Notes: a model not told the origin generated them from the sequence alone. A stretch of DNA of 41,399 nucleotides from Clostridia bacterium (GCA_017468095.1 JAFUJN010000125.1:1-41399); one strand, 5' to 3'; shown: positions 1-41,399, counted from the stretch's first letter. Made by a program: numbers and translations.

Positions 1-2
1 AA

Positions 3-821
3 GAAGAAGCTAAAAAGGCAGAGCTTTTAGAAAAGCAGAAGCAGGAAGAAGAAAAGGCTGCTCTTGCCCTTGCACAAAGGGAAGAAAAAGAGCGTCTTGA
101 GCTTGAGGCAAAGGCTGAAAAAGAAAAGCTTGAGCTTGAGGCAAAAGCTGAAAAAGAAAGACTTGAAGCTGAAAAACAAGCTGAAAAGGAAAAGCTTGAG
201 GCTGAAAAGAAGGCAGAAAAGGAAAGACTTGAGGCTGAAAAGTTGATAGCAAAGGCCGAAAAGGCAAAGGCAAAAGAAGAAAAGGAATCAGGAAGTGGCA
301 AAAAGACAGTGCTTATAGTGCTTGCTGTTATAGTAATTGCCGTAATCGCTTATGTGGTTTCTTTTGGAGTTGCTACACAGACTACCCAAACAAATGCTCC
401 GACAGAGCCACCGGTTGAAACTCAGGCACCAACGCCGGAGCCAACTCCTGAAATCACACCGGAACCAACTATCGAGCCTACACCAACACCAACACCGACT
501 CCGACACCTACTCCAACACCAAAGCCGACTGAAAAGCCGAGAAATATTACCGGAAATAAGATTTTATTCCCAAGTGATTCACAGTACATAACAGAAGCTG
601 ATATTGCCGGACTTTCAAAGTATGATGTTGACCTTATCAGAAACGAAATCTTTGCAAGAAAAGGATATGTTTTCACAAACAAGACTTATAAGAATTACTT
701 CGAGTCACAGGCTTGGTACACACCAAACCCTGCCGCAAACTACAATATGCAACTTAATGAATACGAACAGTATAATGCAAACTTCCTACGTGAATATCAG
801 GTTGCACAGGGCTGGAAATAA
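3..821 (+). CDS. YARHG-domain membrane protein, 5'-truncated by the window edge (KE-rich repeat region, one TM helix, Pro/Thr linker, C-terminal YARHG domain)
   Basis: The frame of the 243..821 ORF stays open back to nt 3 (EEAKKAELLEKQKQEEEKAALALAQREEKERLELEAKAEKEK...), so the TTG at 243 is an ORF-track artefact. TM segment VLIVLAVIVIAVIAYVVSFGVA. PTPTPTPTPTPTPTPKPT linker. IRNEIFARKGYVF..YF.SQAWYTP matches the YARHG domain signature from memory. Confidence 0.75.
   Translation, partial: EEAKKAELLEKQKQEEEKAALALAQREEKERLELEAKAEKEKLELEAKAEKERLEAEKQAEKEKLEAEKKAEKERLEAEKLIAKAEKAKAKEEKESGSGKKTVLIVLAVIVIAVIAYVVSFGVATQTTQTNAPTEPPVETQAPTPEPTPEITPEPTIEPTPTPTPTPTPTPTPKPTEKPRNITGNKILFPSDSQYITEADIAGLSKYDVDLIRNEIFARKGYVFTNKTYKNYFESQAWYTPNPAANYNMQLNEYEQYNANFLREYQVAQGWK
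96..242 (+). repeat. Tandem 33-bp (11-codon) repeat, about 4.5 copies, inside the YARHG-protein CDS
   Basis: Units start at 96, 129, 162, 195 and 228 (partial). They encode LELEAKAEKEK / LELEAKAEKER / LEAEKQAEKEK / LEAEKKAEKER / LEAEK. The first two units are near-identical at DNA level. Confidence 0.9.
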
Positions 822-825
822 TAAT

Positions 826-857
826 AAAAGACAGTGTAGAAATACACTGTCTTTTTT
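826..857. terminator. Bidirectional intrinsic terminator between convergent genes
   Basis: AAAAGACAGTGTA-GAAA-TACACTGTCTTTTTT. Perfect stem with an A-run on the 5' side and a T-run on the 3' side. It sits between the stop at 821 (+) and the stop at 856 (-). Confidence 0.75.
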
Positions 858-1965
858 AATACATCTTAGTTCCATGGGAGTGTCTGGTAACGGATAGGAC
901 AATTCCTATCGCCATCATATTGGTTAAAAGGGATGTTCCGCCATAGCTTATAAACGGAAGGGGAATTCCTGTTACCGGCATCAAGCCGATACACATGCCC
1001 ACATTTTCAAAAGTGTGGAATATAAGCATTGCCGCAATTCCAAGGCAAAGATATTTGCCGAATGAGTCGTTGGCTTCCTGAGATGCTTTTATGCATCTTG
1101 CAATTATTATAAATAAAAGCAAAATCACCAAAAGAGCACCGATGAATCCAAGCTCTTCTGAAATTACGCTGAAGATAAAGTCAGTATGCTTTGTTGGCAA
1201 GAACCCGAACTGGTTCTGTGTTCCTTTTAGGAAACCCTTACCAAAAAGCTGGCCCGAGCCAACTGCGATTTTTGACTGAATTACGTTGTATCCGCTACCT
1301 AATCTATCCATATCAGGGTTAAAGAACACCTGAATTCTGTGCTTCTGATAATCGCTTAAAAGGAAGAAATAAGCAAGTGGCACAAACGCCGCAAAGCCCA
1401 ATACTGCAGGGATTATATACTTAAATGAGATACCTGCCGCAAAGAGTACAACCACAAACATAAAGCAGAATACCATTGCACTTCCTGCGTCCGGCTGAAG
1501 CATTATAAGCCCCAAAAGTACGCCTACGTGAGCCAATAGCAAAACTATTGTTATGGGTCTGTCAAGCTGATGCTTTACCATTGACAGATGTTTTGCAAAT
1601 GTGATGGCAAAGCCGATTTTGCATATTTCCGACGGCTGAATACCTATCGGGCCGAAACGAATCCAGCTCCTTGCACCCCAGTTTCCCGTTGAGCCCACAA
1701 TCAAAACCGCAACCAAAAGGGCGATACATACCCCAAAAATCGGCAAGGCAACATGGCCGAAGATGTGATAATCAATTCTGCTTATTACCACCATCATTAC
1801 CGTACCTATTAAAAATGCACCAGTTTGTATGATTACATTGGAGTTGGTATTTAAAGAGCGTGTTGCGCTGTATATCATAAAGATACCAAAAACGGCCGTC
1901 ACAACACTTGCCCAAAACAGAAAGCTGTCATGGCCGTGTATCAGATTTTCTCCCTTTCGTCTCAT
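856..1965 (-). CDS. SEDS-family peptidoglycan glycosyltransferase (FtsW/RodA/SpoVE family)
   Basis: 369-aa polytopic membrane protein. The C-terminal motif ...GLMPVTGIPLPFISYGGTSLL... is typical of FtsW/RodA. AAGGAGAG Shine-Dalgarno lies before the ATG at 1965. Confidence 0.9.
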   Translation of the reverse strand: MRRKGENLIHGHDSFLFWASVVTAVFGIFMIYSATRSLNTNSNVIIQTGAFLIGTVMMVVISRIDYHIFGHVALPIFGVCIALLVAVLIVGSTGNWGARSWIRFGPIGIQPSEICKIGFAITFAKHLSMVKHQLDRPITIVLLLAHVGVLLGLIMLQPDAGSAMVFCFMFVVVLFAAGISFKYIIPAVLGFAAFVPLAYFFLLSDYQKHRIQVFFNPDMDRLGSGYNVIQSKIAVGSGQLFGKGFLKGTQNQFGFLPTKHTDFIFSVISEELGFIGALLVILLLFIIIARCIKASQEANDSFGKYLCLGIAAMLIFHTFENVGMCIGLMPVTGIPLPFISYGGTSLLTNMMAIGIVLSVTRHSHGTKMY

Positions 1966-2006
1966 TCTTTCTCTCCTTTTTAAAGGTAAATTTAACCTAC
2001 AAACTC

Positions 2007-2035
2007 ATTATACTATTATTTTGCCCTATTTTCAA
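2007..2035 (-). promoter_or_regulatory. Sigma-A type promoter for the SEDS gene
   Basis: Minus strand reads TTGAAA (2030-2035) - 17 nt - TATAAT (2007-2012), about 40 nt upstream of the ATG at 1965. Confidence 0.55.
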
Positions 2036-2213
2036 TTACAATTTCATAACATTTACATAAAACCCGCTCCTTTCGAAATACTACTAAAAAGGAGTATGTT
2101 ATGAAGCAAATATTTTTTTCCATAAAACTTTTGACCTATGGCGCATTTTGCGATATGTGTGCCGGATTTTGCACACATTTGGCAGAAAAGAACCTTGCCC
2201 GAAATAAATCGTT

Positions 2214-2250
2214 AAACAAAAAATTGCTCATTTTCATGAGCAATTTTTCC
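2214..2250 (-). terminator. Intrinsic terminator ending the gdpP...ftsH-DUF1858 gene string
   Basis: AATTGCTCAT-TTTC-ATGAGCAATT, a perfect 10-bp stem (2222-2245). On the minus strand it is followed by TTTTTTGTTT. Confidence 0.7.
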
Positions 2251-2338
2251 AGTTACAATCTCCAGCATTGGCAAGCCTTTGAGCAAAGGTTTTTAAAACA
2301 ATTTTTAAATAACCGCTCATTTTTGCCATAAGATTTTC

Positions 2339-2542
2339 TTATTTGTCTGCAAGATAGTTGTTGATGTCAGCTACAAGCTGGTCAACGTCTGCACCGTGAA
2401 CAGCGCAAGCCATCTCTAAAGTTTCCCCTGATGCTGATGGGCATCCAAGACAGTGCATTCCAACATTTAAAAGGAATTCTGCGCAGCCTGGGTCGATTGA
2501 TAGAACTTCTCTTATAATCATATCCTTAGTTACTTGTTTCAT
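2339..2542 (-). CDS. DUF1858 / hybrid-cluster-protein-associated redox disulfide family small protein
   Basis: 67 aa, [54 protein letters not shown]. The GMHCLGCP motif is typical. AAAGGAGA SD lies 8 nt before the ATG at 2542, which is inside the last 17 nt of ftsH. Confidence 0.8.
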   Translation of the reverse strand: MKQVTKDMIIREVLSIDPGCAEFLLNVGMHCLGCPSASGETLEMACAVHGADVDQLVADINNYLADK

Positions 2543-4343
2543 TTTGTATATCTCCTTTATTATAATATTTCAAAAACTCTGTTTCATCAAGCACTTCATG
2601 CTCGAGCAAAGCTTCTGCTACGTTTTTAAGTCTTTCTGCGTTATCAGAAAGCAGGTCTTTCGCCTTTTTGTACTGCTCTTTTATGAGCCTTTCAACTTCT
2701 TTGTCAATCAAGGTCGCGACGGTTTCAGAATACGCCTTTGAATGTCCGTAATCACGGCCTAAGAACACTTCTTCGTCCGTCTCATAACAAACAGGGCCAA
2801 CTTCGTCGCTCATTCCGTATTTTGCCACCATATCACGGGCAACCTGGGTTGCACGTTTTAAGTCGGATGATGCACCATTTGAAATATCGTCTAAAATCAA
2901 ATCTTCTGCGGCTCTTCCGCCAAGAAGCACAATGATTTCAGAAAGCATATCCTTTTTACCAGTAAACCAGATATCCTCGTTTGGAATGTGCATTGTATAT
3001 CCGCCTGCTCTGCCACGTGGTATTATTGAAACCTGACGGACAGTATTACGCTTTGATACCAATTTTGCAAGGACAGCGTGGCCTGCTTCGTGGTATGCTG
3101 TTAATTTCTTTTCTTCATCGGTTACTTTCTGGGATGCTTTTGCAGGACCCATCATAACCTTGATGTTTGCATCTTCAATATCCTTTTCGTCAATCTCGGC
3201 TTTTCCGCGACGTGCCGCAAAAATTGCCGCTTCGTTCATAACATTTTCAAGGTCAGCACCGGTATATCCCGCGGTCTGTTTTGCAATCTTTGAAAAGTCA
3301 ACTTCCTTTGAAACTTTCTTGCCACGGCTATGAACCTTAAGGATTTCTTCACGGCCCGAAAGGTCAGGTCTTCCAACAGTAATCTGCCTGTCAAATCGAC
3401 CAGGACGAAGTAGCGCAGGGTCTAAAATGTCCGGTCGGTTTGTTGCCGCCATTATGATAATGCCTTCGTTTTTGCCGAAGCCGTCCATTTCAACCAACAG
3501 CTGATTTAGCGTCTGCTCACGCTCATCGTGGCCACCACCCATTCCGGCACCACGGCGACGACCAACAGCGTCAATTTCGTCTATAAATATAATGCACGGT
3601 CTTGCCTTTTTTGCCTGTGCAAACATATCACGTACACGGGATGCGCCAACACCTACATAAAGTTCAACGAAGTCCGAGCCCGAAATTGAGAAGAACGGCA
3701 CACCCGCTTCGCCTGCAACTGCTCGAGCAAGCAGGGTTTTACCTGTTCCCGGAGGTCCTAAAAGAAGAACGCCCTTTGGGATTCTTGCACCAAGCTCAAT
3801 AAACTTCTTTGGATCTTTTAAAAATTCAACAAGCTCTGAAAGCTCTTCCTTTTCTTCCTTTGCGCCGGCAACATCGCTGAATGTAACCTTGCGGTTATCT
3901 TCAAGATTCAGCTTTGCCTGACTTTTGGTAAAGTTTCCGCCGCCTTTTGCTCCGCCTTGCTGGAAAATAAGGAAAAAGAACAGCACAAGCATAAGTATTG
4001 ACGAAATCGGCATCAGGTAATCTACCCAGGAAACGCGTTTTGGCGCAACCTGATAAATAAGTGCACCCGTTTCGCTCTGTGCCAAAATTTCTTCCCCAAC
4101 ATCGCCCTGAAGCACTTCCAGCGATGGAACTTCGCAGGAAAATTTCTCTCCGCCAACCGTAGCAACCGCCGTTGTTCCGTCTACATAAAGCTCGGTAACT
4201 TCGCCTTTTTTAATATGGTTTATAAGGGTTGAATACTCTGTTCGCTTCGGTGCATTTGCCGCGTCCAAAAATGTGGAAAACAGCATGGATGCAATTATGG
4301 CAATGAGTATCCACCTGAAAAAACCTATTCTTTTAGTTTGCAA
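2526..4343 (-). CDS. ftsH: ATP-dependent zinc metalloprotease FtsH
   Basis: N-terminal TM helices. Walker [12 protein letters not shown]+ second region of homology. HEAGH zinc motif. TTG start at 4343 is preceded by AAGGAGA at 7 nt. Confidence 0.97.
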
Positions 4344-4345
4344 TT

Positions 4346-5641
4346 TTAGGTCTCCTTTATTTCTATTTTATATCCCGTTTTTTTGGTTTCCTGAAATTCT
4401 TTTGAAAACCGCATATCGCCAACGGCAATAATCTTTCCATCAGCCAAAACAATCGGGATTTCATTTCTCTTTTCATTTGGGATTTTCTTATCGGTGAAAA
4501 AGTCGGACAGCTTCTTTTTCCCTGTCATTTTTGTCGGGTAAAAAACATCACCCGCCATTTTGTTTCTCACAGTAAGGCGTGTATTTTCATCAAGGTAAAA
4601 GTCCGCCTTTTTATCCGCTTTCTTTATCTGTAAAGTTTTCCCAATTTCTAAAATGTTTAATACTTCTTCCGGATAAATTTCATAAAAAAACTCTGTTTTT
4701 TCTGTTTTTTTGGTAATTTCCAGCTTTCCGTATTCCACTTTCACGCAAAATCCGCCTGGTAAGTCTATACTTTTTCCTGTCTGATTTTTGGAAAGCTCTA
4801 AAATATCGTCAATATAATCTACGCCAAGATTCTGGCAGGAATTGGTGCTTTCTTTCCAGAAAAGCTCCAGAACACGCCTTTTTATTGGAAGTGGCATAGC
4901 ATTTAAGTCGGAAATTTTTACATCCCCCGAAAACTTTTCTTTTGCAAGGTTATCCAAAAACTCTGCATCTTCGCCTATCAAGGTGGCGTTCTTTGTCACC
5001 ACATCAACAAAGCGTGGATTAAAGTCCTTTTCAATTTTCGGTATCAGGTCTAGGCGCACCTTATTTCGTGAATAAATGGTCTCAAAATTTGTTTCATCGG
5101 TTACAAAATCATAGTCATTTTTTTCGCAAAACTCCAGAATATCCGCCTTTTTTATATCAAGCATAGGCCTTACTATATTGCCACGAACATAGGGAATCCC
5201 CGAAAGCCCCGATGTTGATGCACCGCGCATAAAGTTGAAAACCAAAGTTTCCGCCACATCGTTTTTATTATGGGCTGTTGCGATTTTATCGTAGCCCAAG
5301 CTCTCAAAAAACTCATAGCGGATATTTCTTGCGTAAAGCTCTTCGCTCATTCCCGCATTTTTTGCGCCTGTTTTAATATCTACAGTTTTACAGAAAAACG
5401 CTGCGCCCAGCTTTTCGCACAAATCTTTGCAGAAATTCATATCCCTGTCCGCAGTTCCGCGAAGCTGATGGTTTATATGACAGCAGGCAATCTCAAGGTC
5501 ATATTTCTCCTTTAGTGAAAGAAGAACATACAAAAGTGCCGTAGAATCTGCACCGCCGGACAGGCCCACAAGAACTCTGTCGCCCACATTTAGCATATTA
5601 TGGTCTTTTACAGTTTTCTCGGCAATTTTCAAAATATCCAT
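4346..5641 (-). CDS. tilS: tRNA(Ile)-lysidine synthase
   Basis: PP-loop SGGADS near the N-terminus. 431 aa with a TilS C-terminal domain. The start overlaps the dnaB stop (TAATG). Confidence 0.93.
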   Translation of the reverse strand: MDILKIAEKTVKDHNMLNVGDRVLVGLSGGADSTALLYVLLSLKEKYDLEIACCHINHQLRGTADRDMNFCKDLCEKLGAAFFCKTVDIKTGAKNAGMSEELYARNIRYEFFESLGYDKIATAHNKNDVAETLVFNFMRGASTSGLSGIPYVRGNIVRPMLDIKKADILEFCEKNDYDFVTDETNFETIYSRNKVRLDLIPKIEKDFNPRFVDVVTKNATLIGEDAEFLDNLAKEKFSGDVKISDLNAMPLPIKRRVLELFWKESTNSCQNLGVDYIDDILELSKNQTGKSIDLPGGFCVKVEYGKLEITKKTEKTEFFYEIYPEEVLNILEIGKTLQIKKADKKADFYLDENTRLTVRNKMAGDVFYPTKMTGKKKLSDFFTDKKIPNEKRNEIPIVLADGKIIAVGDMRFSKEFQETKKTGYKIEIKET

Positions 5642-6993
5642 TACTGCTCTTCCTTTGCGCGATAATCAATATTTATAAACTTTGTATATTTACCCTGCCA
5701 GCCAAGTTTAAACATACCTGTTTCGCCGGCTCTGTGCTTGGCGATTATCACTTCTGCCATATTTTTATCTTCGCTGTCAGGATTATAATACTCGTCACGA
5801 TACAAAAACATTACAATATCTGCGTCCTGCTCGATAGAACCAGATTCACGGATATCCGCAAGCATAGGGCGCTTATCCTGTCTTCCTTCAACAGCACGGG
5901 AAAGCTGTGAAAGTGCGATTACAGGCACTTCAAGCTCCTTTGCCATAACCTTTAGGGAACGTGAAATTTCAGAAATTTCCTGCTGTCTTGAATCGGTTCT
6001 GCCTGAACCCTGCATAAGCTGTAGGTAGTCGATTACAACCATAGCAAGACCCTTTGTCTTTTTTAGTCTATGGCATTTTGCTCTTATTTCAGAAACTGTA
6101 ACGGTTGAAGAATCGTCTATATAAAGCGGTGAAGCCGCAATCTTGTCAAGACGTTTTCCAAGTCTTGCCCAGTCTTCACCCTCAAATTTTCCTGTTAAAA
6201 TTTTGCTTGAGTCAATTAGTGCCTGTGAACAGAAAATACGCTTCAAAATTGCCTCTTTCGGCATTTCAAGGTTAAAGATTGCAACGGTTTTTCCGCTGTC
6301 TATTGCTACGTGCTCTGCAATATTAACTGCAAAACTTGACTTACCCATACCAGGACGGCCTGCAATAAGAATAAACTCACCGCCGTGGAAACCACCGCAT
6401 CGTCTGTTAAGCTCGTCAAAGCCTGTTGAAAGACCTGTCAGCTTGTTTGGGTTTTCTGCGTTTTCTACCATATTCTGATAGGTTTCCATCGCAATTTCAA
6501 CAACAGGCACAATATCGCTTTTTTCTCTGCCTTCTGCGATATCGTAAATCATTTGCTCAGCTCGTTCTAAAACTCTGTCCGTTTCGCCTTCCTGACTTAC
6601 TGCCAAATGATTGATTGCAGTTGCGGCAGTTGAAAGCTTCCTTAAAACCGACTTTTCAAGGATTATATTTGCATAGTGAGAAACGTGTTCTGTGGTGGAA
6701 ATACTTGTACTAACCGATGCAAGATACGGAATTCCGCCAACGCTGTCAAGCTTGTCCTTCCTGGTCAAGCGGTCGCTTACCGTAACAATATCAACCGGCG
6801 TATTTTCATTAAAAAGCTCAACACAAGCCGAAAAAATCTCACGGTTTGCGTCAAAATAAAAGTCTTCTGCACGTATAAGCTCACATGCGGCAGCCAAGGC
6901 TTTGCTATCCTGCAAAACGCAGCCGATTACCGCTTTTTCAGCTTCCAGGCTGTGCGGTAATTCAAATTCCTGCATATTCATAACATCTGCCAT
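5641..6993 (-). CDS. dnaB: Replicative DNA helicase (DnaB family; called DnaC in Bacillus)
   Basis: 450 aa. N-terminal LPHSLEAEKAVIG. Walker A GRPGMGKS. Position directly after rplI as in other Firmicutes. Confidence 0.97.
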   Translation of the reverse strand: MADVMNMQEFELPHSLEAEKAVIGCVLQDSKALAAACELIRAEDFYFDANREIFSACVELFNENTPVDIVTVSDRLTRKDKLDSVGGIPYLASVSTSISTTEHVSHYANIILEKSVLRKLSTAATAINHLAVSQEGETDRVLERAEQMIYDIAEGREKSDIVPVVEIAMETYQNMVENAENPNKLTGLSTGFDELNRRCGGFHGGEFILIAGRPGMGKSSFAVNIAEHVAIDSGKTVAIFNLEMPKEAILKRIFCSQALIDSSKILTGKFEGEDWARLGKRLDKIAASPLYIDDSSTVTVSEIRAKCHRLKKTKGLAMVVIDYLQLMQGSGRTDSRQQEISEISRSLKVMAKELEVPVIALSQLSRAVEGRQDKRPMLADIRESGSIEQDADIVMFLYRDEYYNPDSEDKNMAEVIIAKHRAGETGMFKLGWQGKYTKFINIDYRAKEEQ

Positions 6994-7024
6994 TTGAACC
7001 TACTCCCTCCGATTTTTTGGGGTC

Positions 7025-7471
7025 TTACTGACCTTTTACGGTAACCTTTAATTTGCCTGTTACTCCCTGATGGATTTTAACGTCAACTGTTGTTGTGCCA
7101 AGCATCTTTATGCCGTCCGGCAAAACGAATTTCTTTTTATCAAGCTTGATGTGGTGTTGCATTGTTAGTGCTTCTGCCACGTCCTTTGATGTGATTGAAC
7201 CGAAAAGCTTGCCGTTTTCACCGGCTTTAGCTGTAAGAACTACTTCAACTTCTTCCATTTTAGCCTTTGTAGCCTGTGCTTCTTCCAATGCTACCTGCTG
7301 GTGATAAGCTTCCGCGTTATTCTTACCGTTCATTATATTTATATTTGTGTTGGTTGCTTCTTTTGCAAGACCCTTTGGCAATAGGAAGTTTCTTGCGTAT
7401 CCGTCAGAAACCTCTACAAGCTGGCCTTTCTTGCCTTTTCCTTTTACATCCTGATTTAAAATAACCTTCAT
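7025..7471 (-). CDS. rplI: 50S ribosomal protein L9
   Basis: 148 aa, [36 protein letters not shown], the canonical L9 N-terminus. Confidence 0.97.
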
Positions 7472-7492
7472 TTTTATTTGCCTTCTTTCTGG

Positions 7493-9496
7493 TTAGTTCT
7501 TTTCATTTTCTTCTAAATATTCCTGTATAGCGTTTTCAAGCTGTTCCAAAACCGCTTCTGTATCACGGCTTGCAACCTGTGCACCTGCAACAGTTGCGTG
7601 ACCGCCGCCGCCCAATTTTTCAACAATAACCTGAACGTTTATAGTTCCCAATGATCTTGCGGAGATATATGTCTCGTCGTCCATAGGGTATATTACAAAC
7701 GCTGCCTGTATTCCTGCCAAGTTCAGCATTTCATCTGCCGCCTGTGATGATATAACCTTCATATCAGGGTATGCTTCTTCGCAAACTGAAACAAGCATCT
7801 TATCTGCCACGCAGGCAGAGTTTTTAATTATTTCTGCTCTGTTAACATAGGCATCCTTATCCATATTGAACAGCTTTCTGACTTCCTGAGTGTTAAGTCC
7901 GTATCGTCTTAAATATGATGCCGCTTCAAAGGTTCTAACGCCTGTTTTCACGCTGAAGTTCTTGGTATCCATCAAAATACCTGTGTAAAGTGCCTTTGAT
8001 TCAAACGGTGTAATCTTCTTGTCATTATCAATATACTGTAAAATTTCTGTTGCCATTTCGCAGGTTGATGATGCATACGGCTCGTGATAAACCAAGGACA
8101 CATTAGAAATAAAGTCTGTGCTTCTTCTGTGATGGTCGATAACAACAACCTTTGTGGTCTTTTCCAAAAGGTCGCTATCAGGAAGCATTGATGGTCTGTG
8201 AGTATCCATAACCACCAAAAGTGTGTTCATTGTTATAATATCTCTTGCAATTTCAGGGGATATGAGCATTCCGCGATATTCTTCGATAGCAGTAACTTCT
8301 TCCGCCATTTTTGAAATAGCAGGTGATGAATCAACTACAATATACGGCTCTTTTCCCAAGGTACGTACAGCTCTTTGAAGACCAAGGGCTGCTCCGAATG
8401 CGTCATAGTCAAGACTCTGATGACCCATAAATATAACCTTATCAGAATTTGCGATAAAGTCCTTTAGTGCTTCTGCGAATGAACGGGTTTTAACACGTGT
8501 GCTTCGCTCATAATCCTTAGCAATACCGCCATAGAAGTTATACTGGCTGGCATCTTTAATAGCTGCCTGGTCACCACCGCGGCCAAGTGCCATATCAAGT
8601 GCCGCTCTTGCATAAGCGTCATTTTCGTGGATATTTCCCGATGCGCCCACACCGATGCTGACACTAATCGGCATTTTAAGCTCTTCGCCCAAAGCTCGAA
8701 CTTCTTCTAAAAGGCTGAACTTTTTATTGATATAATCTTTCAAATACTGATGCTCAAAGAAAACAAGGTATCTGTCGCGTTCTGCTTTCTTCATAACGCC
8801 CTTGCTTTCCTGTGCCCATTCGCTGATGTACTTGTGCAGTTTAGAAAGTGCCTGTTGACTTTCGGAATCGTCAAGCTTCTGGAAAACTTCGTCATAGTTA
8901 TCGATATTCACAATGGCAATATCGGTTTTCTCGTTTTAATAGAGTTTTCTAAGAGTTTCAACTTCGGTTTTGTCGATAAATTATAACAAAAAGGTGAAAT
9001 CCGGATGGTCTTCGGTTGACGCAGGAGTTTTGATAATATCCCCAACCACGTTATAGTGGTGACCCTTGTAGTTTGCAAAGGTGTAAATTCCGTTGGTGGA
9101 CTTTAGGATTTCGGACCACTTTAATTCCGGCATAACATCGCCAATAACAATGTTATAAAGGTCATTTGACCCAAGCATTTCGGCAAAAAGGTCATTATAC
9201 CAGCTAATCTGCCCGTTAATCTGCAAAACCGCCATAGGAAGCGGGAATTTGCTGATAGCATCGCTTGACATACCTGCACTCTGGGCAGTTATCATCTTTA
9301 CATATTCGCCAAAGCTTTTCTTGTTCTTCTTTTCAAAAACTCCGCCGCCCACTAAAAGTAGCACAGCGAACACGAAAAGTATCCCTGCAGTTTTGTACTC
9401 TTTTTCATATATGCTGAATGCGCCGCATAGTGCCAGAATTAAAACTGAAACACCAAGTATAACGGCATTGTTACCGCTTTTATAACGCTTTTTCAT
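7493..9496 (-). pseudogene. gdpP: GdpP-type c-di-AMP phosphodiesterase (2 TM + PAS-like + degenerate GGDEF + DHH/DHHA1) interrupted by two in-frame TAA codons
   Basis: ORFs 8981..9496 (TM-TM-PAS-like) and 7493..8911 (GGDEF-like, DHH motif VIDHH, GGGH motif) are in the same frame. TAA codons lie at 8981-8983 and 8936-8938. The read-through translation is ...DFTFLL*FIDKTEVETLRKLY*NEKTDIAIVNIDNYDEV.... The position upstream of rplI-dnaB is the classic yybT/gdpP location. Confidence 0.8.
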
Positions 9497-9551
9497 AACT
9501 TCTCCTTTAATGTCTCTTTCATAAAAATAGCTAGACTACACTTATTTTACC

Positions 9552-9580
9552 ATTTTACCATATATATAAGAAATAGTCAA
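9552..9580 (-). promoter_or_regulatory. Sigma-A type promoter (extended -10) for gdpP-rplI-dnaB...
   Basis: Minus strand reads TTGACT (9575-9580) - 17 nt ending in TGg - TAAAAT (9552-9557). Confidence 0.55.
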
Positions 9581-9594
9581 GTATTCAAAAAGTG

Positions 9595-9623
9595 TTGTAA
9601 TTTCTGCTGAAATATGATAAAAT
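9595..9623 (+). promoter_or_regulatory. Sigma-A type promoter (extended -10) for the SGNH hydrolase gene
   Basis: TTGTAA (9595-9600) - 17 nt ending in TGa - TAAAAT (9618-9623). This places the TSS near 9630, downstream of the GTG at 9627 used by the ORF track. Confidence 0.5.
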
Positions 9624-9695
9624 ACTGTGTGGAATGTTGTTTTACAAAGGAAAATATGCTACAATAAATTTGAATTCACAAAGGGAGCATTAACT

Positions 9696-10742
9696 ATGTC
9701 AGACATATCAAAAATAGATAAAAATTTTGCGGTAAAAACCAATATTGAAAAGGACGGCATTATCTTTTACAATATTGATGAACAGCCGTTTAAGATACAT
9801 GGTGTTTTTAAATCAAACGGAAGGTATCGCAGAATGCCTGAAAATGTTGCCAAAGGAGTTAGTGAAGGTGTATATAGACTTCACACTAATACCGCGGGTG
9901 GTAGAGTCAGGTTTATTACAGACAGTCCTTGTGTAGCAATTATTGCAAAGCTTGACGGATTGGAGAAAATGCCTCATATGGCAATGACCGGAGCAAGAGG
10001 GTTTGACGTATATGCTGATAATGATTACGTAAAAACATTTATTCCACCATTTGATATGAAAGACGGATATGAAAGCATAATTGATTTTGAAACTAATAAA
10101 TTGAAGGAAATAACTATCAATTTCCCTTTATACAGCAATGTAAAAGAAGTGTATATAGGCTTACAAAAAAATTCTGTCTTAAAAGAAGCTACACCGTATA
10201 AGAACGCAAAGCCTATCGTGTTTTACGGTTCGTCTATTACTCAGGGTGGATGTGCATCCAGGTCCGGAATGAGTTATCAGGCTATTGTTTCAAGAAGGTT
10301 TAATTGCGACTTTGTTAATCTGGGCTTTTCAGGTAATGCCAGAGCAGAAGACGAGATAGCTGAATATATCAAAAATTTGGATATGTCACTTTTTGTTTAT
10401 GATTATGATTATAATGCCCCAACGGTAGAACATCTTGAGAGAACTCACGAAAAGATGTTCAAGGCTATACGAAATAAAAATCCCGAGCTTCCAATTATTA
10501 TAATGTCCAGACCAAGATTTAATCTTACAGATGAAGAAGAGCAAAGGCTGGCTATTATTGAAACTACATATACAAATGCAATTTCGTCAGGCGATGAAAA
10601 TGTGTATTTTATCAACGGGAAAACGCTTACAAGCCTGTGCGGTAACGAAGGAACAGTTGATGGTTGCCATCCCACTGATTTCGGATTTGCTTCTATGGCT
10701 AAGGCGTTGGGAGATGTTATTGAAAAAAATAACTGCATATAG
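9696..10742 (+). CDS. SGNH/GDSL-type hydrolase (esterase/acetylesterase-like)
   Basis: Block I is VFYGSSITQGG. Block V is DGCHPTD (DxxH). The ATG at 9696 is preceded by AAGGGAG (9681-9687). The 23-codon extension from GTG 9627 is rejected. Confidence 0.8.
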   Translation: MSDISKIDKNFAVKTNIEKDGIIFYNIDEQPFKIHGVFKSNGRYRRMPENVAKGVSEGVYRLHTNTAGGRVRFITDSPCVAIIAKLDGLEKMPHMAMTGARGFDVYADNDYVKTFIPPFDMKDGYESIIDFETNKLKEITINFPLYSNVKEVYIGLQKNSVLKEATPYKNAKPIVFYGSSITQGGCASRSGMSYQAIVSRRFNCDFVNLGFSGNARAEDEIAEYIKNLDMSLFVYDYDYNAPTVEHLERTHEKMFKAIRNKNPELPIIIMSRPRFNLTDEEEQRLAIIETTYTNAISSGDENVYFINGKTLTSLCGNEGTVDGCHPTDFGFASMAKALGDVIEKNNCI

Positions 10743-10809
10743 ATTGTTCAATCGTTTTGTACAATGTGCAAAACGTAATGAATAATGAAGTCGCTACGCT
10801 GATGAATAT

Positions 10810-10876
10810 TGAATAATGAAAAATTAATGAAGAAAATCGCAAGCGGCGATTTTCAACCAAAATTATTCATCATTCA
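10810..10876 (+). repeat. Long AT-rich imperfect hairpin with a GC-clamped apex (possible weak terminator of the SGNH gene)
   Basis: The apex is GAAAATCGC-AAGCG-GCGATTTTC (10833-10855). Flanks TGAATAATGAAAAATT (10810-10825) and AATTATTCATCATTCA (10861-10876) are complementary at 14 of 16 positions. The TGAATAATGAA motif also occurs at 10778. Confidence 0.5.
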
Positions 10877-10892
10877 TTATTAATTATTCATT

Positions 10893-10917
10893 TGTAGTCA
10901 GTGGCACATTGACTACA
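10893..10917. promoter_or_regulatory. Palindrome TGTAGTCA-N9-TGACTACA overlapping the luxS -35 (candidate operator)
   Basis: Perfect 8-bp arms at 10893-10900 and 10910-10917. The right arm overlaps TTGACT at 10909-10914. Confidence 0.35.
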
Positions 10918-10937
10918 TCGTTCACTCATTTTAAAAT
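10909..10937 (+). promoter_or_regulatory. Sigma-A type promoter for the luxS operon
   Basis: TTGACT (10909-10914) - 17 nt - TAAAAT (10932-10937). The ATG at 10970 is preceded by AAAGGAAG. Confidence 0.55.
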
Positions 10938-10969
10938 ATCTTCGTGTATTTGAAAGGAAGAAATTTACT

Positions 10970-11422
10970 ATGGATATAACCAAAAATGCCAGCTTTACAG
11001 TTGACCACAGAAAATTTGGCGAAGGCCTTTACATCTCCCGAATTGACGGCGATGTTGTAACCTACGATATGCGCACCCGTCGCCCAAACGCAGGCGATTA
11101 TATGGATAACATCACTATGCACACCTTTGAGCATATGTTCTCCACATATATAAGAAATTCAGGATTAGACGTAATCTATTTCGGCCCGATGGGTTGCCAG
11201 ACAGGGTTCTATCTTTTGGTGCGAAATGCGGATAACGGCAAGGTTTTAGAAGAAATTAAGCTTGCTTGCCAGAAGATTATTGACCACGATGGCGAAGTTT
11301 TTGGCGCATCGGAAGAAGAATGCGGAAACTACAAGAGTCTTGACCTTGAAACCGCAAAAATCGAAGCAAAAAGATACCTTGAAGTTTTAAATAAAGACGA
11401 AATTACTTTCAAGTATTTTTAA
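10970..11422 (+). CDS. luxS: S-ribosylhomocysteine lyase LuxS
   Basis: 150 aa. Metal site HTFEH plus MGCQTGFY. N-terminal FTVDHRK. Confidence 0.93.
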   Translation: MDITKNASFTVDHRKFGEGLYISRIDGDVVTYDMRTRRPNAGDYMDNITMHTFEHMFSTYIRNSGLDVIYFGPMGCQTGFYLLVRNADNGKVLEEIKLACQKIIDHDGEVFGASEEECGNYKSLDLETAKIEAKRYLEVLNKDEITFKYF

Positions 11423-11437
11423 AAAGGAGTTTTTAAA

Positions 11438-11989
11438 ATGGAATTTTATAAAGTAACTTTAAACGGAAAAGAATACGGACTGCCAATCGTTGAAATCAAG
11501 CCTGGCCTTTCCATCGCCGTACTTGATATGCTTTCATCAAAGGCACTTTCTCACGATGCAAGCTATGCGGTTATTGAAAAAATCAAAGAGTCAGGCCTTG
11601 ACCTTTCAAAGGTTGACGTGGTTTTATCTGCCGAAACAAAGGGCATCACCCTTGCATATCAGGTGGCAGAGTATATCGACTGCGAAATGGTAATATTACG
11701 AAAAGAACAGAAGATTTATTATAAGGACGTAACAAAAGCACCTGTTGATACATACACAACCAAAAATCCACACTATCTGTACCTTGAAAACGGTCAGATT
11801 CCAAAGCTTTCGGGCAAAAACGTGCTTATTGTGGATGACGTTGTTTCAACAGGATCATCACTTCGTGCTATTGAGTCTATCGTAGAAGAAGTTGGCGGAA
11901 ATGTGTACGGCAAGGCATTCGTTTTCGCAGAAGGCGATGCTGCAAAACGTGACGATGTTATCTTCGTGGATGCGCTTCCACTTTTATAA
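11438..11989 (+). CDS. Type I phosphoribosyltransferase family protein (adenine/purine PRTase-like)
   Basis: 183 aa. PRPP-binding loop VLIVDDVVSTGSSL. It sits between luxS and mtnN. Confidence 0.75.
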   Translation: MEFYKVTLNGKEYGLPIVEIKPGLSIAVLDMLSSKALSHDASYAVIEKIKESGLDLSKVDVVLSAETKGITLAYQVAEYIDCEMVILRKEQKIYYKDVTKAPVDTYTTKNPHYLYLENGQIPKLSGKNVLIVDDVVSTGSSLRAIESIVEEVGGNVYGKAFVFAEGDAAKRDDVIFVDALPLL

Positions 11990-12004
11990 TCGGAGGAAAT
12001 CAAA

Positions 12005-12691
12005 ATGATTGGAATTATAGGTGCTATGGATATTGAGGTTGAAAAGATAAAAGGCTTTTTGACCGACATCTCCACCGAAACTATAAGCGGAGTGAATTTT
12101 GTCCGCGGAAAATTTGATGGTAAAGACATTGTTGTGGCAAAATGCGGGGTAGGAAAAGTTTTTGCAGGGCTTTGCGCAGAAGCTATGATTTTAAAGTATG
12201 CCCCGGAGCTTATCATAAACGTTGGCGTTGCGGGTTGCCTTGATGAAACCCTGAAAATCGGCGACATCGTTATTGCGGATAACGTTTGCCAGCACGATAT
12301 GGATACTTCCCCTCTGGGTGACCCTATCGGGATGCTGTCCGACATAAATATTATAAAATTCCCTGCAGATAAAAAGGCCTGTGAGCTATTTGCAGATTGC
12401 GCAAAGGAGCTGTGCCTTCCATACAGCATCGGAACTATCGCATCAGGTGACCAGTTCGTTTCATCTGCCGATAAAAAGAAATTTATTACCGACAATTTCG
12501 GCGCAAAATCCTGCGAAATGGAAGGCGGTGCAATCGGCCACGTTTGCTATGTGAATAACGTGCCATTTGCGGTGCTTCGTGCTATGAGTGACGGTGCGGA
12601 TGACGGTGCAAAGATGGATTTTCCAACCTTTGCAAAAATGGCGGCGGAAAATTCTACACGTGTAATTAAGACATTTCTTTCAAAATTTTAA
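12005..12691 (+). CDS. mtnN: 5'-methylthioadenosine/S-adenosylhomocysteine nucleosidase
   Basis: 228 aa. MIGIIGAMDIEVE start. SGDQFV. CEMEGGAIGHV. RAMSD motifs typical of Pfs/MtnN. Confidence 0.93.
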   Translation: MIGIIGAMDIEVEKIKGFLTDISTETISGVNFVRGKFDGKDIVVAKCGVGKVFAGLCAEAMILKYAPELIINVGVAGCLDETLKIGDIVIADNVCQHDMDTSPLGDPIGMLSDINIIKFPADKKACELFADCAKELCLPYSIGTIASGDQFVSSADKKKFITDNFGAKSCEMEGGAIGHVCYVNNVPFAVLRAMSDGADDGAKMDFPTFAKMAAENSTRVIKTFLSKF

Positions 12692-12703
12692 GGAGCATCA
12701 AAA

Positions 12704-13240
12704 ATGGATTTTACAGAAAAGACAATAGCAACAAGAGAAATTTATAAAGGCAGAATTGTTCACCTTGTGGAAGACACCGTAATTCTTCCTGATGGAAGAC
12801 AGGCAGGGCGTGAGCTTATTCTTCATAACGGTGGCGTTGGCGTTATCGCCATTGACGAAGACAAAAACGTTCTTATGGTAACACAGTATCGAAAGCCTTA
12901 TGACGAAATGGTTTTGGAAGTGCCTGCGGGAAAATTGGAAAAGGGCGAAGACCCATTTGAAGCAGGTATGCGAGAACTTCAGGAAGAAACAGGCTACAAG
13001 GCAGAAAAAGTCACATACCTTGGAAAATACTACCCGACACCTGGCTACTGTAGCGAAATAATTTCGCTATACTTAGCAGAAGACCTTTCTTTTGTGGGAC
13101 AAAACCTTGACGAGGGCGAGTTTGTGATAGTTGAAAAAATCCCGCTTGCTAAATTGGTGGAAATGGTTATGAACAACGAAATCCCTGACGGAAAAACTGC
13201 ACTTGCAATCTTGAAAGCGGATAAAATTGTGAATGGATAA
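12704..13240 (+). CDS. Nudix hydrolase (ADP-ribose pyrophosphatase-like)
   Basis: Nudix box GKLEKGEDPFEAGMRELQEETGY. The 178-aa size and layout resemble NudF/YqkG. Confidence 0.85.
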   Translation: MDFTEKTIATREIYKGRIVHLVEDTVILPDGRQAGRELILHNGGVGVIAIDEDKNVLMVTQYRKPYDEMVLEVPAGKLEKGEDPFEAGMRELQEETGYKAEKVTYLGKYYPTPGYCSEIISLYLAEDLSFVGQNLDEGEFVIVEKIPLAKLVEMVMNNEIPDGKTALAILKADKIVNG

Positions 13241-13242
13241 TT

Positions 13243-13270
13243 AAAAAGCACCCGTCTGGGTGCTTTTTTA
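13243..13270. terminator. Bidirectional intrinsic terminator after the Nudix gene
   Basis: AAAAAGCACCC-GTCT-GGGTGCTTTTTT, with A-run and T-run flanks on both sides. Confidence 0.8.
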
Positions 13271-13321
13271 GTTTGCAGAGCACAAATAGATTCTCTACGC
13301 ACAACAAATGTGGCGATATGA

Positions 13322-13393
13322 CATTGTAGGGGAGGGTCTCTGCGCCCTCCCGAAGAAATAAACGGGCGGGGATGGAACCCCGCCCCTACAATG
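13322..13393. repeat. GC-rich composite palindrome (three-way-junction fold), REP-like element
   Basis: Outer arms are CATTGTAGGGG (13322-13332) and CCCCTACAATG (13383-13393). Inner hairpins are GGGAGGG-N8-CCCTCCC (13330-13351) and GGGCGGGG-ATGGAA-CCCCGCCC (13364-13385). It is visibly far more GC-rich than the flanking intergenic DNA. Confidence 0.6.
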
Positions 13394-13429
13394 CCTCCCC
13401 TTTTGGCAAGGGGAAGGCTTTTTTATTTT
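13393..13429 (+). terminator. Plus-strand intrinsic terminator adjoining the GC-rich element
   Basis: GCCTCCCCTT-TTGGC-AAGGGGAAGGC (about 10 bp with one bulge) followed by TTTTTTATTTT. There is no U-tract in the minus-strand sense. Confidence 0.6.
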
Positions 13430-13432
13430 CTT

Positions 13433-13954
13433 TTACTTTTCAAATAATCTTCTTGCCTTTAAAAACAGCAATACCAATATCGCCACCGAGATTATGAACT
13501 CAGGTACCATATATGTAGCCTGATACACAAGGGAGTATATCCACGGGTTTTGACCCTCCGGCGCATATTCTGCAAAAAGCACCGCTCCTGACACAAGTGA
13601 AGATGCAAATCTTCCTGCAACACCAACTGTGCACCCTGTGATAAGTCCCGACAAATTCTTTTTGAAAAGTCCTGCAAGACCCAAAAGTCCAAAGGCTAAA
13701 ACATAGTCCAAAAGAATTGACATCGGGTGATATACAACACCTGCAATTAAAAGGGAAAGCACGCCGTAAATTGCGCCGCATGCGCATCCTGCCACCCATC
13801 CTGAGCGGATGGCAATTAAGAGAATCGGCACCATAGTTAAGGCAACCGAGCCACCCTGTGGCATTTCCCACACCTTGATAAAACTGCAGACCACCGCCAT
13901 TGCTACGGCTACTGCGATTTCGGTAAGTTTTCTTGTTTTCGTCATATCTGACAC
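13433..13954 (-). CDS. thiT: Energy-coupling-factor thiamine transporter S component ThiT
   Basis: 173-aa, six-TM protein, MSDMTKTRKLTEIAVAVAMAVVCSFIKVWEMPQGGSVAL.... It is preceded by a TPP riboswitch. AAAAGGAG SD. Confidence 0.88.
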   Translation of the reverse strand: MSDMTKTRKLTEIAVAVAMAVVCSFIKVWEMPQGGSVALTMVPILLIAIRSGWVAGCACGAIYGVLSLLIAGVVYHPMSILLDYVLAFGLLGLAGLFKKNLSGLITGCTVGVAGRFASSLVSGAVLFAEYAPEGQNPWIYSLVYQATYMVPEFIISVAILVLLFLKARRLFEK

Positions 13955-13989
13955 TCCTTTTGTATTTTATTTGACGAATAACTTCCCAA

Positions 13990-14030
13990 TATTTAAAAGA
14001 AAAAGCATACCCAAAAGGATATGCTTTTAA
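13990..14030 (-). terminator. Riboswitch expression-platform terminator
   Basis: Minus sense reads AAAAGCATATCC-TTTT-GGGTATGCTTTT followed by TCTTTT. One G.U pair forms only in the minus sense. Confidence 0.75.
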
Positions 14031-14044
14031 AATTCTTATTTTTT

Positions 14045-14140
14045 AGAATCCCTACGCTGGCATTATCCATATCAGGTTATAGGGTCGGAACTAAAATTTC
14101 CCTCTCAGCCTGTTCACAAGCTCCCCTTCTATTATTCATC
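14045..14140 (-). promoter_or_regulatory. TPP (THI-box) riboswitch
   Basis: Minus sense reads GGGGAGC..GGCTGAGAGGGAA..GACCCTATAACCTGATATGGATAATGCCAGCGTAGGGA. It contains the conserved CTGAGA and ACCTGAT..GGATAATGCCAGCG..GGGA cores. Confidence 0.92.
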
Positions 14141-14147
14141 TGCCGTT

Positions 14148-14176
14148 ATTTTACCACCAATTTTTCCCTTTGTCAA
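14148..14176 (-). promoter_or_regulatory. Near-consensus sigma-A promoter (extended -10) driving the TPP riboswitch and thiT
   Basis: Minus strand reads TTGACA (14171-14176) - 17 nt ending in TGg - TAAAAT (14148-14153). The -35 overlaps the TGA stop (14173-14175) of the sigma-factor gene. Confidence 0.65.
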
Positions 14177-14892
14177 GCGTTATCCGTAAGGTAAATATCA
14201 CGGAATTTCTGGGTCACCTTTTTCTCCATTCGGGATATATACATTTGCGACACTCCCCACTTTTTCGCAAGCTCTTTCTGGGTTATGCCGTTATGAAAAC
14301 GCTCGTTAAAAAGCTCCGCTTCACGCTCTGTCATTTTTGACATACAATAGTCCAGAAAATCCCTGTTTTCTATCAGGGTAAACCCGTCATCGTCAAAGCC
14401 AATCATCCCTGACACGCTAAGACCACCATCGGTATAGGCGTCGTCTTCCAATGACTGTATAAACGCCGTAGCGCCTACGCGGTCTGCCTCAACCACGGTT
14501 TCCCTTGGCATATCAAGTAGCTGGGCGATTTCGTCAATGGACAGGTTCTCCTGCTGTCTTTTCAAGGTTTCTGCACGGCAAAAAATCTCGTAAAGACGTC
14601 TTGGAATTTTGATTGAGCCTGCCTTATCCCGCAAAAATTTTCGCAGTTCGCCCAAAACTGTTGGGGTTGCAAAGGTGGCAAACTGCACTCCGCGGTCAGG
14701 GTCAAACCTTTCAACAGACAGCATCAAGCCCATACAGGCAACCTGATAAAGATCGTCATAATCAACACCGCTTCTCACAAACTTATACGCCAGAATTTTC
14801 GCCATATATGTATATTTTATAATAAGCTCGTCACGGATTTTCTTGTCGCCGGTTTCTTTATATTCTTTAAATAGTTCGTATTCTCCTGGCAT
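14173..14892 (-). CDS. Sigma-70 family RNA polymerase sigma factor, group 3 (SigB/F/G - FliA/WhiG-like)
   Basis: Region 2 is DDLYQVACMGLMLSVERFDPDRGVQFATFATPTVLGELRKFLRD. Region 4.2 HTH is ITQKELAKKWGVSQMYISRMEKK. The ATG at 14892 lies 8 nt after GGAG. The alternative GTG at 14901 overlaps the upstream stop (GTGA). Confidence 0.85.
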   Translation of the reverse strand: MPGEYELFKEYKETGDKKIRDELIIKYTYMAKILAYKFVRSGVDYDDLYQVACMGLMLSVERFDPDRGVQFATFATPTVLGELRKFLRDKAGSIKIPRRLYEIFCRAETLKRQQENLSIDEIAQLLDMPRETVVEADRVGATAFIQSLEDDAYTDGGLSVSGMIGFDDDGFTLIENRDFLDYCMSKMTEREAELFNERFHNGITQKELAKKWGVSQMYISRMEKKVTQKFRDIYLTDNA

Positions 14893-14897
14893 TTTTA

Positions 14898-15527
14898 TCA
14901 CTCCAGACCCAAAAGGTACCTTCCAAAGCGTACCCCGTTTTCTTGGCGTGTTTTTTCCACTTCATCTTCCTGATGACCCTCAAAAAGTTTAACCACGCCT
15001 AAATAAAGCCCATCGGTGTCAATACCAAGTGCTGTAAGTTTTTCATTATCCTTAAGGCTTACAAGATATTCGTCTGCGTTTCCGCCTGCCCAAACATCTG
15101 TGCTTTCCAAAATTTCGCTTTCAATAAGAGTGTCCGCATAGGCATCCGACACAATAAACACATACGCTTCCGGCATTGTGATTTCCACAGTAAACCTTGC
15201 ATAGCCTGCCTGAATTGTCTGGGCGTCGCTTTGCTCGTTCATAGAAATCGGCAGAATAAACGCCTCGTTTACGCCGTTTCCTGTGGCATCTGAAATAACT
15301 TCTTCCGCAAGAGCGGTTATGGCATCTGTCTGGCTTAATGCAAGTGCGTTTTCGGTTACTGCGGTAATCTGCAAGTCATAGCTCGGTCGGTTTGCACACT
15401 GCTGAAATGTTGTCACCACCGTAAAAATTATAAAAAGCACACACACGATATGCCATTTATAATACTCCCAGACATATCCCCACCATTTTGCTGTGAATTT
15501 CTTTGGTTTTTCTCCGTAAACTTCCAT
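14898..15527 (-). CDS. Uncharacterised single-pass membrane protein (short cytoplasmic N-terminus, one TM, ~165-aa acidic ectodomain)
   Basis: 209 aa. TM segment IVCVLFIIFTVVTTF. GGAAGGA SD before the ATG at 15527. No motif I recognise. Translationally coupled to the downstream sigma gene. Confidence 0.6.
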   Translation of the reverse strand: MEVYGEKPKKFTAKWWGYVWEYYKWHIVCVLFIIFTVVTTFQQCANRPSYDLQITAVTENALALSQTDAITALAEEVISDATGNGVNEAFILPISMNEQSDAQTIQAGYARFTVEITMPEAYVFIVSDAYADTLIESEILESTDVWAGGNADEYLVSLKDNEKLTALGIDTDGLYLGVVKLFEGHQEDEVEKTRQENGVRFGRYLLGLE

Positions 15528-15577
15528 CGTAAATTAAAGTCCTTCCGTATTTTATTTGCACATTTAAAATACTTCCC

Positions 15578-16984
15578 TTATCTGTCCTTGTAGAATGCTT
15601 TATATGCCTTATATGCCATATAAATATCACCTTTATGGGTAACTTCAAACGGTGAATGCATTGAAAGAACAGGCACTCCGCAATCGATTACGTCCATATT
15701 CATATTGGCAACATACATAGCGATAGTTCCGCCGCCGCCCTGGTCGATTTTTCCAAGCTCACAGGTCTGCCAGATTACTTCGTTATCGTTCAGGATTGTG
15801 GCAATTTCGCGGACAAATTCGCTTGATGCATCAGATGCGCCTGATTTTCCGCGTGAGCCTGTATATTTCATAAGCGCAAGGCCACGGCCTGCAAAGGATG
15901 AGTTCTGTGGCTCGAACGCACTCTCATAATTCGGGTCAACCGCCGCTGATACGTCACTTGACATACAAGCAGAATTTCTTATAACCTTGTTGAAAGTTAC
16001 CATATCGTTTTTGCCTGAAACCTTTTCTACAAGTTCCAAAGTCGCCATTTCAAAGAACTTTGAAAGCATACCTGTGTTACCTGTTGAGCCGATTTCTTCC
16101 TTGTCAACCAATAGGCACATAGCGGTTTTGTTTGGCACTTTAACATCCAAAATGCTCTTTAGTGCGGTAAATGCACAAACTCTGTCATCCTGACCGTAAC
16201 CGCCCACAAATGCGCTGTCTATGCCAACATTTCTTGACTTTCCGCTAGGGACAATTTCAAGCTCTGCTGATAAAAATGATTCTTCGGTAATGCCGTAAGA
16301 AATGTTCAAAATATTTAGTATATTACACTTTACGCTGTCATCAATATCGGAATCGTTAACGCCCATTCCGCCGACCAAAACGTTAAGAGCTTCGCCCTCG
16401 ATTGCTTCCCCAAGCTTTTTCGCCATCTGGTCCTTTGCCAAGTGTGGTAAAAGGTCGGTTATGCAGAAAACAGGGTCGTTTTCATTTTCGCCGATTGTGA
16501 TTTCTACCTGCTCACCATCTTTTGTATAGCAAACGCCGTGAATTGCAAGTGGCACAGTTGTCCACTGATACTTCTTAATTCCGCCGTAGTAATGGGTTTT
16601 TAGAAGTGCCATATCCTTTGACTGATAAAGGGGATTCTGCTTTAAATCAAGTCTTGGCGCATCAATATGAGCACCAACTATGTTGATGCCATTTTCAATA
16701 TCTTCTTCACCGATAATCGCAAGGATAATGTTCTTTTTGCGGTTTGTAAAGTATACGCGGTCGCCAGCCTTTAGGCTGTCTGTTTCTGAGAATGGCACAA
16801 AACCATTCTTTTCCGCCATTTCTATAGCAATTTTTACACATTCACGTTCAGTTTTGCCATTATCCAAAAACTCTCTGTATTCATCCGCCAAATCCATCAT
16901 TTCACGTCTTTGGTCAGGTGTAATTTCGTCATGTACCTTTTTTGTTTTATATTTAAGCTTTGTATAAATATCTTTCTGGTCCAT
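15578..16984 (-). CDS. M18-family aminopeptidase (aminopeptidase 1-like)
   Basis: 468 aa. VGAHIDAPR, GQDDRVC and MHSPFE motifs typical of M18/M42 metallo-aminopeptidases. Confidence 0.88.
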   Translation of the reverse strand: MDQKDIYTKLKYKTKKVHDEITPDQRREMMDLADEYREFLDNGKTERECVKIAIEMAEKNGFVPFSETDSLKAGDRVYFTNRKKNIILAIIGEEDIENGINIVGAHIDAPRLDLKQNPLYQSKDMALLKTHYYGGIKKYQWTTVPLAIHGVCYTKDGEQVEITIGENENDPVFCITDLLPHLAKDQMAKKLGEAIEGEALNVLVGGMGVNDSDIDDSVKCNILNILNISYGITEESFLSAELEIVPSGKSRNVGIDSAFVGGYGQDDRVCAFTALKSILDVKVPNKTAMCLLVDKEEIGSTGNTGMLSKFFEMATLELVEKVSGKNDMVTFNKVIRNSACMSSDVSAAVDPNYESAFEPQNSSFAGRGLALMKYTGSRGKSGASDASSEFVREIATILNDNEVIWQTCELGKIDQGGGGTIAMYVANMNMDVIDCGVPVLSMHSPFEVTHKGDIYMAYKAYKAFYKDR

Positions 16985-17038
16985 AGTATATTCCTTTCAA
17001 TTAACATCTTTAATAATAATTATAACATATTTTGCGAT

Positions 17039-17060
17039 ATTGTCTATTGTTTTAGACAAT
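17039..17060. promoter_or_regulatory. Palindrome ATTGTCTA-N6-TAGACAAT in the divergent promoter region (candidate operator)
   Basis: Perfect 8-bp arms at 17039-17046 and 17053-17060. On the minus strand TAGACA - 17 nt (ending TGt) - TATAAT forms a plausible aminopeptidase promoter whose -35 lies in the palindrome. Confidence 0.35.
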
Positions 17061-17074
17061 TTTTTGCAAAAATA

Positions 17075-17103
17075 TTGATAATGCCTGCAATTTGTGATAT
17101 AAT
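17075..17103 (+). promoter_or_regulatory. Sigma-A type promoter (extended -10) for the ogg, Cys-rich ORF and fba genes
   Basis: TTGATA (17075-17080) - 17 nt ending in TGa - TATAAT (17098-17103). Confidence 0.55.
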
Positions 17104-17145
17104 TAACGTGTATGAATTTTTGTGTTGGGGAAATGAAGTTTGCCT

Positions 17146-18012
17146 ATGAAAATTTATGAAGAAAATGGCAATTTAATACTTTCCGGTGTCCGTGATTTTG
17201 AGCTTTTGGAAACCTTTGATTGCGGTCAATGTTTCCGTTGGGATAAGGAAGATGACGCATATTTCGGCGTAGCTTTTGGTATGCCACTAAAAATTGCTCA
17301 AAAAGGTGATGTTATAACTCTTTATAACACTTCCCGTGATGGCTGGGACAAGGTATGGAGCGGATATTTTGATATGGAAAGGGACTATGGCGAAATCAAA
17401 AACCGCTTATCCCAAGACCCTGTTATGAAAACGGCTTCAAGCTTTGGCGGCGGCATACGCCTACTTGCTCAGGAGCCTTTTGAGTGCCTTATTTCCTTTA
17501 TAATTTCCGCCAGCAATAATATTCCCAGAATTAAGAAAATTATTGACAGTCTTTGCACCAATTTTGGCGATAAAGTAACCTACCTTGGCAAAGATTTTTA
17601 TACATTCCCGACGCCCGAAAGGTTGGCAAGTCTTGAACTTTCCGATTTGGCGGTTATAAAAGCAGGATTTCGGGATAAATACATTCTAAACGCCGCAAAA
17701 GCTGTGGCATCAGGCCAGATAGACCTTGGGTGTTTAAAATCCGCAAGTTATGAGTATGCTAAAGGTGAGCTTTTAAAGCTTTCCGGCGTAGGAAACAAGG
17801 TGGCGGACTGTGTGCTTTTATTTTCTCTGGAAAAATACGCAAGCTTCCCTGTTGATGTTTGGATTAAACGTATAATGGAGCATTGCTATTTTGACGGTGA
17901 AACTGATAAAGAAACCATTTCGCTACTTGCCTATGAAAAATTCGGCGAGCTTGGCGGTTTTGCACAGCAATACCTGTTTTACTGGGCAAGAGAAAATAAG
18001 ATTGGAATTTAA
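17146..18012 (+). CDS. ogg: 8-oxoguanine DNA glycosylase / AP lyase (Ogg, HhH-GPD superfamily)
   Basis: FDCGQCFRW N-terminal motif as in clostridial Ogg. HhH-GPD segment LSGVGNKVADCVLLF. VDVWIKR motif. The ATG at 17146 is preferred to the TTG at 17140. Confidence 0.82.
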   Translation: MKIYEENGNLILSGVRDFELLETFDCGQCFRWDKEDDAYFGVAFGMPLKIAQKGDVITLYNTSRDGWDKVWSGYFDMERDYGEIKNRLSQDPVMKTASSFGGGIRLLAQEPFECLISFIISASNNIPRIKKIIDSLCTNFGDKVTYLGKDFYTFPTPERLASLELSDLAVIKAGFRDKYILNAAKAVASGQIDLGCLKSASYEYAKGELLKLSGVGNKVADCVLLFSLEKYASFPVDVWIKRIMEHCYFDGETDKETISLLAYEKFGELGGFAQQYLFYWARENKIGI

Positions 18013-18015
18013 ATT

Positions 18016-18612
18016 ATGATTAAAGAATTCAAAAAATCTATCGGTTATATATGCCCCGGCTGTTCTGCTATTGCCATTTGGGATAAAAACCTTTTTGACT
18101 TCTCAGGCGATGAGACTGCAGTTTTTAAATGTCACTCAAAATGCGGAGAAGAATGTGTGGCAATAACGCCGAAAAAGGATAAATATTCTATACTTATAAA
18201 CTGCCCGATGTGTGACGAAGCCCATCTTTTCAACGTGAGAAAAATCACCTTCTGGCAAAGCAAGTTCTTTGTTCTTCATTGCCCTGAAACGGGAATAGGC
18301 ATTCTGTTTTTAGGCGACCACGATACCGTAAAACACGAGCTCAGCGAACAAGAGCAAATGTTTATTAAGCTTTCTGAGGAATGCGACGTAACCCGCGAGC
18401 TTACTATGATTTTTGAGATAGTTGAGCGCATAAACGAGATTGCAAAGGAAGAAAATGTGTTTTGCGCTTGCGGAAGTCACGCCATTTCCATCGAGATAGA
18501 CAACGAAAAAATCACACTAAAATGCCGTGATTGCGGTAAGATAAAGGACATTCCTGCAAGCGAGGAAAGTCTTCAGAATTTGTTAAATGCAAGTGCCATT
18601 GTGCTTGATTAA
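18016..18612 (+). CDS. Uncharacterised Cys-rich protein with several CxxC pairs (zinc-ribbon-like modules)
   Basis: 198 aa. CPGC...CHSKCGEEC, CPMC...HCPETG and CACGSH...CRDCGK. It starts 4 nt after the ogg stop. Confidence 0.6.
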   Translation: MIKEFKKSIGYICPGCSAIAIWDKNLFDFSGDETAVFKCHSKCGEECVAITPKKDKYSILINCPMCDEAHLFNVRKITFWQSKFFVLHCPETGIGILFLGDHDTVKHELSEQEQMFIKLSEECDVTRELTMIFEIVERINEIAKEENVFCACGSHAISIEIDNEKITLKCRDCGKIKDIPASEESLQNLLNASAIVLD

Positions 18613-18644
18613 AAAAAATAATTTATATAAGGAGGAAACTTACT

Positions 18645-19508
18645 ATGTTAGTTTCAGCAACAGAAATGTTAAAGAAAGCCGTAGAAGGCAAGTATGCAGT
18701 AGGCCAATTTAACATAAACAACCTAGAGTGGACAAAGGCCATTCTTTTGACAGCACAGGAAAACAATTCTCCTGTAATCCTTGGTGTATCTGAGGGTGCC
18801 GGAAAATATATGACCGGTATGAAGACAGTTGCAGCTATGGTAAAGGCTATGGTTGAAGATCTTAAGATTACAGTTCCTGTAGCTCTTCACTTAGACCACG
18901 GCTCATATGACGGCGCTTACGGCTGTATCGAAGCTGGTTTCTCATCAATTATGTTCGACGGTTCTCACTACCCAATCGAAGAAAACATCGCAAAAACAAA
19001 GGAATTGGTTGACGTTTGTCATTCTAAGGGCATCTCAATCGAAGCTGAAGTTGGTTCAATCGGCGGTGAAGAAGACGGCGTTGTTGGTGCAGGCGAAGTT
19101 GCAGACCCTGCTGAATGCAAGATGATTGCTGACCTTGGCGTAGATTTCTTGGCTGCTGGTATCGGTAACATCCACGGTAAGTACCCAGAAAACTGGAAAG
19201 GTCTTGACTTTGACGCTTTAGCTAAAATCAAGGATCAGATTGGCGACCTTCCACTAGTTCTTCACGGCGGTACAGGTATCCCTGCTGAAATGATTCAGAA
19301 AGCTATCTCTCTTGGCGTTGCAAAAATCAACGTTAACACAGAATGCCAGCTTTACTTCCAGGAAGCTACAAGAAAGTACATCGAAGCTGGTAAGGACCTT
19401 GAAGGTAAGGGCTTTGACCCAAGAAAGCTTCTTGCTCCTGGCTTTGAAGCTATTAAGACTATCGTTAAAGAAAAGATGGAACTTTTCGGTTCAATCAATA
19501 AGGCGTAA
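18645..19508 (+). CDS. fba: Class II fructose-1,6-bisphosphate aldolase
   Basis: 287 aa. VALHLDHG, FDGSH, NIHG and LVLHGG(T)G motifs. AAGGAGGA SD. Confidence 0.95.
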   Translation: MLVSATEMLKKAVEGKYAVGQFNINNLEWTKAILLTAQENNSPVILGVSEGAGKYMTGMKTVAAMVKAMVEDLKITVPVALHLDHGSYDGAYGCIEAGFSSIMFDGSHYPIEENIAKTKELVDVCHSKGISIEAEVGSIGGEEDGVVGAGEVADPAECKMIADLGVDFLAAGIGNIHGKYPENWKGLDFDALAKIKDQIGDLPLVLHGGTGIPAEMIQKAISLGVAKINVNTECQLYFQEATRKYIEAGKDLEGKGFDPRKLLAPGFEAIKTIVKEKMELFGSINKA

Positions 19509-19518
19509 GTTTAAAAGT

Positions 19519-19553
19519 AAACACCACCTGTCAAAAACAGGTGGTGTTTTTTG
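19519..19553 (+). terminator. Intrinsic terminator of fba
   Basis: AACACCACCTG-TCAAAAA-CAGGTGGTGTT followed by TTTTTT. Confidence 0.85.
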
Positions 19554-19593
19554 GTGTGTGGTAACACTCTTTTGAGCATACATTTTATGTAAT

Positions 19594-19752
19594 TAAAAAA
19601 AGCGCACCGAAGTGCGCCGAAAAATGCACGCTCCGTTTACTGCGACATAAACTGAACGAAACACAAGTACAACATGCATCAAAATGCGTGCATTTTTGCC
19701 GAAAACAAAAATACACATTGCACAAATGTTTCTTTTATTCAATTTATGTCGC
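19594..19752 (-). ncRNA. Candidate orphan small RNA (~160 nt, unclassified)
   Basis: It is bounded by a consensus promoter (19759-19787) and an intrinsic terminator, GCGCAC-UUCG-GUGCGC followed by U7 (19594-19617). Long-range helix 19743-19753 / 19641-19651. Competing 12-bp helix 19686-19697 / 19620-19631. No ORF with a Shine-Dalgarno. Confidence 0.5.
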
Positions 19753-19758
19753 AAATTT

Positions 19759-19787
19759 ATTATAACACACTCAAATTCCCCTGTCAA
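19759..19787 (-). promoter_or_regulatory. Consensus sigma-A promoter (extended -10) of the candidate sRNA
   Basis: Minus strand reads TTGACA (19782-19787) - 17 nt ending in TGt - TATAAT (19759-19764). Confidence 0.65.
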
Positions 19788-19834
19788 GCTACTATTCCCG
19801 CTAAAACTTTCATATTCTTATACTGGGTGATTAT

Positions 19835-20686
19835 ATGAAAAAACTTATTCTCGGCATCATTTCCGTCTTTTTGGCGGTTATTCTTTTTATACTTTGCAAA
19901 AACTCTCTTGAAACTCTGCCTGTTTTTACTGAAAACACGCCTGTGCATCTTCCAATCCTGATGTATCACAGCGTTTTATGTGACCCACAGCGAACAGGCA
20001 AATACACCATAACCCCGAAAAAGTTTGAAGATGACCTTATATATTTAAAAGCCAACGGCTATGAAACGGTATCCTTAAAACAGGTGGTGAAATACGTTTA
20101 TCAAGGCGAGCCACTTCCTGAAAAACCCGTTTTGCTCACCTTTGATGATGGGATGTATAACAACAAGGAATACGTTCTTCCTATTCTCGAAAAACACGAT
20201 GCCTGCGCTGTTTTTGCGGTGGTTGGGAGCTATACCGATGAATATTCGCTATCTAATATTACCAACCCAAATTACAGTTACTTGAGATGGAGCGACATAA
20301 ACGAGCTTATGGAATCAGGACATGTGGAATTTGCAAGCCATTCCTATAACCTGCACAACATTTCCGCAAAAAGATATGGTACGGCGAAAAACAAAGGCGA
20401 AAGCACCCTTGACTTCATTTCCGTCTTCCACGAAGACACACAAAAAATGCAGTCGGCATTTAGTACCAACTGCGTTTTTACGCCCTTTTCTTATGCCTAT
20501 CCGTTGGGGAATTTCAGCAAAGAGAGTGAGCGAGTTCTTAAAAAGTCAGGCTTTCTTTCAAGCTTTTCCTGTATAGAGGGCATCAACATCATAACCCAAG
20601 GCGACCCCGATTGCCTTTATCTTTTAAAGCGTTATAACCGCGACGGCAGGCTATCCACAGAGAAATTTTTCAAAAAAATAATGTAA
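19835..20686 (+). CDS. Polysaccharide deacetylase (NodB-homology, CE4) with N-terminal membrane anchor or signal
   Basis: 283 aa. N-terminal hydrophobic segment ILGIISVFLAVILFIL. LTFDDG motif. HSYNLH motif. Confidence 0.85.
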   Translation: MKKLILGIISVFLAVILFILCKNSLETLPVFTENTPVHLPILMYHSVLCDPQRTGKYTITPKKFEDDLIYLKANGYETVSLKQVVKYVYQGEPLPEKPVLLTFDDGMYNNKEYVLPILEKHDACAVFAVVGSYTDEYSLSNITNPNYSYLRWSDINELMESGHVEFASHSYNLHNISAKRYGTAKNKGESTLDFISVFHEDTQKMQSAFSTNCVFTPFSYAYPLGNFSKESERVLKKSGFLSSFSCIEGINIITQGDPDCLYLLKRYNRDGRLSTEKFFKKIM

Positions 20687-20710
20687 GGAACAGATGTTCC
20701 TTACATTTTA
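20683..20710. terminator. Bidirectional terminator between the deacetylase gene and the dnaK-operon tail
   Basis: GTAAGGAAC-AGAT-GTTCCTTAC with T-rich flanks in both senses. It overlaps both stop codons. Confidence 0.7.
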
Positions 20711-21265
20711 AATTTCCTGATATTTTTCCCTGCCAATTTGGTAGATGTCATTTCCATCACTATCCACAAGGACGGTACACGGAAAATCTTCCACATAAAG
20801 CTTTCTTATTGCCTCTGTTCCCAAATCGTCATAGGCAATGACTTCGGCGCTTTTTATGCACTCTGCAATAAGTGCACCTGCACCGCCGATTGCACCTAGA
20901 TAAACGCAGGTGTTTCGCTTAATTGCTTCAATTACGTCAGGGTTTCGTGCGCCTTTTCCAATCATAACCTTAAGGCCGCAATCTAAAAGAAGTGGTGTGT
21001 ATGCATCCATTCTTCCCGATGTGGTTGGCCCGCAAGAGCCGATTATCTCACCAGGTTTTGCAGGGCAAGGGCCTGCATAGTAAATCGCTTTACCTTTTAT
21101 ATCAAAAGGAAAGCCCTTACCTTCTTTATATTCCCTTGTCATTCTCTCGTGAGCAGCATCACGTGCTGTGTAAATCACGCCTGACAGCAAAACCAAATCT
21201 CCTGCTTTTAAGGTCTTGATTTTTTCGCTTGTTAAGTCTTCTACCTTTATTTTCAAAGTATCCAT
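20708..21265 (-). CDS. Fe-S type hydro-lyase beta subunit (class I fumarate hydratase / L(+)-tartrate dehydratase beta, FumA C-terminal domain)
   Basis: 185 aa. LSGVIYTARDAAHERM, GPTTSGRMD and MIGKG motifs. The start overlaps the dnaJ stop (TAATG). No alpha-subunit gene is in the window. Confidence 0.85.
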   Translation of the reverse strand: MDTLKIKVEDLTSEKIKTLKAGDLVLLSGVIYTARDAAHERMTREYKEGKGFPFDIKGKAIYYAGPCPAKPGEIIGSCGPTTSGRMDAYTPLLLDCGLKVMIGKGARNPDVIEAIKRNTCVYLGAIGGAGALIAECIKSAEVIAYDDLGTEAIRKLYVEDFPCTVLVDSDGNDIYQIGREKYQEI

Positions 21266-22416
21266 TACTTAAAAATTTCCTTCATCATATCTATAAATCC
21301 CTTACGGTTTTTATAGTTTTTCTCTTCTATTGTGCCGTCAAACTCACGAAGCAGGTCTTTCTGCTTAGATGTTAAGTTCTTTGGTGTTTCCACAATAACG
21401 GTCACGTACTGGTCACCCTTACCTTTTCCGCGAATATACGGAATACCCTTGCCACGAAGTCTGAATACGCTTCCTGTCTGGGTTTCTTCAGGGATGTCAT
21501 ACTCAACTACGCCGTGGATTGTCGGCACTTTTATGCTTGCGCCAAGTGCCGCTTGTGCAAAGGTGATCGGCATTTCAATATACACGTCAAAATCGTCACG
21601 CTGGAAAATTTCGTGCTTTTTAATTCTGATTGTAACAAGCAAATCGCCGTTTGGGCCACCCTTTGTTCCAGGCTCACCGCCACCCGAAATCTGCATTGTC
21701 TGTCCGTCATTGATACCCTGCGGAATGTCAATTTCAATGGTCTTTGAAACACGAACCTTACCGCTTCCGTGACAGGTCTGGCAAGGGTCTTTAATAATCT
21801 TTCCTTCACCGCGACATTCAGGGCAAACGCCTGTTGAACGCATATATCCAAGGGGTGTTCTTGTCTGGGTTGTAACCTGACCTGAACCGCCACAACGAGT
21901 ACAAGTTTGCGCTGATGTTCCAGGCTTTGCACCGCTTCCGTGACAAGTGTCGCAGTTTTCCATTTTGTCAAGTGTAATTTTCTTCTTACAGCCAAAAGCT
22001 GCTTCGTGGAATGTTACTTCAATGGTTTTTCTTATGTCAGCGCCACGTCTTGGGCCGTTTCTTCTGGCTCCGCCGCCACCAAAACCGCCAAATCCGCCGC
22101 CGAAAATGTTGGAGAATATGTCACCAAAATCTTCAAAACCGCCGAAGCCACCGCCATAAGCACCACCGCCACCTGCGCCGAAGTTCGGGTCAACACCTGC
22201 GTGACCAAACTGGTCATAGCGTGACTTTTTATCGTCATCAGAAAGCACTTCATAGGCTTCGTTCACTTCCTTGAACTTTGCCTCAGCCTCCTTGTCACCT
22301 GGATGCAGGTCAGGGTGATACTTTTTCGCCTCTTTTCTGTAGGCTTTCTTTATTTCGTCTGCTGATGCGCTCTTATTAACGCCCAGCACCTCGTAGTAAT
22401 CTCTTTTATCAGCCAC
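21265..22416 (-). CDS. dnaJ: Molecular chaperone DnaJ
   Basis: J domain with HPD. G/F-rich linker. Four CxxCxGxG zinc-finger repeats. Confidence 0.97.
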
Positions 22417-22441
22417 TTATTTTCACCTCATAATTACGGGT

Positions 22442-22465
22442 AAAAGGGCAACGTTTCCGCCGCCC
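22442..22465 (-). terminator. dnaK-dnaJ intergenic hairpin (partial terminator or attenuator)
   Basis: Minus sense reads GGGCGGCG-GAAA-CGUUGCCC (8 bp, two G.U pairs that form only in the minus sense, GNRA loop) followed by UUUUA. Confidence 0.45.
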
Positions 22466-22480
22466 TATATAGTCCTTTAA

Positions 22481-24337
22481 TTATTTATCTTCGTCAACTT
22501 CTCTGTAATCAGCTTCGTACACGTTGTCGCCCTGCTGTGCACCACCCCCAGCACCCTGTGCAAAGTCTTCAGGATTAAAGCCTGCACCGCCTTGTGCTCC
22601 CTGTGGGTTTGCCTGCTGATACATCTTTTCAGAAACCTTATAGAATGCCTGTGTTAGTGCTTCTGATGCTGACTTAATTGCATCTGCATCTGTGCCCTTT
22701 AGTGCTTCCTTAACCTTTTCGATTTCAGCTTCGATTGATGCTTTGTCACCAGCGTCTATCTTGTCACCGATTTCGCCAAGTGTCTTTTCGCACTGGTAAA
22801 CCATGCTTTCAGCGTTGTTTCTTGTTTCAACTTCTTCTTTTCTCTTCTTATCTTCTTCAGCGTACTTTTCAGCTTCTTTTACAGCCTTTTCGATGTCTTC
22901 TTCAGAAAGGTTAGAAGATGCAGTAATTGTAATCTTCTGCTCGTTGCCTGTGCCCATATCCTTAGCTGATACCTTAACGATACCGTTTGCGTCGATATCG
23001 AAAGTAACTTCAATCTGTGGAACGCCACGTGGAGCCGGAGCAATACCTGTTAGGCTGAAGCGTCCAAGAGTCTTGTTATACTGAGCCATATCTCGCTCAC
23101 CCTGAAGAACGTGTACTTCAACAGAAGTCTGACCGTCTGCAGCAGTTGAGAAAATCTGTGATTTCTTTGTTGGGATAGTTGTGTTTCTTTCGATAAGTCT
23201 TGTGAATACGCCGCCCATTGTTTCAATACCAAGTGAAAGCGGAGTTACGTCAAGAAGCAATAGGTCTTTAACGTCACCTGCCAAAACGCCTGCCTGAACT
23301 GCAGCACCCAGTGCCACACATTCGTCAGGGTTAATGCCCTTTGTTGGTTCCTGACCCATTTCGTTCTTAACAGCTTCCTGAACAGCAGGGATTCTTGAAG
23401 AACCACCAACCAAAAGTACCTTATCGATGTCGCCCTTAGAAAGTCCCGCATCGTTCATTGCATTCTTGATGCAAACAAGTGTTTTTGCAACAAGATCCTG
23501 AGTTAATTCGTCAAACTTAGCCTTTGTTAATGTGATGTCAAGGTGCTTTGGACCTGTTGCATCAGCTGTGATAAATGGTAGGTTAACGTTTGATGTAGTC
23601 ATACCAGAAAGCTCAATCTTTGACTTTTCTGCAGCTTCCTTAAGTCTCTGCATAGCCATCTTGTCGCCTGTTAGGTCGATGCCTGTTTCCTTTTTAAATT
23701 CAGCTGCTAAATAATCGATAATTCTCTGGTCAAAGTCGTCACCGCCAAGGCGTGTGTCGCCGTTTGTTGAAAGAACTTCAAATACGCCGTCACCGATTTC
23801 AAGGATAGATACGTCGAATGTACCACCGCCAAGGTCATATACCATAATCTTCTGGTCAGAATCGTTCATACCGTAAGCAAGAGCAGCTGCTGTTGGCTCG
23901 TTGATAATTCGAAGAACTTCAAGGCCTGCAATTTTACCTGCGTCCTTTGTTGCCTGACGCTGTGAGTCAGAGAAGTATGCAGGAACTGTGATAACAGCCT
24001 GAGTTACAGTTTCGCCAAGGTAGCTTTCAGCGTCAGCCTTTAGCTTTGATAGAATCATTGCTGAAATCTCTTGTGGTGTGTAGTCCTTGCCGTCGATTGT
24101 AGTTTTGAAGTTTGTGCCCATTTCACGCTTAATTGACATAATTGTTCTGTCAGCGTTTGTAACTGCCTGTCTTTTTGCAACCTGACCAACGATTCTTTCG
24201 CCGTCTTTCTGGAAAGCAACAACAGATGGTGTTGTTCTTGCACCTTCTGAGTTTGCTATAACAGTTGGGTTACCGCCTTCGATAACCGCAACACATGAGT
24301 TTGTTGTACCTAAGTCAATACCAATAATTTTTGCCAT
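22481..24337 (-). CDS. dnaK: Molecular chaperone DnaK (Hsp70)
   Basis: 618 aa. [18 protein letters not shown] and other canonical Hsp70 signatures. Confidence 0.98.
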
Positions 24338-24369
24338 TTTTTTATTCCTCCAAATAATTATTTTCTAAT

Positions 24370-24891
24370 TTAGTTTGCTACTTTAACCATAGAATAGCGT
24401 ACTACTCTATCATTGTTGTAAATGTAGCCTTTCATAAACTCTTCAACCACAACATTTTCGCCTACGGTCTCATCGTCTATATGCATTACGGCGTTGTGAA
24501 GATTTGGGTTAAACTGTTCTCCCACAGCCGCAATTTCGGTAACGCCAAGCTTTGTAAGTGAGTCAACCATCTGCTTTTTGGTCATTTCCACGCCCTCTTT
24601 AAAGCTTTTCGCATCCTCTGATGTAACTTCTACTGCCAAGGCTCTGTCCAAATTATCAAGAACAGGCAGTATTTCCGCCACGCTGTCAATTACAGCATCG
24701 GCATATCTTGCGTCTTTTTCCTTTTGGGTTCGCTTTTTATAGTTTTCAAACTCCGCATAAAGACGAAGATATTTGTCTTCCGCTTCCGCTAATTTTTCGT
24801 TATCTTCTTCCAGCGGGTCTTTTTCTTCAATTATTTCTTCAGTTGTTTCTTCCGCTTCTTCAGAAAGTGTGCTCTTTTCTTCTTCTGCCAA
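24370..24891 (-). CDS. grpE: Nucleotide exchange factor GrpE
   Basis: 173 aa. Acidic N-terminus. YLRLYAEFENYKKR motif. Position between hrcA and dnaK. Confidence 0.95.
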   Translation of the reverse strand: MAEEEKSTLSEEAEETTEEIIEEKDPLEEDNEKLAEAEDKYLRLYAEFENYKKRTQKEKDARYADAVIDSVAEILPVLDNLDRALAVEVTSEDAKSFKEGVEMTKKQMVDSLTKLGVTEIAAVGEQFNPNLHNAVMHIDDETVGENVVVEEFMKGYIYNNDRVVRYSMVKVAN

Positions 24892-24894
24892 CTT

Positions 24895-25944
24895 TTACAC
24901 ATCTCCTTCTTTGTTGTATAGTTCGTAAAGTATTTTATCTACCTGATTTGAAATACAATCAAGACTTGCAATAACTTTAGCGTAATTCATTCGCTTTGGT
25001 CCGATTACGCCGATTCGTCCGATTGTTTTATCATTCATAGAGTAGTTTACGGTAATCATACTTGAATTTGAAAGCTCTTCAAATTCGTTTTCTGCGCCGA
25101 TTCTTATATCAACGCCGTCCTTTGCACTGCCAAGGAGTTTTACAAGATTATCCTTGTTATCTAAAAACGCCAGCATTTCTCTTGCCTTTCCAACATCGGA
25201 AAATTCAGGGTAGGAAAGGATTGATTTTGCGTTATTTACATAAACCTCAGTATAGTCAAGGGAATCGATTGCCTCGTACACGAAGTTTAACATATTTATA
25301 ATCACTTTCGGTGCAATATTAAAGCTTTCGTCAATTTCCTTGCCGATTTCCTTGATTTTGTCAAGAGTAAGTTCTTCTGCTGTAAGTCCGCTTATTCTGC
25401 GGTTTAGAACTTCGGAAAGCTGTGACGCTTCAACATCATTTAGGTTAAGCTCAACCGACTGATTTTTTATAATACCTGCGCTTGTTATAATCACAATCAT
25501 AACGTTTCCAAAACCAAGACTTACAAGCTCAATCTTTTTAATTCTTGCACTGGTTAGCTTCGGCGATGTAACCACCGTTGTATATTCAGTTAAGGTTGAT
25601 GCCATAAGGCTTGCCTTTTTGATTATAAGCTCAAGCTGATTAACTCTGTCCGCCATAATGGCTTGCATCTTCTCTAATGCTTCAACGCTCATCTGATAGC
25701 GACGCATTAGAGAGTTAACATAAAATCTGTATCCCACATCGGATGGGACTCTTCCTGCTGAAGTATGGGGCTGAATTAAAAATCCCATTTCTTCAAGGTC
25801 CGCCATTTCGTTACGGATTGTAGCACTTGACAATCCAAGCTCATTCTTTTTTGAAATAGCACGAGAGCCAACAGGCTCGGCTGTACCAATATATTCATCA
25901 ATTACCGCTTGAAGAATTTTCTGTTTTCTTTCGCTGAGTTCCAT
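24895..25944 (-). CDS. hrcA: Heat-inducible transcription repressor HrcA
   Basis: 349 aa. N-terminal winged helix, LSERKQKILQAVIDEYIGTAEPVGSR. CIRCE lies upstream. Confidence 0.96.
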   Translation of the reverse strand: MELSERKQKILQAVIDEYIGTAEPVGSRAISKKNELGLSSATIRNEMADLEEMGFLIQPHTSAGRVPSDVGYRFYVNSLMRRYQMSVEALEKMQAIMADRVNQLELIIKKASLMASTLTEYTTVVTSPKLTSARIKKIELVSLGFGNVMIVIITSAGIIKNQSVELNLNDVEASQLSEVLNRRISGLTAEELTLDKIKEIGKEIDESFNIAPKVIINMLNFVYEAIDSLDYTEVYVNNAKSILSYPEFSDVGKAREMLAFLDNKDNLVKLLGSAKDGVDIRIGAENEFEELSNSSMITVNYSMNDKTIGRIGVIGPKRMNYAKVIASLDCISNQVDKILYELYNKEGDV

Positions 25945-25973
25945 CGCTCTCTCCTTCCAAATTTAAAATACTG

Positions 25974-26000
25974 TTAGCACTCATCTCTTTCGAGTGCTAA
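25974..26000. promoter_or_regulatory. CIRCE operator (HrcA binding site)
   Basis: TTAGCACTC-N9-GAGTGCTAA, a perfect match to the consensus, between the promoter and the hrcA start. Confidence 0.95.
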
Positions 26001-26008
26001 CAGTACTA

Positions 26009-26037
26009 ATAATACCCCTATTTTCCTTGTTTGTCAA
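26009..26037 (-). promoter_or_regulatory. Sigma-A promoter of the hrcA-grpE-dnaK-dnaJ operon
   Basis: Minus strand reads TTGACA (26032-26037) - 17 nt - TATTAT (26009-26014), immediately upstream of CIRCE. Confidence 0.7.
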
Positions 26038-26092
26038 TAGCTTTGCGAGATTTTGCAAGGTTTTTTCAAGGTTTTTTACAAAAAGTTCACAT

Positions 26093-27196
26093 TTACAAAA
26101 TAAATTCGCACATAACCTGATTTGAAACGGAAATTGCCTTTTTTGTAAGACAAATTCTGTCGCCCTTTTCTTCTATCATTCCCATATTTTTGAATTTTGA
26201 TAATGGTTTTTCAAAAACTTTTTCCAAATCTTCCAAAAATCGCTTTGCAAATTCTGTTTTTGAAACGCCGTCCGTCATTCGAAGACCCAAAAACATAAAT
26301 TCGCTCATTTGGTCTTCTTTTGACAGGACTTCCTTTTCACCTGATAAAAATTCGCCTTTTATATAGGAAGAAAAGTCATCGGTATTGGAAAAACGAACAC
26401 CATCAAGGTAAGAATGTGCCGAAAGTCCGATGCCGATATATTCGTCGCATTGCCAGTATTTTTTATTATGAGCTGATTCAAATCCCGACTTTGCAAAGTT
26501 GGAAATTTCATACTGCAAATATCCGTGCTTTCCCATTTCACAAACCGCAATTTCATAAATTTCCCGCTCTGCATCTTCATCAGGAAGCACAAGGTTTCCC
26601 TTTTCGTTTTCGTCAAACAGTGGTGTGCCTTCTTCTAAAATCAGGCTATAGCAGGAAATGTGCTTTAAGCCAAAAGAAAATGCCTTTTCAAGATTTTGGC
26701 GAAAACTTTCTTTGGTCTGGTCAGGAATTGCGCACATAAGGTCAATGCTTATATTGTCAAAATACTTTTTTGCCAATGAGATGGTCTCTTCTGCCTCTAT
26801 CCCTGTATGAACTCTGCCCAAAGCCGAAAGCTCGTTATCGCAAAAGGATTGAACGCCGATTGAAAGACGGTTCACACCATATTTTTTCAAGGTTTCAAGC
26901 TTTTCTTCATCCAAGGTTTTTGGGTTTGCTTCAACCGTAAATTCGCAAGTACCCGCCAAAACAAAGGTGTTTTGGATATTTCCCAAAAGCTGCTTGAGCT
27001 GTTTAACCGAAAGGCTTGTTGGAGTTCCGCCACCGATAAAAACGGTGTCAACTGTTTCGCCACGATACTTTTCCATTTCCAAAATAAGCGCACCTAAATA
27101 AGCGTCTTTTTCCTTTTCGCAGGCGGAAAATGAATTAAAGTCGCAGTATTTACACTTTTTTATGCAAAACGGAATGTGAACGTATAAGCCTTTCAT
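26093..27196 (-). CDS. hemW: Radical SAM heme chaperone HemW (oxygen-independent coproporphyrinogen-III oxidase-like, HemN family)
   Basis: MKGLYVHIPFCIKKCKYCDF (CxxxCxxC). The ATG at 27196 is preceded by GGGAGA. The 10-codon extension to 27226 would run into the upstream terminator hairpin. Confidence 0.9.
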   Translation of the reverse strand: MKGLYVHIPFCIKKCKYCDFNSFSACEKEKDAYLGALILEMEKYRGETVDTVFIGGGTPTSLSVKQLKQLLGNIQNTFVLAGTCEFTVEANPKTLDEEKLETLKKYGVNRLSIGVQSFCDNELSALGRVHTGIEAEETISLAKKYFDNISIDLMCAIPDQTKESFRQNLEKAFSFGLKHISCYSLILEEGTPLFDENEKGNLVLPDEDAEREIYEIAVCEMGKHGYLQYEISNFAKSGFESAHNKKYWQCDEYIGIGLSAHSYLDGVRFSNTDDFSSYIKGEFLSGEKEVLSKEDQMSEFMFLGLRMTDGVSKTEFAKRFLEDLEKVFEKPLSKFKNMGMIEEKGDRICLTKKAISVSNQVMCEFIL

Positions 27197-27208
27197 ACCA
27201 ATCTCCCA

Positions 27209-27240
27209 AAAACAAAAGGACGGCATTTAGCCGTCCTTTA
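27209..27240 (-). terminator. Intrinsic terminator after the acidic zinc-ribbon gene
   Basis: Minus sense reads AAAGGACGGC-UAAAU-GCCGUCCUUU followed by UGUUUUU. Confidence 0.8.
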
Positions 27241-27248
27241 AATTTCAA

Positions 27249-27710
27249 TTATTCGTGACATCCGCAGTCGCAATCGTCGTCGCAATCGCAGTCACATTCA
27301 AATTCAAGCTGAATTTCCTGATTGCAGTTAGGGCAGATAATTCCCTTTTCTTCATCAAGTGCATCGAAGTCAATCATAACGTCTTCTTTGCAGTTTGGAC
27401 ATTCAATTTCGAAAAAGTCCATATCGTCATCAAAGTCGTCATCATCGAAGTCAAAATCGTCGTCATCGTCATAATCTTCGTCATCATCGCCGTATGCGAT
27501 ATCTTCGATGTCTGCAAGATCCTGATCGATTTCGTCAACCTTTTCTTCAAGTTCATCGTGTGCGTCAATAACATCATCGAGTGCTTCAGCAATATCCTTT
27601 AGAACATCAATAATGTTAACCAAAAGCTTGCCTTCAGGCTTCTTTTCGTCGATTGCAAGACCATCACAAAGACCCTTAAGATATGAAACTTTTGCTACTA
27701 AGTTTTCCAT
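27249..27710 (-). CDS. Extremely acidic zinc-ribbon protein with a Cys/Asp C-terminal tail (uncharacterised)
   Basis: 153 aa. Poly-Asp core GDDDEDYDDDDDFDFDDDDFDDDMDFF. Two CPNC pairs 22 residues apart. Terminal ECDCDCDDDCDCGCHE. GAAAGAGGA SD. Confidence 0.75.
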   Translation of the reverse strand: MENLVAKVSYLKGLCDGLAIDEKKPEGKLLVNIIDVLKDIAEALDDVIDAHDELEEKVDEIDQDLADIEDIAYGDDDEDYDDDDDFDFDDDDFDDDMDFFEIECPNCKEDVMIDFDALDEEKGIICPNCNQEIQLEFECDCDCDDDCDCGCHE

Positions 27711-27933
27711 ATTATATTCCTCTTTCCAAAACTAATTTAAACTGCTTTTTAGACTTATCTTCTAATTGAGCAAATGTCGTACGTTTGTATAACACAAACA
27801 ATCTTTTTTCACTCAATAATTTGACCAGTAAAATTGAGATATAAATTGTTCAGATTACTGTTTTGCAGCAAAGGTGCTGTACGCGTGTACCGCCCTTTGC
27901 GAAAAACGGTGAGCTGGGCAATTTTAGCCAATT

Positions 27934-28497
27934 TTAGCCCTTTACACGTTCCATATATTCGCCTGTACGTGTATCGATTCTGATAAGTTCGTTGTTGTCA
28001 ATGAATAGTGGAACCTGAATTGTTGCACCTGTTTCAAGAGTAGCAGGCTTTGTTGCACCAGTTGCTGTGTTACCTGCAAAGCCAGGCTCTGTTTCAACAA
28101 TCTGAAGTTCAACGAATGTTGGTGGTTCAATACCAAATACGTTACCCTTGTATGAAAGAATCATACATACCATGTTTTCCTTAACAAACTTTAGTGCATC
28201 GCCAATCTGGTCTTTGCTGATTGGAAGCATATCGTATGTTTCCTGATCCATAAAGTAGTAAAGATCACCATCACTGTATGAATATTCCATATTCTTCTTT
28301 TCAATGTGAGCTTCTTCAACCTTTTCAGTTGGTCTGAAAGTCTTTTCAACAACACCGCCTGTGATAACGTTCTTAAGCTTTGTTCTAACGAAAGCTGCAC
28401 CCTTACCAGGTTTTACGTGCTGAAATTCAACTACCTGATAAACGTTACCTTCAAACTCAAAAGTTTTTCCGTTTCTAAAATCTCCTGCTGTAATCAT
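27934..28497 (-). CDS. efp: Elongation factor P
   Basis: [43 protein letters not shown]. The ATG at 28497 is preceded by GGAGGA. The 5-codon extension to 28512 is rejected. Confidence 0.96.
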
Positions 28498-28539
28498 ATA
28501 TTTTTCCTCCAAATTTATTTTTATATCTATACATCCTAT

Positions 28540-28568
28540 ATTGTAATATATTTTGGATAAAATTTCAA
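28540..28568 (-). promoter_or_regulatory. Sigma-A type promoter for efp
   Basis: Minus strand reads TTGAAA (28563-28568) - 17 nt - TACAAT (28540-28545). Confidence 0.5.
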
Positions 28569-28576
28569 GCCCTTTT

Positions 28577-29614
28577 TCAAAGAATAGTCAATTCTTTGCA
28601 AGTTTTTGTAAGATTTATGGCATTTTCGCCGACTGCAATCACGTCTTCAATACGAACACCGCCAAAACCGTCAATATAAATGCCAGGTTCAACGGTTATA
28701 ACGTTGCCCTTTTCCACGGTTTCATCAGACCTTGGCGCAAAATTCGGGCGCTCGTGGATTTCGATACCTACGCTATGCCCCAAGCTGTGACCAAAATTAT
28801 CGCCATAGCCTGCTTCCTTTATAATATTTCGTGCCACAGCATCAATTTCACTGCATTTAACGCCGGGTTTTATTGCCGAAATTGCCGCTTTTTGAGCTTT
28901 TAAAACCGTTTCGTAAATCTCACGTTGTCGCTCTGTGCATTTGCCGATAACCAGCGTTCTTGTCATATCAGAGCAATAACCATCCAACCTGCAACCGAAA
29001 TCAATGGTCACAAAATCGCCGATGCCGATAACCTTGTCCGTTGCAACGCCGTGGGGCATGCTTGACCTTTTTCCGCTTGCAACGATTGTGTCAAAGGATG
29101 TTCCCGATGCGCCGTTTTTTCGCATATAGAACTCAAGCTCTAAAGCCACTTCACGCTCTGTCATACCAAACCTGAAGTTGTCCAAAAGATTCTGGAACGC
29201 TCTGTCTCCCAAAGCTTCCGCCGCCGCAATTTTCTTGATTTCCGATTCGTCCTTTATCTTTCTCGGCCCTGAAATTATGTTGTTCATTGGCACAAGCTTT
29301 TTGCCGAACTTCTGGAAACTTGCAAGCTGGGATACCGTCACAATATTTTCTTCAAAGCCCAGAACATCGCAGTCTAAAAGGGACGCAATTTTTTCTACAC
29401 CTTCGCAAATATCACGGATTTCAAAATCACGGGCTTCAAGCCTTGCCTGAACGGTGTATCTTGAATCGGTAATCAAAATCTGCCTTTCGTGAGTGATAAA
29501 AACAAGGGCATCCTCCGATGTAAAGCCTGTATAGTAAAAAATATTGGCATATCCCGAAATCAAAACGCCTTCGTTATCCTTTAGGGCACTTCTTAACTTA
29601 TCGCATCTTGTCAT
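28577..29614 (-). CDS. M24B Xaa-Pro aminopeptidase/dipeptidase family protein
   Basis: 345 aa. DxD...[13 protein letters not shown]...E metal ligands. Conserved aroQ-pepP-efp neighbourhood. Confidence 0.9.
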
Positions 29615-30036
29615 TTTACTAACATCTCCAAGCCTTCGATATAGCTGTCAAAGCCTTTTCCTGAAATCATTTCCACACAAGCAGGTGCAGTAACCGATGT
29701 TCTTCTGAACTCTTCGCGGGTACGAATATCCGAGATATGTACTTCAACGCAAGGTGTTGTAACTGACTTTATGGCATCGTGAATTGCGTAAGAATAGTGA
29801 GCATAAGCCCCTGGGTTCATCACAATTCCATCGTATTTTCCAAGTGTTTTCTGGATTTTGGTGCAGATTTCACCCTCACAGTTACTCTGGAAAAATTCCA
29901 CCCTAACTGCAAGCTTTCTCGCATAATCCCTGATATATTGGCACAAATCCTTATAAGTTCTGCTTCCATAAACCGCAGGCTCGCGGATTCCAAGCATATT
30001 AAGATTAGGGCCGTTTATTATGAGAATTTTTTTCAT
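29611..30036 (-). CDS. aroQ: Type II 3-dehydroquinate dehydratase
   Basis: 141 aa. [21 protein letters not shown]. 4-nt overlaps with both neighbours. Confidence 0.95.
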
Positions 30037-31070
30037 AGCTTTTCTATCTCCTCCATAAGTGCAGGGATGATTTCATCTTCCTTAACTTTTCGTAAAATCT
30101 CGCCTTTTTTGAAGATAAGGCCTTCGCCGACTCCGCCTGCAACGCCGATATCCGCTTCTCTTGCTTCACCGGGTCCGTTTACGGCACAGCCCATAACTGC
30201 CACCTTAATGTCCTTATCAATATCGCGAAGACGCTTTTCCATTTCTTCGGCGATTGGTATCATATCAATTTGTGTTCTTCCGCAGGTTGGGCAGGAAATA
30301 AGCTCTGCGCCTTGTTTTCTGATACCTAAAACTTTCAAAATTTCCTTTGCAGCATAAATTTCGCTGGCAGGGTCAGCGGTAAGGGAAACTCGCATAGTGT
30401 TGCCTATTCCCTGTGACAAAAGTGCGCCAATTCCAACGGCGGACTTCACCATTCCCGCTTGCTTTGTTCCCGCTTCGGTAACGCCTACGTGAAGCGGAAT
30501 ATCGCTGATTTTATCAAACTTTCGGTAGGCTTCAAGCATTGTTGGCACATCCGAAACCTTGATGGAAACAACAATATCGCCAAAATCCAAATCTTCTAAA
30601 ATTTTAACGTGAGAAAGGGCGCTTTCAACCAAAGCATCAGCTGTTGGTTTGCCGTATTTTTTAAGAAGTTCCTTTTCCAAAGAACCACCGTTTACGCCAA
30701 TTCGGATTGGAATATTGCGTTCACGGCAAGCATCCGCAACTGCTTTCACCTTTTCTCTATCCCCGATGTTGCCTGGGTTAATTCTCACCTTGTCAACACC
30801 GTTTTTTATGCACTCTAAAGCCAGGCGATAGTCAAAATGAATATCGCTTACAAGTGGTATTTTTATCTGTTTTTTTATTTCGCCAACCGCCTTTGCCGCT
30901 TCCATATCGGGAACGGCTACACGAATAATCTGGCATCCCGCAGTTTCCAAACGTCTTATCTGGCTTACTGTTTCCGCCACATTTCTTGTGTCGGTATTGG
31001 TCATAGACTGAATTGAAATCGGTGCTATCCCACCAATTTTAACACCGCCTACTGTTACTTCTCTTTTCAT
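30033..31070 (-). CDS. ispG: 4-hydroxy-3-methylbut-2-en-1-yl diphosphate synthase (flavodoxin), IspG/GcpE
   Basis: 345 aa. [10 protein letters not shown]-terminal Fe-S cysteines CPTCGR...GCAVNGPGE. Confidence 0.96.
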
Positions 31071-31088
31071 TAAGGATTCCTCCTCATT

Positions 31089-32234
31089 TTATCCAAGTAT
31101 TCTCAAAATATCGTTAAAGCACACAACCACGGCAAGTGCCAGAAGTAGCATCAAGCCAACTGTGTGCACAATTCCCTCTTTTTCAGGCGGAATAGGTTTT
31201 CCGCGAACAAGTTCAATCAGCATAAAGAATAATCTTCCGCCGTCAAGTGCCGGTAGTGGCAACAGGTTAAATATTCCAAGGTTTATGGTGAGCATTGCCA
31301 CAATCAGAATAATGTTTATTCCGGTATACTCCCCTGATTTTACCGCTCCGTCCACAATCTGCGCAACACCCACAGGTCCTGATACGTTGTCAAGCCCCGC
31401 CCTTCCTGTTATGAGCTTACCGAAGGTAGAATAAATATTTTTTGTCATATATACTGTATAGTTCCACGCCTGTGGAATAACGTTAAAGGCTGTAACTTCA
31501 ACCTTTTTCGGCTCAAACCCGATTATAAGTCTTGTGGTTGTAAACGTCTCGCCTACATAACTGTCAGGAACTTTGGTGTCGCCAAATTCCTGACGATAGC
31601 TGTTCTCCTTGCCGTTTATTATGTCCACAACGTCGGCATAATTCTCGCCATAGGTTACGCGTGTTTCAGCTTCTGATGGCTTTAGTGTAAAATCAAGCTT
31701 TTCGCCATTTCTTTTAACCGTTAAATCAAATTCGCTATCCTTTGTAAATTCCTGTGTATATAATGAAATATCGTTATAGAAATTCACCTTGTGACCGTTA
31801 ATTGCAACAATCTTATCGCCGGCATAAACTCCAACTTCTGAAAGGTATGAACGCTCATCCACCTTTTCGATTGTGTTTGACGAAAACGGACTTGTCATAC
31901 TGACAAAAACCACAAAAAGCACAAAGCCTAAAATAAGATTCAGGATTGCGCCGGCTGAAACAATAAGTATTCTCTTCCACAATTTCTGGTTACAAAAAGC
32001 ACCCTCGTTATCACTTCCGCCGTCTTCGCCATCTAAGCTGCAATATCCGCCAATAGGAAAAGCTCGCAGGGAATAAAGGGTTTCCTTGCCCTGCTTTTTA
32101 AAGATGGCAGGGCCCATTCCTATTGCAAATTCAAGGACATTTACCTTTAGCATCTTTGCCACGATAAAATGCCCGAATTCGTGCAAGGTTATCATCACAA
32201 GAAAAATTAAAAGTGTTACCAAAGCTGTAACCAA
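31089..32234 (-). CDS. rseP: RIP (site-2) zinc metalloprotease RseP/RasP
   Basis: HEFGHF motif in TM1. PDZ domain. C-terminal NLLPLPALDGG. TTG start lies 8 nt after AGGAG. Confidence 0.9.
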   Translation of the reverse strand: MVTALVTLLIFLVMITLHEFGHFIVAKMLKVNVLEFAIGMGPAIFKKQGKETLYSLRAFPIGGYCSLDGEDGGSDNEGAFCNQKLWKRILIVSAGAILNLILGFVLFVVFVSMTSPFSSNTIEKVDERSYLSEVGVYAGDKIVAINGHKVNFYNDISLYTQEFTKDSEFDLTVKRNGEKLDFTLKPSEAETRVTYGENYADVVDIINGKENSYRQEFGDTKVPDSYVGETFTTTRLIIGFEPKKVEVTAFNVIPQAWNYTVYMTKNIYSTFGKLITGRAGLDNVSGPVGVAQIVDGAVKSGEYTGINIILIVAMLTINLGIFNLLPLPALDGGRLFFMLIELVRGKPIPPEKEGIVHTVGLMLLLALAVVVCFNDILRILG

Positions 32235-32238
32235 AACA

Positions 32239-33387
32239 TCAACTCCTATTATATACTATCTCTCTTGCAAATTTGTCTGCTTCCAAAATCTGCTCTACTG
32301 TTGGATTTTCGATATTTTTAACCTTTTCCATAGCATCTGCTATTGAGTCTGTAATTTCAAGGTATCCGATTTTCTTTTTAAGGAACAGCTCAACTGCCAC
32401 TTCGTCGGCGGAGTTAAATACTGTCGGCAAAATTCCGCCTTCTCTTCCTGCTTTTTTGGCAAGCTCTAATGCATAGAACGTGTCTGTATCAGGATGCGCA
32501 AATGTAAGCTCCCCATATTTTGTAAGGTCAAGCTCATTTCCGCTCATAGGTAAGCGGTCAGGGTATGTTAAGGCATACTGTATCGGAAGCTTCATATCAG
32601 GAGTTCCAAGCTGTGCCATAACCGCATTGTCATCATACATGACCGCAGAATGAAGTATGCTCTGGCGGTGCACCAAAACTTCAATCTGGTCAATATCTAC
32701 GTCGAAAAGCCACTTCGCTTCAATAACTTCAAGTCCCTTGTTTACCAAGGTTGATGAGTCGATTGTGACTTTAGCGCCCATATCCCAGTTAGGATGCTTT
32801 AGTGCCTGCTCCGGTGTTATATCCGAAAGCTCCGCTCTTGTTTTTCCAAAAAACGGTCCGCCGGATGCGGTTAAAAGTATCTTTTTTATCTTTTTAGGGT
32901 TTCCCTGAAGTGACTGGAAAATTGCGGAATGTTCGCTGTCAACAGGAAGAATTTTTATCCCTTTTTCTCTTGCCAAGCGGGTTACGATATGTCCGCCTGT
33001 AACAAGGGTTTCCTTGTTGGCAAGTGCAATATTTTTGCCCGATTCTATTGCCGCAATGGTTGGAAGAAGTCCTGAAATTCCAACAACCGCAGTAACAACG
33101 GTGTCTGCACCTGCTACTGTTGCGGCTTCAATTAGTCCATCTTCTCCTGATACAATACGGCAATCGGTGTCCGCCACCTTTGTTTTAAGCTCACTTGCCG
33201 CTTTTTCGTCGGTAACACAGGCAAGCTTTGGCTTAAATTCACGGATTTGTTCTTCCAAAAGCTTTATGTTGGAATGTGCGGTAATTGCTTTCACCGAAAT
33301 TCCCGGATATGCCCTTGCAACTGAAAGGGTCTGGGTTCCGATTGAGCCTGTTGACCCTAATATTGATATATTATGTTCAAAATTCAT
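32239..33387 (-). CDS. dxr: 1-deoxy-D-xylulose-5-phosphate reductoisomerase
   Basis: ISILGSTGSIGTQTL NADPH-binding motif. The start is taken at the second ATG of ATGATG (7 nt after GAGG). 33390 is equally possible. The extension to 33420 overlaps cdsA and is rejected. Confidence 0.93.
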   Translation of the reverse strand: MNFEHNISILGSTGSIGTQTLSVARAYPGISVKAITAHSNIKLLEEQIREFKPKLACVTDEKAASELKTKVADTDCRIVSGEDGLIEAATVAGADTVVTAVVGISGLLPTIAAIESGKNIALANKETLVTGGHIVTRLAREKGIKILPVDSEHSAIFQSLQGNPKKIKKILLTASGGPFFGKTRAELSDITPEQALKHPNWDMGAKVTIDSSTLVNKGLEVIEAKWLFDVDIDQIEVLVHRQSILHSAVMYDDNAVMAQLGTPDMKLPIQYALTYPDRLPMSGNELDLTKYGELTFAHPDTDTFYALELAKKAGREGGILPTVFNSADEVAVELFLKKKIGYLEITDSIADAMEKVKNIENPTVEQILEADKFAREIVYNRS

Positions 33388-33400
33388 CATTATACCTCTA

Positions 33401-34180
33401 TTAAATGCCGAAATATACAATCATGAAGAAAACATAAGGTGCTGCGAAAAGCACGCTGTCAAAACGGTCCATAAGTCCGCCGTGACCAGGAAGAAGTGTG
33501 CCGTAATCCTTTTTGCCAAAATCTCTCTTAATGCAGGATGCAACCAAATCTCCAACCTGAGCTACGATTGAGCCAAGTCCGCCAACTATTGCATACTTTA
33601 TCATACCATACACATAGAAGTTGCCGTATAAAATCAATCCATATACAACAGTTGCAATCATAGCAATTATAATTCCGCCGATTGCGCCTTCGATTGTCTT
33701 TTTCGGGCTCATTTCCGGTGCAAGCTTATGCTTTCCAAGGAAGTAACCTGTAAAATATGCACCTGTATCGGTAGCCCAAGCAATAATAAACGGCAAAAGT
33801 AGTGCAAAAATGTTAAAGTTTGCTCTTAGCATAACTAATGAAAGAACTGCACTTGTAATAAAAATTGTTACCATTCCCAAAGGTAAAGTTTCTTTTGAGT
33901 TGCTCTTTTTCCAGAAGAAAACCATAGCTGTCATAAAAAGGAAAATTGCTCCGTAAAGTGCCATACCAATTCTGCCAACAGCAAACAGGCCGAACATAAT
34001 AATTTCCGCCAAAATTCCCACAATCTGAAGTTGCCATTTTGCATCCATTACACGGTAGGTTTCATACAAAAGCCCTGTGCATACCAAGAAAAGTGCAGCA
34101 TACAAAACGATAGGCGGTGCGATAATTGCCGCCGCAAACAGTACAATTCCTACAATTCCGGTTAAAATTCTTGTTAACAT
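33401..34180 (-). CDS. cdsA: Phosphatidate cytidylyltransferase
   Basis: Signature GDLVASCIKRDFGKKDYGTLLPGHGGLMDRFDS. Polytopic membrane protein. Confidence 0.95.
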   Translation of the reverse strand: MLTRILTGIVGIVLFAAAIIAPPIVLYAALFLVCTGLLYETYRVMDAKWQLQIVGILAEIIMFGLFAVGRIGMALYGAIFLFMTAMVFFWKKSNSKETLPLGMVTIFITSAVLSLVMLRANFNIFALLLPFIIAWATDTGAYFTGYFLGKHKLAPEMSPKKTIEGAIGGIIIAMIATVVYGLILYGNFYVYGMIKYAIVGGLGSIVAQVGDLVASCIKRDFGKKDYGTLLPGHGGLMDRFDSVLFAAPYVFFMIVYFGI

Positions 34181-34923
34181 TATTTTACTCCTCCGTATCT
34201 TCTGTCTCTTTTTTGATATTCTAAAATAGCGTCGTATAAGTCGCTTATTGAAAAATCAGGCCACAAGGTTTCGGTATAGTAAAGCTCCGAATAGGATGCC
34301 TGCCACATCATAAAGTTTGAAAGTCTCTGCTCGTTGCTGGTTCTTATGATAAGGTCAGGGTCAGGCTGTCCGCCTGTGTAAAGCTCACTTGATATTGCAT
34401 CTGCGCTAATATCTTCCACAGATATTTCGCCGTTTTTAACTTTTTCCGCAAGGTTTTGGGTTGCACGGACAAGCTCTTCACGGCTACCGTAATTTAATGC
34501 AATATTCATAACGATTCCGTCATTTTTGCTTGTAAAGGCTTCCGTCTTTTTAATCTGCTCCTGCATTTCGCTTGAAAGCTCTGTGCGTGAGCCAATGGCA
34601 CGGATTCGCACATTTTCTCCTGCAAGAGTACGCTCTGCATCAAGAAGATAACTCATAAGTAAGTTCATTAAAAAGTCAACTTCTGCCTGTGGGCGTTTCC
34701 AGTTTTCCGTTGAAAAAGCGTATACGGTTATATACTTTATCCCCATTTTGTTACACTCGGTAACAATCTTTTTCAAGGTATCCGCTCCTGCCTGATGCCC
34801 TGCGCTTCGCGGAAGTCCGCGTTTTTTTGCCCAGCGTCCGTTTCCGTCCATAATAACGCCGATATGGACAGGCAAGCGGGTCATATCAATTTCAGCTTTC
34901 TTCTTTTTCCTGTTAAAAAACAT
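34180..34923 (-). CDS. uppS: Isoprenyl transferase (undecaprenyl-diphosphate synthase)
   Basis: HIGVIMDGNGRWA. YAFSTENWKRP. RTSNEQRLSNFMMWQ. Confidence 0.96.
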   Translation of the reverse strand: MFFNRKKKKAEIDMTRLPVHIGVIMDGNGRWAKKRGLPRSAGHQAGADTLKKIVTECNKMGIKYITVYAFSTENWKRPQAEVDFLMNLLMSYLLDAERTLAGENVRIRAIGSRTELSSEMQEQIKKTEAFTSKNDGIVMNIALNYGSREELVRATQNLAEKVKNGEISVEDISADAISSELYTGGQPDPDLIIRTSNEQRLSNFMMWQASYSELYYTETLWPDFSISDLYDAILEYQKRDRRYGGVK

Positions 34924-34943
34924 AAGTTTTACCTCATATATGC

Positions 34944-34987
34944 ATAAAAAGGGTCGCTTACAAAAAGTTCTTTTGAAAGCAACCCTC
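34944..34987 (-). terminator. Intrinsic terminator or attenuator after frr
   Basis: Minus sense reads GGGUUGC...GCGACCC, with an inner AAAAG/CUUUU helix, followed by UUUUUAU. A G.U pair forms only in the minus sense (C.A in the plus sense). Confidence 0.55.
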
Positions 34988-34998
34988 CTTAAAATCTA

Positions 34999-35550
34999 TT
35001 ATACTTCAAGTGTTTCCTTTTCCTTTGCGCTGGTTATATCATCAATTTCCTTGATATATTTATCTGTAAGGTTCTGGATATCCTTTTCGATACCCTTTAA
35101 ATCGTCTTCTGTAATTTCAGAAGCCTTCTGCTTTTTCTTAAAATCGTCCATAGCATCACGGCGCACGTTTCTAACCTGCACTTTTGCTTCTTCTGAATAC
35201 TTTTTAACTGTTTTAACAAGTTCTTTTCTTCGCTCTTCAGTTAGCGGTGGGAAGTTAAGTCTTATTACCTTACCATCGTTCTGAGGTGTGATACCGATTT
35301 CTGACTTGTTGATTGCCTTTTCGATTTCGCCCAAAATTGACGCATCCCAAGGCTGGATAACAAGCATTCTTGGTTCTGGTGTTGAAATTGAACCAATCTG
35401 TGCGATAGGTGTTACAGCACCATAGTATTCAACTGTAACTTTATCAAGAACAGATGCATTAGCTCCTCCTGCTCTTATAGTTTTAAGTTCAGAGTGAAAA
35501 CCCTCAACTCTTTTATTCATTCTGTCTTCATATTCTGGATAGTTTGCCAT
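34999..35550 (-). CDS. frr: Ribosome recycling factor
   Basis: 183 aa. [32 protein letters not shown]. Confidence 0.96.
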
Positions 35551-35569
35551 AATTTCACTTCCCTTTCTA

Positions 35570-36289
35570 TTATCTTGTTCCGTCCTTTGTTACCAAAGTA
35601 CCTATTTTTTCGCCACTAACGGCTTTGATTATATTTTCTGGGTCATCAAGTCCGAATACCAGAATCGGCATATTATTGTCTCGGCACATTGATGCTGCAG
35701 TTGAGTCCATAACGCCAAGCTCTTTTGATAGGATATCGTTAAAAGAAAGTGCGTCAAACTTCTTTGCATCAGGGTTTATGTTAGGGTCAGAGTCATAAAC
35801 TGCGTCTACCTTTTTTGCAAGCAGGATTACATCAGCTTCTGTTTCAATAGCACGAAGTGCCGCTGCTGTATCTGTTGACATGAACGGGTTTCCTGTTCCT
35901 GCACCAAAGATTACAACTCTGCCTTTTTCTAAGTGACGAGTTGCCTTTAGTCTTATATAAGGCTCTGCAATCTGTCTCATTTCAATAGCTGTTTGTACTC
36001 TTGTATCAACTCCACAGCTTTCAAGCTCGGAGCAAAGACCCAATGCGTTTATGCAGGTTGCAAGCATTCCCATATGGTCAGCTCTTGTTCTGTCCATATC
36101 ACCGCCGGATCTTCCGCGCCAGATGTTTCCGCCGCCAACAACGATAGAAACCTGAACGCCCATATCCACTACCTTTTTAATATTCTCGCATATTCTATGC
36201 ATTGTAGGAACGTCAAGACCATAGCCTTTATCGCCGGCTAAAGCCTCACCGCTTACCTTTAAGAGTACCTTTTTATATTTTGCAGTCAT
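35570..36289 (-). CDS. pyrH: UMP kinase
   Basis: 239 aa. [41 protein letters not shown]. Confidence 0.96.
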
Positions 36290-36346
36290 TTTTGACCCTC
36301 CGTATTGTTATATTTAGTTTTAGCCAAATTTTGCAACAGGTTGCAA

Positions 36347-36492
36347 AGCTAAATTACCTCATTTCATTCGGTAGCTAAATAACTCCTCTGGAGTAGCTAA
36401 ATTAAATTCGCCATTTAACTGCCGAAGGCAATTTAGCTACGAAGTAATTTAGCGTGTCCTGACACATTTAACTCGCGTTAGCGAATTTAGCT
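36347..36492. repeat. Three direct plus three inverted copies of AGCTAAATT (nested inverted repeats) in the pyrH 5' leader
   Basis: Plus-strand AGCTAAAT(T) copies at 36347, 36373 and 36395. ATTTAGC(T/G) copies at 36431, 36448 and 36485. The innermost pair GTAGCTAAATT (36393-36403) / AATTTAGCTAC (36430-36440) is a perfect 11 bp. Confidence 0.85.
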
Positions 36493-36513
36493 GAATTCAA
36501 CTTCGTTGGATTC

Positions 36514-36542
36514 ATTATACCATTAATTTGGTTTTCTTGCAA
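36514..36542 (-). promoter_or_regulatory. Sigma-A promoter (extended -10) giving a ~218-nt leader before pyrH
   Basis: Minus strand reads TTGCAA (36537-36542) - 17 nt ending in TGg - TATAAT (36514-36519). Confidence 0.6.
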
Positions 36543-36551
36543 TACTTTTTA

Positions 36552-37832
36552 TTACTTAAGCTTAATTTCGCATCCGCCTACAGGACGAATTGAAAGAATG
36601 TGGCACATTCCATCGCCTAAAACAGCTTCAACCTTTTCTTTAAACTCATCCAAAATATCAAATGGTACAAATGCCTGAATTGTTCCGGCAAAACCACCGC
36701 CGTGAACACGGTATGCACCGCGGTCTCCTAAAATATCATCGCAAAGTGCTAAAGAAAGGCTTACTGCCTGACTATTTGGCTTGCACACCGCAAAAACATT
36801 CTGCAAATATGTATAGGAAGAAAGTCCTGACTTTTTAACAAGCTTTAAGAACTTATCAAAATCGCCGTCCTTTAGTGCCTTTGCTTCTTCCTTTGCCCTT
36901 TGGGTTTCGTTAAAGTAGTGGAACGCACGAAGCACGGCACGGTCGTCATTTATCGCTTCCCTTATATCCTTTATTTTTGCCATAAATTCTTCCTTGGAAA
37001 CATCATTTAGAACATCCTTTCCAAAGAAATTTGCAACCTTTTTCATTTCGTTTGGTACTGCGGCATATTCGTCGGTTAAATCTGCGTGGTCAGCACCTGT
37101 ATCAATAATGCAAAGTGCATGATTTGTTTTTGCAAAATCAAAATCAATCTTTTCAACAACCGGCTTTTCCTTATCCGCAAAATCTATTGCCACCATTCCG
37201 GAAACAGATGATGCCATCTGGTCAAGCAGTCCGCAAGGCTTGCCAAAATATACATTTTCTGCAAACTGACCGATTTTTGCAATCTCAACAGGGTTTACTT
37301 CGCCGTTTGCAAACATCTCGTTTACAATATTTCCCAAAAGAACTTCGTAGGCTGCAGATGAACTCATTCCTGAGCCCTTTAAAACGCTTGAAATCGCATA
37401 GGCATCAAAGCCCTTAACCTCATATCCCATCTGGACAAACTTTGCCACAACGCCACGGATTAGTGCTTCGGATTTTCCAAATTCTTTCTCGTTTGCAGAA
37501 AGCTCTGAAAGGCTTACGATAGACATTGGATAGCCTTCTGATTTAATTCTTATTTCGTTTGTGCCGTTTTCACGTGCTGCACCTATTATGTCAAGGTTAA
37601 GACCGCCGGCAAGTACCGCACCATGCTGGTGGTCGGTATGGTTTCCGCCGATTTCGGTTCTTCCCGGAGCTGAGAATAGTCTTACGTCTTCGTCCACTCC
37701 AAAGGTTTCCACAAAACCATCTATCACCGTTTCAAATCTTTTGATGTAGTGGTTTCTGTCCGCTTCTTTGCAAGCATAGATGTACTCGATGTCAATAAAT
37801 TTTAGCTTTTCCTTGAGGTCTGTTGTTTTCAT
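36552..37832 (-). CDS. Galactokinase-family (GHMP) sugar kinase
   Basis: 426 aa. PGRTEIGGNHTDHQHG resembles GalK motif I. GHMP motif KGSGMSSSAA. C-terminal HGGGFAGT. Confidence 0.78.
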   Translation of the reverse strand: MKTTDLKEKLKFIDIEYIYACKEADRNHYIKRFETVIDGFVETFGVDEDVRLFSAPGRTEIGGNHTDHQHGAVLAGGLNLDIIGAARENGTNEIRIKSEGYPMSIVSLSELSANEKEFGKSEALIRGVVAKFVQMGYEVKGFDAYAISSVLKGSGMSSSAAYEVLLGNIVNEMFANGEVNPVEIAKIGQFAENVYFGKPCGLLDQMASSVSGMVAIDFADKEKPVVEKIDFDFAKTNHALCIIDTGADHADLTDEYAAVPNEMKKVANFFGKDVLNDVSKEEFMAKIKDIREAINDDRAVLRAFHYFNETQRAKEEAKALKDGDFDKFLKLVKKSGLSSYTYLQNVFAVCKPNSQAVSLSLALCDDILGDRGAYRVHGGGFAGTIQAFVPFDILDEFKEKVEAVLGDGMCHILSIRPVGGCEIKLK

Positions 37833-37834
37833 AA

Positions 37835-38686
37835 TTAGTTCTCCTTATTTACTATTGCTGCTTTTAGTGTATTTTTCATAAGCATTGCAATCGTCATAGG
37901 CCCAACTCCCCCCGGAACAGGCGTAATTGCTGATGCAACTTTTTCTGCTGATTCAAATTCTACGTCGCCGACAAGCTTTTTGTTCTCTAAACGGTTAATT
38001 CCAACGTCGATTACCACGGCACCTTCTTTTATCATTTCTCCTGTGATAAATTCAGGTCTTCCAACGGCAACAACCAAGATGTCGGCACGTTTTGTAACTT
38101 CCTTTAAATCACGTGTTTTAGAGTGGCAAACGGTAACCGTTCCGTTTTTGTGAAGAAGTAGCATACTCATAGGCTTTCCAACAATATTGCTTCTTCCAAC
38201 AATAACACACTCTTTTCCCGAAATATCAATTCCGCTCTCGGCGATTAGCTCCATAACTCCTGCCGGTGTGCAAGGCACGAAATCATAGTTGCCTATCATA
38301 ATCTTGCCCACATTCACAGGATGGAACGCATCAACGTCCTTTTTGGGATTGATTCGGTTTATAACCTTTTCTTCATCAAGGCCTTTTGGCAGCGGCAGCT
38401 GAACCAAAATTCCTGAAATTTTGTTGTCACAATTTAGCTTATCAATAAGTGCCAAAAGCTCTTCTTCCGATGTTTCGGCTGGCAGCGCATATTCTTCGGA
38501 CAAAATTCCAAGCTCACAGCAGGCCTTTTTCTTGTTGTTTACATAAACACGGCTGGCAGGGTCATCACCCACGATAACAACTGCAAGTCCCGGCATAATA
38601 CCCTGAGCTTTCAGCTTATCTGCCTCTTCTTTTAGCTCCGCCTTTATTCTTGCCGACACTTCTTTGCCGCTTAATATTTTTGCCAT
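37835..38686 (-). CDS. folD: Bifunctional methylenetetrahydrofolate dehydrogenase/cyclohydrolase
   Basis: 283 aa. [40 protein letters not shown]. Strong GGAAGGAGAA SD. Confidence 0.96.
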
Positions 38687-40490
38687 CTCTATTCTCCTTC
38701 CATGGTCTTATAAGGCATCTTGGCCCATAGCCGATAAGGTCAGTCCTGTCCGCTATTCGCAAGGCTTCTTCAATAAGTCTGCGGTTTTCAGGCTTCGCGA
38801 ACTGCAAAAGTGCCCTTTGCATAGCCTTTTCCTTTGGGCTTTTTGGCACGTATACGCTTTTACCTGTCATCGGGTCAATGCCTGTATAGAACATACAGGT
38901 TGAGATTGTTCCAGGTGTTGGGTAAAAGTCCTGTACCTGTTGCGGATTTATGCCGTTTTCCCGCAAATATACAGCCAAACGTATGGCATCCGATAATGTG
39001 CTTCCCGGATGGGATGACATAAGGTACGGCACAAGATACTGCTTTTTGCCAAGTTGCTCATTTATTTTTTTATACTTTTCGGAAAACCGCTTGTAAACAT
39101 CATTTGACGGCTTTCCCATATATTTTAGTACATTATCCGAAATATGCTCCGGTGCCACCTTAAGCTGACCGCTTACGTGGTGCTTCACCAGATCATAAAA
39201 GAACTTGTCATTCTTGTCATTTATCAGATAGTCAAACCTGATACCCGAGCGGATAAATACCTTTTTAACACCTTTTACGCTTCGAAGCTTTTCCAAAAGC
39301 TCGCCGTATTCCTTGTGGCTTATTTCCATATTCTTACAAGGCGTTGGATACAGGCATTGTCTATCCTTACAAGCGCCCTGGGTCAGTTGCTTTTTACAAG
39401 CAGGAAATCTGAAATTCGCCGTTGGGCCACCAACATCGTGGATATAGCCCTTAAAATCGGGCAGTTTTGTCATTTCTTCTGCTTCTTTTAAGATAGATTC
39501 CTGACTTCGCGAAGTAACAATTCTTCCCTGATGAAAGGCAAGAGCACAGAAGTTGCAACTGCCGAAGCATCCACGGGAGCTGGCAATAGAAAACTTAACT
39601 TCGGTTATTGCGGGAACACCGCCGTGTTTTTCATACATCGGGTGGTAGTTCTTCATATAGAAAAGGTCATAGGTTCTGTCAAGCTCTTCGCGTGATAACG
39701 GTTCTTGGGGTGGATTTTGCACCAGATACTTATCCCCGTGCTTTTGCACAACCGTTTTGCCCCTGTATGGATTCTGCTCTAAATGCTGAAGCTTTGTTGC
39801 TTCGGCATAGGCCTTTTTGCTTTCAAAACATTCTTCAAAAGACGGTATTTTTATACTGTCATAAATATCGTCGGTATCGGACAGGTAACAAGTGCCCTTG
39901 ATATAGGTGATGTCCTTAACATCCATCCCGCTTGCCAGGCAATCTGCAAGCTCCACAATCTGTCTTTCACCCATACCATACATTAAAATATCTGCACGGC
40001 TGTCTAAAAGGATTGAACGCCTTACCTTATCATCCCAGTAATCATAGTGAGCAAACCTGCGAAGGCTTGCTTCAACTCCGCCGATTAGGATAGGAATATC
40101 CCCAAACACTTCGCGGATGCGGTTACAGTACACAATAGTGGCTCTGTCAGGGCGCATCCCCGCTTTTCCGCCTGGGGAATAAAGGTCTTCGCTTCTGCGT
40201 TTTTTCGCCGCAGTATAGTGGTTAACCATAGAGTCAATATTACCGGCGCTCACCAAAACACCAAGCCTTGGTCTTCCAAGCCTTTTAAAGTCCTTTGTGC
40301 CCTGCCAGTTAGGCTGGGCTATGATGCCCACCTTGTAACCCGCATTCTCCAAAACTCGCATAATTATTGCGTGGCCAAAACTTGGGTGGTCAACATAGGC
40401 ATCGCCGGAAATATAAAGAAAATCAAGCTGGTCCCAACCGCGACGTTCCATATCACCGCGGTTGACCGGCAAAAAATCATTCTTCGTCAT
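38616..40490 (-). CDS. YgiQ-family (UPF0313) radical SAM protein
   Basis: 624 aa. N-terminal [42 protein letters not shown] cluster motif. K/R-rich tail. The last 71 nt overlap folD. Confidence 0.9.
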
Positions 40491-41399
40491 ACTCTTCTGT
40501 TTCGTCGTAATCTACTTCTAATTCTTCTTCAACGTCCTCGTCATAGTCGTCTTCATACACATTTGTATCGTCATACAAAGCACGAATTCTATTAAGGTAA
40601 ACTTCTCTTGGTTTTGAGCCGTTTGCACCGCCGATAAGACCTCGGGTTTCCATCTGGTCAACAATTCGTCTTGCTCTTGCATAGCCAACCTTCATCTTTG
40701 TCTGGATGATAGATGTTGAAATTTCCCCACGCTCTGCCGCAAGCTCTATTGCCTGAGGAAGTAGCTCGTCTGCATCGTCGCCGTCATTTTCGTCGGTTAC
40801 GCCATTATCACCTGTTGCCATACGTTCAATATGGTCTGCCAAATCCTGTGCATAGCTTGTCTCTTCGGAATTTTCCTTAATAAATGCGATAAGGCTTTCG
40901 ATTTCTTCATCCGATACAAAGGCACCCTGAACACGCATAGCGTTTGGAAGCCCTGTCGGGTGATAAAGCATATCGCCCTTACCCAAAAGCTTTTCTGCAC
41001 CAACTTTGTCAAGGATTGTTCTTGAGTCCACGCCTGATGATACCGCAAATGCGATACGGCTTGGCACATTTGCCTTGATTAAGCCTGTGATAACGTCAAC
41101 TGACGGTCTTTGTGTTGCGATAATTAAGTGAATACCTGCAGCTCTTGCAAGCTGTGCCAATCGGCAAATATAATCTTCAACTTCCTTTGCCGCAACCATC
41201 ATAAGGTCCGCAAGCTCGTCAATTATAATAACAATCTGTGGCAGTTTTTCTGTTCCGTTTTTCTCTGCCTGTTCGTTATAGCCCTTTAGGTTTCTTGTTG
41301 CAGTTTCAGCAAAAAGTGCATATCGGCGCATCATTTCGCCAACTGCCCAGTTTAGTGCACCTGCCGCCTTTTTCGGGTCGGTAACAACAGGAATTAAAA
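40477..41399 (-). CDS. ftsK: DNA translocase FtsK/SpoIIIE, C-terminal part (5' end beyond the window)
   Basis: The frame is open to nt 41399 ([26 protein letters not shown]...). [26 protein letters not shown]. Gamma winged-helix [25 protein letters not shown]. Acidic tail. Confidence 0.93.

Follow-up and report, generated by a model that had tools for sequence, protein, structure and literature searches.

Genomic context and limits of the transcription unit

The window (the whole 41,399-nt stretch of Clostridia bacterium DNA that was analysed) carries a short minus-strand transcription unit in the spacer between fba (18645-19508, plus strand), which converges on it, and a deacetylase gene (19835-20686, plus strand), which diverges from it. 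Its predicted features are listed in Table 1. The first-pass annotation had picked out the promoter as the best sigma-A match of the window, on the minus strand, and it proved to be the sole 12/12 sigma-A/sigma-70-type promoter in the 41,399 nt, with six further sites at 11/12. Given the base composition, 0.047 promoters of this quality would be expected in the window by chance, or 0.003 when the TG is also demanded. G19752, the seventh nucleotide past the -10 hexamer (a 6-nt gap), is the opening base of GCGACAUAAA, and from the constancy of this gap among homologues we infer that transcription starts there.

At the other end of the unit, the minus-specific terminator and U7 tract annotated about 160 nt downstream of the promoter are both in place, the plus-sense copy of GCGCAC-UUCG-GUGCGC being devoid of a U-tract. 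The terminator hairpin is separated by 24 nt from a 111-nt hairpin that occupies most of the RNA. No opposing promoter-like site was found on the antisense strand of the spacer and, as had been pointed out, no gene follows the unit on the minus strand of the window, since fba converges. A look-up of the exact window fba protein returned no record.

Table 1. Predicted features of the transcription unit, in window coordinates and in order of transcription
Feature	Position (nt)	Strand	Remark
-35 hexamer TTGACA	19782..19787	minus	Sequence match
Extended -10 TGtTATAAT	19759..19767	minus	17-nt spacer to the -35 hexamer
Predicted mature RNA, ~158 nt	19595..19752	minus	5' end from the -10 distance, 3' end from the terminator
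P1 (GCGACAUAAA) and P1x (UUGAAU), 5' strand	19737..19752	minus	Partner, 19642-19657
A-rich 5' bulge AAAA, possible hinge	19733..19736	minus	Asymmetric interruption in 7/7 homologues
P2 shaft, 5' strand; top GUGU(A)	19712..19732	minus	Partner, 19658-19678
P3 mini-hairpin UUUUUG-UUUUCGG-CAAAAA, apical loop	19693..19711	minus	Family form UUUUUR-loop-YAAAAA, then UGCAC
Apical segment X1' (AAAAAUGCACGC)	19686..19697	minus	Complementary to the 3' tail; locally also to GUGUAUUUUUG
P2 shaft, 3' strand	19658..19678	minus	Fold and alignment
P1x and P1, 3' strand (GUUCAG-UUUAUGUCGC)	19642..19657	minus	UUUAUGUCGCAGUAAAC unchanged in 7/7 homologues
Linker AGUAAAC	19635..19641	minus	Invariant; GUA and C also join the alternative 3' hairpin
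Tail X2 (GCGUGCAUUUUU)	19620..19631	minus	Strand common to two competing long-range helices
Terminator hairpin GCGCAC-UUCG-GUGCGC	19602..19617	minus	5' arm and loop (19608-19617) also form the 3' strand of the antiterminator-like helix
U7 tract	19595..19601	minus	5-7 U across homologues

Homologues, absences and distribution

Syntenic loci, fetched through homologues of the deacetylase protein, together with pattern scans of genome and metagenome collections, yielded six further distinct versions of the unit, four in the fba/deacetylase spacer and two at other loci. With the window, the homologue set comprises seven sequences from ~4-5 independent lineages. In the unit-bearing syntenic loci, deacetylase identity to the window is 86% in L002 (GCA_052830725.1), 73% in L003 and L004, and 77% in L008, L009 and L016. 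The genome scan, in which each of 185,579 bacterial and archaeal species was represented once, returned a single additional copy, L010, in 'MAG: Clostridia bacterium RGIG3998' from roe-deer cecum, at a locus unrelated to the fba/deacetylase spacer. The metagenome scan likewise returned one, L011, located between alaS and an LRR lipoprotein gene. Each carrier locus contains exactly one copy according to nhmmer, and no other was detected in the 41-kb window or in ~200 kb of fetched loci by blastn-short, a 3-mismatch search or nhmmer. In IMG/VR, the closing-stem pattern gave 0 matches, and the 17-mer TTTATGTCGCAGTAAAC gave seven, all lacking the rest of the RNA and equal in number to the chance expectation; phage (50,697 records) and plasmid (72,556 records) collections searched by BLAST in 'distant' mode gave no match.

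The whole unit, from the -35/-10 region through the terminator, is cleanly absent from nine syntenic loci of close relatives (L001, L005, L006, L007, L012-L015 and L017), and it is therefore dispensable and narrowly distributed. In L001 (GCA_054266095.1) the -35 hexamer is kept and the rest of the unit is gone, which indicates deletion rather than excision. This clean presence or absence as a block between close relatives, together with occurrence at three different loci, is what a DNA palindrome or miniature mobile element (MITE/REP-like) might produce in place of an RNA gene. Such an origin is nonetheless very improbable, given the single copy per locus, the scarcity of matches among species genomes and metagenomes, the deletion signature in L001, and the G.U strand asymmetry and conserved promoter and terminator, which are RNA features. 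Neither terminal inverted repeats nor a target-site duplication were seen at the junctions, and a MITE/REP-type repeat was rejected. As far as these sequence comparisons reach, the family is real, rare and repeatedly lost, with all carriers in one narrow clade of uncultured Clostridia from herbivore guts.

Fold and anatomy of the hairpin

A 164-nt stretch covering the unit folds at -66.1 kcal/mol, against -39.3 ± 3.6 kcal/mol for dinucleotide shuffles (z = -7.4), and none of 200 shuffles equalled this value. The RNA consists of four parts, namely the 111-nt hairpin, the linker AGUAAAC, the tail GCGUGCAUUUUU and the terminator. The hairpin forms a near-continuous helix of ~35-40 bp with interruptions of 2-4 nt each, and is closed at its base by pairing of GCGACAUAAA with UUUAUGUCGC (19651-19642). 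The first-pass annotation had proposed pairing of UGCGACAUAAA (19753-19743) with UUUAUGUCGCA (19651-19641); the helix is present, with the refinement that U19753 probably lies outside the RNA, because the predicted +1 is G19752. The extensions that it had suggested, UUGAA/UUCAG followed by GAAACA/UGUUUC, both occur in the minimum-free-energy fold.

Comparison of the seven versions divides the hairpin into zones of very different constraint. All 10 core pairs of P1 (19752-19743 with 19651-19642) are invariant. The adjoining P1x (19742-19737 with 19657-19652) covaries, with exchanges UA/AU/CG, UA/GC/AU and AU/UA, and the A-rich interruption sits 15-18 bp above the hairpin base in 7/7 homologues. 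Beyond it, the P2 shaft sequences are unrelated among homologues while the pairing is kept, the top of the shaft reading GUGU with NCAC; 6/13 of the top P2 pairs are altered on both sides. The closing pair of P3 is G-C in four homologues and A-U in three. Folded alone, the inner hairpin, which lies inside the invariant base, still reaches z = -2.5 to -7.0 in each homologue.

Conservation and covariation across homologues

The extended -10 element is found in 7/7 versions as TGnTATAAT (TATAGT in L010), always exactly 6 nt upstream of GCGACAUAAA and always with a 17-nt spacer to the -35 hexamer. The latter varies more, reading TTGACA in the window, L002, L003 and L010, TTTACA in L011, TTAACA in L016 and TTGTAT in L008 (4-6/6 matches). 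L008, L010 and L011 have terminators of divergent sequence that still comprise a hairpin and U-tract. In all seven versions the reverse complement folds 3-23 kcal/mol less well than the promoter-strand RNA, which has 4-8 G.U pairs in each, and these G.U pairs assign the RNA to the promoter strand.

A plain MAFFT alignment analysed with RNAalifold contained 14 pairs altered on both sides. In a structure-guided alignment, made by hand and N-padded so that MAFFT retained columns 1-170, standard pairs accounted for 98.7% of 228 cells, and 13/37 pairs were altered on both sides; these figures lean towards structure because the alignment was fitted by hand. The covariation score of the structure-guided alignment was 0.356, compared with 0.153 ± 0.022 for shuffles. 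No shuffle of 500 reached the observed pairing percentage, number of double-change cells, pair-type count or covariation score, and one of 500 reached 13 double-change pairs. When the alignment registers were slid by 1-3 columns, pairing fell to 35-54%. In addition, the conserved RNA blocks are 100% identical, against 43-55% identity at fourfold-degenerate deacetylase sites of the same genomes. A chance explanation is unlikely. The orphan unit with a self-closing RNA described in the first-pass annotation is thus retained in six further homologues that keep promoter, hairpin and terminator with compensatory changes, and the search for relatives and for covariation returned hairpins whose pairing is kept despite sequence divergence.

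Known RNA families and coding potential

The unit had been annotated as belonging to no known RNA class, and a scan with Rfam 15 (4227 covariance models) agrees: no family matched it at gathering score, the window yielding only a TPP riboswitch at 14031-14137. Across the seven homologous loci the same scan returned only Gut-1, located elsewhere in L010. The best match in a permissive E-value scan of 19480-19900 was to a plant miRNA hairpin, which scored 29 bits where the threshold is 101. The permissive scan also gave a weak TarB match confined to the terminator; all such matches reflect generic hairpin or terminator resemblance. No 6S, SRP or Y RNA model matched the window region even at E <= 10. 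No riboswitch model, and no model of T-box leaders, which are recognised by a Stem I specifier and the T-box sequence, matched that region at gathering score or E <= 10, nor the seven loci at gathering score. Rfam was likewise negative at the unit for tmRNA, which is marked by a tRNA-like domain and a tag ORF, and for RNase P RNA, which is marked by a P4 pseudoknot core; with ARAGORN, neither the region nor the window gave a tRNA or tmRNA. A full-text literature search for the invariant sequence strings returned a chance primer match only.

The only reading frame previously noted, a 41-codon ATG ORF that lacks a Shine-Dalgarno sequence and reads through the terminator, is present as described and was rightly judged not credible, as its start codon, frame and stop are all unconserved among the seven homologues. 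A small-protein or type I toxin gene, in which this ORF or a shorter '...FGKNA...' reading would be translated, could draw on the presence of an apical-region ORF in every homologue and on the recurrence of F-G-K-N-A. The nucleotides encoding F-G-K-N-A are, however, invariant at all three codon positions. The homologues disagree on start codon (ATG, GTG or TTG), on stop position, on length (12-55 codons) and on the frame relative to the 3' stem; indels are not multiples of three, and 6/7 homologues lack a Shine-Dalgarno sequence. Substitutions paired across the stem are a signature of RNA structure. A coding function therefore has very little probability, and the type I toxin-antitoxin model, which calls for a conserved small hydrophobic ORF overlapped by an antisense RNA, was rejected both on the unconserved ORFs and on the absence of an antisense promoter-like site from the spacer.

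Competing helices at the 3' end

An exact 12-nt complement between AAAAAUGCACGC (19697-19686) and GCGUGCAUUUUU (19631-19620) had been reported, and it was found again here. The mutually exclusive folds proposed on this basis just 5' of the terminator could be extended, in that the tail competes both for the apical segment and for the terminator 5' arm. The apical 3' segment CAAAAAUGCAC itself has two partners, pairing either locally with GUGUAUUUUUG in a helix that includes G.U pairs or, perfectly, with the tail.

The tail complements the invariant apical module AAAAAUGCACnn, and the predicted tail-apical duplex has an energy of -12 to -18 kcal/mol and p <= 0.002 against shuffled tails in 7/7 homologues; in the structure-guided alignment, 95% of its cells are paired and two pairs covary. 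Its flanking pairs change from G-C/C-G to U-A/U-A in L003 and L008, and L011 gains a separate CUCC:GGAG extension. The tail and linker are also complementary to the terminator 5' arm and loop (CGRAG:CUUCG, GUGC:GCGC and GUA:UGC). This second duplex, at -11.5 to -18 kcal/mol, reaches p <= 0.014 in 5/7 homologues, is marginal in L002 (p = 0.056) and is weak in L010 (p = 0.14). Lineage-specific compensation is seen in L011, where ACGGAGCUAU:AUAGCUUCGU forms 10 perfect base pairs with a terminator otherwise different in sequence, and also in L008 (ACGAAGUGC:GCACUUCGU) and L010 (a G-C to A-U exchange). For both long-range helices, the covariation support comes from a few flanking pairs because the helix cores are invariant.

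The terminator 5' arm can thus pair with an upstream antiterminator segment, the generic mark of an attenuator. In the isolated 3' domain, the alternative hairpin lies 1-2.3 kcal/mol below the terminator conformer in five versions, and the terminator fold is minimal in the other two. A simple two-state switch in which the tail-apical helix forms through nested refolding was considered and rejected, at a cost of 15-28 kcal/mol. The tail-apical helix, if formed, must therefore be a pseudoknot or intermolecular. Folding back of the hairpin at the conserved bulge (arms of ~16 and ~16-22 bp) would, as we infer, bring the apical loop near the tail. RNAcofold dimers gained 7-11 kcal/mol through tail-tail contacts, an effect judged not robust.

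Proposed function and alternative readings

Taken together, the comparative sequence evidence indicates that the locus is an independent gene for a ~158-nt structured non-coding RNA of an uncatalogued family, with its own extended -10 promoter and intrinsic terminator. It is, on the same evidence, a conserved, strand-specific, non-coding transcription unit in which a chain of helices that exclude one another leads to the terminator. The reading that we prefer, with a probability of roughly 0.45, is that this RNA gene works as an attenuator-type switch whose main output would be the RNA itself, acting in trans. The helix order would be anti-antiterminator, antiterminator and terminator. In the terminated state, a loop-tail pseudoknot would tie the tail to the apical module, allowing the terminator to form and a stable ~158-nt RNA to be released; when the apical module is occupied by its local partner or by some factor, the tail would pair with the terminator 5' half and polymerase would read through.

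The gene arrangement bears on where such a switch would act. The next gene is convergent in 6/7 loci (the window, L002, L003, L008, L016 and L010), and only L011 has the co-directional downstream gene that an attenuator would need. There, the Shine-Dalgarno sequence and start codon of the lipoprotein gene lie within ~10 nt of the U-tract, so that there is no room for a separate promoter. Further terminators stand downstream on the RNA strand, provided by the fba terminator in the window and by a dedicated second one ~60 nt on in L003, L008 and L016. The leader position in L011 counts for a cis role; the convergent next gene in the other loci and the downstream terminators count against a general one. 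In the window, the output is most likely exerted by the RNA in trans, given the lack of a following gene and the additional terminator hairpins beyond the unit. The trans-acting product would be the short form, or short and long forms as in EutX/Rli55. An antisense effect on fba, like that of the antisense S-box and antisense-acting riboswitches, is possible but weakened, and appears doubtful because a bidirectional terminator separates the unit from fba. The deacetylase mRNA is not an evident target, complementarity of the RNA to the deacetylase translation start region being non-significant in five loci (z = -1.2 to +1.75).

The main rival, a conventional base-pairing sRNA that acts in trans, is possible, though at well under even odds. 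The seed would be an invariant single-stranded segment, AGUAAAC...GUGCAUUUUUCG or the U-rich apical strand, and the AU-rich stretch, terminator hairpin and U7 tail would together act as an Hfq-type 3' module; the 5' hairpin would have a protective role, and the alternative pairings would represent folding intermediates or self-masking rather than transcription switching. The promoter and terminator of its own, the lack of a downstream gene in 6/7 loci and the invariant single-stranded blocks all suit such an RNA, and the extra same-strand terminators suggest that read-through is suppressed, not used. The U-rich stretch and terminator resemble enterobacterial sRNA 3' ends, in line with the weak TarB-like match at the terminator. 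This explanation, however, found no target in 41 kb and short flanks, the deacetylase start region included, and the window shows no enrichment of the AAAAATGCAC motif. It also leaves unexplained the co-variation of the terminator 5' arm and loop with the linker and tail, the perfect internal copy of the RNA's own putative target, and the leader position in L011.

The attenuator-type reading could be taken further, to a new class of sensor RNA, either an orphan riboswitch-like switch or one that senses a factor. The invariant apical module would read an input and dock on the tail through a pseudoknot across the folded-back ~40-bp hairpin, the output would be the ratio of short to read-through sRNA isoforms, as for EutX, and the unit would be a portable cassette, used as a leader in L011. 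We regard this extended model as doubtful.

Less probable again, and in our judgement unlikely, is a protein-binding or decoy RNA, whether an RNase III substrate, a sponge for a dsRNA-binding protein or a 6S- or Y-RNA-like molecule. Both strands of the 10-bp base are invariant and the remainder of the stem covaries freely, a contrast that suggests sequence-specific recognition; the length and near-continuity of the helix would fit, and, as with 6S and SRP RNAs, the consensus promoter points to an abundant transcript. Against this, the 6S-type central bubble and SRP domain-IV motifs are absent, Rfam offers none of the corresponding families, no conserved neighbouring protein gene accompanies the RNA through its three genomic settings, and the conserved competing 3' helices are unaccounted for.

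Comparison with known regulatory RNAs

EutX and Rli55 (Enterococcus, Listeria) are riboswitch-controlled stand-alone or antisense RNAs, and such stand-alone switches, together with the antisense S-box, are rare and have been informative. The S-box element that converges from downstream on the ubiG-mccBA operon of Clostridium acetobutylicum (PMC2566862) is of this kind, as are antisense-acting riboswitches in general (PMC9943018). Like these systems, the unit described here has its own promoter, a structured sensor, a conditional terminator (here predicted) and no ORF directly downstream; it also points at the 3' end of a gene that converges on it, and the downstream terminators would define a longer isoform. 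Unlike them, it contains no known aptamer (Rfam negative) and is followed by a bidirectional terminator before fba, and its switching is predicted from sequence.

With classical attenuators and riboswitch platforms the unit shares a mutually exclusive helix chain leading to an intrinsic terminator, near-isoenergetic conformers and, in L011, a leader position. It differs from them in that 6/7 loci lack a regulated gene downstream and that a leader peptide, a T-box sequence and known protein-binding repeats are all missing, and its anti-antiterminator would be a long-range loop-tail pseudoknot, not a nested helix. Resemblance to Hfq-type sRNAs lies in the intergenic location, own promoter, 5' stem-loop, U-rich stretch beside a Rho-independent terminator and tail of 5-7 U, whereas the perfect internal complement of its own tail and the heavier than typical structure set it apart.

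6S RNA comprises a closing stem, a large central bubble and a terminal stem (RF00013), and both 6S and small SRP RNAs are near-universal. The unit resembles 6S and small SRP (4.5S) RNA in its consensus promoter, in that it would be abundant, and in its one long hairpin closed at the 5' end (111 nt here), but it has no central bubble, domain-IV loops or Rfam match (E <= 10), and is dispensable and patchy. It is best read as a new family within a known kind, that of bacterial regulatory small RNAs, with attenuator-type switching as the proposed mode of action.

Significance

The narrow distribution of the unit limits its immediate impact, while its three-way pairing design is unusually explicit. 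The three competing helices lead to predictions that in-vitro transcription and structure probing could address directly and cheaply, and presence or absence among near-identical loci provides natural knock-outs for comparative transcriptomics. If the predictions hold, the unit would be a clear case from nature of promoter, sensor hairpin and conditional terminator joined in one self-contained cassette, mostly with no gene downstream. It would also give uncultured Clostridia of the rumen and hindgut, in which hardly any riboregulation has been characterised, a structured RNA family that is well defined.

Neighbouring protein genes

At fourfold-degenerate sites of matched genome pairs, identity reaches 79–92% in fba as against 43–55% in the deacetylase gene, a difference suggesting either strong codon-usage constraint on fba or its recent exchange. 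Upstream of fba, a protein of 198 aa that carries several CxxC pairs, and for which no Pfam match is on record, is kept in all syntenic loci, where its gene lies between fba and that of an OGG-like glycosylase. On the deacetylase side, a lone gene for a fumarate hydratase beta subunit (Fumerase_C) separates the deacetylase gene from dnaJ in some relatives and is missing in L001, L006 and L012–L015. It is present in every syntenic RNA carrier with an annotated downstream gene; two loci, L005 and L007, hold it without the RNA.

Locations of features in the window and at other loci (L-numbers)
Feature	Source	Position	Strand	Remarks
fba	Window	18645-19508		
Deacetylase gene	Window	19835-20686		
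Fumerase_C gene	Window	20708-21265	-	
198-aa CxxC protein gene	Window	18016-18612	+	
TPP riboswitch	Window	14031-14137	-	RF00059, 70 bits
Promoter-like site	Window	14176-14148	-	11/12 match, TG-extended
Gut-1 RNA	L010	5227-5304	-	RF01706, 64 bits
Inverted-repeat element	L001; L002	~2714-3000; ~2336-2700	-	~150 nt
fba terminator hairpin	Window	19519-19549	Both	
Second terminator hairpin	L003; L008; L016	~2770-2810; ~190-235; ~75-115	-	GAAGCCGyCyGUUUUCrGGCGGUUUU
TACTAT box	Window	19790-19795	+	

Catalogued RNAs and an inverted-repeat element

Rfam recognises a single family in the window, the TPP riboswitch, with the promoter-like site just upstream. In the roe-deer cecum MAG RGIG3998 (L010), Gut-1 RNA shares a contig with the copy of our RNA, at a distance of ~4 kb. 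Within the fba/deacetylase spacer of two relatives, L001 and L002, we located an inverted-repeat element with the pattern GGCTTCTCCTnGAGGAGAAGC ... CTGATGAGGTG ... CACCTCATCC ... CTTCTCCTCAAGGAGAAG, which in L001 occupies the place of the deleted RNA gene. This element, without an Rfam match at gathering score, may be a DNA repeat or may encode a further structured RNA.

Additional terminators

The fba terminator hairpin has an A-run next to one arm and a U-rich run next to the opposite arm, and therefore probably works in both directions; situated ~45 nt past the sRNA's own terminator, it would serve as a backup. A second hairpin, conserved and minus-strand-specific in the RNA carriers L003, L008 and L016, follows the RNA's terminator by ~60 nt, and a longer read-through isoform could end there.

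Probable promoter arrangement

The TACTAT box stands back-to-back with the sRNA −35 hexamer and precedes the deacetylase start codon by ~40 nt. Because most syntenic loci retain it, reading TACTAT or TAATAT, and this holds for most of the loci lacking the RNA too, it is probably the −10 element of the deacetylase gene, in which case the deacetylase and sRNA promoters would be divergent and adjacent.
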